Positions 1 through 64,000 are shown, counted from the stretch's first letter. The stretch: 64,000 nucleotides of DNA from Guillardia theta CCMP2712 (GCF_000315625.1 NW_005434531.1:12933-76932), one strand, 5' to 3'. The notes: generated by a model not told the origin, from the sequence alone. Numbers and translations: made by a program.

Positions 1-4480
<4,480 letters not shown>

Positions 4481-4689
4481 AACCGGGCAGCCCCTCCACG
4501 GTTTTTGAATTGGCGTGTACGAGGGGATCCAGCAAAGACTGAGGCGTGGAAAGGCGACTGAGAATCGAGAGGCTCAGAGATGGGAAGCGATGGAGGAGGA
4601 AGAGAAGATGATCGCGAGACGAGAAGACCAACAAGGCGAGTGACGAGAAGAAACACAAGAAGACGCGAGGAGGAAGACGCGAGGAGGAA

Positions 4690-7600
4690 TCAGACGGGAT
4701 GGTTAAGTTTAAGAATCTCTTCCTCACGCTCTTCTTCTCCTGCCTCGCAGCTTGCACAAACCTGTTGGAAAATGTTGAGGGAGAGCAAGAGTTGGGAAAT
4801 TATTACCTCTCTCCTGCTCCAAGTGCTCCTCCAATGCTCTCTTCGTGTAGCACAGCCGCAGCATGTCGTTCTACATCGCAGCGTGAGGAGGAGGAGGGGG
4901 AAGAGCGACCGAGGGACCTGTCGGGCAGCTGCGATGATGGCAGCTCGAGCAACGGAGATGAGCTGAGCAACAGAGAGAGACTCGTCAAGCTCGTCTGAGC
5001 GCGTCAGCTGTCGCATAGCATCCTGATCCTGCTCGAGCTCTTAAATCCCAGTCGCCTAGAGGAGAGGAAGGAGGAAGGAGAGAGCAAGGAGCAGAAGCAA
5101 ACAGGATGAAAAGAGAATTCAGGGGTGCGGTACCTCCATGTCGAGTCCTTGCAAGCACTGCATGAAGATTTCTTCTCTGCTCGTCTTGTCCGGCATCGGC
5201 AGCTCGACCTGCAGGAGGATCAGCAGCAAGCGTCTCCTCCTTCTCCCCTACAGTCTCGTCAAACCGTCCGGGTCGCAGAAGAGCTTCATCAAGCATGCTC
5301 TTGTCCCTCACACAGCCTGCGGTGCTTCAGCCGCACCCTCAGCTCTCCTCGTCTACCTATGAGCACAACATGCCCACCTCCCCCGCTCACTCCGTCCATC
5401 TCCTGCGTCCCCGTCAAGACCATCCGAGCAACTCGTCGCTTACATTGAGAAGGGTGCTAAGGACGCGAGCCTCCACGCCCTGAGCCTGAACAACAGGATG
5501 AACAAGTCGCAGCAAGAGCATCGGTAGACCTGCTGCTCGCCTTGCTGCAGGGAGCGCTTGATCGCGACAGCGTCAAGCTGGTCCAGTACGACTATCTCAC
5601 GCTCAGAGGATGAGAGGAGATGTGAGAGTTGTCGTACCTACGCAAGGAGAGAGCTCGCGAGCTTCTTGGAAAACTTGCTTGACCTTGTTGGTATGGTTAC
5701 CATCCACCACTCCTTCCCCCTTCCTTCCCCCCTCCCTCAGGACTCACCGCAGCTTCGCTCTCTCCTAGGAATGGCTTGAGAAGCGTGGGAGCCTGCGAGT
5801 ACCTCAGCAGCAAGTAGAGTTGCATTAAATGCGGTCTAGGAGGAAGGGAAGAGAAGGCGAGGGGAGGGGAGGACAAAGCTAGGAAGATGACGAGGATCAG
5901 AATGGGGGAAACAGCGACAAACCTTCACAAAGATGTTCGCACAAGGACAAGCACTTGCAAGTGAGCTCGCTAGAAAGGTTTTCCCGCAACCCTGTGCATT
6001 GCTGAGGAGCCTCAAGATGTGGAGGGCCAGGAGGGCAGCAGAGGCAGGAAGGATGATAGCAGGGGAAGCAGGGGCAGTAGTATCTTTCTCACGCTGGGCC
6101 CTGCAAGGAGGAGACCGCGAATGGGCTCGACGCCGAGCCTCTTGAACTTGGCAGGGTGAACGATCGGATCCAAAACCTGAAATAGCAGAATGAGCAGCTT
6201 CCTCCTCCTCCTCCTCCTCCCTCCCCTCCCCCCCCCCCCCCCCCCCGCCTCATACCTTCTCATCCTCCTCCTCTCACTCACCAGGTTCTGCATCCTCCGC
6301 CGAATCGCCTCGTATCCCTTCACCTCCTCCCAGGTCGCCGCGGCGTCTGGATGACTGTCAGTGTGACTTACAGGGGCGGCGACTATCACCAACTCGTCCG
6401 AAACCAGAGGAGACGTGCGAGCCGCTGCAGACTGAGAGCTTGCGCATGCCCTCACTCCATCCTCCAACCCACAGGTCTGCATTGCTGGGCGCTTCCTCCT
6501 CTGCTCTTCCTGCCGTCACGTGGCCCGTTGCTTGCCCTGGGATCTGGTGAGGGCGGGAGGGTTGAGCTCACAAGGACCTGAGCTGAGTGAGTTCATTGCG
6601 TACCGATGGAGGATGTTCATGTGCGACATGCCGAAGCCATGCGAGAGCTGACGGCATGACGTCACCAGGCAGACGCAGCGAGATCATCCCACCGCAGCCG
6701 CTGCCTGGAGCGAGGCCTCGTCGACTGGACTTGCGCTGCTGGCGTGTGAGATGCTGGGGATGTGAGCAGAAGCGATGCTTCTCAACGCTGCTTGAACTCT
6801 GTGAAGAAAGACATGGATGGCTGTCAATCACCTTCCTCCCGATGGTGAGAATGGATTGCCCGCAGAGTTATGATGTCCTCAAGTCCACAAGCTCTGCCAT
6901 CTCCAAGTCAATCACCATCTCATCTTGTTGCTCTTAGACGACCTTCTCGCCCAGAAAGGTATGGAGTCCGTGGTGTTTGAGCTAGCTATGATACAACAAC
7001 TCTGACTGGTGAGCAATACAGGATAAAACAACAATCAGTTGACTCCGAGCAAGTCCATTGATATCACCTGTTCCCTTGTCTGGGCCTGGTACGGATGAGA
7101 GACATCAATGAATTTGACACTGACTGTTGTATCAACGTCCCTCTGTCTTCGTGATCTGGCATGAGAATTACATCCCTTGAAAACGATTGATTCATGTGTT
7201 GCTACCAAACAAAAGATGAAGATCGTCAATGATCAATGTTGCTCCTGCTCATCAGATTTCACTCCGACTTCAATCATATCACCGTTTCCTCACCGTCCCC
7301 AACTTCGAAGCTCTTGAGATAGTCTGATATTCTGTCGTAGTCGTCGACCAAACCTCCCCTCTGCATGTCCAAGTCAGAACAATCGTTTCACATCGCAAGC
7401 ACATTTCCATCGAATGAAGCAGCAAGTCCCCACCATCGATCATGATGCACTTGAACTGCAGGTTGTCAGAGCTCACCAAGTGTTTGCATCTTTCTCACCC
7501 CACATCGCTTTACTGCCCAATCAATGACTCTCAGAATCGAAGTCTTCCCAAATCCATTCCTTGCGCAGATAAGAAGTCCTCTCGGAACAAGGTGATTGTA

Positions 7601-8765
7601 GTTCATTCCCTTCGGCTCAACTCATTTTCAGCGTCGTCTCATTCCCGCTTACCTTGCTTGCTTTGCCTGTGGCGTCGATTTCTGGGATTTTCTTTCCTGG
7701 GACTACAAGGAAAGGTTACAAAAAGTCGTAGAGTGACTTCTGCATTCTTACTAGTTGATGTCATGAATAAGTTCGAAATAGAATGGGCGATTTGGTGAGC
7801 ATGAGTTTGTGGAAGCCAATTGTTCTCGTTCATCAGAATAGACGATGTCTGTGTTCCTTTACACACACAATGAGACATCAAAGTGATGTTTTTACCATGT
7901 CCCTCAGTTCGCATTTCCTGCTCCATGACAGCTGCCCTTCATTCCCTTTCCCGTTGAGGTTGAACTTGCATCCCAAAGCAAATGTGAAGCATTCGCGGTC
8001 TCCGAAGGAGTTGTAGTCGAAGTCACCTACTTGACTTGCAATCTTTGAGGAGAGGGGGAAGGACGAGAGAGAGAATGTGAGAAAAGGAGAAGGAGAAGAA
8101 GGAAAAAGTGTTAGAAGCGAAGAGAAGGAGATACGTCAGAAGAAAAACGAAAAGACATGCAAACATCAAACATGAGTTACCGTATGCAATCGCAAGAATC
8201 GCAAAGTTGAGGTCCCTGATACCCCAGGTAATGGGATGTAGGAGTCCTTTGTTACAGTCATTCCCCACAATGTCTTTTGCACAAACTCGTCAAACCTGGT
8301 AATACATGTGTCAGCATCTGATTAGAAACTGACAAGACAACGACCATAATGTCGATTGTGAATGTTTCACTTGATGGAACTTGTCGGATGACACCTCCTC
8401 GAAGACTACTTCAAAGTTTGAATCTACAACTGTTTGCTGCAACAATCGCTCAACCGACACCCCCGACCCTTCCTGCTCTATTGGTGAGGAACCTTAGTAG
8501 TCGTAAAGGCTTCCTGACCTTCATTTCAAGAAGTAGCAGAGCTGAAGGATGTAGCGCGATCCATGGTTCTGATGCAGAAGATTCTCCCACATCCGTGGGC
8601 ATTAGGGCACACGAAATCGATTTTCCGTTCTGTGGGTTCTTGATACTTACGTAATCCAGAGGCTTCAATTGTAGCAACATCATATTCGTCAAGGTCATCC
8701 TGACATCTAAACGTTGAAAGCATCTCACACAATTGATTCACATAGTCGTCAAGGATCTTTATCAA
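4690..8765 (-). CDS. CDC48/AFG2(SPATA5)-like AAA+ ATPase, multi-exon; 5' end unresolved (possible first exon at 9750-9795)
   Basis: Exons give TWEEVKGYEAIRRRMQNL, FKRLGVEPIRGLLLAGPS|GCGKTFLAS (Walker A), APTLLKPFLGESEAA, VKQVFQEARELSPC|IVVLDQLD (Walker B position) and LDEALLRPGRFD (SRH). The upstream exons are divergent. Confidence 0.75.
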
Positions 8766-8874
8766 ATTCCTCTATTTCCTCTTCCTCCTCCTCCCCCTCC
8801 CCCTCCTTCTTCCCCCCTCCTCCTCCTCCTCCTCCACCACCTCCTCCTCTGCCTCCTCCTGCTCATCATCACAG

Positions 8875-9349
8875 CTATTGATGATCGAGTCCCCTTGGAG
8901 CGTCAAGAGCCTCCTCGACCTCATCTCCAGCAGCTCGGACCCGCAGTATCACGCGCTCATCGACACCGGCGCCCTGATCACAGGCATGACGAACCTGGAG
9001 GTGGCGAGCTATCTGATCGAGGCCGGACTCAGCTGGGCAGAGGGAGTGGTGTTCCTCGATGAGCTGGATAGGAAGATGATCCTGCTGAGGGACGGGCACA
9101 AGGTAGTGCCCCTGAACCAGTGCGACATCCACAAGGCAAGAAGGTTCGCCTTCTACGATCAGGTTCACACCACAGGGATGGACATACAGCACTGCCTCAA
9201 CGCCAAGGCCGTCCTCACCCTCGGCAAGGACATGACCTTCCGCGACTACGCGCAGGGGGCGTACAGGATGCGAGGGATCGGGATGGGGCAGACGATCCCA
9301 CCTTTTCGTCATCCCCGAAGTGCAGCAGCTGATCGACGACAATCTCAAG
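8875..9349 (+). pseudogene. Isolated exon of a DUF3638/DUF3645-type giant protein, with a +1 frameshift
   Basis: ALIDTGALITG...FYDQVHTTGMDI...AVLTLGKDMTFRDYAQGAYRMRGIGMGQTI; one extra C near 9297 shifts the natural continuation HLFVIPEVQQLIDDNLK|GT. No other exons of such a gene are visible. Adjacent to an N gap. Confidence 0.6.
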
Positions 9350-9548
9350 GTCGGTCAAGTCGCAGAATCAGCAGGAGGAGAANNNNNNNNNNNNNNNNNN
9401 NNNNNNNNNNNNNNNNNNNNNNNNNNNNNNNNNNNNNNNNNNNNNNNNNNNNNNNNNNNNNNNNNNNNNNNNNNNNNNNNNNCTCCCCCTCCTTCTTCCC
9501 CCCTCCTCCTCCTCCTCCTCCTCTCCTCCTCCTCCTCCTCTCCTCCTT

Positions 9549-9591
9549 ATCATCATCATCCTTATCATCATCATCATCATCATCATCCTTC

Positions 9592-9685
<94 letters not shown>

Positions 9686-9725
9686 TATCATCATCATCAT
9701 CCTTTTCATCATCATCATCATCATC
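9549..9725 (+). repeat. (CAT)n microsatellite
   Basis: Long, nearly pure ATC/CAT run with a few interruptions. Confidence 0.95.
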
Positions 9726-9963
9726 TCCAGCCTCCTCCTCCTCCATCACCTTCGCTCTTTTCGGGTCCTCCCTGTGCCACCGCCCGATAAGCCATGGCTG
9801 GACGGATCTCGTTACCACCCAACCCCCCCTTGTTGCTGTCATACGATCCCAGCCGTTTAGGTGCCTTTCTTGGAGATTCGAAGGTCGGGTGGGTAACCCC
9901 ACCCTCCTTTCTTCAATCTAAAATGGGGTGGACAGTTGAAGTGGGTAGGGCACGTGTAGTTGG

Positions 9964-9997
9964 ATGATGGTGGCCACCCAGCTTGTAAATGCGGTAG

Positions 9998-10041
<44 letters not shown>

Positions 10042-12555
10042 AAAGGAAGAGGAGGAAGAGGAGGAAGAGGAGGAACACTTCCATCGCTAGGTATGCTAGG
10101 TGTCCTGGTGTTCCTAGGAGCATTCGGAACAACAGAAACGCTCGGGGCTTCTGCATTCACCTTTTCGGGGGACGTCTCCGTAGCCGCCGCCTTCGTCCCT
10201 CAATGTCGCTGGTCTCTGCCGAGAGCTGCCGGTCGAGGAGTCTGCCATGTTCCTGTAAGCAAGATCAGCCTTGCACGCGAGCAGCAAATAGTCACAATGA
10301 GAGTGGGAGCGGTCAGGAGCGAAGGGGTTGGTCAGGCAGAACAACAGACAGATCATGAACAATTCAAGTACTGGAAAGGAGACAAGCCGCTCCCTCGCAT
10401 GAAGCGAACTGAAGAGCTTCGAGAGCTTGAGAGAATATGCAGGTGAGAAAATAAACAAACTCTTTGATGATGGGCTGATTGTTCGTTGAAAGGTATCTAC
10501 TTCGCGAGTATGAAGGATATGAAGACCTTCCCTTTACTGATAGCGAGATTGAAGGACAGGTGAAGCAACATCTCAGAGGTTTTCTCTCACCTCTTTGCAA
10601 TCAGATCATAAGACTCACCAAAGAAGTGTGGATCAAGTTCTTGGAGCAGGAGAAAGTTGTAGGTGAGGCAACCCGACATGCCTCCCGGCCTCAATTGACT
10701 CTTGGTAGACCATGGCAAAGATCCAATGAGACAACCAAAAGAAATGCGCGACAAATTCTTGAATCTCGTGAAAGCAAAAGGACAAGAAAGACTTCTGGCC
10801 ACAAGGGAGGAGGCAGAGGCTGCGATCATGTCTTTCTGCTCGAACCGAAACGAACGATCGATTCAGCGCAGTCTGTCCTATGTTCAGAAAATTGCAACTG
10901 ACTTTGCAACATTCTGGGGAGAGGCACAACTGGAGAAGGTAGTTAAAGAGTATTGCAGCGGATTGTGTTTGCTGATTCATTTCTTGCCCTGGTCAGGTCT
11001 TGGCGGAAACAAGCTATACCCCAGCATTGGAAGCAGCGGCAAAGCGAAATTCAACCGTAAAGAATGCTATCATTGCCTGCGCAATCTTGTCCGAATACAT
11101 GAGAATGAGCGACGCAGTCAGCAAGTTTTTAGGGAAAGAGAATTTGTTGTCTAGCGATTGGAAGCCAGAAGAGTGCAGCTACCAGGAGTTCGAGACTCGA
11201 AAGATTGCGCAGTACGAGCGTTTCCGTGCGTATCTGGAGCAAAAGGGTCTGGAGCAGAGCGAGGCAAAGAACGAGCTTGGGAGCCAATTCAAAGTTGGAC
11301 AGATTGTAGATTGTGAGGTAAAGTCCAAGGGACCGATCGGCTACATAGTAAGAGTGGAAGGAGAGCACGATGGCCTGGTCTACTACTCCGATATCTTCGA
11401 CGAGCCTCCGGTCATCGGCGAGGTGATTGAGGGGTGGGTCCTCAAGGTAGAACGAGCTTTGTCTCTCCTTCCTTCGCCTGACGCATGCTGCAGGTACGCG
11501 AGGACGGCAAGCTGGACGTGACGCTGAGGCCCCCGGGGGCCAAGGCGAAGATCTCCGATGGGGTGGAACGAATCCTGGAGGTGCTGAACAAGGGGAAAGG
11601 CAGGCTGAGCCTCGGAGACAAGAGCAACCCAAAAGAGATTTATGCCAAGTTGGGGATGTCGAAGAAAGTCTTTAAGGAGGCGATAGGGCACATGTACAAG
11701 AAGAGGATGTTGTTGCTTGAACCCACTCAGATCAGATTGCAACCAGCTGATATGTGGCTCACTGGAGTCCAGATGACAAAGAAAGAAATGATCTCAGAGA
11801 TGAAGGAAAAGAAAACCTCAGCCGAGAAGATGAAGTCGGAATCAAAGGCCGTTCCAGGCAGGGGAAAGCCTGCTGCTATGACGTCTGCGAGTCACGCTGC
11901 TGGGAAGAGCAATTCTGTTGAAGTTGCAGCAAATGAGCTGAGTGGAGAGACCGCGCGCCGCAGGTCCGAAGTTATGAAGAACTTGAACGAGGACATCGAA
12001 TGGAAGAAGAAAGAGGCTGCGGAGCGGTTAAGGCAGATGAAGGAACAGGTAAGCAAGCAAGCTCTTCCCTGTCTTGGTCTCATGCTTGTGCAGATGGCGA
12101 GAGAGAGAGAAAAGCAGAAGGAGATCTGGGAAGAGGAACGGCAAGCGCTGGATCCTCGTGAGAAGGAGCGAAGAAAGCAGCTCCTTGCTACCTCAGGCAA
12201 GGGCAAGAACGGAGGACTGAAGGCGACGCTGGAGAAGCTGCGAGCGTCGAAGCAGCAGTCGGTCGCAAAGGCTCAAGGAAGTTCGCAGGAAGGCAGCGAA
12301 GCAGCTCGAGAATCTCCGCCTTCAGAGCAGAGGGCCGCGACCAAGTCGAACAGAATGAGCCGGCTCACTGCGACTGAGGTGAGGCAGGGCCTGACTTGAA
12401 GTCCTCCTCCTCCTTTTTGCTCGTGCATGCCGCAAGAGGATCTCAGTGTGACTTGTTGCCAGGTGGCTGACATCGGAGCGGCGGTAGAGGATGCGATCAG
12501 GAACCCGCACAACATAGTAGCGAAGAGGAGCAGCACAGACGTCGTTTTGGGTTGA
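9964..12555 (+). CDS. Plastid-targeted CvfB/YitL-like protein (S1 domain + C-terminal winged helix) with long N- and C-terminal extensions, multi-exon
   Basis: FKVGQIVDCEVKSKGPIGYIVRVEGEHDGLVYYSDIF...GWVLK|VREDGKLDVTLRP (S1), then ILEVLNKGKGRLSLGDKSNPKEIYAKLGMSKKVFKEAIGHMYKKRML (CvfB WH). Hydrophobic leader MLGVLVFLGAF...GASA|FTF (ASAF-type). The start may be ATG 9964 or 10093. Confidence 0.8.
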
Positions 12556-13008
12556 GAGCAGGACCAAGAGGTGCAGCTGAGAGGAGAGGAGAGGAGAGGA
12601 GAGGAGAGGAGAGCGTTCATATGTACATTGGCATCCTTTTTATTCATTTGTAAACATACAAAACCAACTTAGCCGGCCAGTGCATCAGCAGCAGAAGCTA
12701 CGACGACTTGTTGCATGTTCAAATCTTGCCGACATTGAAATGTTGCATATCAGTTTGACGTGGTTGCAATCGGAAGGCGCCTGGACGTCTTGAGCAACTG
12801 GTGAATCGACAGGCACAAGTGAGGGGGTGGGGGTAGTGGTAGCGCGCGAATATGAGCATACGGGGGGTAGTTTTCCTCTTTGATGATGGGGGTAGGGGTC
12901 ATGCTGTAGTCAAACAAGGTGTTAAAAAAAAGCTCTACGAGGGATAGAAAGTCAGCCGGGCAAACAAACGAGAGGAAGAGAGAGCGAGAGAGCGAGAGCG
13001 AGAGCGAG

Positions 13009-13051
<43 letters not shown>

Positions 13052-13142
13052 CAGAGACAGAGACAGAGACAGAGGAGGAGAGGAGAGGGGAGAAGGAAGC
13101 AAGAAACTTGAAATCACATCTTCCAGCAAGAATTTTCATGCA

Positions 13143-13298
13143 ATGGGTGCTGCGTGCATGGGTGCGAGCTATGCTCATGAAGCGATGATAGCAGGGGCTA
13201 CCCTCGCCCTTGGATTCACTCCTACCGTCGTTGAGAGGAAGCACAAGAAGTTCAAACCAAAAAAAGGTCCGCAAAAGGAAGAGGCAAATACAGGAGCA

Positions 13299-13345
<47 letters not shown>

Positions 13346-13928
13346 AGGAGCAGGAGGAGGGGTTGGGAAGGAAGCCGGGGAACGAGCTGATGCTGGGATT
13401 GGAAAGGGGGATGGAGATATCACGGGTGGTAAAAGTAAGCAAGGGAGAGGGCAATTCGAAAAATGTTTCAACCATACAGATTCAAACTTGCATGGAGTTC
13501 GACGTCGAGGAGGCAACAGTGCTCTTGGCGATGCTCCCACCTTGAATCGCCGTCGGAGTCGCTCGCTGAGTGACCTGAGTGACGCGTTCGAGGAGGAGGC
13601 GCGCGCCACGGAGACTCCGGTGGAGCAGGGAGGTGTGCGACGCCTTCAAGGCCCTGAGAAGCAGAAGGAAGCAAGAGGCCCCCACCGATACGACGCCATC
13701 CTCAGCAAGAGCAGCATCGATGACAACCTGCACTTCGTCACCACCCGCGAGCACAGCGGTGGTTGGTCGAAGCGGCTTGGGAATCGACAATTAGCGAATC
13801 AGCTGGACTTCTTGCGAAACAGCTTGGAAGAGAGAGAGATCCTCAAGGCGATGAATGGAGGAGGGAAGAAGTCAGGCAAGCAGGACAAGAAGCAGGGAGG
13901 ATCTAAGGAGACAGTGTTGCACCTGTGA
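13143..13928 (+). CDS. Hypothetical protein; probable in-frame intron 13267-13479
   Basis: ORF with ATG; the (GGAGCC)n tract lies between a GT donor and a CAG acceptor that preserve frame. The second exon is protein-like, with no recognisable domain. Confidence 0.55.
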
Positions 13929-13992
13929 GAGGAGCTAAAGGAGAATAAACCACAGACCCATCGTTGTTCATTATAACTCTTACATTCACTCT

Positions 13993-16398
13993 TTACTTGT
14001 TCTTACATCCAGCTATCCTCCTATCTCGGTTAGGAGGTGGGTTTGAGGAAGGCGTCCTTCTTGGAACGAGGCCTCCGCCTCCTCTCCCCCTCTCCTGCGG
14101 AACAGAAGGATAGAGCGCCTCGCTGACATTCCAATGCTCTAGTGCTCTTGTTGCTTCCATCCTGTTCGTCGGCGCATTCATCCCAGCACTCAGCTCTCTG
14201 CCTTCCCTCCCCTCAATCCTTCTGTTCCCCACCATCGCATCGTGAGCAGCCGCAGGATCAGCTGCCAATGCAAGCTTGAGGTCCAGACGAGCGATAGAGG
14301 CCATAATTCGCGACTCCTCGTCCTCAACCGCCTCCATCTCGACCTTGGGTAGCATGGCCCTAGCAGGAGGCTTCTGCTGCTGGTACTGTGCTGCCTGCAT
14401 TCCTGCCAGCTTGTTCTGCCGGTACTGCTCCACAAGCGAGCGTGCCTCATCCGCATTTTGACGTAGCAATTCGGCAGACTTCCTGAGGGTGTGGCCTACG
14501 TCATGCCGTTGCCTTCCTTGCTGCGTGTGCTGCTGCACACCCGAGTATCCGTTCCTCTCTGACTTGAGATGCTCGCCCTCCCCCCGCCTCTTCGCGTATC
14601 CCTGCTTCGCCGTGTCTTCATTCCTGTTGGTCGCGCCATCCAGCATCCCAGGGTCAACTCCAAGCGCCATGTTCACAGCTTGTCGCAGCCATTGGTCTGT
14701 TCGCAAGATGCCGGAGAGCTGGTTGGATCCTGAGAGGTCCAAACTCTCCAGCAGAGACTCGTGGGGTGCCCTCGTGAGTCCTGCTGCTCCAGCTCCAGCT
14801 CCAGCTCCAGCTCCAGCTCCAGCTCCTCTTTCTACCTCGAATGCCGCGCCACGTGCCATCGCTCTGTGAGCCGGAGATTCGAGATCAAGACTATCCAGCA
14901 GCGCTGCTTGTGCTTTTGCTGCTGCGAGTCCTCCTCGCACTCTGCTAGCTCCTGCGCTCTGAGCCTTCCGCGAGCTTGCTTCTTGGACTTCAACTTTCAG
15001 GGGGTTGATGAATCTTTGCTCAACAGCGTCTGCTGTGTGGACAAGAGGTTTATACCGATCTGCTCCTCTGCTGTTTGTTTGCCTTCTGTGAAAGATGGAA
15101 ACATTCTCTACGGCCTTACGTCCTTCCTCAACCCCTTTGGCAGCTTCCATCCCCGAAGACTTCGGCTGAGGAAGGGGGCACCTCTGTTTGGCGCTGTGTC
15201 CTCGATAGGAGTTCTGACTATAGTAAGAGTTGGTCGTCCGGTTCGATGCAACGGTCGAGTTGCTCTTACAGCTCAGAACACTTCCTGTTGGTGAGGTTGC
15301 CCTTCTATGTGAGCCGGCTTCCTCTCCGCTGTTTACCTTCTTGAGATGTTCAATTTCCTCCCTGACAGCATCCACCCGTCGCCTGTACTTCCCTGCCGAG
15401 CCTGGTTTCACTTCATTGCCATTCTTCCCGCATCTCAGGTTCTCATTCCAGTAGCCGATGCTGCTCGGTGAAGTTCGGCCTGAAGCCGAACTTGGACAGT
15501 AGCTGGGGGTTTGCATCCCTGAGACATCTTGCGCGAACTCGAAAGCCGCAGGTCCACCAGCTTCTTGTCTCGCACCTGAGCTCAGGTAGGACGTAAAGTT
15601 GAACTCCCTTGCCCGCTCGATCCCCCGCTCAGCCTTGGCAAGCACTTCATCCACGTTGGAGAAGTCCTGCTTGTTCTTGCCCGTCAGTTTCTTCTCTTGG
15701 TGGCCATTGGTGGTCTCCTGATGTCTACTCCGAGAAGACGCTGCTGTCCCTTGACGCGAGGAGTCGGCCAGCATGTTGGACGTGGGTCTTACCCACCTGT
15801 CATGGTCCCTCGTGATGATTGTTGGGGGAGGAATGAGCGAGGGGGGTTGATAACCCACCCGTTGAGAGCCACTGCCAGGACCCACCCCCGCGTTCCATGC
15901 CGGTTTTTCTCCATTGACGAGCTTGCCATTGGGGTTTCTACTCACAGCCGAGGGTTCTTCCTCCTTCACACTCGGCACGACCACGTCGTCGAATCGCACC
16001 TCCAAGGGTTTCACTCTCGCTCCGGCTGTAATTAGGGACCTGTTCTCCTCAATCTGCGCCCTGCGCTCTTCCAGCGCTTTCCGTATTCTCAATTCTTCTT
16101 GCCATTCCTGCTGTTTCGCAATCTCATCTTTCTGCTTGAGTCTCCTAGCCGTCTCCCTGCGTAACTTGGCTGCTCGAGCATCCGCAGCTTTCCGCGAAGA
16201 CTCCTCTAGCTCTTGTATTGTGACTTTCTGACGAGTCGCAGCAGGTCTGCATACCTCCTCCTGTTTCGAGTTCTCGATGAGTTGCCACTTCCCTTTCTTC
16301 AAGGAAGGATCCCAGACCCATTGCCATTGGTCTCCCTGTTTCGCCTGAGTGTTGTTCACAACTCGGTAATCACTAATCGTTATCGGAGTGACTGCCAT
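13993..16398 (-). CDS. Intronless 801-aa low-complexity/coiled-coil protein of unknown function
   Basis: 2.4-kb uninterrupted ATG-initiated ORF; N-terminal Trp-rich WQWVWDPSLKKGKWQL followed by a charged coiled coil. Confidence 0.8.
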   Translation of the reverse strand: MAVTPITISDYRVVNNTQAKQGDQWQWVWDPSLKKGKWQLIENSKQEEVCRPAATRQKVTIQELEESSRKAADARAAKLRRETARRLKQKDEIAKQQEWQEELRIRKALEERRAQIEENRSLITAGARVKPLEVRFDDVVVPSVKEEEPSAVSRNPNGKLVNGEKPAWNAGVGPGSGSQRVGYQPPSLIPPPTIITRDHDRWVRPTSNMLADSSRQGTAASSRSRHQETTNGHQEKKLTGKNKQDFSNVDEVLAKAERGIERAREFNFTSYLSSGARQEAGGPAAFEFAQDVSGMQTPSYCPSSASGRTSPSSIGYWNENLRCGKNGNEVKPGSAGKYRRRVDAVREEIEHLKKVNSGEEAGSHRRATSPTGSVLSCKSNSTVASNRTTNSYYSQNSYRGHSAKQRCPLPQPKSSGMEAAKGVEEGRKAVENVSIFHRRQTNSRGADRYKPLVHTADAVEQRFINPLKVEVQEASSRKAQSAGASRVRGGLAAAKAQAALLDSLDLESPAHRAMARGAAFEVERGAGAGAGAGAGAGAAGLTRAPHESLLESLDLSGSNQLSGILRTDQWLRQAVNMALGVDPGMLDGATNRNEDTAKQGYAKRRGEGEHLKSERNGYSGVQQHTQQGRQRHDVGHTLRKSAELLRQNADEARSLVEQYRQNKLAGMQAAQYQQQKPPARAMLPKVEMEAVEDEESRIMASIARLDLKLALAADPAAAHDAMVGNRRIEGREGRELSAGMNAPTNRMEATRALEHWNVSEALYPSVPQERGRGGGGLVPRRTPSSNPPPNRDRRIAGCKNK

Positions 16399-16632
16399 CC
16401 CTTCGCTTCAATCAGACTTATGGCCCTCAACGCTTATACTAAATGACATGAAAAAATCACAACGGTGCTTGAAATTTGCAAGACAACTGCAAAGTATTAC
16501 AGTCAGTAGAAAACAAACTAAAGAAAGCAAAATTCTACAGAAAACACAACTTTAGTCACAGCCAGGCGTGAACAAAGCGTAGATGAGGAAGAGGGGGAGA
16601 GAGCCCAGTGTGTGAGCGTAGCATGTGTGAAA

Positions 16633-16701
16633 GAGAGGAGAGAGGGTACAGTAGAGAGGAGAAAGGGTACAGTAGAGAGGAGAAAGGGTACAGTAGAGAG
16701 G
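16633..16701 (+). repeat. 21-bp tandem repeat (GAGAGGAGAAAGGGTACAGTA) x3
   Basis: Three adjacent near-identical copies upstream of the 801-aa ORF. Confidence 0.8.
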
Positions 16702-17795
16702 AAAGAAGGATGTGGGTGCGAGTGTGAGCATATCATAGGGGGGAGAGAGAAAGAAGAGATGTATCAGTGTGCCAGCATATCCTAAGACAGTTCGTCTGCT
16801 GCCGCTAGGGCAGTGTGCGTTGCCATGCAAATTTCAACCACAATTGCATGGAGGGTGGGGGTACTATATACTGGGGTGGGGGTAGCAATTCTGATCAAGT
16901 CCACCGTGCTCATACCCTTCAGCAGCAAGAGTGTATGGATAAGGTAGGGTTAAAATGTGAGGGTAGGGGTGATATTGTGATCCTAGTACAGGTGGGGTGA
17001 TCATATAGGGGGTTGATGACCTATGAAATGTATTTAAAGACAGGGGGTAGGGTAGTACAGCCCTACTACTTGGTAGAAGTTTTCAATTGCTGGGTTGATT
17101 CACGGTTACAAAAACCGTTTCATTTGATACACCTCTTTCACTACCCCACCCCTCTTTCTGTTGCCCCCATTGATCTACACCTACCCCCTCATTTCAAGCA
17201 CCCTCTGCCCATATTAAAAAAGTGAAGATCGGAGTACCGGCACATACAACTTTAAAATACCCACCCCTGGGGTATCAAATCCCTGCGGAGAACTACCCCC
17301 CACCCCCCAGGACCCACCCCAGCATCAACCCTCCCCACCCCTTTGACGAAAGAGTAACCCCCCCCCTCTGGTTCACCTTCCCATGTGCGATTCTCATGCT
17401 AGAGTGCACAGACATGAAGTCGGCAGGAAGAGAGGGAGGAAAGACACAAAGAGGTGCAAGAAGACACGATGATATGACAATGATACATCAGCTAGACCAA
17501 ACAGCAACTTGACCAACAGAATCATCTACATCATCGTCCCTCACACGGGAAATATTTGTGGAGTTACCACAAATGTTCCGCAAACCCTGGTCTATGCATC
17601 ACGACCAACCAGACTACGTGCAACGTGTCCATATTATATGAAATCACTATTTACGTAGACTTGGAATCGTACCTCATTGAAATAGTGAAACTACTTTTGT
17701 GGAGAGAATACTTCCCAGTGATTGTGTAGAGCAGTCCGATAACCATTGATTTTCCGATAAGACATATAAGGGCACTTTTAACTCCATATGCAGTT

Positions 17796-18403
17796 ATGTC
17801 TCGTCGCTTGCTTCCTATCGCGGTATCAGCTTCTGTAGGAGCAGGGGCTTTCTACTTATGGTTGGACATTCTTGAATCGACGGGTTGTAGCGGAGTAATC
17901 AATTTGCCTCTAGGAAATCAAGGGAGAAGATGGAGCATGGATTCAGCTACGTTGGATACGATCCAACCAGTGACAAGGCGATCATTCAGTTTGGAAATGA
18001 AGCCAATGCTCGTCTTGTCCCTGCTCACGACCTTCTCAAGACCTCCGGTCAGGGCGAGTCCAATCACTGGTTCGCTCAGCTCCTCCATGCGAGGAGGGCT
18101 CCATCGACCGGGAACAGCGGGCAAAAACTAAGGCGAGTGACGTTTCCATTATTCGAACATTGCTGACATCACTCGGACACTACTGACATTGGTCCAGCCA
18201 TACTTCCTTCAGCTATGTCGGCTACGATCCCAAGAGTGACAAGGCAATCGTGCAGTACTCGGACGAATCGTCGGCTAGACTGGTGAGGTCAACTCTATGC
18301 GATAAGCTGCTGATGATAACGGCAGGTCCCTGCAGTGGATGTTGTATCATGCGGTGAATTTCCGCAGCTAGAGACTGCACGGAGAAGTGCTGGATTCATG
18401 TAA
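17796..18403 (+). CDS. Small N-terminally anchored protein with two copies of an unrecognised ~30-aa domain, 4 exons
   Basis: Spliced product MSRRLLPIAVSASVGAGAFYLW|KSREKMEHGFSYVGYDPTSDKAIIQFGNEANARLVPAHDLL...SFSYVGYDPKSDKAIVQYSDESSARL|VPAVDVV...AGFM*. Confidence 0.75.
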
Positions 18404-18419
18404 ATCAACTTCAACAAGA

Positions 18420-19828
18420 GTGTGCTCGCGCTCGATCTGTTTGTCGAGAATGTAAATCTACAAAAAAAGTTGCTCCATGACAACCACGATGAATGAACCA
18501 ATTCCGATGCTGTGACTGAGTCATCATGTATTATTTTCAGTGTGCCATCAAGTTGTGACAAAATCCTGCTTGCATATGAGTGGTTTTGGGTATCACATCA
18601 TTGGAGTTCACCGCTCGACATGAGGTACTTCTTGTCAGCTTTGCACGATATCAGCGCCTGCCATTGCATGAGAGAAGAAGGGGTAGAGAACCAAGTTCCT
18701 ACATCATCATACGAGACGCAAGGAGCGCCACTGCAATCTATGAAAGGCAAGTCAGACGCCCCTTCGTCACGCTACTGTGATACCCTGAGATCTTCCTGGT
18801 ACTCGAGCAGAGAGTTCGCTGTCGGTCAAGAACGAGAATCTTGGATTTCACTCAGTCGAAGAACTTGGAGATTGAGAATGCTTACGTCATCTTTGTCATC
18901 TCCTGATAATACAAGGACGTACAGCACCCTCCGCCTGATAGTGTCTCGAGGATTTTCTGGTTCGCCGTCCTGAAGTAGAGAGATGATCAGTCTCAGCGAG
19001 CCGTAAGAGAGACATGCACTCACTTGCAATTATCAGGACACGTTTCGACCTTCGAGGTCAGGGGATGGATTCGCTGCTGCAAGAAATTCTCTCTTTGTGC
19101 TCGAGATGCGGAGTGGGAGTTCACCTGGTTGTCGAAGCATGCAGACCTCGGGAAGATGGAAAGTGCGGGGTCCGTCCTGATTTGATGCCTGTCATCATCG
19201 AATCAGGCGAGAGTTTTGACGCGCGTGAGCTCAACATGGTGCTGATGCAGAAAGATTCTGGTTTGACTTCTGCTGTGCTGTGGGAATCGACTTCATAATA
19301 GCGGTAGGGCAGCACCTGCACTGCAACCCTTCGCAAAAATGACAAATCCACTTCGTTGACTGTAGACCCAGATGTAAGTCTCGAGAAGTGACATGTCTGT
19401 TTACCATTGCGATCATCGGTGCAGGCAAAATCTCGTGCTACCCAGTCTGCTTGAATGTTTGCAAAACATGAATCAATTTGCGGGGCGTCGCTGGAAAGTG
19501 ACTTGTAAAAGAGGTCTTTCGCCAAAGTTCCAAAATCGTTTGACTGCAAGGTATTTGCTAGTCCAACTCTGCTTGTTATATTGTGAAGTTTAATGATCTT
19601 GGCTGCACAGGCTGAATTACTCGACATCCTGCGTTTCCAAACTTTCAGGCACCAAGGATTTGAAAGCTAAAATTCTTACTCGTTGCACAGCCTTTGACAT
19701 TCATCTTTCTTCCCACCGTCGGGGAGCAGATTTACATTGGAATTGCATTGTCCATATTGATCTAAAAAGTTTTGAGCAAGTGCGGCGTTCAAGCAAAGGA
19801 AGATGCTGAGGATTGCAAGACTTGGCAT
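18420..19828 (-). CDS. Secreted Cys-containing protein of unknown function, multi-exon; 3' end approximate
   Basis: MPSLAILSIFLCLNAALA|QNF signal peptide; downstream exon-sized ORFs (19121-19627 etc.) bounded by GT/AG. Confidence 0.6.
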
Positions 19829-20356
19829 GTCGCAGAAATGCTTGTAAGAAATTTTCCTGCTGTTTAAGGCATTTAGTGAGTGATGAATGCTCATATCATC
19901 TTCTCCTCTGCTTTAGACATCTTGAAGGACATCACAGCTAACTCGATATCACATATCATTTCGTTTGCTTGAATATCAGTGCTACAGCAAGCAACGCTGC
20001 ACCTTTCTGACCCTGCATTTCCTCATTCCTACCTTTCCTCTTTTCTCTCCATTCCTCTGCCCCCAACGCTATCCCTCCTCTCTCTAGCTCCTCCCTTCAT
20101 CTCTTCGCGCTCGCCGCAACCCCTGAAGCACATTCCTCAATGCCTCTAGACGCATACTCCTCTGTTGTCAACCGCCGATCAGTTCCGATCATCAGTGTAA
20201 ATATTACACTTTGAATTCACTTCTGTGATTTCAAATTTGAACCTCAATTTTTAACCTGGGCCGTTGTCATACCAACATCAGTCCCCGCACAACGGTTTGA
20301 CTGGCTGTAACCGTACGGTACTTGACAGCCGTTTCAAAACTGAACACTGACTCTGA

Positions 20357-20434
20357 ACTGATTTTTAACTTAACTTTGAGTAAAGACTCTGAGGGAGAAA
20401 AAGACTTTACTCAAAAGTTAAGTTAAAGAACAGT
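20357..20434. mobile_element. Miniature inverted-repeat element (29/30-bp arms, 19-bp spacer) sharing termini with the 49803-53594 element
   Basis: ACTGATTTTTAACTTAACTTTGAGTAAAG (20357-20385) and CTTTACTCAAAAGTTAAGTTAAAGAACAGT (20405-20434) are near reverse complements; 20357-20384 is identical to 49816-49843. Confidence 0.55.
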
Positions 20435-21312
20435 ACGAGAAAAAAAGACATCCGCCCCCAGTGTGCTCGGAGTGAATGATCAGGGCCGGACCCGGCCGGG
20501 CCCCGGAAGTCTCGGAAGTTTTAACTTGACACGCCGAACTCACAGGTGCCTCGAAGTTTTTGAACTTGTTCGAAAGTCCCTTCAGGTTCAATATGGGGTG
20601 GTTTGAGGGGAATACATGGGGGTGGGGGTGGTTCTGTTTCGAAATGGCGTGCGTGCGTGCGTGCGTGCAAGAGAGGAGAGGGAGGGAGGGAGGGAGGGAG
20701 GGAGGGAGGGAGGGGGGAGGGAGGGGACGGGAGGGGAGGGACGGAGGGACGGAGGGAGCGAGGGGAGGCGGAGGGGAGGCGGANNNNNNNNNNNNNNNNN
20801 NNNNNNNNNNNNNNNNNNNNNNNNNNNNNNNNNNNNNNNNNNNNNNNNNNNNNNNNNNNNNNNNNNNNNNNNNNNNNNNNNNNGGGATAGGAGAGGAGTA
20901 GTCGTCTTAAGCTCTTCCGAGAGATTCTACGTGGTATCAGATAGATAAGATTCAGTTTAGGCCAGCAGTCTTTGTCCTGAAGCAGAGTGTCTGCCGATGT
21001 CGCCTCGCTAGTATGAACGGCGGTCCCCCTATGCTTATGAGTGAGGTTCCGATGCCTAGAGGGAGCGAGGGAGCGGGGGAGGGAGGGAGGGAGGGAGCGA
21101 AGGTAGAACGAGATAGGAGAGGAGACAATCATGGAGCACGGAGAAAGAAAGAAGCAAGGCGATATCATATACTTCCGTCCATCCTTGCTCGTTGATTCCC
21201 ACCAATCCTTTGTCTTCCTCCAAGGATCTGACATGATCAGTCACAGATTTATGGATTGAAGAGCTCCGGGCTCTTTACAAGTGCTGATGCTGGGTACCAA
21301 CTGCTTGCTCGT

Positions 21313-24300
21313 CAGATTTGCCTTCTTCTTCTCAGTCTTGTCCGTGACAAGTTCTGACTTCCTCTCCGAGTTGAGTCTTTCCTCTCACTGCGAACCCGTC
21401 TCAAAATCAACAATACCAATCTCTTTGCCCACCAAACCCTCTGCTACAAGTCACCTCTCTCCTGTGCGAAACGAGCAGGACAAGCAACAAGAGCAAGTTC
21501 CGCTCTCTGCTCTCCACGAGGCAGTGGCTGATTTGAGCTGGCGGACTCCGCTTCCACATGGCAGCCGGAGCTCAGCTCGTCATGTCGAAACGTTCTCGCA
21601 GAAATTGCGGCAAGCTTACGATGAGAACCTGAACATGCGGAACGAGATCCTCGGGCTGCGCAATGTGCTAGAACAACAAGCCCAGTCCCTGTCAAAGTTC
21701 AAGAGCGCGATGGAGAACGCGGTAGAGGAGAGGAGTGGGGAGTTGGGGGGAGGGAAGGGGGGGGGTGGGGCAGGAAAGAAGGAGGGGATGGGAGGAGGGC
21801 GAAGGAGGGAGGGTAACCACAGGTCTTTAGGTGAAAGAAAGGGAGAAACACAGCGAGATGATCATGAAGAGAAACAAGAAGTTGAAGAAGAAGGTGAGGA
21901 ACTGATGAGGACAGCGGAGTTGATGAAGATAGTGATGATGCCGGATTTCTTCCAGGTCTCTTCACAAGAATCTGAGATCGAACATCTGAGAGAGTAAGTC
22001 ACGTCCACCTTCCTTCTTCTTCACCCCCCGCTCCCCTCCTGCCCTCCTTGATCCCCCTCTTATCTTCATCGCCCTCGGGACCTTGCACCACTACCATCCC
22101 TCCTCCTCCACCACCACATCCTCCTCCTCCTCCTCCTCCTCTCAACCTCCCCCTCCTTCCTCTCTTCGTCTTCCTCGTCCTTATCCTCTTGCTCGTCCTC
22201 TAACTCGTCCTCCTCTTCCTCCCTTCACCTTCTCCTCTTCCCTCTCATCCTCCTGGCAGGACTCTCCGTCACCATGTTGACTCCATGGGATCGCTCGGGC
22301 TGCAGCTGCAGGAGGTGAAGACTGGTCGGGAAGGCTCAGGTTTGACTTGCTTCAGGTCTGTCAGCGTCGCGATGAAGGGGAGCAAGAAAAAAGTCAACTC
22401 ATGAGCCAAGTTGACGGCTGGCGGTCTCTTTGTTCCGCTGCCCTCCTGTGCTCTTGACATGGTCTTGTCGTTCAAGCAGGAAAGCTTCTTCCTTCTTTCT
22501 CTTCCGATCTCTTTGCGTGCAGGAGGCGATCACAACCTGCGTGAAGATGTTGTTTCTCAGCTCCTTCCTTCTCCACACCTTCGTGTGGATGAACCCCGCT
22601 GTGATCACCAGGAGAGAGGAAGCGTCTACTCCTCCTCCTCCTTCGCTTCAGCTGCAAGAGGTTGAGAGGACGGTCCCCTGAGAGTAGCTGAGCGAGAGCA
22701 GGTGGAGAGCTTGAGGAGGGAACGAGATCGTCTCCTACATGCTCTTGCCATCGCAGAGAGCGGGTGGGAGAGAGTACCTCCTCTGCTCACTATGACCACC
22801 CCTTCCTCCTCCTCCTCTGGTCTTCTCTTCGTCCTCCCTCCACTCTACTCGTCCCAGCTTGTTTACCCTCATTTTGCAGGATCAAAGTAGCCAACGAGGA
22901 GAAGCTGAGCTTGAGGACTGTCAACGATCGGCTGGTGCGAAGGACTTTGACTCCCTTCCTGCATCAACACTCCGACTCTCCCTTCCTGTCCTTCCTGTCC
23001 TCCCTCAACCTCTCCTCTCCTCCTTTCCTCTGCTCCCTCCTCACTTCTCCCTCCCCTCGCTTCCTCCCTTTCATGCCTGGGCCCTCAGGTGACCGAGCGG
23101 AAGGCTCTCAACGCGGAGAGAAGGAAGCTGCAGATTCAGCTGCAGGAGCTGCGAGGAAACATCCGCATCCTCTTGCGCGTCCGCCCGCTCCTCCCATGTG
23201 AGCGCGAGGAACGGGGGGATCAAGAGGCTAACGAGCCTCCCAGCTGAAGTCCACCTGGGCCATCGCAACGCCCTCCGCCTGCTGGGCCCCATGGCACCGA
23301 CCGGGTTCGGCGTAGAGATCAACATACCCTCCACGAGGACGTCGGTAGCCGCCATGCAGGCAAGCGAGAGGAGGAGGAAGGGGCTTGAGGAGAAGGGAAG
23401 CAGGGGGAGGGGGAGGGATGGAGGTGGAAGGATGCAGGAGAAGGGAGGAAGGAGGAGGCAAGGTGACTGCCGTGGTGCTCGTCTTGATTTAGATGCAGGG
23501 GAGAGCAACGGGAGGAGAGAAGGAGACGAAGAAGTTTGTCTTCGACAACGTTCTCGATGCAGATGCCAAGCAGGTGAAATGCTCCCTCCCTCCCTCCCTC
23601 CCTCCCTCNNNNNNNNNNNNNNNNNNNNNNNNNNNNNNNNNNNNNNNNNNNNNNNNNNNNNNNNNNNNNNNNNNNNNNNNNNNNNNNNNNNNNNNNNNNN
23701 NNNNNNNNCCCCGCCCTGTCGTGACTTCCTCCCTCATTTCCTTTCCCTTGTCCTTGTTCGCATTCACATGCTCGTCAGTCGGAAGTCTTTGAAGAAGTTT
23801 CGAACCTCATCGAGGCTGTGCTGGAAGGTTACAAGGTAGACCTCCCTCCCTCCCTCCCTCCCTCTCACTCTTTCTCTCTTTGCTCCAGGTCTGCATCTTT
23901 GCCTATGGTCAGACTGGCTCGGGCAAGACCTACACCATGGAGGGTCCGGTCGCTGCAGCAGGAGAAGCGGCAGAGCTGGAGGAGGAGCGAGGCATTATCC
24001 CCCGAGCCGTCGAGAAAATCTTCGAGGAAGCGACGGCAAGGAAGGAAATGGGCTGGGAATACAAGTAGATGAACTCCTCCTCTCCTCTCTCCTCTCTCCT
24101 CTCTCCTCTCTTCTCCTCCTCTCCCTCCCCCTCCCTCTTCTCTGACGGCTGAGCAGCATTCAAGTCTCCCACGTCGAGATCTACAACGAGGCTTTCCGCG
24201 ACCTTCTCGATAATCGCTACGGGTTTGACAAGCAGGTGCTCCTTTCCCTCCCCCCTCCCTCTCCCTCCTCCTTCACTCATTTCTCCCCCATCTTCATCCT

Positions 24301-25563
24301 CGTCTACAATCACCACTTGCTCCTCTCCCCTCCCCCTCTCCTCCCCCTTCCCCTTCACTTCTTCTCATCGTTTCCCTTGCTCTTCCTCACTTGTCTCAGA
24401 TGGAGATCAAGAACGATGCGGTCGGTCAGCCCTTCGTCTCCAACCTCATCACCATGCAAGTTCTCGATGCCAAGGTCGCTCCTCCTCATGCCATCACATT
24501 CTACGCTGTCTCCTCCTCCTTGCTCTCGTCCTCCTCCATGCTCCTCTGTCTTCGATTCCCCTTTTTCCTCTATCTCTTGTCTCCCTCCAGTCCTTCTCCC
24601 CCTCTCCTCCACCCTCAACGCTCCTTCTTGCTCATCCCAGCTCAGGTCGTGTACAACCTCCTGAGGAGGGCAAACAGAGCGCGAGCGACAGCAGCGACGG
24701 AAGGGAACGAGCGTTCCTCTCGCAGTCACGCCATCTTCACCATGCGTGTCAAGGGAACCAATTCCGCCACACAGCAGGCAAGCTCTCCCTCCCTCCACTC
24801 GTCCTCCTTGCTCCTCCCTTCCTCCCTTGCTCCTCATCTCCTCGCAGGAGTGCGAGGGCGTCCTCAACCTCGTCGATCTCGCTGGGGCTGAGCGCTACAG
24901 CACTGCCATCCCACCACAAGCTGCCGCGTCCAGGCAGAAGGAGACCCAGAACATCAACCGAAGCCTTTGCTGGTCCTGCGGCTCCCCCCCTCCCCTCCCC
25001 TCCCCTCCCCTCCTCTCCTCTCCTCCTCCCACCTCTTCCCTTCCTCTCTTCTTCCTCCTCTCGCTTCTCTTCGTCACCCGACCCTTTGTCTCTGCTCTTG
25101 CATCTCCTCCTTCTCCGCCTCTCTCCCCAGCTGACCTCCTGCTAGTCTCGGGGATGTCATCTGCGCTCTGGCGGGCCGGGAGTCACACGTCCCCTACCGG
25201 AACTCGAAGCTCACGCACCTCCTGCAGCCCTACCTTGGCGGAAACGCCAAAACCCTGATGGTTCTCATCCTCTTCCTCCTCCCCCTTCACTCCCATCCTT
25301 CTCCTTCGCTCCCTTCTCCTCATTCCCTCCCTCTCCCTCCTCCCCTCTTCTCGTTCCTCACTTCATCCCCTTCCCTTTCCTCTGCTCTCTCCTTTCTCCT
25401 TCTAACTTCTCTCCTGACACTGAACTCTCGTTAGGTCGTCAACGTCTCGCCGACTGAGAGCAGCGTGCAAGAGACCGTCAGGTCCGCCAGGTTCGCCGCG
25501 CGAGTCAGCGCGTGCGACATCGGCGTCGCCCAGCGAACGTCCAAGTTTGCTGGCTCATGTTGA
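21313..25563 (+). CDS. Kinesin-14 family (C-terminal motor, KIFC1/Kar3/Ncd-like), multi-exon; further 5' exons probably at ~20900-21280
   Basis: Coiled coil, then neck [23 protein letters not shown]; [18 protein letters not shown] (P-loop), [24 protein letters not shown] (switch I), [11 protein letters not shown] (switch II), [46 protein letters not shown]; stop 25561-25563. Confidence 0.93.
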
Positions 25564-25606
25564 CAATGTCTGTACCTGTAACCAATAAAATGTACTCTAG
25601 CGCTTG

Positions 25607-27530
25607 TCAAACCTCTGCTTCCCTCCTGTACGCGTATCGCAGCACAGGGTCAAAGTTGGAAGCTGCAAACTTGAGGTCAACAGAGATGGCAGGAGACTGG
25701 CAGGGAGGGAGGAGAGAGTTGCGGAGGAAGTGAGTTGTGAAGGAGGAGGGGAGAGGTGGGGGAGCAGGGGAGAGAGGAGAGCAGGGGCAGCGAGGGGGAG
25801 TGGGAGGAGAGGAGGATTAGAAGAAGCGAGAGAGTTTATGCACCTCTAGGCCACAAGTCACGCCGGATCTCCCGCAGAGTCGTGTCGTCTCGCAGGGGGA
25901 GACCGCGGCAGAAGATGAGCTGAGAGAGGGAGTGAGGGATCGAGTCAACGGCTAGTCAATGTTCACGTACGATTCTCTTCCTGTCAAGATGACTTCCCAG
26001 CTTCAGCATGATGTGTTTTTTTATGTGCCAAACTCTGACAGACATGGTTGTCAGAACGCAGGCGGGTCAAAAGGGCCGACGAAAATCACTTCGTCTCAGG
26101 GGCTGACTGGATCTGCGGGGTCAGAATGATTCCAATGTCCACTAGCTTGTTCCTGAGCTCTGAATCGACATCGCACCCCCTGTCAAGAGGTCATGAGTCG
26201 TCAAAGTAAGCTGAGGGGATACATACAAGTCCAGCGGGCAAAGGGTGAAATGAATCTTGACATCTCTTAGATCGTCTAATTGAGACTCTCTGGTGGTGAA
26301 AGTCAACCAGGAGGCATCTTGCTTGCAACAAGACAGTTGGGTGCCTGTTGCTTGTCAGCTGGAGGGTGCGGACGTGAATCGCTTCTCGCTGTAGCTTCTT
26401 CTTCTCCCTCATGCGCTCCTGTCAAGTCGCCGTCATCGGTGACCGTCCGCCCTCCAACAGACGCACTTCCTCGTTGATCTGCCAGCATCCTGCGAGCAAA
26501 GTTATGTGACATCACAACGACTCGGCCCACTCACCTTCTCTCTCCTCCTCCACCTCAGCGGTTGCTTCCTCCGAGCTGCTAAGAAATCATGTGCGAAGTG
26601 CCAAAGACAAACCATGCCTGTGAAGCTGATCTCTTGCTCTAGTCGCATTCTGATGTCTTTTGGCAGTTCTCTTCTCCTTGCGAAGCTCTTGGTGGGTTTG
26701 TTGGAGGATGATCAAACTCTCGCTCAAGTCAGCGATCTCCTGCAGAAGTCTTGGTCGTCCTGCTTCTTCCACTGCATCGATCTGCGATTCTAGTTTGGCC
26801 AGCTTGTTCTTGATGCTCTTTTGCTCATTCATGTTCGCTTTCTCTTTCTCAAGGATCTTTGCGAGGTCAGGGGAGGCAGCTTTGACAGCACAGCCTACAC
26901 ACTGTCAGCGTCAGGTCAAGTCCGAGCATCCGCTACTTGTAGTCTTGTCGGCCGACTTGAGCTGATGCTGGAGAGACATTGCGAACATGTGATCAGCAGC
27001 GGCAAGCTTCGACTTCCTCATCCTCGACAGCGACTCTGGTGGTATTTCCGTCGGCTCAGCTCGTGCTTGGTCAATGGCTGGTGCCGAGAAACGTTAGACC
27101 AGGCCGCCTCCTCTACTGCTCACGTTGCGGCCACGTACGCCGAGCATAGGGGGCCCTCGGCTGAGGCGGGGCGACTCTCTTTCCTCGCCCTCGACTTCTG
27201 ATGGTCAACCTCGGCTTGGACAAGTCAGACTCACTCACTCCTGGTGCTGCTGCCTACCTTGGATCTTCGGCGTCGCATGGGCTTCCCTGCCTGCTTCAAG
27301 ACTCACCAGGGCTCAGTGACAGGACGGAATGAACCTGCGGTGCCCTGCAGCTTGAGACTTCCACGGGTTCCGGCCGGTCCTCCATCTCCTCGATGCCGTC
27401 CTAGAGCACCAGTCACTGCACCTACTGGTCTACTTGCCCTTACAAAGTTCTCTTCGTCGGCATCAACCGGCATGGCAGCGGCACCTTCACCAGCAAGCGA
27501 CCAAGTCAGTCCCATGATGGGCTTCATCAC
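25607..27530 (-). CDS. Hypothetical coiled-coil protein, multi-exon
   Basis: ATG at 27530, successive GT/AG-bounded exons including NEQKSIKNKLAKLESQIDAVEEAGRPRLLQ; last exon ends ...YAYRREAEV*. Confidence 0.6.
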
Positions 27531-28410
27531 TCTTGAATCTTTCCTTCCCGCTTCCCTCCATCGCTCCTCCCTAAGAGCGCCGTGTATTCAAGTAGTCGTC
27601 ACGGCGTGGCATTCTGGTGCTAGGCTCCCCTTCCTCTCCCCTTCTTCTGTCTCATCTACCTCTTCCCTTCCTCTCCCCTTCCTCTCCTCTCCCTCTGTCC
27701 CTCTGTCCCTCTGTCCCTCTGTCACTCCCTCCCTCCCTCTCCCCCTCCCTCTCCCCCTCCCTCCCTCTCTCCCTCCCCCCCGCCTCCTTCCACTATACTT
27801 CGTCGCCTTTCCGGCCTGTCACAGTCGTCTGATCGCCGACTACCCCTACCCCCGATGAGTACATCGTGGATATTGCTACCGGTACTAGAAAACCCCACCC
27901 CCCGAAATTTCCTGAAAGTACCCCACCTGGTACTAGATGGAGTTTGACCGGGGTTTGATGGTTCAAGTTAAATCGAATCAATTATCGATTTGAATCAATT
28001 AAATCTATTGAAATTGGAGAAGAGTAAATCGAATAAACCCCAATATCCTTCGATTGAAATCGAGCTGAACCGGAAGCGGGGCTGCCATGCCGGGCAAGGC
28101 GAGCAAGGCAGAGGGAAGGGTCAGAGGAGGAGTCAGAGGAGGAGGAGCACAAAGCCAAGGAGCCAAGGACTGAACATCTTCTCAACAATCTTGGACGCTC
28201 GGAACGATCTTACCTCTGATCACACTCTACTGTTCACTTGCTAACTGGTCAATCCGGTGTCAGTTTGGGGCATCTCGTGTATCTCGAAGCAAGATCAGCA
28301 AGTAGTCAGAAAAGGTTCTGGGAATCAGAGAGATTGTGAGCAGAGGATCAGCAGAAGCTTCTAAGACGGGATGGAAAGAGCATCATAACCACCGGGGTCT
28401 CCAGCAACGT

Positions 28411-30830
28411 ATGACTTGTGCGAGAGGCCGGCTTGGGGCCGGCAAACGGTCGGGGTCAACAGGATGGAAGACGCTGCGCACAGTGCTGATTGTGCTTCAT
28501 GCGGTGAGTTCATATGATCTACAGTCAATGATGCCGCTCTGTACCAGTGTGAGGAGGACAAGAGATGGAGTGAACGGATGCAAACGAATCAGCTGAAATT
28601 AGTTGCAGGTCTGCTTGTCGGTGGATGCTGGCTTGATTCTGCCCGAGAACCAAGAGGTGATCAACTACATTGCATGCGTGTGATGTTTCCTCATCTCTTG
28701 TACATTCAGCCTGCGAAATTGAGCTCTTCCCGTCCGAGATCAAACCCCTCCAAACTGGAACTGTCTGTACCTGAACAAGACAGTAGTTATTCGAACCTTG
28801 GGTGCAGGACAAACAGCCAGTCAGATTTGAATGCTGACAAGGATGATGGCATGAATAGTAGAAGGCCTTCCTCTGTACAATCTTCATCTCGCGCGCGAAG
28901 TTCGAAGATTGAAGATGAGAACGCAAACTGGAATTTCATCATCAACCAAGGAAAAATCATCGGTGAACAATTCTAGGTGGGTGAAACATTGTGAAGGAGT
29001 CTTTACAGGGAATGGAACATTTGGTGTTGTCTATGAAGCAGTCTTGGAAGAGACTGGCGAGAAAGTTGCTGTAAAGAGAGTGAGGCAAGATCCAAGATTC
29101 CGAAATCGAGGTCGAACAATTGAATGTGGATTATTCTTGTGGAATGTTTGACTCATTATCGCAGAGCTGGCAATCATGAGATTACTGAATCATCCAAATA
29201 TTGTGCCACTCAAGCACTACGGATTCTCTTCTGTGGCTGCTAGGTGAGCTCTATTGCTCTTCATTCGTTGCTGGACCTACATCGAGGCTTTCATACTTAT
29301 GTTTTGCGACAGTCCGGGGAAGATTTATCTGAATCTTGTGATGGAATTCCTTCCGGCAAATCTCCATCGGCTCATCAAGGTTAAGAGTCTTGCATACTGG
29401 CATGCTCCTGCGTCTGAGGAGTTTTACAGTATCATGCAAGGAGACAGGAGTCGATGTCGTTGCTGTCAGCCAAGGTTGAATACAGCAGGGAACCGATCAT
29501 GAGCTATCTGGACTGAGCCTCTTTGACAGGTCTATAGCTGGCAAATTTTAAGGGCCCTTGCTTATCTACATAGAAGAAATATTTGTCACAGGTCATTTGT
29601 TTCTCCTTTGCCAACTTCATCTGAATCATCCTTGAACAGAGACATCAAACCTCAAAATGTTTTGATTGACCCAGAGACACACAAAGTATTCTCGCCATTT
29701 CAACAATTATTGAATCTCAAAGCTTCGGTCTAACAGGCTAAGTTGTGCGACTTTGGAAGCTCGAAGCGACTTCAGAGCGGCACAACGTCGATCGCATACA
29801 TCTGTTCGCGATTCTACAGGTGATGATCCTTGAGCTCCTCCCTGCGATGACACCTGCCGAAAGGTCTCCAGAGCTGATCATGGGGGCGACGGAGTACAGC
29901 ACGTCCATCGACATGTGGTCCTTCGGGTGATGCACTTGTGACCCTTTGTGCTCGACGGTTGACAGGAGGTGCAGATGTGTGCTCGGAGAGATGCTGATAG
30001 GTCGACCTCTCTTCCCAGCTGAGAGCCAGGAGCAGGTCGGTGCTGGAGCTCAGCTTGCCACAGTTTGACGCGTGTTGGCAGCAATTGAAATCGATCGCAC
30101 AAGTGATTGGAGTGCCCGACGGCTCCATGCTCAAGAGCATGAAGGTGAAATAGAAGCAGTAAGCCGAGCAAGGTCTGAGGATAAATGCAGGTGAACATGA
30201 CCGAGGCAAACATGGAGAAGCTGCACAACAAGTCCGTCAAGGTGAGAGGATGGTGTCTGAGGATGCGGGATGTGACAAGGAACGAAGGTCCAAGGATGGG
30301 AGATCTTGCGCTCAACGAAAACTCCATTAGAGGCCGCGGACCTTCTTTCGCAGGCACTTGGACTCGTCGCATCCTGTTCTTGTCTGATCAGCCCGCAGCT
30401 GCTCGTCTACAAGCCGGAGAAGCGTTTGAATCCCTTGCAGTGTCTTGCTCACTCCTTCTTCGACGTCCTCCGATCCCCCGACACTTGGTCTCTCCTCCTA
30501 CCTCTTCTCGCTCCGACTGATGCCTCGTGTCCAGCTTACCAGGAAAGCGAAGTCTTCCCTCGCTCTTCGACTTCACTACTGAAGAAATCCTATGGGCGAG
30601 GTGAGCTGGGCCGGCCCGCTCTGTCTCGTTCCCTTATCGCTTGATCAGAGAGCTCAATCTCCTCCATCGCATTGTCCCCGCCCATGCTCGTGGAGAGCTG
30701 AACTTCCAAGGGACTCCGGTGTGGAAACCGAGCCTCCTGTCCCTTTTTCCTACCGTGACTCTGGGGCAGGTGACTTCTCCTAACCCCACTCCTCTGCCTT
30801 CAAGGGGCCCATCGCCAGGATGAAAATCTG
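28411..30830 (+). CDS. GSK3: GSK3/shaggy-like Ser/Thr kinase, multi-exon; start approximate
   Basis: IIG|[116 protein letters not shown]. Confidence 0.92.
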
Positions 30831-30927
30831 ATCGCCGCGGGGACTCTGACGAATGCGGCCGAAACTGTTGTGTATATCAGTGTTTATTTTGTGTAACATG
30901 CTGCAGTAAGATTGAATCGATAATGTC

Positions 30928-31120
30928 TTGACTACGCACCGAAGTGCTTTGTGCAGCTTTGGGTCGCGATGTATCACACCCGGTGTTGCACTGCCAGTTA
31001 TGCGTTTGGCCTGCCTCAGGCGGGGCGGGCACGACTCACCTATTGCTCGAGTGGCATTTGAAGTCTGCCTCAGATCTTTAGATATTGGGATCAGGCAGGG
31101 CAGCAATAGCACATAAGCGC
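30928..31120 (-). ncRNA. Candidate structured non-coding RNA or transposon end; family and strand not established
   Basis: Nested complementary segments throughout ~190 nt and a terminal GCAC-TTCG-GTGC hairpin on the minus strand; intergenic; no convincing ORF. Confidence 0.35.
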
Positions 31121-32174
31121 TTTTAAATATTTTTTAAAAAAATTAATATCCCGAAGGTCATACTGGTCGCTAGAAATAGGTACACTACTAATCGTTTTAT
31201 ATTTGTTAAATTCTACCAGAAAAATACAAAAATAAAAAAGTTTTTTTTAATTATTAGCCGTTCATCTCATTGCTGTAGGATGATCAACAGTACTACCGGG
31301 TTGTTCTACAGACAGACTGATCCTAATTAAAAATACTTAAAATGATATTAATTATTTATTTATACCTCTTCTTGGTACAAAGAAAATTTATATATATATT
31401 CATTTATAAACCAATTTTTATAAGTTGTTGTACAGGAGGAGCTGACACCTACAAGTACAAGCGGGTGGGTGGAGGGTCCTTATCTTTGGGTGAGAGGGGG
31501 GTAGTCTCAGTAGATATGTTGGGTGGGGGGTCAGAATTCAGGGGTGGGGTAGTTCCCACAGCAGGTGAGGGCTGGTGGAATGCAGCAAGCGAAGCAGGGA
31601 AATGGACGAGGGGCAGGAAAGCCGAGAAATGAAGAGGAGAATGAAGAAAAGAAAAAAAGTATGCAGAGAGAGAGAGAGAGAGAGTTTTATGTGGTCGCAT
31701 TGGTATGCAAGGTTGAAGGGGAGAAGGACTGGGACGAGATGAGGAAGGAGAAATATTCATAGCGAGATAGCACAATGTACATGCCAGTAGAGGACGAATG
31801 AACAGACAAGGGATGTATGAGAGGTAAAATTTTGTATGTCTGTTCAAGGAGGGAAGGGTTCTGGAGCTAGAGAAAGGAGGGGGAGAGAATAATGGTGCGA
31901 CAGAGGGGGTCGAGACCAGAAGCAGGGTGCACAGAGGTTTAGGATTTCATAGGCGGATCCGAAGCGCAGGAGGCTGAGATGTTTGTTTCCAAAGACTCGG
32001 ATGAAAATTTTGAAGTAGACACGATGTAGAGACTACTTTGTAAACAGATGTGGATTGGGACTACATTCCTCGCTCTAATCTCTGAATGTCCGCAGCGATG
32101 ATCGAGTGCCGGGAGTGAGCATGTGAAAAGGCCCCGCACAAACAGAGTTGGGCAGGCTCCCCTACGCCCACAAT

Positions 32175-35100
32175 GCCGTGGTCCCAAGGGAATCCTCTGT
32201 GGAACGATCCTGGAAGTCCGTGGCGAGATTCTGAGCTGAATGCTGCCAGCGGGACCGTCCCAGGGCTCTTGCAAGAAGAGGGGACGGACTCTGGAGCTGC
32301 GGACTTGGATTCGAGTGAATTCACGCAGAGAGCTATGTCAAATGACCCGTTTCAAGTGAGCTCGAGGGGACTTGACCTCTCTTGGGGTCAGCTTCTGCCG
32401 TCACAGCCATCTCTCTCACTTCACCAGTAAGCAATCTCTTTCACATTTTGAACCAAGAGCGATGGAACTTATCGTCTTTGCTCTTCAGGCTGGGGGGTCT
32501 GGGCAACGCAGGTGGTCCTCTTGTTTATGGTTCCTTCGGAGTCAGTCAAGATGATAAAGAGGTTTCACGATTCCAAGCTTGTCTTCATGATCTGAATCGC
32601 GATGCAGACGTCGTCGTTGATACACATTCTGGGCAGTGACCTTTTTCACGGAGCTTTGGATGAAGATATTGGTTAAATCTTTGTGTATACTTCTGTAATT
32701 CTGAGCATGAATCTTGCAGAGGGCAAGTCTCCAAGTTTGGATGAGATGAATGACATCAACTCTGGAACTATTGCCTTGTCAGGCACGACGTTGACGAATG
32801 CCAAGTTGAAAGACCTGAATGGATTGCCGCATGTTCCACTACCTCAAAAGCTTCTCAATCCTAACGTGAAGGACGACTCTCGAACATCTGCGTCGAAATC
32901 GGAGAGTCTCAAGATTCCCGTGTCAACTCAAGTGCGCAATGACGTGCAAGCCACAGACATCTTTGGGAAATTTGACCGGGGAATCTTTCAAGTCAATGAA
33001 TCAATGCTTTCGGGGATGAGCGAACTTCCGAATGGTGATGTTGTATCAGAGGGCTATGTGGTGTGCGGGGACGTGAATCGGGGTCTGGGCAGCTCTGACA
33101 AAGACTCTCTGGCTGTATTAAATGGCAAACTGTTGGAGAAGGAGCCTCGTATGTTAGACCACAAACCAGGGCCGCGTCAAAACGATCGTAAACATATCTC
33201 TGCAAAGGAAGGCCGCCACAATCGAGTTGATGATGCCTCAAAAGAGTTCAAGGAGAAGGGCACGGATTCGAATCAAATCGAGATTGCCAAGGATCCAAGT
33301 GTTGACAGCAAAACTGCAGATACTGAAGCTGGCACCAGTCAACCTGCTGAAGTGGATCCTCCTGTCGCTGGGATTGAAGATTCCAACTTGCAATGTCTGA
33401 ATGAGAAGCAACAAGACAAGTCTGACGCAAGCAGCGTGATCGAAACTATCTCCAACCCTGCGGATGACGAGCAAGGATTTAATGAATTTTCGAGTGTGAA
33501 AGGAATTTCTAAGAAGAAACGACTAAAACCAAGTAAGGAGCATTTACTTTGTTTCAAGTTTCTGACTATGACAGGAAAACAAAAAGAAGACCCCGGTTTT
33601 ACACCAGCTTCGGAGGGAGCAAGCGTCGATGACGCTGCAGACAGCCTGCCCCCTACTTGGTCTAAACAGCAGGGCACAGTGCTGCAGTCGGAAGAACAAG
33701 CGCACACCTTTACAGAACATCCTACTTCCACTTCTATTCCCAAGATTGTCAAGCACCAAGAATCTCGTGCACATGCCAAGGATGTAAAAGATGGAAAGGA
33801 TCTCAAGGTATGCAACGGATTTTGAAATAGAAACTTTCGAGCAGTTGAAAGTTGTACCAGGGACAGAGAGTGGTTCAAAGTTCTTGTCCCAGCGTAAAAA
33901 AACAGAAAGCTTCAGTCCATAAGAAACAACATCACCAACCGCAACAGCAAGTATGATGAGGATGATGTGAAAAGATATTTTCTCTGACCACTCGTTGCTT
34001 TGCACAGAAAAAGACCAAAGTAGTTGTTAGCTCGGATGAAGAAGAAGAAATTGCACCTTCGGGTTTGAATCAATTTAGGCAAAACTTCCTTTCGTGGCTT
34101 GCAGCTTTGTTCAAGCCAGGGTACAGGTCTTTTTGACTGTGTGTGCCATCATTATGGTAATTGAATACCAGGCGAAGGAATAAGGCTCGAAATACAAAAC
34201 GACTTAACATTTTTGGATTTAGCAAATATTGGAATATTCTCGAAATAGTAGTCATGGTATGCAATGTGATCTTGCGGCATGAGATGGACTGACGCGGATT
34301 AGATCCCTCTGATCCTCATTGCTTGGAGCGTTCTCGTCCGGCTACACAACTATGAGAGGGATTCAGAATGCCATGGAGTCAGAGAAATCGTACGGTTGGA
34401 ATGTGTCAGAAAAGTTGGAGTGGATTGCCGGTGTCGATCGTTGTGATTCGTTTTTATAGTATCTGAATTGTGTGCTCAGAATTCTTGCGACGTACGTGAG
34501 AACCTTCTGCTACATAGCCGAAGTTCTGCCTGGTCACGTCACCTTTCGCTTTCTGTGGAACTTTGTTTGGTCCTCCAATTCAAGTCGGACTACGAAACCT
34601 TCGGCCGTGCAGCCCAGAAGCTCGTGGTGGAGCGATCCTTTCTACGTGAGTGACTTTGCACTTGGCCTTGCCTCCCGGCTGATTGTCTCCTCCCAGTGGT
34701 CTCGGTCTCGAGCTCCGCCTGACACCCCCATGGTCAGCTGTCGGCTCCTCCCTCTTCAGCACTTCTGTGTAGTGGGGGGGCATGGCCACTATGAGCGACT
34801 TCGCTGGCACCTAGACACTGTGAGTTTGAAGCCAGTGAGTAGCAGAGAATGGCTCCGTTGACTGCTCGTGAAGGTGTTGGAGATCCTGCAGCTAGAACGG
34901 TCAGGTGGTTCCTATTCCAAAGACAAACGCTGCTCTGGAGAAGAGTGAGCCTCTCCTTCCTTCCCCTCTTGCCTGTTGACCAGCATGGCAGGTGTGACTC
35001 CTTGCTCTCGAGCCGTTGGAGTCTCGGGGTGAAGAGGTACCAGGAATCTTACAGCTTCGTCTGCGTACAGCAGTTCGGAGAAGGAGCCGAGTTCGACGGG

Positions 35101-35539
35101 GAGATGTGTGCATGCCGAAAGGGATACGTAAGACCAGCAGATGGGAGGGGAAGGCTGAGGTGCAGGAGGGCTCACTGAGAAGGCAGGTCGTCCTTGGAGG
35201 AATGTGCCGCAAGGTTAAGCGCTGCGATGACAGCGAGAGCGGGAGAAGTGCGAACAACGGGAAGTTAGCGATCGAGGGCTCTAAGCGAGACAAGAAGCGA
35301 ATCTCGTCAACGAACCAGGGCAAATGCAACTCGAAGACAAAGAAGAAGAGCGGGAAGAGCAGGAGGATGAAGGAGCTCCGAAGAAACAGCGTCGTGCTTT
35401 AGAGGAGCGTGAGGAAGAGGCAGCGAGGGGAGGGATGGGACGGATGTTTCAATCCATGTTGCGATCTTTCAACTTAAACTTGGATGCTTCCGCGATGCGA
35501 GCACGAGCAGAACCTATTTACAGACAGCAGAATCCTTGA
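32175..35539 (+). CDS. Hypothetical membrane protein: long disordered N-region, TM segment, Cys-rich (EGF-like) segment; multi-exon
   Basis: Exons join in frame: 380-aa ORF 32683-33825, KKTKVVVSSDEEEE..., WNILEIVVM|IPLILIAWSVLVRL (TM), CVQQFGEGAEFDGEMCACRKGY|VVLGGMC. Confidence 0.6.
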
Positions 35540-35587
35540 AGCGATACCATGGCCTCAGCTTCAGCTTGGGCTCAGCACCCGCCCTTG

Positions 35588-36670
35588 TCACTCGAACGGG
35601 TTTGTCTGCGTGTCCCACGCCCTCCTGGCGTTTTCAATGATTCGCTCCTCCTCCTCGTACACCGGGGCCTTCTTTTCTTCCTGATCGATGCGCTCGAGCT
35701 GCTCGGCGCTGAACTCAGTGGGAGTCTCGCTCTTGAAGAGGTCGAAGCGGATCCTGTACAGGTCCATGTTGTGATCGATCTCCACCACCTTCCCCTCGTT
35801 CCCGCTGAATGCTCCTCCCTTCACTCGCACCCTCGTCCCGACCTCGAACGCCACAGGAACCTTGGACGTCTCCATCATCCCAAGTCGCTCGAAGATCCTC
35901 CGCTCCTCATCTCGCGTCAGGGGCGTTGGAACCACATGGCCCCTCCCCGCAGCGATGCCTCCTCCAGCGTTCTTCCTCGCGCGGTCATGCCCCACGAAGT
36001 TGAGGACGTGGTTGGAGTTCTTGATCATGAACCACGTGTCCTTGTCCATGCGCATACGCACGAGGACATAGCCAGCAAAGAGCTTCTCCTGCTTCTCTAC
36101 CGGCTTGTTGCCCAGCCCCAGCTTGGTGACCTTTGTGCATGGAACGAGAACCTCGACTACCGTCTTCTGCAGGCGGCGGCTATTTGCAACCTTAGCCATG
36201 ATAGTGGCCTTGACGCTGTCCTCTAGGCCAGGATTACACTGGACGATGTACCAGCGAGGAGGAGGAAGAGTTGACTCGTCCAGGTCATCATCGATACCCT
36301 CGAGCTCTCCTTCCTCCGGACCATATCGGACCCAGTCCGCGCCCAACTGCTCGAGTCCCTTCCAATCGACGTCTGATTTCTTCTGCCCCTTAGCACGTTG
36401 TCCTATTCCTGGCACAGGCTCGGAGGCATCCTGCATCGACAGGGAGCGAAAGCTGGCTCGTCCTCGTGAGGAGCCGGCGAAGCGACCACAGCATGCCTGA
36501 CGGGAGGCGGTGGAAGCAGGACAGAACGAAGAGTGGGAGTAGCCACAAGTGGAGGGGAAGGAGGGAGAAGGGGAGAAGGAGGAAGAGGAGGAGAGGGAAA
36601 GGAGATGCGAGATGGGGGAGAACGCCAAGGTCACGTCCAAGAGCCCCAACACTATCAGAATGCGGGGCAT
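35588..36670 (-). CDS. nusG: Plastid-targeted transcription elongation factor NusG, intronless
   Basis: RWYIVQCNPGLEDSVK, EKLFAGYVLVRMRM, HVLNFVG...GRGHVVPTPL (NGN domain), FEVGTRVRVKGGAFSGNEGKVVEID (KOW); leader MPRILIVLGLLDVTLA|FSP plus a Ser-rich transit peptide. Confidence 0.93.
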   Translation of the reverse strand: MPRILIVLGLLDVTLAFSPISHLLSLSSSSSFSPSPSFPSTCGYSHSSFCPASTASRQACCGRFAGSSRGRASFRSLSMQDASEPVPGIGQRAKGQKKSDVDWKGLEQLGADWVRYGPEEGELEGIDDDLDESTLPPPRWYIVQCNPGLEDSVKATIMAKVANSRRLQKTVVEVLVPCTKVTKLGLGNKPVEKQEKLFAGYVLVRMRMDKDTWFMIKNSNHVLNFVGHDRARKNAGGGIAAGRGHVVPTPLTRDEERRIFERLGMMETSKVPVAFEVGTRVRVKGGAFSGNEGKVVEIDHNMDLYRIRFDLFKSETPTEFSAEQLERIDQEEKKAPVYEEEERIIENARRAWDTQTNPFE

Positions 36671-37249
36671 GGCCGACAGACTGAAGTTCGTCACAGGGGG
36701 TGGGGGTTATGTTGGGCAGTGGGTTCAAACTCTCTTAAAGAGGGTAGTATTATGGATGAAGATAGGGTGGGTGCTTGTTGTAGACGCAAGCACAGGGGTG
36801 GGGTACGGTGGGGGGCCACATGTGAAACTCTCGAGGTTTTCAAATCCGACTGCAAAATTACTTCTCTTTGCACCCAAATGACTTGAACTTCCCATCAAAA
36901 TTTCAAAATTTGACATAGATAGTGGGAAGATTTGAGGTGTCGGATGATGTACCCACATCCCCTCATCAACCCGTTGCAGTTCCCGCGCTTTTGCCATTGC
37001 CATGGGAGAGAGTGGGAGGGGAGGAGGAGGAGGAGGAGGAGGGAGGAGGGAGGAGAAGAACGAGGGAGAAGTTCAGGGATAGGGACAGAGAAGAAGAAGA
37101 GTATGCAAGAGCTTGGAGGAGCGAGGCATGAAATCAGCGCAAGTAGGAGGATGAACTGCGAGATATGCGATTACTTCGGAACAAACCTTTGAGAAACGAT
37201 TTTAGAGGTTGCTACTCATTTCAATGCAACCTGACGCTTTCTTCTCCTG

Positions 37250-38943
37250 CAGAGAACATCCGATGGTACAAAAGACAAAGAAACCATTTGTGAACGAAAT
37301 GCCGCTGCCCAGGAGGTCAAAACCAGATTGGGATGTAATGATACGTCTGTCCTGTACCCCTGTTGTTTGACCTTGCATCTTGACACACAGAACTCGAACA
37401 ACAACCTCAAAGTTTACAAACTTTCGAAAGATGATCTCGATCACAAGCTGAAGTCGAGGAAGCACAAACCTCTGCAAGATTACACCAACCTCAATCTGGT
37501 AAGTAGAAGCATCCTCCCTCTACAGCGTTCTCAAGCCTCTTGTGCAGACGAGGAGAAGACGACCGGATGGCTCGGAGTACGTGGTTGGCAGATACACACC
37601 TTCAGTCGTAGACCCGAGGAAGTCGTTGCTACGATCGAGGTGGGAAGGGGGGGAGGGGAGGGGAGCGAGCGACTGGGATATAATCTCAGACCTGACGCTC
37701 TCAGCAGGCCGAAATCTGCTGAAGAGAGCAGCCGGGCGAGTGAATTCAGTCTTCCTCATGAAAGGTCTGGTTCCAGCCAAGAGAAGTCGTTCGAGCAGGA
37801 GGCGGATTCTCAAACTGCAGTGTCTTGTGAAAAGACAGATCCCAAGTATTCCATGTACAGGATTCCGTCTAGTTTTCATTTCACACACGCGACTGGGCTT
37901 GTTGAGACTTGTGTGGTTTCTAGTTCAAGTGATGTGGAGCAGATGGTAGAGTTGCAGGACACTGAGATTAACATGGAGGAATCTAGTGACTCTGGAGTGT
38001 TGGAGAATAGTTCATCTCCGGAGGAGACGAAACAGAGGGAGGTGGAATCTGAAAGGCAGGAGTTCACTGGCGCTGGCTCCAATGACACAAACAACAAAAC
38101 TGCCACAAGGCGAGCATGGAGTCTTTCCGATTCGACCAAGAAGATCAAGGGAGGAGCCTTGAGAGTAGAAGCTGATTCACCTCTTAGTGGTCAGCGGGTT
38201 ACCCAACGACTTCATTTTCCAACTCAATCAAGCAAGAGGGAGAAGGCCAACGAGAACGATTTGGATCACTTGGAACAAGCCTGCGAGGAATTGAGGACCA
38301 AAGTTGTCAAGTACGAGTACTTGACTGGAAGGTGTGAGCACCTTTGTCCTTGTCCATTCATGAAAGAGCTCCTGTAGGTTGGAGGTCGCTCAACCTCTTG
38401 AAAGGAGGTCTGAGATACAAGGATCATACACGGAGTTCCTGTTGAGGGCCAGCTCCAGGCTCGTTGAGTACTTGAGTAAGGAGACGCTAAAGTCATTGTA
38501 CGAGAATCTGACGTATTTCAAGTGGAAGCAGACAAGCGCAATTCTACCCAGGAGAAGAAGGTAGAACAACTGGAACAAGAATGCAGCATTCTGAGGGGAG
38601 AGGTGATTGATAGAGCCTCGTTTGGTTGCTACATGCACTGAACTCAGAATTCCAGAGTGTGGAGCTCAAGATAGAGATGGACAAAGTGAAGGAAGAGAGT
38701 AACAATCGCGTGAACTGCTTGCAGAATGAAATGCAGACACAACTATCCGAGCTCAAGGAGGAAAACTCCAAGTTGCAAGAGCAGGTAAAAAAAGCTGAGC
38801 CTCTGACATCTTGATGCTTCTGAGCACCGCTACAGGTTCGGATGCTGCTCGACAACATCGAATTCCAAGGGATCCAACACTTGCTGGATAGGAATCTCAA
38901 GTCGATTGGTGGTTCTCGTGTGACTTCAGCTCGTTCCCATTAG
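37250..38943 (+). CDS. Hypothetical protein with C-terminal coiled coil, multi-exon; start unresolved
   Basis: 349-aa ORF plus GT/AG-bounded exons such as NSEFQSVELKIEMDKVKEESNNRVNCLQNEMQTQLSELKEENSKLQEQ. Confidence 0.55.
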
Positions 38944-39029
38944 CCAACAGCAGAGTGGCAGTGAGAGTTTTGTGAGGACTTACATGTTTGATATGTCTAT
39001 TCCTGGATACCCTCCTCGGTATTCCACTC

Positions 39030-42000
39030 TCACTGAACCGGGGAGAAGACGCCCTGGTTTCTGTTGAGAGAGGCCCATTCTCGCTCCAGCATCTTGACCT
39101 TCACTTCAGCTTCCTTGAGGCTCCTGCTCTTCTCCTCCATGTCGCTCTTGGCGCGCTCTATGGTACGTAGACACCTGCAGCCTGTCAGCGATGAGTGGGC
39201 GGTATGAGTACTTCACATGTCAATCAGATCGCCGCCTGAGCCCTCGGATGACGAGACTCGACTAGAGACGAGGGAGGCGAGGGCCCGGCAGACCTTCATG
39301 AGGTCCTCCTTCCCGACCGCCCCCACACACGCCTTCATTCCTCTCGCGCTGCTCGTGCTCGTGCTCGTGCTCGTGGTTGTGGTTGTGGTTGGTTTGCTCA
39401 GAGCATGCGGCTGCGGCATCTTGTTTGAGGAGATCGGTCGCAAGACCTGCAGGCATCTCATCTGCGGGAGGCGCTTTACAGGGTCAGAGCTTTACCTTGG
39501 AGGACGAGGCTGCTGAGACTGGAGCTCGCTTCCAGCTGGACAGGGTCGTCTCCCTCACACTTGCCTTGACCTTCTTCGCACTCGCATCCTCCGACTTGTG
39601 TGCTCGACTGTGATCCTCGATCGTGAGCTGCTTCACCTGCTCCTCCAGCTCGCCGATCTTCTGCTGCAGCTGCTTCGCCTCCTCCCTCGCCCGGGTCTCC
39701 GCCTCCATCACAGCGTCCACCTCAGCCATGGACGTCAACCTCTCCTTCTCGCTGCGCGCCAGCTCCCACTCGAGATGCTTGACTTTGGACTTGAGCTTCT
39801 GCAGGAGAGGATCGGAGACTGCCTGCTCCTGGCCGACATCAGCAAGGGGAATCAAACTTGACATCTCAATGTTGATCAAACTCAGAGCACGCGAGAGGGA
39901 GGAGGACAGGAGCTGGACTTGCGTCATGATGTCCTCAGCACGAGTCAGCTCCCTCTGCGTCCTGCTCAGCTCTAGCTGCATGTCTGCGACTTCCTGTTCT
40001 TTGCGCGTGAGGTTGACAAACATGAGGTCGACTTCCTTGGCTGAGCTCTCGACCAGGACCGCAAGGTCCTGCATCTGCTTCCTGAAAGCCGACCGTTCGC
40101 TCTCGAGCTCGTGCTGCAGCACGTCCACACGTTTCTGTAGAGCTTCTCCTCCAACCTGTTCCTCAAACTCTAGCACCGACACACCGGCCGTCTGCTTGCC
40201 CGTCAAGTCCATCAGCCCTTGCTCCAGCGCAAAGAGAGAGTATGAGAGCTGCGCGGAACACTCTGAAAGTTCCTTGACAAGGTGCCCTACAATGAAGCCA
40301 ACAAACTCTGAATCAACCATGCTGACCGACCCAATAGAAGTCAAAGTCTTGTCGGAGACCTCCTGATGTACCAACTCCATCTCCCTCCTCGCCTCTGCAA
40401 GCTCCGCCGCTAGTGCCCCTGCCCGCTCCGCCTCCCCCCTCGCCTCCTCAAGCTCCGCCGCTAGTGCCCCTGCCCGCTCCGCCTCCCCCCTCGCCTCCTC
40501 AAGCTCCGCCGCTAGTGCCCCTGCCCGCTCCGCCTCCCTCCTCGCCTCTGCAAGCTCCGCCGCTAGTGCCCCTGCCCGCTCCGCCTCCCCCCTCGCCTCC
40601 TCAAGCTCCGCCGCTAGTGCCCCTGCCCGCTCCGCCTCCCTCCTCGCCTCTGCAAGCTCCGCCGCTAGTGCTCTTCTTTCCGTTATCACCATCACGGCCT
40701 CTGTTTTCTGCTTGTGTTCGGGTGGTTGATTGTCTGCATTGCTGGGCGTATCAGTTAGTTTTGGTTTGTTTGTTGTAGCTTTGACATGGTCGTCGAACAG
40801 TTTTGCCTTGGCGAACTTCATCTGGAGAAACTCGTTCTCAGCCTTCATGATAGAGTATTGTGCCAGGAGGCCATTAATTTGCTTCTTATATTCCATCTCG
40901 ATGCGATCGCTCTTGATTCGCTTCTCAAGGTCGCTCCTAACTATTTCTTGTTGCAATTGCGTCATCACAAGACCCAACCGCATCCCCTGCCCTTCGATGG
41001 CTCGCAACTTCTCATCAACCACGCTTACCAGCTTCAACTGCTCAGATAATTTCCGCTCAGTGATTTCCAAAGTATCCACAGCGTCAGACACAATAATCGC
41101 TTCCTGCATTGTCTTTTGCAGTTTGCACGAGTCCTCAAACTCCTTCAACAGTGATTGAAAATCAGGCTCCAATTTCCCCATCCTGCAGCCTTCCTTGTAT
41201 CCTTGCAGCTTTCTGCCATGGCAGTCAAATCAATCGCCACAGCCATCATGGTTGAAAGGTTTTACCTCTCAGAACATGGAAGAGAAGCTTGTGATGTAGG
41301 TACGGTCACCCTGACTGGCTGGAAGAGAGATGTCGTTTCTTCGAGCTCCTTCATCCCATTTTCCAGCCGGTATATACTCGATGAGATCGACGAGCCTTTC
41401 CGGTTGGCCATCTCACAATCCTCCTTCAAAAACACCCGAGTTACAATGACCCGCCGGAGAGAAAATAATTTGGTCAAAGAAGCAAGGTTCAAGATTCAAA
41501 CATCTCTATACCGCAGGCTCTTGGTGTCCTAGGCGTGGATTCATTGAGCCAGCAGTAGTCCGGTATTTTTGTATCTCTTCTTGTTGTGTTCGTAGAGAGT
41601 GCTGACATCAGCATATCAATCTTCGATCTTGACTTGCATCTCAAATTTACCTGCATGTTGTGGTATTTCTCTAGTATGTGTCGGTTCTCATCGAATTGCA
41701 TTCTCAACAAAGATTGAGCGTCGTGTTGCAACTGTTGTGATTGCTTCAATTCTTTCTTCATATCCTTCATCTCTTTCTTCTTCCGCTTCAGGTACTCCTT
41801 GTACTTGAACTCATAATCCTTTACGTGCCTCAACGTCTTGTCCAGCTTCATCTTGAGCTCATTCTTCTCTTTCTCCAGCCGTCGATTCTCCCCCCTGTAC
41901 CTCTCCAGCTCTGAAGCCAGCACGGTGGCCCGTCGCATCCAGCTGAGCTTCTCATGTTGCAAGTTCTTGATGATGTCTTCAAAGTAAGAAGAACGATGCA

Positions 42001-42436
42001 CCTCACAGCTGACCACGAGAGATGTTGGAGTCAACACCATGTCAAGTTCGCCTTCGCTCCCAGCTCCCTGCGCACAGTTTGTTCCCCATCCTTCCTCCGA
42101 TGGCCCCCGTTGCAAACTTTGAGGGTCGACATTCATCTCTGCAAGCTCGGGGGTGATGTCGCTGATTCTGGGGAAGTCTTGAGGAGAATCTGGAAGAGAA
42201 TCGCGAGAGGCGGAGGCTAGCTCCCTCCTATCTCGTAAAGGTTCCATGTGTGGAGTAGGGTGGGAAGAGACTTGTTGTATCCTTCTTGATCTCCTTAAAC
42301 TTCTTTTCTCGTTCGATTCTTCAACATTCTTTGCTCCTCTGCGCTCCGCTTGCTCCCTCCCTCCATCCTCTCCTCCCTTCTCCCGCCCATCGTCCAACAC
42401 CCGCGCATCTGCCCCTCGACATTTCGAACCAAACAA
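39030..42436 (-). CDS. Long coiled-coil protein with internal 17-aa tandem repeats, multi-exon
   Basis: ORFs 41489-42436 and 39484-41181 are heptad-rich; last exon ends ...NQGVFSPVQ* at 39030; first in-frame ATG at 42247. Confidence 0.75.
40383..40671 (-). repeat. 51-bp coding tandem repeat (ALAAELEEARGEAERAG), about 5.6 copies
   Basis: Directly visible in DNA and translation; two unit variants. Confidence 0.95.
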
Positions 42437-43457
42437 ACTTCTCTACAAACTTTCCGAGGTCAAACTTTCATTCTTAAGTTTCAGAAGTTTCAGTTCGGAA
42501 GTTCTTCCGACCCGGGGTCGGGCCGGCTGTAGTACCCCCTTCTGTTGCGCCTCTTGACCCTGGTACTGAATGACCCCTACCCCTCATTATCCCCTGCAGA
42601 ACCCCCGCATACCAACTCAATCGGAGGGTGCTGCATCCGACTCCGGGCAACAGCCACCCCTCCCCCTTCCCTGCCACCCAGTGCCGGCTCGGCACCCGTC
42701 TACGGTACCATTGAATGATCAACAGCACCCCCCCCCTCCCCCTACGTTATACTACCCACCCCACACCCACTTCCCTGTCCCAAGGCACGACCCTCCAGCT
42801 CTGTTCAAAGTTAAAACGTGGACTGGTGGGGTCATGACATATTAGTATCCCGGCGACCTAATACCAGAAAGTACCCCTCCTATTTTCTGTTTCAGGTAGG
42901 GTGATACCGCTAGACTTGAATGACCCCACCCCTACGTTTTGATGACCCACCCATGCATATCTTTTCCTCCTGTTATACCACCCGTCATGTTAGCTAGGCC
43001 CAACTGGGACCTGACTCCAACATGCTGAGTACCCCCTCCTTGAACTCAAGCGCCCAGTGCGTCACTACCGGTAGGGTAGGGTGGAAATGGTGGCGTCGGT
43101 CGGATCCGAATGGTGTAGGGAGGCAGGGAGGGAGGGAGGAAGCAGGAAGCGAACGAGGAACGACCAACATGCGCGGCATCCTTCAACTTTGCACGTTGAC
43201 ATGCTGCGGCAACTCGAATGAGAGATAGTGTGTAAGGTGCTGACTGGATGCCGGAGCAGGAAGGTGGGGGGAGTTACGGTGGGGTGACGTTGAGGAGCAG
43301 GAGTGTAGGCTAGAGGAGGAATGCATGAGCTCTTGAAGTGAGAGCTTTCAAAGGTGGGAGGACCAGTTTGACAGTGGAATCCCGTCTTAATACAATCCAA
43401 AAAATTCGATGGTTGAAATGTTTGAGCACTCATCAAATTCTTTCGCAGAAACAGGTC

Positions 43458-45511
43458 ATGGAGGCAACAGAAGGAGTTGCTCTCGAGTCAACAAAGGAGA
43501 ACGGCACTCAAAAGGGAGAGATTGAAGAAAAGAAGAATGATTCAACCTTTATGTCAGAATCGACACCTGAACAAAAGAAGGTCTCCACGAAAAGCTATGA
43601 TGCTACCAAAGCTAGCAAAGAAGAGAGAGAAAGGAGGGAGCAAAAGCACCTTGCAGCAGTTCAGAGGAAGGAGGAAAAGGAAATGAAGGCATGCACTTTC
43701 AAGCCAGAAATCAGCCGGCGTTCAATGGAAATTGTAAACAGCAAGCCTCGGCAAAGCGTCGTCTCGCCTGTGTAAGAACTAAAGTTAAACTGCATGCAAG
43801 AAGCTCTCTGATGGACTTGTTTTGCATGGTCTGGTGAATGCGTCTGCTTCTTGCAGGGAGAAGAACAGGAAATCTGAGGAGCATAAAGTGTTTGGAGGAA
43901 GTCCCACCATCAATGAAGTCTCAAGGCAAATAGCATCTCAAAAACCGCGTTCAGGGAACGTGTATGATAGATTGATAGAGATTGGAGAGGAAAGCCGTCG
44001 GAGACGAGAAAAGTTGGTATGCCCGAAATGTTTCTTCTTTGACTTTGAGTCAGAGAGGCAGAAGAGAAAGCAAAGGCTGAGTTGGAGTCAAGGTAGCCCT
44101 CACTTTACTTGTTGAGAGGTTGCTTACTCTGAGCAGCACTTGGATCCCGGAACTGAACAAGAAGTCTCTAGCCATCTTGCGAGACAAAGAACTTTATCAA
44201 ATGGACGCGGTGACAAGATTGACGGAGCATGCTTTAAAGCGCCAAATGGTGGAACCAGTACATGTTTGTGTGGTTTGTTGATTCGATGAAATACAGGAAA
44301 ACTTGAGAAAATTACAGGAAGAAAGAGAGAATCAGGTACTCCTGTCAAACTAATCAGTTGTGTTGATGATTGAAAATTCATCTATCCAGATCAGGATGCA
44401 AATGCACCCGGCAAATTCAAACGGCAAGAACAACAAGTCAAGATCGTTTTCAAAGAAAGATGTAAGATTCGCAGCACATTGGTGTTGAGTGAGATGATTG
44501 GGTCAGGGATCCCCTGACCTCTCAAGAGACTCTGAGAAGAGCCTCACTTCATTCTCTCCTACATTAGGTGAGCGCTTTTCCAACGCTCTCGCGGTTATAC
44601 ATCAGTGCTGAACTCGTACAGATGATTCTCTGGAGGGAAAGTCGGATGCGAGTCCATCGTCGAAGATAGTCCGCCCGTGATGATTTTTATCCCATGACAA
44701 CTCAGACGACTGAGAAGATTCGATGCAGACAGACAGCACCAGCGAAGCGAAGTCTGTCCAAGGCAAACACAACAATCATTCAGGCATTGCAAGATTTTCT
44801 TGAGAGTGGGGATTAAAATTATTCCAGGGAGGCAAGCACAAACAAACCAAGAATGAATTAGATTCCAGTTCTGCATCACGTAGCTACCTGAAAACAAATT
44901 TGAATGATGCTTTGTGACACCAGTTCTACCAGTCTTCGAAACGAGCCTGGAAGGAACCAATTCTTCTCAGCAACATATCAAAGGGTAAAATCCATTGACC
45001 CTCACTCAGCTGAATTCCAGTGCTAGGAAAGGAATGCAACAAGACCAGGCCAATCACGCCGAATTCTCAGAGAACAGGTAGCGACCCTTGTGCAAACGCA
45101 TTTCTCTTACTGGTGGTGATCCAGCCAAGACGTCAGCGCTCTCCAAGCCGAGATCTTGCAACTAAAAGATAGAATTGTCGCTCTTGAAAATCACTCTAAG
45201 ACCGTCGAGGAAGAGAGATACAAGCTCCTGCAGGAGAATCGAGACCTTCGAGCGAAGCTGGCAAGCGGCTGGGGTGCCAAAATGTTTCTGAAAGCTGACA
45301 GGTTGACATGCAGCATGAAAGCGACAAGGAGGAGATTAGCCGGAAGTTGTCGGAGATGACGGAGAAGTGTCAACAGACGCTGCTTGCCAACGGAAGGCTC
45401 ATGGAGAAGGTTCCTATTCGCACATGAAAGCTTCTGCCTCATCTCCTGCAGGTGAAGCTGTTGAGCCAGGCCGACTCGAACGGACAGGACGGCTCGTCCA
45501 CGACCTCCTGA
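43458..45511 (+). CDS. Hypothetical protein with repeated [TF]xPxIN/LNxxS motifs and C-terminal coiled coil (possibly microtubule-associated), multi-exon
   Basis: CTFKPEISRRS, SPTINEVSRQIA...VYDRL and WIPELNKKSLAI in successive exons; LQLKDRIVALENHSKTVEEERYKLLQENRDLRAKL. Confidence 0.6.
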
Positions 45512-45618
45512 GCTCCCTTTGCGATTCTGAGAGAGGAGAGGAGAGGAGGTTCCTTGTCTTGAGGATGCCAAGCGAAGCAGATGTCAGATGGGATTCTTTA
45601 TGATGTCAGTGAATGTTT

Positions 45619-48600
45619 TCAGAAAAGCTTCTTGTGGCCTTCGCTCGCCACAAACTCATGCGTGAAGCAGGGGCAGATCCTCTTGTTTGAAGGCTCCGTA
45701 TTTGCACTACAGCGGAAGAGCCTTATGGGTCCTGTTAGCAGGGATTGGTTGTGGAGGACGGGCAGGTCGTTCCTCACTTCAGCAAGTCTGTCCCCGTAGG
45801 CCGTTGGCTTGTTGTTGAACAAGGGTGATTTGCTTGGGTTGAGGGAGCGAGCAGCGCTTCTCCCTTGGAGCTTGTTGGGGATGCTGGCATAGATCGCTCC
45901 CCAGGTCGTGCAGACGCGACTAAGATGCTTGCAGACTGTGTCGCAATCCTCCCTGGGCCTCCCCGCCACGACCAGCACGAAGGGGGACGTGGTTCTGCCT
46001 TGATTGGCGGCAGCCAGAACAGCAGGAAGGATGATCGTCTTGTCATGCTTGCAGCTGCTGTTAAAGAAGTTCAGAGCTTGCTCGCTGCTCATGGCGAGCT
46101 TGGCGAAGAGAGACTGAGCTGACCCGTTCCTCTCCAGCACAGGCGCGTGCGGCCCCACCAGGAAGATCGTGTGATGGGCCACGTGTACCATGACCATATC
46201 CTTGTAGTATCCTCTCACCTTGCCGATGCCGCTGATGAGGCTGAAAGGATAGAGGATGGAGGCAAAGTTCGGACTTCGTCCCCTCTGCGTGTCACTGAGA
46301 GCAACCAGGTACGTCGTGCTCCTCTCCTTGATCAGGAGATCCTTGAAGCATCTCGTATGCTCGAGGCTCACCCAGACCCCATCGTGGAACTTGAGCGCGA
46401 GCTTGCGATCATACGTCTCCTCCCGCACCTCCTCGAACGCGCATGCCTTGCTGCTGACCTGGAAAGACTGCACGTCCAGTACTTGGCTCTGAATCCACTT
46501 GGTCACCGACCATCCTGAGGAGGAGGGCTGGTGGAAGACGCGGCTGACGACTGGGAACAGGCCCGACCGGCTCCCCTTGAAGATGTTAAGGAAGGGTGTC
46601 TCCCACCCTCCGATGATGGTCAGGGTCTGGATCTTGTCCTCGTCCCTGTTGGAGGTGTCCGAGACAGGCCACAGGGAGGGCGACATGACCTGCTCGTAGA
46701 CTGCTCGCGTCGTCAGCCAACCGAGGCTCATGAAGTACTCTCCTCGCTGTACGGCACACTGGAGGCCCGGGCGGATGTTGTAGCTGTTGTCGTTCCATGC
46801 GGAGACGACCATGAGGTTGGGGTCCTTGAGCATCTCACAGTAGCCGAACTCGAGAAAGGAGAGCAGGTCGTCGGCAGGGAGCAGGTCGTCTTCCAGTACC
46901 ACCGTCGCGTTCCTCGAGCACTCGGAGGGCGTCGACGGTGAGTCGAAGGCGTAGGCGAGGGCGTTCCAAGTCATGTGCACCAGCCGGTCAGTGGGGAAGA
47001 GCTTGGTCGCGTCCTTGTGGTACCCGACGTAGTTCCTACGGAAGCCCAGGCGCCGCATGATGGAGGGGTGAAAGCCGTTTGGGTTCCTCCTCCACAAGAT
47101 CCCGTACATTCGGGAGAACCACTGGACCGTCCGCAGAGTCTTGCGCTGCTTGTCCGTCATGTCCAGCTCGTTCATGCTGTCGATGTGGACGGTGATGCAG
47201 GCGGGTCGCGTCTGCTCCACCAGCTTCATCAGCGTCTTGTAGAGCAGCTCAGGTCGATCCTTGGTGATGATCTGGACGCTGATGGCCCGGGCAGGAGGAG
47301 GGGCACGTCTGAACCAGTGCGGCATGGTGAGAGTCTGGATCGACTTCTCCTTATCCAGGCACGGCGAGAACGAGTCAATGCTGATCACGCACCCAGTGTC
47401 CTCGGAGTAGAGTTCGTCCAGCTGCGAGGACCCGGGGAAATGTGTGCGCGAGAGGAGCTGGGAACAGGTCAAGCTGGATAGCCGCTGGTCTGCTCCTGCC
47501 ATCTGCTTGCTGGCCTGGACGAGGGAGAGGCGGAAGACAAGGAGGGAGGAGTCGGCGAAGTAGGCCTGGGAGGTCTTGGTCATGCCCTGTGCCAGCTGGA
47601 AGACGAACTCGTGAGAGTAGTGGAGAACTGGAGGCTGGAGGTGGCTGGACCAGAAGGAGACGTCGTTGGCGTTGACGAGGAAGCAGGAGAGCTCTGGCCC
47701 GCACCGGACGGCCGAGAAGGATCGCCGGACAGCGAGGAGCGCCTTGAGGAACTCTGAAATGTGCTCCCTGCAGATGGTGAACCCTGCTCCTTGCTGCAGC
47801 ACGTACTCGTGCAGGCACTCGACATTGTCGCAGAGCTGCTTGTACTGCCGGAACCCCACGGCGACCTGGCACAGAGTTCGGTTGACGTCATCACCATGGG
47901 CGAACGAGCACTCGGACGGATCCGGCGGGGTCAGAACGATGACATTGACCGATCCCTGGCTGTTGTGGATGCAGCGGTAGTGATGGGGGAGGGACCCTTG
48001 CTCCCTTGCCCGCATCCTATCCCCTTCCAGCTCCTCTTCCCCGTATCCCCTAGCTACAGCTTGCCTCACCGCCTCTCCATCGCCCCCTGCTATGAAGACG
48101 ACGTCGACATCCAAGAACAGCGTGTCTGCTGCTGTCACCCACTCGGCAAGCACCGACAACAGCCACTCCTCGTTGACCTCCGGCATCCCCACCAGGGGGA
48201 CGAGCACGGCGAGGGAGGTTATCCGAGACTTAACCTGCCTGCAGATCACGTCCACCTGCACTGAGCTCTGATGAATGGCTCCCAGCACGTCGAGGGAGAT
48301 ATTGCAGCCACTCCTATCGGCGACGGTGGACCGTTTGTAGTTCTGATACGGCAGCACCTCATTCATGATAGCCATTCCTTCCAAGTTGTGAAGCGAAACT
48401 ACGTTAAGGCGAAGGTCAGCATCGCAGACGCTCATGTTTCCCTGCTGCTGGCATCGTAGCATGCTCACTGAGATGTCTTTCTTGAGGCTGACAACATCAA
48501 GATCCCTTTCCAACTTTCTCTCCGCTTGCAGGATCGCACTCCTGATGACCGAGAACAGCAACCAATCAGGGCAAGGCTGGTCCTGGCTCTTTGGCGAAGG

Positions 48601-48780
48601 AGAAAGCTGTTTCATGTCCGATCTTTTGATCAAAATCTTCTTGTTCATGACTATGTAGAACAAGTTCTGTGAGATGAAGAGACCCATCGTGATCCCAAGA
48701 AGCAGGAACGATGTTTGCTTTGCTGTCGGCAGCACTGAAGCTGTCGACCTCGATATAGGTTTCTTCGGATCGTTCTTCAT
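45619..48780 (-). CDS. Type II membrane glycosyltransferase with a GT13 (GnT-I/MGAT1/POMGNT1-like) domain, intronless
   Basis: TM FLLLGITMGLFISQNLFYIVM; VQIITKDRPELLYKTL, VVLEDDLLPADDLLSF, MLKDPNLMVVSAWNDN, RGEYFMSLGW and PVVSRVFH match the GT13 motif order. Confidence 0.85.
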   Translation of the reverse strand: MKNDPKKPISRSTASVLPTAKQTSFLLLGITMGLFISQNLFYIVMNKKILIKRSDMKQLSPSPKSQDQPCPDWLLFSVIRSAILQAERKLERDLDVVSLKKDISVSMLRCQQQGNMSVCDADLRLNVVSLHNLEGMAIMNEVLPYQNYKRSTVADRSGCNISLDVLGAIHQSSVQVDVICRQVKSRITSLAVLVPLVGMPEVNEEWLLSVLAEWVTAADTLFLDVDVVFIAGGDGEAVRQAVARGYGEEELEGDRMRAREQGSLPHHYRCIHNSQGSVNVIVLTPPDPSECSFAHGDDVNRTLCQVAVGFRQYKQLCDNVECLHEYVLQQGAGFTICREHISEFLKALLAVRRSFSAVRCGPELSCFLVNANDVSFWSSHLQPPVLHYSHEFVFQLAQGMTKTSQAYFADSSLLVFRLSLVQASKQMAGADQRLSSLTCSQLLSRTHFPGSSQLDELYSEDTGCVISIDSFSPCLDKEKSIQTLTMPHWFRRAPPPARAISVQIITKDRPELLYKTLMKLVEQTRPACITVHIDSMNELDMTDKQRKTLRTVQWFSRMYGILWRRNPNGFHPSIMRRLGFRRNYVGYHKDATKLFPTDRLVHMTWNALAYAFDSPSTPSECSRNATVVLEDDLLPADDLLSFLEFGYCEMLKDPNLMVVSAWNDNSYNIRPGLQCAVQRGEYFMSLGWLTTRAVYEQVMSPSLWPVSDTSNRDEDKIQTLTIIGGWETPFLNIFKGSRSGLFPVVSRVFHQPSSSGWSVTKWIQSQVLDVQSFQVSSKACAFEEVREETYDRKLALKFHDGVWVSLEHTRCFKDLLIKERSTTYLVALSDTQRGRSPNFASILYPFSLISGIGKVRGYYKDMVMVHVAHHTIFLVGPHAPVLERNGSAQSLFAKLAMSSEQALNFFNSSCKHDKTIILPAVLAAANQGRTTSPFVLVVAGRPREDCDTVCKHLSRVCTTWGAIYASIPNKLQGRSAARSLNPSKSPLFNNKPTAYGDRLAEVRNDLPVLHNQSLLTGPIRLFRCSANTEPSNKRICPCFTHEFVASEGHKKLF

Positions 48781-50180
48781 TCTAAATGGATCCGACGGAG
48801 GATCATAACTCGAGATGAGAAATCCTTGTGATATTTGAGACAAAGAAGCCAAATTACATCTTCGCAGGAGCTCTGCAAAAGTTTTGTCAGGGAATCCTCA
48901 AGTTCATGGAGCAACACTGAACTAGAGAAAACTCCTTTACCTGTAGAATTCCAGAGTTTCTAGTTGACTTTGAGCCCTATATTGTTCATAAAAAGAGTCA
49001 GATCGATCAAAACTTGACTGTACATACTGTCATTATCATCAACCTCTCAAAGATAATTTTCAAGATGATGTTTGCCTCTCAATGCATGTCGTCCACAAAC
49101 TCTAAAATCCGTCGCTCCCAGCTCAAGAGCGCTATTCATGCAGAATCATCAATATCTTTCAAATGCAATATGTTGAAAATAATTCAATTCCGATATCCTA
49201 CACATATTTCAAACCTCTTACACACATACGGTCATCATCATCATCTTTCTTGTCCACCTTGCATTCCTAGAGCACCTTCGCTTCTCTTCACATAGACTTG
49301 AACGTCGCATATCTTCTTTTCGCTCTCTGAGGTGATCGCTTACACCATATCTTGTATTTCTCTCCTCTCCTCTCTCTCTGCTCTTGTTCCTTCTCTCACT
49401 TTCTCCCTCTCCATCTTTCATTCATCGACCTTATCCGGCGCATTCCACCCGACTGCTCGATCACCCACCCCATGTCCCCCCAATGATCACCCCCACACAG
49501 TCAGTTGATTGGGGGGTACTTTTTTCACTCAACCACGATGGGAACAACTCGTACCGCCGACCAACACTACCCAACCCCTAGCCATACCATGAAACCACCC
49601 CCTACGACTAGGTACCAATCAACTTCGCAGCAGCACCCCTATCGTTGACTACCCCCCTTTCTCTCTTTCCAGGACCCCCTGCATCCATATGAGGCAGGCA
49701 GGGAAGATTTGCCCCAAGACAGACCACCCTCTCAACGCTCAGACAAAAGTACCTACCCCCTTTTTATTAATCTCGGTTGACCACCCTACCCTATAAAATG
49801 ACGATTGTCCTTCCTACTGATTTTTAACTTAACTTTGAGTAAACATATTGACCTCCCCTACCTCCTGGCTCCCCGACGCAACTCGGAAGTACTACGGTAC
49901 CCTCGCTGGTCCCCTGTGCGATGATGAGGGAGCAGGTCGGCAAGGCTGACAAGGACCCGCTTGCTGAGGTCAAGATGCGCAGCCCGCAGAGAGAAGCAAG
50001 AGGGGGAGGGGCGAGGGCTATGGGCAGGGCTCTTGGCCTGATAGGCTTGAGCTCCATCATCATCTCGAGCGCGGTGGTGAGGAACGACCTGAGGGTTGGA
50101 GGGAAGGTTTTTCTGAGCTGTGCTTGTAACAGGGAGCGTCATTTCGATGTCCTGGGCGATATGTAGACTACAATCTGAGG

Positions 50181-52241
50181 ATGGCTGGGGGGGGAAGCTG
50201 CTTGCGCATACGAGGAGGGGATGCTAGGGAGGGAGGACGAGGTAATGTCTCGAGAGGAGTCAAGGAAAGAAACAAAGGGGCGAGCAAGAGGCAGCGGGTG
50301 TGCTACTCTGGAATGAATGTGAGCAAGCAGTCTGCCGAGACAGAGGTAAGAGGAGGGGTCAAGCCTGTAGAAGCAGATATCAAGGGGGTAGAAGCAAAGA
50401 TCGAGCGTGTGGAAGCAGATATCAAGGGGGTAGAAGTACAGATGAAGCTTGTGGACGAAGAAATCCAGGCTTTACTGCGTGAGATCAAATCTGAACAGGA
50501 TCCCACGATGAAGGCCGCCCTTGAGAGGAGACTCGAGCAGCTTGGAGCAGACAAGAAGCAGCTTGGAGCAGACAAGAAGCAGCTTGAAGCAGACAAGAAG
50601 CAGCTTGGAGCAGACAAGAAGCAGCTTGAAGCAGACAAGAAGCAGCTTGGAGCAGACAAGAAGCAGCTTGGAGAAGAAAAACTTATCCTTTTGAGACAGA
50701 GCACCGGATCCCATTTGCCACCGATTGCTTGGAAGGAGTCCGATGCAAGACTGGATCGGATGGGCTTTTGCAACGACAACAAGTACTTTCGTCTCGATGC
50801 ATCCTACCTACAAAGAGACGGAGAGCTCCTTCTCTACTGCCGGGAAGCTTTCAAGAATCAGCATCGTTTCTTGAGGGAGAAGGTGGTGGGGCAGCGAGCT
50901 TTTGGCTGGATCCAAGGCCCGCCGGGAACGGGGAAGACGACGACGACGCTAGCCTTCTGCTTGTCTCTTGACATGAGGGAATGGAGCGTAACGCTCATCA
51001 GGCTGCATTCAAACAAGAATACTCGGTGCATTCAAATCGTCGGCGGTAAGAGGAGATCGTGTGAAATATTACAGCCCTACTCATGGGAAGGGATCAACAG
51101 AATGCTGGAAGAATGGCAGGACTACAAGAAGGGTTTGGTGGTCCTGGACGGGTACTTGAGGCATGAGTCACATCACCGCCCCTTCCTTTGCACATGTAAC
51201 GAATGGCTGCTAGCTGATCGAGAGAATCGACGGGTTGTAGTAGCGACATCGATGTCTTCTCGAGGAAAGAGAAATGACTTTGAAGACTTTGAAGTGAATC
51301 TCCAAGAGCACACCGTTGTATCTTGGACGGAGAGAGAGTACCTGGAAGCAGTGGAGTGGGACGTTTTCTATCAGGGTGTAGCATGCATGCTGGAGGAGGA
51401 TGAAGGTGCGGCGAGCATTGGCTTGAAGACATGGAAGAGGAAAAGGTCTAAACGAGAGAAGATCAAGCTGAAATACTACCTGGCTGGCGGTTCATGTCGG
51501 TACATGTTCGAGACGCCCGCATCATTGGTGAAGCTGAGTCTGGATGCGGCTTTGAAATGCTGTCCAAACCTAGAAATCGTCTTCAGTGGCAACATTGGCG
51601 AATCATCACCGCAGGCTGTAAACCGCTTGATTGCGTGCTTCGAGTACAACGGGGAATCGAACTGGATGCCTGTGAGCAAGTATGTCGCGACGAAGCTTGC
51701 AGAAGCGGAAGAACTAGACACGCTGAAGAGGCTGTTCTCAAAGTATGGGGCACGCAATCCGACTACAAGGGGCCATCTTTTCGAGCTTTTCTTTTTCAAG
51801 AAGATCAAGGACGGGCTGAACTTCACGTATCGGGGATCACAAAAGGTCAGGCAATGGAACAAATGTCCAGTCATCACCTTTGATGCAAAGGGAGGCATGC
51901 GAACGCTTCCTGCAAAGAGAACTTGCTTGAAGCCCGTCAACCCCCTTCAAGGAGGCTACGACGCTATCATAGTAGAGCCTCGCAGGAAGTCAGTAGAGTT
52001 TGTGCAGGTGACAGAGGCAAAAGTCCACGCTTTCAAGCTGGCTTTCTTCGCAGAGGCTCTCACGGTGCTTGGCATCCCAGCAGCTGGATGGAAGGTGAAG
52101 GTGGTGTTCATGGTGCCGCGAGACAGGCTGGAGAACTTTCGGATAGGCAAAATCACGGGCTGCGGTGCGCTGGAGGAGTACGGATGGAAGGGAGGGGAGG
52201 AAGGGAGGCAGGCAAAGGTAGCGGGTATGGATGTCGCGTGA
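50181..52241 (+). CDS. Crinkler/RHS(CR)-type protein: coiled-coil header + P-loop NTPase + PD-(D/E)xK-fold nuclease, intronless
   Basis: LYCRE, WIQGPPGTGKT (Walker A), LVVLDG (Walker B), VVVATS, YYLAGGSCRYMF; C-terminal RGHLFE...GGYDAIIV...FVQVT...H is the typical CR restriction-endonuclease-fold pattern. Confidence 0.85.
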   Translation: MAGGGSCLRIRGGDAREGGRGNVSRGVKERNKGASKRQRVCYSGMNVSKQSAETEVRGGVKPVEADIKGVEAKIERVEADIKGVEVQMKLVDEEIQALLREIKSEQDPTMKAALERRLEQLGADKKQLGADKKQLEADKKQLGADKKQLEADKKQLGADKKQLGEEKLILLRQSTGSHLPPIAWKESDARLDRMGFCNDNKYFRLDASYLQRDGELLLYCREAFKNQHRFLREKVVGQRAFGWIQGPPGTGKTTTTLAFCLSLDMREWSVTLIRLHSNKNTRCIQIVGGKRRSCEILQPYSWEGINRMLEEWQDYKKGLVVLDGYLRHESHHRPFLCTCNEWLLADRENRRVVVATSMSSRGKRNDFEDFEVNLQEHTVVSWTEREYLEAVEWDVFYQGVACMLEEDEGAASIGLKTWKRKRSKREKIKLKYYLAGGSCRYMFETPASLVKLSLDAALKCCPNLEIVFSGNIGESSPQAVNRLIACFEYNGESNWMPVSKYVATKLAEAEELDTLKRLFSKYGARNPTTRGHLFELFFFKKIKDGLNFTYRGSQKVRQWNKCPVITFDAKGGMRTLPAKRTCLKPVNPLQGGYDAIIVEPRRKSVEFVQVTEAKVHAFKLAFFAEALTVLGIPAAGWKVKVVFMVPRDRLENFRIGKITGCGALEEYGWKGGEEGRQAKVAGMDVA
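50536..50672 (+). repeat. 21-bp coding tandem repeat (QL[G/E]ADKK), about 6.5 copies
   Basis: AGCAGCTTG(G/A)AGCAGACAAGA repeated with a single variable position. Confidence 0.95.
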
Positions 52242-54064
52242 GCTCACCGGCGTTCAGCAAGGATGAGCCGGGGAGGCGTGTGGCAGGCGAGGTAAAGATC
52301 CGACAAGAAGCGGCGGCTGGTCGTAAAGGGTCTGGGAAGATGATCAGGCTGATACTGCAGGATGAGATGGACATGTTGTGGAACAGACTGGCAGGGGAAG
52401 AGTGTAGAGGTTGAAAGACAACCTACTTGATCACTTTCATGTTGTACTTGATCAACGGTGTCATGATGGGAGGTACTGCTTGTGCTTACTTGATTTCGAA
52501 GTCTTTGCATCTCCATGTGCAACTTTCAAAGTCGTCACGATGCAATTTCCTCTGAGCTCCTTGTTGTAACGAGGTGAAGTAATGAAGAAAACAATTCTTG
52601 AAGCTTTCTGCTGTGTCAACAAAGGTTGCCTAGAACTACTTACCTGTCTCATTCTTCAGAAAAGGTGAGTACGTGTGTGTGTGGGCTCAGTCTCAAATGC
52701 TTGGGAGCAACCTGAACCAGCATTTACTCGGTTCCTTGCCCATACTTTTGAAGCAGATGTAACAACTTCAAAACCACTCCACCATCTTCAAAACCACTCC
52801 ATCACATTTGCATGCTCATGGTGTCTGGTGCCTCCTGACACACAGTTCCTTCAGAGGGCGTGAGCAACTGTAGGACGGGACCATCGACGACCACAACGTG
52901 CATCTCATCATCCAACACTGCAGCCATCTGTCTTCATCTGCCCCCCAACATCAGCTGCGGGACTGAAGAGTGCAGAGTCAAACCATGCAGCTTACAGGTT
53001 ACATGGGTCTCCTCGTTGCATCATTGGAGATCTTAGAGCGACTCATGACTCTCTGCTGCATCCCGTCGCCATCTCACTCCGCCATGGCTCAAGTCTAGCA
53101 ACAAGCAGCTCATGCCCATGCCATGATCTTGTCAGCGATGAAAGCCATCAACGATGACGCATGAGGGACGTGAAGAGTACAAGTATCACGCGCATCAGCT
53201 ACACGTTCTGATTATACTGATACGAGCTTCTTTATATTCGGTACTCGCTAGGGGTCCTCAGAGGGTAAGTTGAACCCAACTGATCGGACTCTCCGGCACT
53301 TAGTACACTGAGGCTGCCGCGGTGAGTTGGCGGCCTCCGGGCGCTCACCGGGCTGGCAGCCCGGCCGGCCGTGTTAACTTGCCAGTCAAAGTTGTGCGCC
53401 GCGCCCCCGCCGGCGCTGAGGACGGGCATCCGGTGGCCCGGGGCCCCGCCGGCACCATGTCGCTGTGCCCGCCGCCCGGCGAAGCCTCGGAATGACGGTG
53501 AGACGCGGCATACCGTACAGTACCGGAACGCACCCGGCCCGGGCCCGGCAATTGTTTACTCAAAGTTCAGTTAACAATCAGTAGGAGGACAATCAAGGGT
53601 GGAGGGTGGGGTACTTACTTATCACAATGACCGGTGATCAAGAGATGTGGCTGCACAACGTAGGGGTGCAACCACCCACTGCAAGGGTGGTCAAGGGGTG
53701 GGTAGTCCAGTGTTGTCTTGGGAGTGGTAGATCAAAACAGATGGGGTGGTAGGAGCATGGGTAGGTGAATGCTGAAGGGGGGTAGCGTTGGAGGGGTGGA
53801 GGGGGTGGGGGTTGGCGGCCACCGACATGCGCGGAGAGGGGAGGTGCTTGGAAAGGCGGAGGAAGAGGGAAGAGAAGGAGTAGAGGAGAGAATGCGTAGG
53901 AGAAGACAAGGGGCTAGAGGCGCTACAATGAGAAGAGAGCCAAACTCAATGCAGACGTGCTTTAGACGAGTGATGGTATTTAGGTTTCACTGGAGATGGG
54001 ACGGTGTTGGTGTGGGTCGGATCTCAGGTGTTAGGATGTGAGTTCTTGTGAAAGCACAAGTGGA

Positions 54065-54170
54065 AAGAGGGTGATACAGGCAGTTATTAAGACTCATTTT
54101 GCTGTCCCATGTAAAGGAAGAGGGTGATACAGGCAGTTATTAAGACTCATTCTGCTGTCCCATGTAAAGG
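54065..54170 (+). repeat. 53-bp tandem duplication
   Basis: 54065-54117 and 54118-54170 differ at one base. Confidence 0.95.
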
Positions 54171-54330
54171 CTTGCCTGTTCCTCATGTTCTATTCGGTGG
54201 TGCTGAGTTTTGTCTGGAATGCTACGGTTCGAGGGTAACGCATCCTTTTGCAGATGATCTCCAAGGCCTTCATGGTTATGTGCCTCTGAGATTGAAATCT
54301 ACAGTCATCAGTCTAATTCGCCGAACGAAC

Positions 54331-56385
54331 ATGCAGAAATTGATTGTATTCTTTGCTATCATCTTGGTTTATCAAGTTGTCGCTGAGAGCGTGCCATTCA
54401 CCCTAGCCAATGCAGCGCGCAAGGAATGTGGTCTTCAAACAAGCAAAAGCATCCAACAAACAATGCCGTCGGCCCGCAGTGTTGTCTTGAGATTGAATGG
54501 GGGAAGCAACACTTTCGAATCCCTTCTGGATGAAGGGGAAAATGGCCAGAAACCGCAAGGACAAGAGGTAATGTGATGGTTCCCCCGCGTTCTCGGCTGA
54601 ACTCTTCGGTAGGAGGAGGCTCCACTATCCAAGAAAGAAAAAGCTCACAAGTTCCATGATGCCGCTCACGAAGCTAAAGTTCGTGCCTCGAGATCAGAGA
54701 GTGTCGGAAGCCACGCTGAGGAAGGGTCTGACACCAAGAGGAGCGGTAGCCAGCATCAAAAGAGGAGCAAGAGTGTTTCAGCCAAGCAAGAGGCTCATGA
54801 AATTCAAGTGGAAGTTGAGAAACATGAGCAAGATGTGATACAGGAAGATGAAGCTGCTGGAGGTTGAGTTTGTGTTTTTGATGATCGCTTGAAACGCGCT
54901 CAGACAATCGTGTTTCCAGGAGCAAATGACGAAGAAATTGCTGCCAAAGATTCTCCTCAAGTCATCGCAGGTTCTCGCAACAATGCAAAGAACATTTCGA
55001 CAGCCATGAAGGACAACTTGATCGCTTATGATGATTTCATCAAGAAAAAGACAAATGCTAAAATATCATTGGTGAATCTTTTGAAGAAGGAAAACCAAGC
55101 CGAAGCAGATGATGCAGGGACAGAACAAGTAGAGCAGGACGAGGACGAGGGCGAGGGTGAGTATGAGGGCGAGGGCGAGGGCGAGTATGAGGGCGAGGGT
55201 GAGTATGAAGGCGAGGGTGAGTATGAGGGCGAGTATGAGGGCGAAGAAGAATACGAAGAGGGTGGAGCTGAGGAAGGCGAGGCATACGATGAAGACGCTG
55301 CGAATACCTTGCCAGTTGTGAGTTTGAAGCTATGATGTTCTGTTTGTTTTTTGAACGAGTCGTCAGGTTGATGGCATTCCTGCCTTGGAAGCTAGAAAAG
55401 ATCGTGACATGAAGGATCTAGGAGACTGGTTTGAAGAAGAAGATTACAACGGGAGGAAAAGCGATCGTCGTCTTCAGAAAAAATCGGTAACATGCCTTTT
55501 GCTTGATCTGACAGCAGCCCTTTGGATTTAATTTCTACACAGAATGAGCCCCAAGATGAAGGGACGGCTCCTGGTGGAATTCACGGCACCAAAACGACTG
55601 GAAATGTTGTTCGCCAGCAGCGACGCGAATACGATACAGATTTGGCGAATGGTGAAAGCAAGATTGATGAGCGATTAGCTCGTTTGATGGCAAAATCCGA
55701 TAAGTTGGAGTGGATTGCGGGTTCACAAGCCATGGCCGTGCCTAAAAGTCCCCCAAACCAGGTTTCAGATCGCTTTCAGAACAATCGCGGAAGGAGAGGG
55801 GGACGCGGTGGCCCCGGTGGAGGAGGAAGGTTTGGTCGTGGCCGAGGAATGGGGACTCGAAACTTCCGCAATTACACAGGCTCCACCCACACTGAGGGTG
55901 GATATGAGCAGGACAGGAATGGCACGAGAGCGAGGGGATACAGCCGAGGCTACAGGGGCAGAGGAGCTTTCCATGGTGGGTTTGTGAGGTCAGACGGTAA
56001 TGGGACCATGCCGCTGAACCGTGGAAACGGAACATACGCACCCAGTGGAGCTTTTGTGCGCAGAGGGAACTCTGCAGGAAGAGGAGCGGGATATACGGGA
56101 AGAGGAGCGGGATATGCGGGAGGAAGAGCGGGATATGCGGGAGGAGGAGCGGGATACGTGGGAGGAGGAGCGGGATATGCGGGTAGAGGAGCGGGATTCG
56201 CAGGTCGAGGAATGCCGTTCAGAGGAAGGGGAGCGTCGTTTCAGGGCAGGGGAATGACAGGAGAAGGAAGAGGAGCGTTCATGGGCAGAGGACGAGGCAC
56301 GTACCGCGGAGGGTCGGGCAGAGGCGACCATGCAGGGTCAGGGTTCCGAGAGGAAGAATACCCCGCGCTCGGCAGCGTGCCTTGA
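54331..56385 (+). CDS. Signal-peptide-bearing RGG-rich protein, possibly SERBP1/Stm1-like RNA-binding; multi-exon
   Basis: MQKLIVFFAIILVYQVVA signal; LRLNGG; acidic GEGEYE repeats; long RGG/RG tract; C-terminal EEEYPALG. Confidence 0.65.
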
Positions 56386-56484
56386 TACAAGGTTGAGAAA
56401 GTTGTCTTTGTTGAGAAGTAAAAGTTCAAAACGACGACGAGGAGGAATGGGCTCCTTGTATCTCTTCAGTTCTCGCCCTCGGGA

Positions 56485-56853
56485 TTATGCGATTGTACAG
56501 GAGCTGAAAGGATTCTTGCCCGACTCCACGTGCCTCTGCGGCAAATCCATGTACTCCTGCAGGGCCTGCTTGTCCTTCATCTTCATCCTCACCACCTCTG
56601 ACTTGTGCTGAGCTCCTCTCCTCACGATATCCCTGAGGATCTCCAGCCTTGTGTCTGCCATGCTCTGCTCCTCATGCTCCAGCGCCATCCTGCCGCTATG
56701 AGATGCGACTATGTACTGATCCTTGCTCAAGTGCCCTTGCTCGTGCAGGGCGTCTGCCCTTGCAAGCAAGCTCTTGACCTCGTCTCTCGTGCTTGCCGAG
56801 CAAAGTGATCGTGAAACCACAGCGGCATAAAAGTTCCTCGCGCTCATTCTCAT
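56485..56853 (-). CDS. 122-aa helical protein ending in NPF...CaaX (CTIA)
   Basis: ATG-initiated intronless ORF with protein-like composition; ends KNPFSSCTIA*. Confidence 0.65.
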   Translation of the reverse strand: MRMSARNFYAAVVSRSLCSASTRDEVKSLLARADALHEQGHLSKDQYIVASHSGRMALEHEEQSMADTRLEILRDIVRRGAQHKSEVVRMKMKDKQALQEYMDLPQRHVESGKNPFSSCTIA

Positions 56854-56940
56854 GAGATGGTTTCACCGCCATTCCCATCCTTCATGTTTGGCTGACTGGA
56901 TGTGACTGGCTGACTGCGACCTCCCATCAGCTGACCTCCT

Positions 56941-57020
56941 TCCCCTTGGCTCCCCTTGGCTCCCCTTGGCTCCCCTTGGCTCCCCTTGGCTCCCCTTGGC
57001 TCCGCTTGGCTCCCCTTGGC
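56941..57020 (+). repeat. 10-bp tandem repeat (TCCCCTTGGC) x8
   Basis: Eight copies, one variant, in the divergent intergenic region. Confidence 0.95.
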
Positions 57021-57464
57021 TCCTCCTGCCTTCTCTTGCGCCTCCTGCCTCCTCCTGCCTCCTCCTGCCTCCTCCTGCCTTCTCTTGCGCCTCCTGTCTC
57101 CTCCTGTCTCCTGCCCCTGCTTAGTTGCGTCCTGCTTGCTCCTCCTCCCGGGCCCGCCCCTGACCCAATCCGTCCCCTCCTGTTTCCCCCTCGACCCCAC
57201 ATCCCCCCCTTCCCCTCCCCATCTCCCTCCTGCTCCCTGCCCCTGCCCCTGCCCTCTCTCCTCTCCCTCCTCCCTCCCTTCCACGTCGTCCCTGCATGAC
57301 AGCGATGGCATTGGACTGACTGGTCGGATACCAAGAGGCAAGCATCCATGCACATAAACGCCCGCGCCTCCCCCCCCCTTCTACATGCGGCGCATTCGGC
57401 TCGCACATGGTCAGCGTCGCATGTGTCAGGCGGGTGGAGGAGCAGAGAAGTTCGTAGCGCTAAG

Positions 57465-58819
57465 ATGATGCTCCATGTTCACGTGCTCTTTCGATTCGGA
57501 TCGCTGCCAGCGCCTCCCCGTCCTCCCTTTCTCCCAACTCTTGCATTTCCTTCCCGCCCTCCTCTGCTTCCTCTTCCTCCTCTCCCTCGATCCTTCCTCA
57601 GACGCTTCTCGTCCTCTGCAGGGAGCATGGATCACCCGTCTGACGACTTTCGCACCATAGCAGAGGCAAGAGCCTACGGGATCGCATGCCAGCTCGCCGT
57701 GGGGGTGGAGGAGAGCGAGGCCGAGTCTACGACAGAAATTCTGCTGGAGGAAGTGCTGGAATTGAAACGAGCTGAGCTGAGGAGGAGGAGGGATACGCTG
57801 CTCTCTGCCGCTCAGCGAGAAACTCTGAGGGGGTTCCTGGAGAGGAGGAGGAGCCGCGAGCCTGTGCAGTACATTGTTGGTCACTGGCCATTTTACAACC
57901 TTGAGAAGCTGCTGGTCAGAAGGCCGACGCTGATCCCGCGGCCAGAGACAGAAGAGCTCGTTGAGTTGGTGTTGAGGCAGTTCGAAGGTGCTGCAGCGGA
58001 TAGAATGCCGAAGAGAATGATGGAGATCGGTCCAGGTGATGATGATGGTGGGGTAGAGAACGATGATGATTGATGGAGGAGGAGGAGGAGGTGGAGGAGG
58101 AGGTGGTGGTGGAAGAGGTGGTGGTGATGATGATGATAAGGAAGACGAGGAGGAAGGAGATAACAGTCTTCTCAGGCACAGGCGCCATCTCCATCGCTCT
58201 TCTCAAGCAATGGAAGAAATTCTCAACCTCTTGCCTTGCGATCGAACTTTGTGATCATGCGGTCACTCTGACTCGTGAGAACTCAAGACTTCATGGTGAG
58301 AGGACAGCGACCTCACGTCTTACAGCAGCCATTGTATTTCATCTCCTATCTTGCAGAAATCCTTCTACTTCATCTAATCTGTCACAGCAATCATTCTTCT
58401 TCTCCCCACCCCTGCTCCCTTCTGCTTTTCAATTATCCATGCTCATCACTTCACACAGCATTGTGATTATGCTGGCAGGCCTCCAAGAGTCGCTCGAGGT
58501 AGAAACTGCTCTCAATGCTACCTCTTCTTCCTCTCACTTACCTGAACGTTCCTCGTCTCCTCCTTCCCCTCCTCCTTCGTTTCCACCTCTCCTACCTCCT
58601 TCACCTCCCCCCCCCCCTCCTTCACTTCTCTTTCCTCCTCCTGCAGGTTATCCTGTGCGACTTTCGCCTGTGGGTTCAGAATTCTCTTCCCATCCCAGCA
58701 CAGGAAAAGTTCGACCTCCTCGTCAGCAACCCGCCCTACATCCCATCTGATGACATGCTCATCCTCGAGCCAGAGGTCTTCTGTGAACCACCTTCCCTCC
58801 CCTCCTCCTTTTTGCTCCC

Positions 58820-58896
<77 letters not shown>

Positions 58897-59653
58897 TCTT
58901 TTTGTCTCTGTCCTTAGTGTTCCTCAGGTCAGCGATTATGAAGATCGAGCTGCTCTTCACGGAGGAGAGGATGGGATGGACCTCATACTCTGCATCCTAC
59001 GAGCAGGTGAGATAGGAGGGGGAGAGGCGGCGGGAAGGGGAGGAGGGAGGAAAGGGGAGGAGGGAGGAGAGGGGATCAAGATTCATACTGTGACTTGTTC
59101 TTCCTCTTGCTTCAGCTCCAGCCATTTTGAAGCAAGGGTCTAGCATCTGGTTGGAAGGTGAGGAGGAGGAGGACAGAACTAGAAGAGGAGAAACGATGAA
59201 AGGAAGAAGGGAGGGGGCAGTTGGGTGGAAGACTTATTGGGGGAGGAGGGGAAGGAGGAGGGGAAGGAGGAGGAGGGGGGGAAGGGTGAAAGGAGGGAGG
59301 GGAGGAGAAAGGAGGGTTGCTCGAGGGTGGAGGACTATTTCAGAGGAACTGTTGGCTCCTGCGTTCTTACATCAGCTACAGTGGACGAGAAGCATCCCGA
59401 GCTGCTGGAAACGATGAGCCGAGGAGGAGGATGCGAGAACTTGCCTTGGTGAGTGGGAGGAGGAGGAGGGAGGAGGGAGGAGGGAGGGAGGAGGAAGAGA
59501 TGAGAGGAGAAGGGGAGGGGAGGAGAATGGCGATTTTTAGATTCAGAAACAGGGGAGAGGTAACAGTTGAGCAGGGACGAGATCGAGCTAGTGGAATGGA
59601 GGAGGGACATGTATGGCAGGCCAAGATTCGTTCACTTCCGAACAAGAAAATGA
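57465..59653 (+). CDS. hemK: Release factor N5-glutamine methyltransferase HemK/PrmC, probably mitochondrial, multi-exon
   Basis: RRSREPVQYIVGHWPFY, TLIPRPETEELVE, MEIGP|GTGAISIAL, FDLLVSNPPYIP, YEDRAALHGGEDGMD, RDMYGRPRFV; Arg/Pro/Leu-rich presequence ending RRFSS. Confidence 0.93.
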
Positions 59654-59716
59654 AGACAATCTCATGTCTCCTTGTCGTCTCCCCCCTCCCGCCTTCCCCT
59701 CCCACTTCCTCCTCCT

Positions 59717-60908
59717 TCAGGTCGAGCACATCATGTTCACGTACTCGATGTAGTTGACTGACCCAGTGTTCTCCGGATCAACCTGTCATTCCATCACTCC
59801 TTCCTCCTCTACTCTCCAACTTCCTCTTCCTCTTCATCTCCAATCCTGCTGCCCTCCTCCTCCTCCTCCATCCTCCTCCTCTTCCTCTTTCTGTTCACCT
59901 GTGACAGCAGGTCCTGCGCTTCCTCTACCGTCAATTTCTCCGTCCCGTAGGTCGTCAGAGCTCGTTCCAGCGCACTTGTCTTGACGTGACCAGGAGGCAG
60001 ACCGGAGTTGGGGGCCTCGAACACCTGCTCGACCATCACCTACTGCTCCTCCTCCTCCTCCGCTTCCTTCCCTCTTCCTCCTCCTCCTTCCCTTCTTCCT
60101 TCATTACATTGCCTTCGCACTCATATCCTTGTCCTACTTTCAACACCCTCTTCCTCGCTCTTCCTTCCCTCTCCTCCTTCCCCTCCCTTCCCTCTCCCTC
60201 CCATCGCCTCCCCGGCTCTTGTTCTCTCCGCCTGCTCGCATCGATCACCTTGAAGGCGGCCTTCACCTCTTCAGGGGTGTAGGTTGGTTGTACTTTCCTC
60301 GACATCACCTGTATCACCGATCATCATGCTGAGCCGGAGAGGAGGACGAGGAAGAAGGTTATGAAACAAGTAGGGTGAGAGGAGGAGGAGACAGCAGGCA
60401 AGGAGAGAGGAGGGGAAAGGGGAGCATTCAACCTGAACAAACTCGTCAAAGTCGATCTCTCCATTTCCGTCCTCATCAATCTCGCGGATCATTGCGTTCA
60501 GCTCATCCTGTTCAGAAGCGTTTCATCAAATTCCAAGGGAAAACAGCAAATTCGGCAAATTCCCCTCCCGCCCCCTGCTTCCCCCGCCTCCCCCTAAACC
60601 CTCCCGCCGCCATCCTCATCATCCTCTCGTGCCCCCTCCCCCTTCCTGTTCCCCCCTCCTCTCGCCGTCTCCTCCACCTGGTTCGGCTTCAACCCCAGGG
60701 TCTCCATGAGGGAGCCCAGCTCCTGGGGGGAGATAGATCCTCCCTTATCCTCGTCGACCTAACATGTCGGGCATCATAATATGGTTCACATCGAGTGACA
60801 ACTTACCAGGTTGAACAGCTCCTTGAACTCTCTCAGCTCATCTAGAGTGAGGTGAGGATGCTTCTTCAAGCTCTCGCGCAGCATTTCCTCTTCGTCCTTG
60901 TCCGCCAT
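59717..60908 (-). CDS. Calmodulin-like EF-hand protein, outer-arm dynein light chain LC4-like, multi-exon
   Basis: LREFKELFNL|VDEDKGGSISPQELGSLMETLG, MIREIDEDGNGEIDFDEFVQ|VMSRKVQPTYTPEEVKAAFK|VFE, ALTTYGTEKLTVEEAQDLLSQ|VDPENTGSVNYIEYVNMM; the third EF-hand is degenerate as in LC4. Confidence 0.85.
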
Positions 60909-61212
60909 GGCGTGTCGCTCTCGGTGTCAACTGCAGGTGTGCTATTTATCTCTCTTCAACGAACTTTTTCCCTTCCAAGTTGCTGTTCCAACATGCGGTC
61001 AGAAACCTTCCAAACAGAACAAGCATGTCTCGTCTCGTCTCCATCTTCTTCTTTTTTCTTTCATGTTCTCTTATCTCCTGAGTTATTTATCTATGAATCT
61101 ACGTGGATCATCATTCAACTTCGTTCTGTCCTTTGACAGCCGAATATCACCTTATCCTCTTGACCCTGATTCCGCTTCTCTTGCTTCTCCTCCTCCTCCT
61201 CCTCCTCTCGAC

Positions 61213-61253
<41 letters not shown>

Positions 61254-62119
61254 ATTTCAGTCCTGAACTACAAAGAAACCAACCGAACGGAGAGGCTGGG
61301 GTACTTGATGGGGAAATTGAGGGTAGAGGAGAATTATTTTGAGTAGGGGTACGTTTTAGTTCTTCTTATCTAATTTTAAGTGGGTAGGGTGATCAAGAAT
61401 TGGTAGTAGGGGTAATAGCGTTAATCTGGGGGTGAGGGTAGTGTGTTTTGACCAATGGAGGGGTCATTAGGATATTAATGGAAGGGGTGGTATCAAAACA
61501 TGTTCCCCCCCCGTGGTCTGGGGGTAGAGGGTAGGGGGTACTGTGGCTCTTCATCAATGCTGTACGAGGACGTGAAAGAGGGAGGAGGGAGGGAGGGAGG
61601 GAGGGAGGGGGAAGGGAGGGGGANNNNNNNNNNNNNNNNNNNNNNNNNNNNNNNNNNNNNNNNNNNNNNNNNNNNNNNNNNNNNNNNNNNNNNNNNNNNN
61701 NNNNNNNNNNNNNNNNNNNNNNNNNNNNNNNNNNNNNNNNNNNNNNNNNNNNNNNNNNNNNNNNNNNNNNNNNNNNNNNNNNNNNNNNNNNGTGGTTCAA
61801 GTCTAGGAGATTCAGAAGAGTGGATGGAATGGAGGGTGGAATGGAACTAGTGCTAGGAAATCATCTTGTCAAGTTAAGGACGAGGACCAAGTTGAGAAAG
61901 TCAAGGGTGGCAGAAGGTATGATACCAACGTCTCGATTAGTGTGAAGCATATGCTGTGAGATTGAGAGAAGTTCATTACGTCGCTGCTATATGATCTGAG
62001 CGCTCTCCTCTAGTGTTTATGGTGACTTGGTTTGTGGATAATGGTCTTTGGCAGGTCAAGTTCCTCGTCTCTTGGCCAGCAAGCACTGTGAGAGGCTCTC
62101 TAGGGGCTCGTTCATAGCC

Positions 62120-64000
62120 ATGGTAGCGCACCATGGGAGCAGCAGGGCGGAGCAGGAAGAGTCCACGTACGGCGTCTTCGAACCGGAAGCGTCGGGAGCG
62201 CCATGGAGGAAGAGCTCGTCGAGCAGGCTCATCATGGCGGTGATGGCGTTGGGACTGTGTGGTATGATCGTCGTGGGCATGATCCTGCATGCGCCATACC
62301 TGCAGACGTCACTGCTCGGGGGGTCTGTTGACTTGTTCGACGTCTCAGCGGCGGACAGGCACAGGGCGAGGGGGCAGGCGGTGGAGATGTCGCTTGCTGA
62401 CGTGCCTGAAGAGGGCCAGCACGTTGTGCACCTCAATGTTCCTCTCAAGGATGTGACTGGCTTGCGAGTTGGGTCGACGATGAAGGGGAAGACGGCGATG
62501 CTGGCATCGGGCGGTACTACTCCTATCAATGTCAAGGATTTCACCGGCAAGGTTGGTGGAGAACTCGTTGCCCATGGGCAGGAGGCAGGAGGCTGACGGT
62601 TGTGCACAGGTCCGATCGTTGCAGATGATCACAGTGCAAGGAAAGATTCAATCAGACGTAAGTTGCTTAAAGGATAAGGGCTGACGAGGCTGATTCTTGT
62701 GGGCAGGTGCTGGGGGAGCCGGACGAGGGAGTTGTGTCAGTGAAGCTGCTGACTGATCAGTACGTCGCTCCTGGTACGACAGTGACGGGGATGGTGGCGG
62801 GCAAAGTGTTCAAGGGAGTCGTTACTAAGGCCCCTTCTCTTGAGGTACAGTCCTTCTCCTGCGCACTTCTTCTGTCTGCCTCCCGCTTCTCGACCTCTCC
62901 CTACTTCCCCCCAGTGTGTTTATCTTAATGCTGCCCCCTTGGTTCTCCCTCCTCCCTCCTCCCTCCTCCCTCCTCCCTCCTCCCTCCTCCCTCCTCCCTC
63001 CTCCCTCCTCCCTCCTCCCTCCCTCCCAACGTTTCTTTCCTCCTGTTCTTCTGTCGTCCTATCCTCCATCTGCTCCTTCAACCTGCTGCTACTGCTGCTG
63101 CTGCTGCTCATGGATCTACAGAACCGCCTGGACGAGGCTGAGAAGCGGATGCGAGAAATGGCTCCTCCTGTCTGCGACGAGATCTGCAAGCTCGAGAAGG
63201 AGATCGAGAAGACGCAGAGGAGGATCAAAGACTACAAGGACTCGCGGCATCTCCGCAAGGAAGCAGACGCGCTGGAGAAGGTGAGGAGAGGGAAATCCCA
63301 TTGGGAGGGGGGGGGAAGCGGGGGATGGAGAAGGAGGAGGAGGAGGAGGAGGAGGAGGAGGAGGAGGAGTTCGATGGTTGATGGTTGAAACAGCGGATGG
63401 ATGCGCTGGAGAAGCCGCGTCCTCCTCCTGAGACGGTTGCGATCCTGGGGAACTGGGCTGGTTTCAAGTTCGAACTGCCTGATGTGAGGTAGAGATGTGA
63501 GGTTGGCGTTACATTGACCCTGTCTCAGGGTCCAGACACTTACGTACCGCGTCTGGAGAACATTGCGGATAGGATGGACAGCATCCCAAAAGGTGAGGAT
63601 AAGGAAGTGCTGTGAGGGGGTGAAGAAGGAGCATGAGGAGGAGGAAAGGAGGTGGAGGGAGGGAGGGCAGACGATGGAGTCCAGCTGAAGTCCAACTACA
63701 GGATACGCTGTTGCCTTCCAAGATGTTTACAACACGACACGGAAACTGGAGAAGAAGCTTGACGAGGTCGAAGGATTGAAAACCACACAAGAGAGGATGA
63801 ACCTCCTCCGCCACGAGCTCTCCGAGGTCCCGCACCTCCTCCTCCTCCTCCTCCTCCTCCTCCTCCTCGTACTTCTTCTTCTTCTTCTTCTCTGTTGATG
63901 CTGATGGTGTTAGTAATGGTAATGCGACGAGGCAGGATCGCTCGTAGTGTGCTACGACTGTGGTGGTGTGATGGCGGTGTCACCTCTGCTTCTTCCTCGT
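62120..64000 (+). CDS. Type II membrane protein of unknown function with coiled coil, multi-exon, probably continuing beyond the window
   Basis: MVAHH...STYGVF...RLIMAVMALGLCGMIVVGMIL TM anchor; further GT/AG exons (VLGEPDEGVVSVKLL..., NRLDEAEKRMRE...). Confidence 0.65.

Follow-up and report, generated by a model that had tools for sequence, protein, structure and literature searches.

A Crinkler-type gene unit of Guillardia theta beside members of a dispersed repeat family: a probably coincidental resemblance to a transposon

The locus described here raises the question of whether a Crinkler/RHS-type (CR) gene of the free-living alga Guillardia theta CCMP2712 forms a transposon together with the inverted repeats on either side of it. 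[quoted passage not shown] The repeat pair is real, with 44 of 48 aligned columns identical (91.7%; blastn E 4e-11), and a 32-nt pattern built from both arms had 0 matches in 100 shuffles. Also real are the 686-aa ORF (50181–52241) of the CR gene, the sole gene between the arms, and the divergent arrangement of the neighbours, namely a GNT-I/GT13 gene on the minus strand to the left and glycine-rich ORFs on the plus strand to the right. The reading that we prefer, with a probability of about 0.5, is that a CR gene unit and members of a dispersed repeat family lie side by side in this interval, which would then not be one TIR transposon. The features are as follows.

20353–20438, no strand: palindrome of two more motif copies, GAGTAAA ends opposed across 16–19 nt; CR gene absent nearby
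49792–49799: TATA-like box, directly before the left repeat copy
49803–49850, plus strand: left copy of the dispersed repeat (core 49812–49846), GAGTAAA end directed at the CR gene
49851–49915, no strand: unique 65-nt spacer between left repeat and family unit, not significantly similar to array junctions or the unit's other side
49916–53265, plus strand: multi-copy CR gene unit (gene, 3′ tail of about 1 kb, junction 31-mer), the stretch common to paralogues (blastn against loci L001–L003, 85–94% identity)
49921–50076, plus strand: probable exon 1, 52 codons, with a hydrophobic stretch inside; 89% identical to residues 1–37 of paralogue P0002
50077–50132, plus strand: probable 56-nt GT..AG intron, also in the annotated model of P0002
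50133–52241, plus strand: probable exon 2 with stop codon, including the ORF 50181–52241
50536–50682, plus strand: 21-nt tandem repeat, seven copies, encoding heptads of the coiled-coil region; copy number varies among paralogues
50823–51590, plus strand: AAA+ type P-loop ATPase module, Walker A from 50913 (weak Pfam P-loop matches, PDB profile search, AF2/Foldseek)
51603–52238, plus strand: C-terminal domain, 212 aa, alpha/beta core, probably of PD-(D/E)xK (restriction-endonuclease) fold (AF2, Foldseek)
52242–53220, plus strand: non-coding 3′ tail of the unit, 82–89% identical to the L002 and L003 tails
52763–52802: 20-nt minisatellite in the 3′ tail
53235–53265, no strand: 31-mer known from inter-unit junctions of arrays, here inverted (local alignment)
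53266–53548, no strand: unique GC-rich stretch between unit and right repeat, without homologue in the window or in L001–L007
53549–53594, minus strand: right copy of the dispersed repeat (core 53552–53586), TCGTACTG side towards the right-hand neighbour gene

Among the hallmarks of class II TIR elements, inverted repeats are present (44/48), whereas a target-site duplication (TSD), shared ends in other copies and a transposase are absent. The lack of an evident TSD, already remarked in the first-pass annotation, was confirmed, as no direct repeat occurs at any register of plausible ends; likewise, no long ORF other than the CR gene is present, and this gene matches no transposase family. The suggestion that an internal TA marks a Tc1/mariner-like end did not survive closer inspection. 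The bases further out (TCG / GATTGTCC) are conserved among the repeat copies, where unrelated DNA would be expected, so that the TA is not a Tc1/mariner-type boundary.

When the paralogues were aligned for common boundaries and TSDs, homology was found to end inside both arms and no TSD emerged. It extends from 49916 to about 53220, with the addition of the 31-mer at 53235–53265, and thus falls short of the left arm by 66 nt and of the right arm by about 285 nt. The CR family is multi-copy in G. theta, with dispersed loci as well as tandem arrays; L002 comprises at least five units and L004 three, and neither array contains a copy of the motif. The close paralogues L001–L003 have no right arm and no common spacer sequence. 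Unit boundaries inside the arms, arrays of three to five units free of the repeat and the missing TSD all argue against the arms being the ends of a mobile element. Inward-facing pairs of the repeat, expected around paralogues if the arms were such ends, occur within 3 kb at 1 of 12 other CR blocks (P 0.05–0.32), and this only other pair (L010) has an ordinary armadillo-repeat gene between its arms as well. A metagenome scan for an empty site gave one match, by chance.

The arm pair is not unique. Its motif occurs twice more in the window, in the palindrome 20353–20438, and ten more copies were found in other G. theta loci totalling 232 kb; this gives 14 copies, four of them in the window, in 296 kb, or about one per 20 kb, with a core of 35 nt. 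The sample of 296 kb, out of about 87 Mb, is biased because every locus was chosen for its CR genes. The copies are direct, inverted, tandem or palindromic in arrangement and lie in GTAC-rich, mostly 5′ intergenic DNA, where GTAC is enriched about 3-fold on either side of them, and a CR gene is mostly absent. The palindromic layout recurs at L005 16549–16608, units with inverted ends of roughly 200–250 bp are found at L005 16362–16566 and L006 9185–9428, and truncated or nested motif fragments at L003, L004 1621–1640 and L006 9276–9292. Beyond the core, homology runs on the side away from the CR gene (L005/L010 pairs, z 11–19) and mostly stops sharply at the gene-facing end of the repeat; GC-rich DNA beside the copies is recurrent but non-homologous, the motif alone being common to them. 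When the repeat was considered as a MITE, it was multi-copy and some units had inverted ends; a consistent TSD was not found. The TCGTACTG side of the motif, the one on which homology runs past the core, is turned towards a gene 5′ end in 10 of 11 copies (p 0.006), and for this reason the alternative offered in the first-pass annotation itself, an oriented upstream element of the neighbouring genes, fits better than its main proposal. Since the repeat is common in promoter regions of the genome, the transposon look of the locus is probably coincidental.

The motif might even be a GTAC-rich cis-regulatory module of a shared regulon that includes CR genes, and might never have been mobile. This would be consistent with the 5′ intergenic position of the copies and their orientation to gene starts, with the enrichment of GTAC and with the TATA-like box that adjoins both copies directly upstream of intact CR genes. 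However, 35 nt of core sequence, about 90% conserved between loci that are otherwise unrelated, exceed what a binding site would normally occupy and are more reminiscent of a recently spread repeat, and the truncated or nested fragments and the tandem and palindromic clusters point the same way, so that we consider a purely regulatory origin rather unlikely.

Alternatively, a CR unit may have been captured here, either by a non-autonomous TIR element or by a composite made up of two copies of the repeat; the whole interval could then be mobilised by a transposase from another locus, and palindromes such as that at 20353–20438 would be miniature derivatives of it. The identity of the arms, which resemble each other beyond the family core for 9 nt on one side and 6–7 nt on the other, would be explained in this way, as would the existence of the miniature palindromic and inverted-end units in the window, L005 and L006 and the association of the motif with CR 5′ ends (see below); a teleost precedent also exists for Crinkler-like genes between TIRs of non-autonomous hAT/mariner elements (PMC12957317). 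Such a capture is nevertheless unlikely, given that there is no TSD, that the same ends occur in no second copy, and that an inward-facing pair was met at a single other CR block and with a host gene inside it. Moreover, the repeat homology extends away from the gene and mostly stops at the gene-facing end, the reverse of the pattern expected for an outer terminus.

Each of these objections applies equally to the main proposal of the first-pass annotation, in which the NTPase–REase protein would itself mobilise the element by acting on both inverted repeats. The isolation of the CR gene between the arms and the multi-copy nature of the family are compatible with such autonomy, and NTPase plus REase modules have been linked to prokaryotic transposable elements (Zhang et al. 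2016, as summarised in PMC5289972). It is very improbable all the same, because array units with intact long ORFs are entirely devoid of repeats and no relatives were found on viral contigs. In addition, the motif is about 90% conserved beside CR proteins that are only 42–48% identical, and equally so where the CR gene is absent, which implies that repeat and gene have no common history.

In the reading that we prefer, 49916–53265 would be a solo copy of a 3.3-kb multi-copy gene unit. The gene in it had been described as intronless, which is probably wrong, since a start at 49921 and a 56-nt GT..AG intron match the annotated two-exon model of P0002. Exon 1 (49921–50076) matches residues 1–51 of this paralogue and exon 2 (from 50133) residues 52–697, the P0002 gene span exceeds its own coding length by 56 nt, and paralogue genes begin at the equivalent of 49921. 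Judging from these comparisons, the CR gene of the window probably has an intron as well. The unit does not look like a processed retrocopy: it still has its probable intron, and 53200–53270, at the 3′ boundary, is free of A-runs. For the same reasons, the unit would spread at the DNA level. Its 31-mer aligns with the array junction in reverse orientation only (local alignment score 57, against 16 ± 2 for shuffles), and an inverted junction fragment of this kind at the 3′ end suggests that the unit was copied by recombination or repair. Helitrons were considered only because Phytophthora infestans CRN arrays had been linked to them, and no Rep/helicase ORF was found in the loci read. Among the copies, dN/dS ranges from 0.6 to 1.7, and of simulated copies at 3–5% substitution only 0.3–5% remain open. 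That the CR copies appear to be held open at a dN/dS of about 1 fits a diversifying, conflict-type gene family.

The designation of the product as a Crinkler-type NTPase plus nuclease stands for its first part and is suggestive for the second. Residues 200–686 match CRN-family proteins of Phytophthora, Pythium, Aphanomyces and Thraustotheca (28–34% identity, E 1e-40 to 1e-60, 93–100% of residues covered). The ATPase module gave weak P-loop matches in Pfam and matched RFC/ORC1/Cdc6 in the PDB profile search; its AF2 model (pLDDT 86) retrieved PCH2/TRIP13, RFC and ORC with Foldseek (E from 3e-6), and the predicted fold is clearly AAA+. The C-terminal domain has no Pfam, PADLOC or NCBIfam match. 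Its structure was predicted with confidence (pLDDT 87.8) and restriction-endonuclease-fold nucleases dominate the top of the Foldseek list, yet the best E-value is only 0.046; E, D, Q-x-T and H-x-x-K positions are conserved in it, and this conservation reaches the oomycete CRNs. On the basis of the model, the domain is probably of PD-(D/E)xK fold. Most likely, as the family suggests, the protein would cut DNA under ATP control, as a toxin or conflict protein.

The likeness to oomycete CRN effectors with a P-loop NTPase plus REase module, the CR proteins of Zhang et al. 2016, is thus extensive, residues 200–686 aligning nearly end to end, and both kinds of genes form multi-copy families with tail-to-head arrays; on the oomycete side, such arrays are reported from P. 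infestans, where they have been linked to helitrons (PMC5289972). Unlike the oomycete matches, which do carry PF20147, the G. theta protein has no Pfam match to the ubiquitin-like Crinkler header (LxLFLAK; PF20147) in its N-terminus, which consists instead of a short hydrophobic stretch and a heptad coiled coil and is not conserved among the G. theta paralogues. As the host is a free-living alga, a role as injected effector is not implied. Another parallel is AACRNL, a teleost Crinkler-like 'selfish' gene located between TIRs of non-autonomous hAT/mariner elements: it is likewise header-degenerate, multi-copy, hosted by a free-living eukaryote and accompanied on both sides by inverted repeats of a small family (PMC12957317). 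However, AACRNL has an ADP-ribosyltransferase toxin domain and TIRs of known transposon families (PMC12957317), whereas the G. theta gene encodes an ATPase with a probable nuclease, and its repeat matches no known family, is not accompanied by a TSD and does not coincide with the limits of the duplicated unit. The repeat itself recalls MITE-like promoter repeats, being short, AT-rich in its core, multi-copy and intergenic, with some inverted-end units of 90–250 bp, but its copies have no demonstrable TSD and their interiors are non-homologous. In Tn7-type transposition, TnsA has an REase fold and TnsC is an AAA+ protein, a pairing that underlies the 'transposons to toxins' idea. The CR protein similarly combines an AAA+ ATPase with a probable restriction-endonuclease-fold domain; however, neither TnsA nor TnsC was a named match in PDB sequence or fold searches, and the G. 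theta locus lacks both a DDE partner and defined element ends.

The association of the motif with CR genes deserves separate consideration. A motif in the same orientation within 100 nt upstream of a CR gene is present in the window, at L003 (truncated) and at L013. Outside the window this amounts to 2 of 12 CR blocks, as compared with none of the roughly 55 remaining called genes (Fisher p 0.03). At L013, the layout of box plus motif is that of the window, 40 nt upstream of the CR start, and in these two cases the gene starts 40–75 nt past the GAGTAAA end. At most CR blocks (L002, L005, two at L011, L012), no motif is within reach. The motif upstream of CR genes may serve as part of a promoter or as a target for insertion, or it may be what remains of an element end. 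If it is a target, CR units would be preferentially copied into or beside the GAGTAAA end, for example at the centre of a palindrome, and the repeats would be halves of a pre-existing target and not element ends. Palindromic pairs with a 16–19-nt spacer do exist without CR genes, the recurrent position of CR starts would follow, and according to the boundary alignments the unit brings no upstream sequence of its own. Also in favour are the junction-resolving or structure-specific nucleases Hjc, NucS and Bax1 among the weak fold neighbours of the C-terminal domain. These fold matches are not significant, and recognition of the repeat by the protein is unsupported. With most CR blocks lacking the motif, and with distances and spacer sequences that vary by locus, targeted insertion seems unlikely.

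Under the side-by-side reading, the left copy, which with its TATA-like box lies 71–118 nt upstream of the CR start codon, would probably supply promoter-side function to a unit lacking upstream sequence, while the right copy would be part of the sequence upstream of the neighbour gene on the right; both 'TIRs' would be members of the 35-nt-core family. Several observations temper this reading. The similarity of the arms past the core is what sister arms of one element would show, the occurrence of the motif near CR 5′ ends is not easily a chance juxtaposition, and the sample is small as well as biased. Furthermore, the promoter role is one that we infer, and the nuclease fold is statistically not established. 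Overall, the locus is mostly ordinary and leaves a modest open question. It is improbable, though tempting to consider, that the copying of CR units is tied mechanistically to the repeat, as attachment site or element ends, with the AAA+ plus REase-fold protein aiding its own spread. If true, this would be a eukaryotic selfish element with a nuclease–ATPase pair in place of a DDE transposase.

The two arms that enclose the CR (Crinkler/RHS-type) gene of the window form a true inverted repeat, as the first-pass annotation had proposed, being identical at 44 of 48 aligned columns; in shuffled sequence nothing resembling them was found. A target-site duplication is absent at every register of the arm ends, and the left flanking gene is indeed GNT-I/GT13 on the − strand. 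The proposal that the arms are transposon ends is not supported, because the unit common to the paralogues starts and stops inside both of them; a Tc1/mariner-like boundary at the internal TA fails, since bases farther out than the TA are conserved throughout the repeat family. Three of the four testable features that define a TIR transposon were not found at this locus, and an Rfam search of the whole window gave no match. The locus is laid out as follows:

49350-49800, C-rich (CCACCC-type) DNA outside the left arm
49803-49850, left arm, with the 35-nt repeat core at 49812-49846
49916-53265, CR unit common to the paralogous copies
50536-50682, seven 21-nt tandem repeats in the CR gene, coding for coiled-coil heptads
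52763-52802, two copies of a 20-nt minisatellite in the 3′ tail of the unit (~16 copies at the paralogue locus L003, 11697-12018)
53235-53265, 31-mer at the 3′ end of the unit
53549-53594, right arm
53595-53900, G-rich (GGGTGG-type) DNA outside the right arm
54065-54170, tandem duplication of 53 nt with 98 % identity, in the region of the right-hand neighbour (glycine-rich ORFs, + strand)

The outer flanks are mirror images in composition, so that the upstream region of each neighbouring gene is G-rich on its own sense strand. We favour, with a probability of about one half, an account in which two things have come together: a multi-copy CR unit and, one on each side of it, two independent copies of a repeat that is common in promoter regions. 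The unit, having no promoter of its own, would have been copied at the DNA level; the left repeat copy and a TATA-like box would probably serve the CR gene, and the right copy would probably serve the right-hand neighbour.

What was copied can be delimited by comparison with eleven G. theta loci carrying CR paralogues. Close paralogues occur in L001, L002 and L003 (85-94 % DNA identity to the window), and the identity is limited to 49916 to ~53220 plus the 31-mer, so that the unit reaches from 5 nt ahead of the start codon to ~1 kb past the stop. L002 contains five or more units, which are arranged head to tail and occur in both orientations, and L004 three units of a second CR subfamily; the repeat motif is absent from both arrays. 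In the arrays the 31-mer is part of the junction between units; in the window it closes the solo unit on its 3′ side in inverted orientation, which suggests a template switch or an inversion during copying. Neither the 65-nt spacer between left arm and unit nor the GC-rich 283 nt that precede the right arm has a homologue in the loci compared; a reading of the left spacer as a diverged array junction was rejected, as the similarity was not significant. That the NTPase-REase mobilises itself, as an element with the arms for ends, would agree with the inverted pair around the gene and is very improbable given a unit confined within that pair. A 3.5-kb contig of ENA metagenome ERZ930064 (L007) is 93-97 % identical to the second-subfamily unit of L004, non-coding parts included, and the sample therefore contains DNA of G. 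theta or a near relative.

The repeat itself proved to be dispersed. When the natural 35-mer of the left arm was used to scan 296 kb of G. theta sequence, at a threshold of at least 22-23 of 35 matches (shuffles give none), 14 copies were found, four of them in the window and the others in L001, L003, L005 (two and a fragment), L006 (two and fragments), L009, L010 (two) and L013; the repeat also recurs in G. theta scaffolds as exact matches of 28-31 nt. A metagenome scan with the exact 21-nt core gave one unrelated AT-rich match (L008). Copies are arranged as direct pairs, as palindromes with a 16-19-nt spacer, or as 200-250-bp units with inverted ends. One palindrome lies in the window at 20353-20438, its two GAGTAAA ends pointing towards each other over a gap of 16-19 nt, followed by GC-rich DNA with G-rich boxes; no CR gene is found within 29 kb of it, and its layout recurs at L005 16549-16608. 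Just downstream, at 20640-20700, a TGCG microsatellite is followed by GGGA/GGGAG repeats. Homology between copies is confined to the motif, and the GC-rich DNA beside them was rejected as a homologous stretch, no homology being found.

Similarity between copies usually ends sharply after GAGTAAA, the gene-facing end in the window, and extends on the opposite side up to ~75 nt in some pairs (z 11-19). As far as the sequences compared can tell, this pattern is the reverse of what would be expected for the outer termini of a CR-carrying element. It counts against the foremost of the alternatives, a composite element or one that has captured the CR gene as cargo, for which teleosts offer a published precedent (PMC12957317) and which we consider unlikely here. 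In 10 of 11 copies the side opposite GAGTAAA is turned towards the 5′ end of the closest called gene (p 0.006). Over 120 nt to either side of the 14 copies, GTAC tetramers, often in CCGTAC or GTACGG boxes, are enriched about three-fold (7-8 per kb compared with 2.7; p 0.006 on one side and 0.0006 on the other), and this may represent a common cis-regulatory context. Orientation and enrichment together lead us to infer that the repeat is part of a promoter-region module, MITE-derived or not. A purely regulatory module with no mobile history would fit both observations; set beside the palindromes and the units with inverted ends, it ranks next among the alternatives and is likewise unlikely.

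Any association between repeat and CR genes has to be counted outside the window, which was excluded because it had been picked for its inverted pair. Among the 12 other CR blocks, an inward-facing pair within 3 kb occurs only once, at L010, against a chance probability of 0.05 under uniform density or 0.32 with a three-fold concentration of copies in intergenic DNA, both backgrounds being rough because all these loci were picked through CR proteins. The L010 pair was rejected as a second 'element', since it also encloses an armadillo-repeat host gene. This gene, a 444-aa ORF at L010 8330-9664 (− strand) that the record does not list among its called genes, is in head-to-head orientation to the CR paralogue. 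At L013 the CR start has, 40 nt upstream of it, a repeat copy in the same orientation, preceded by the same TATA-like box as the left arm of the window, and at L003 another such copy lies ~57 nt upstream of a truncated CR copy. Such upstream copies accompany 2 of the 12 blocks and none of the other ~55 genes called (Fisher p 0.03), a habit that is specific, if statistically modest. The right arm appears incidental; the left arm appears to be placed non-randomly. Targeted copying of CR units to sites beside the repeat would produce such placement; set against arrays devoid of the motif, it is doubtful, and we rank it below both alternatives just discussed.

The 686-aa ORF at 50181-52241 is open, as described. 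The gene is probably not intronless: paralogous genes have their start at the position corresponding to 49921, and when each exon was compared separately with the annotated two-exon model P0002, exon 1 (49921-50076) matched residues 1-51 and exon 2 (from 50133) residues 52-697, pointing to a shared 56-nt GT..AG intron. Retroposition is ruled out by the retained intron and the lack of a poly-A run. The 21-nt repeats are far fewer in P0002 and in another paralogue, P0001, and coiled-coil length therefore differs among copies. The window and L001 copies are full-length and open, and in three L002 units a long frame stays open over 630-644 codons; two copies in L003 are truncated, L001 carries extra upstream fragments, and the L010 frame is interrupted once. 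Random substitution at 3-5 % would keep just 0.3-5 % of copies open. Since frames stay open despite dN/dS values of 0.6-1.7 among open copies, the family is, judging from these alignments, one kept intact while diversifying, in the manner of conflict-type genes.

The window is nuclear DNA of G. theta, a cryptophyte, or of a very close relative. Its CR protein is most similar to paralogues from G. theta CCMP2712 (76-85 % identity). In word searches residues 200-686 align nearly end to end with at least ten oomycete Crinkler (CRN) proteins (E 1e-40 to 1e-60), many of which carry the PF20147 header; the G. theta proteins have no such header, and their unconserved N-termini are followed by a coiled coil. 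Pfam and PDB sequence searches gave P-loop matches only, weak in Pfam; PADLOC and NCBIfam gave coiled-coil and P-loop noise and left the C-terminal domain without a match, and protein alignment to viral contigs revealed no relatives. In the AlphaFold model of residues 176-686 (pLDDT 86, pTM 0.82) an AAA+ ATPase makes up the first half; Foldseek matches it to PCH2/TRIP13, RFC, ORC1/Cdc6 and RuvB, and profile matches agree. The C-terminal 212 residues, modelled alone, fold confidently (pLDDT 87.8), and their neighbours are nearly all PD-(D/E)xK nucleases (NucS, Bax1, OkrAI, MspJI, BspD6I, Hjc, Can2, SduA, BamHI). As none is significant (best E-value 0.046), the domain is only a probable nuclease of this type, and the protein would have nuclease activity. 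Of the Crinkler-type NTPase-nuclease originally proposed, the CRN homology and the ATPase fold thus stand, and the nuclease part lacks a significant fold match. The protein adds a new member, one without header, to the Crinkler/RHS-type NTPase-REase class of Zhang et al. 2016, as outlined in a review (PMC5289972).

Under the 'transposons to toxins' idea, Crinkler NTPase-nuclease modules derive from mobile elements, and we know of no eukaryotic copy with element ends. The present locus resembled one; on the evidence gathered here, what look like its ends are copies of an unrelated repeat common in promoter regions, and the gap is therefore left unfilled. Our literature search found Guillardia and Crinkler together in no paper, and the repeat family and its position upstream of CR genes appear undescribed; these would be of modest interest unless the link to CR genes proves strong genome-wide. 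What is documented here is a multi-copy Crinkler-type family, header-less and diversifying fast, from a free-living cryptophyte, together with a previously undescribed dispersed repeat of G. theta promoter regions.
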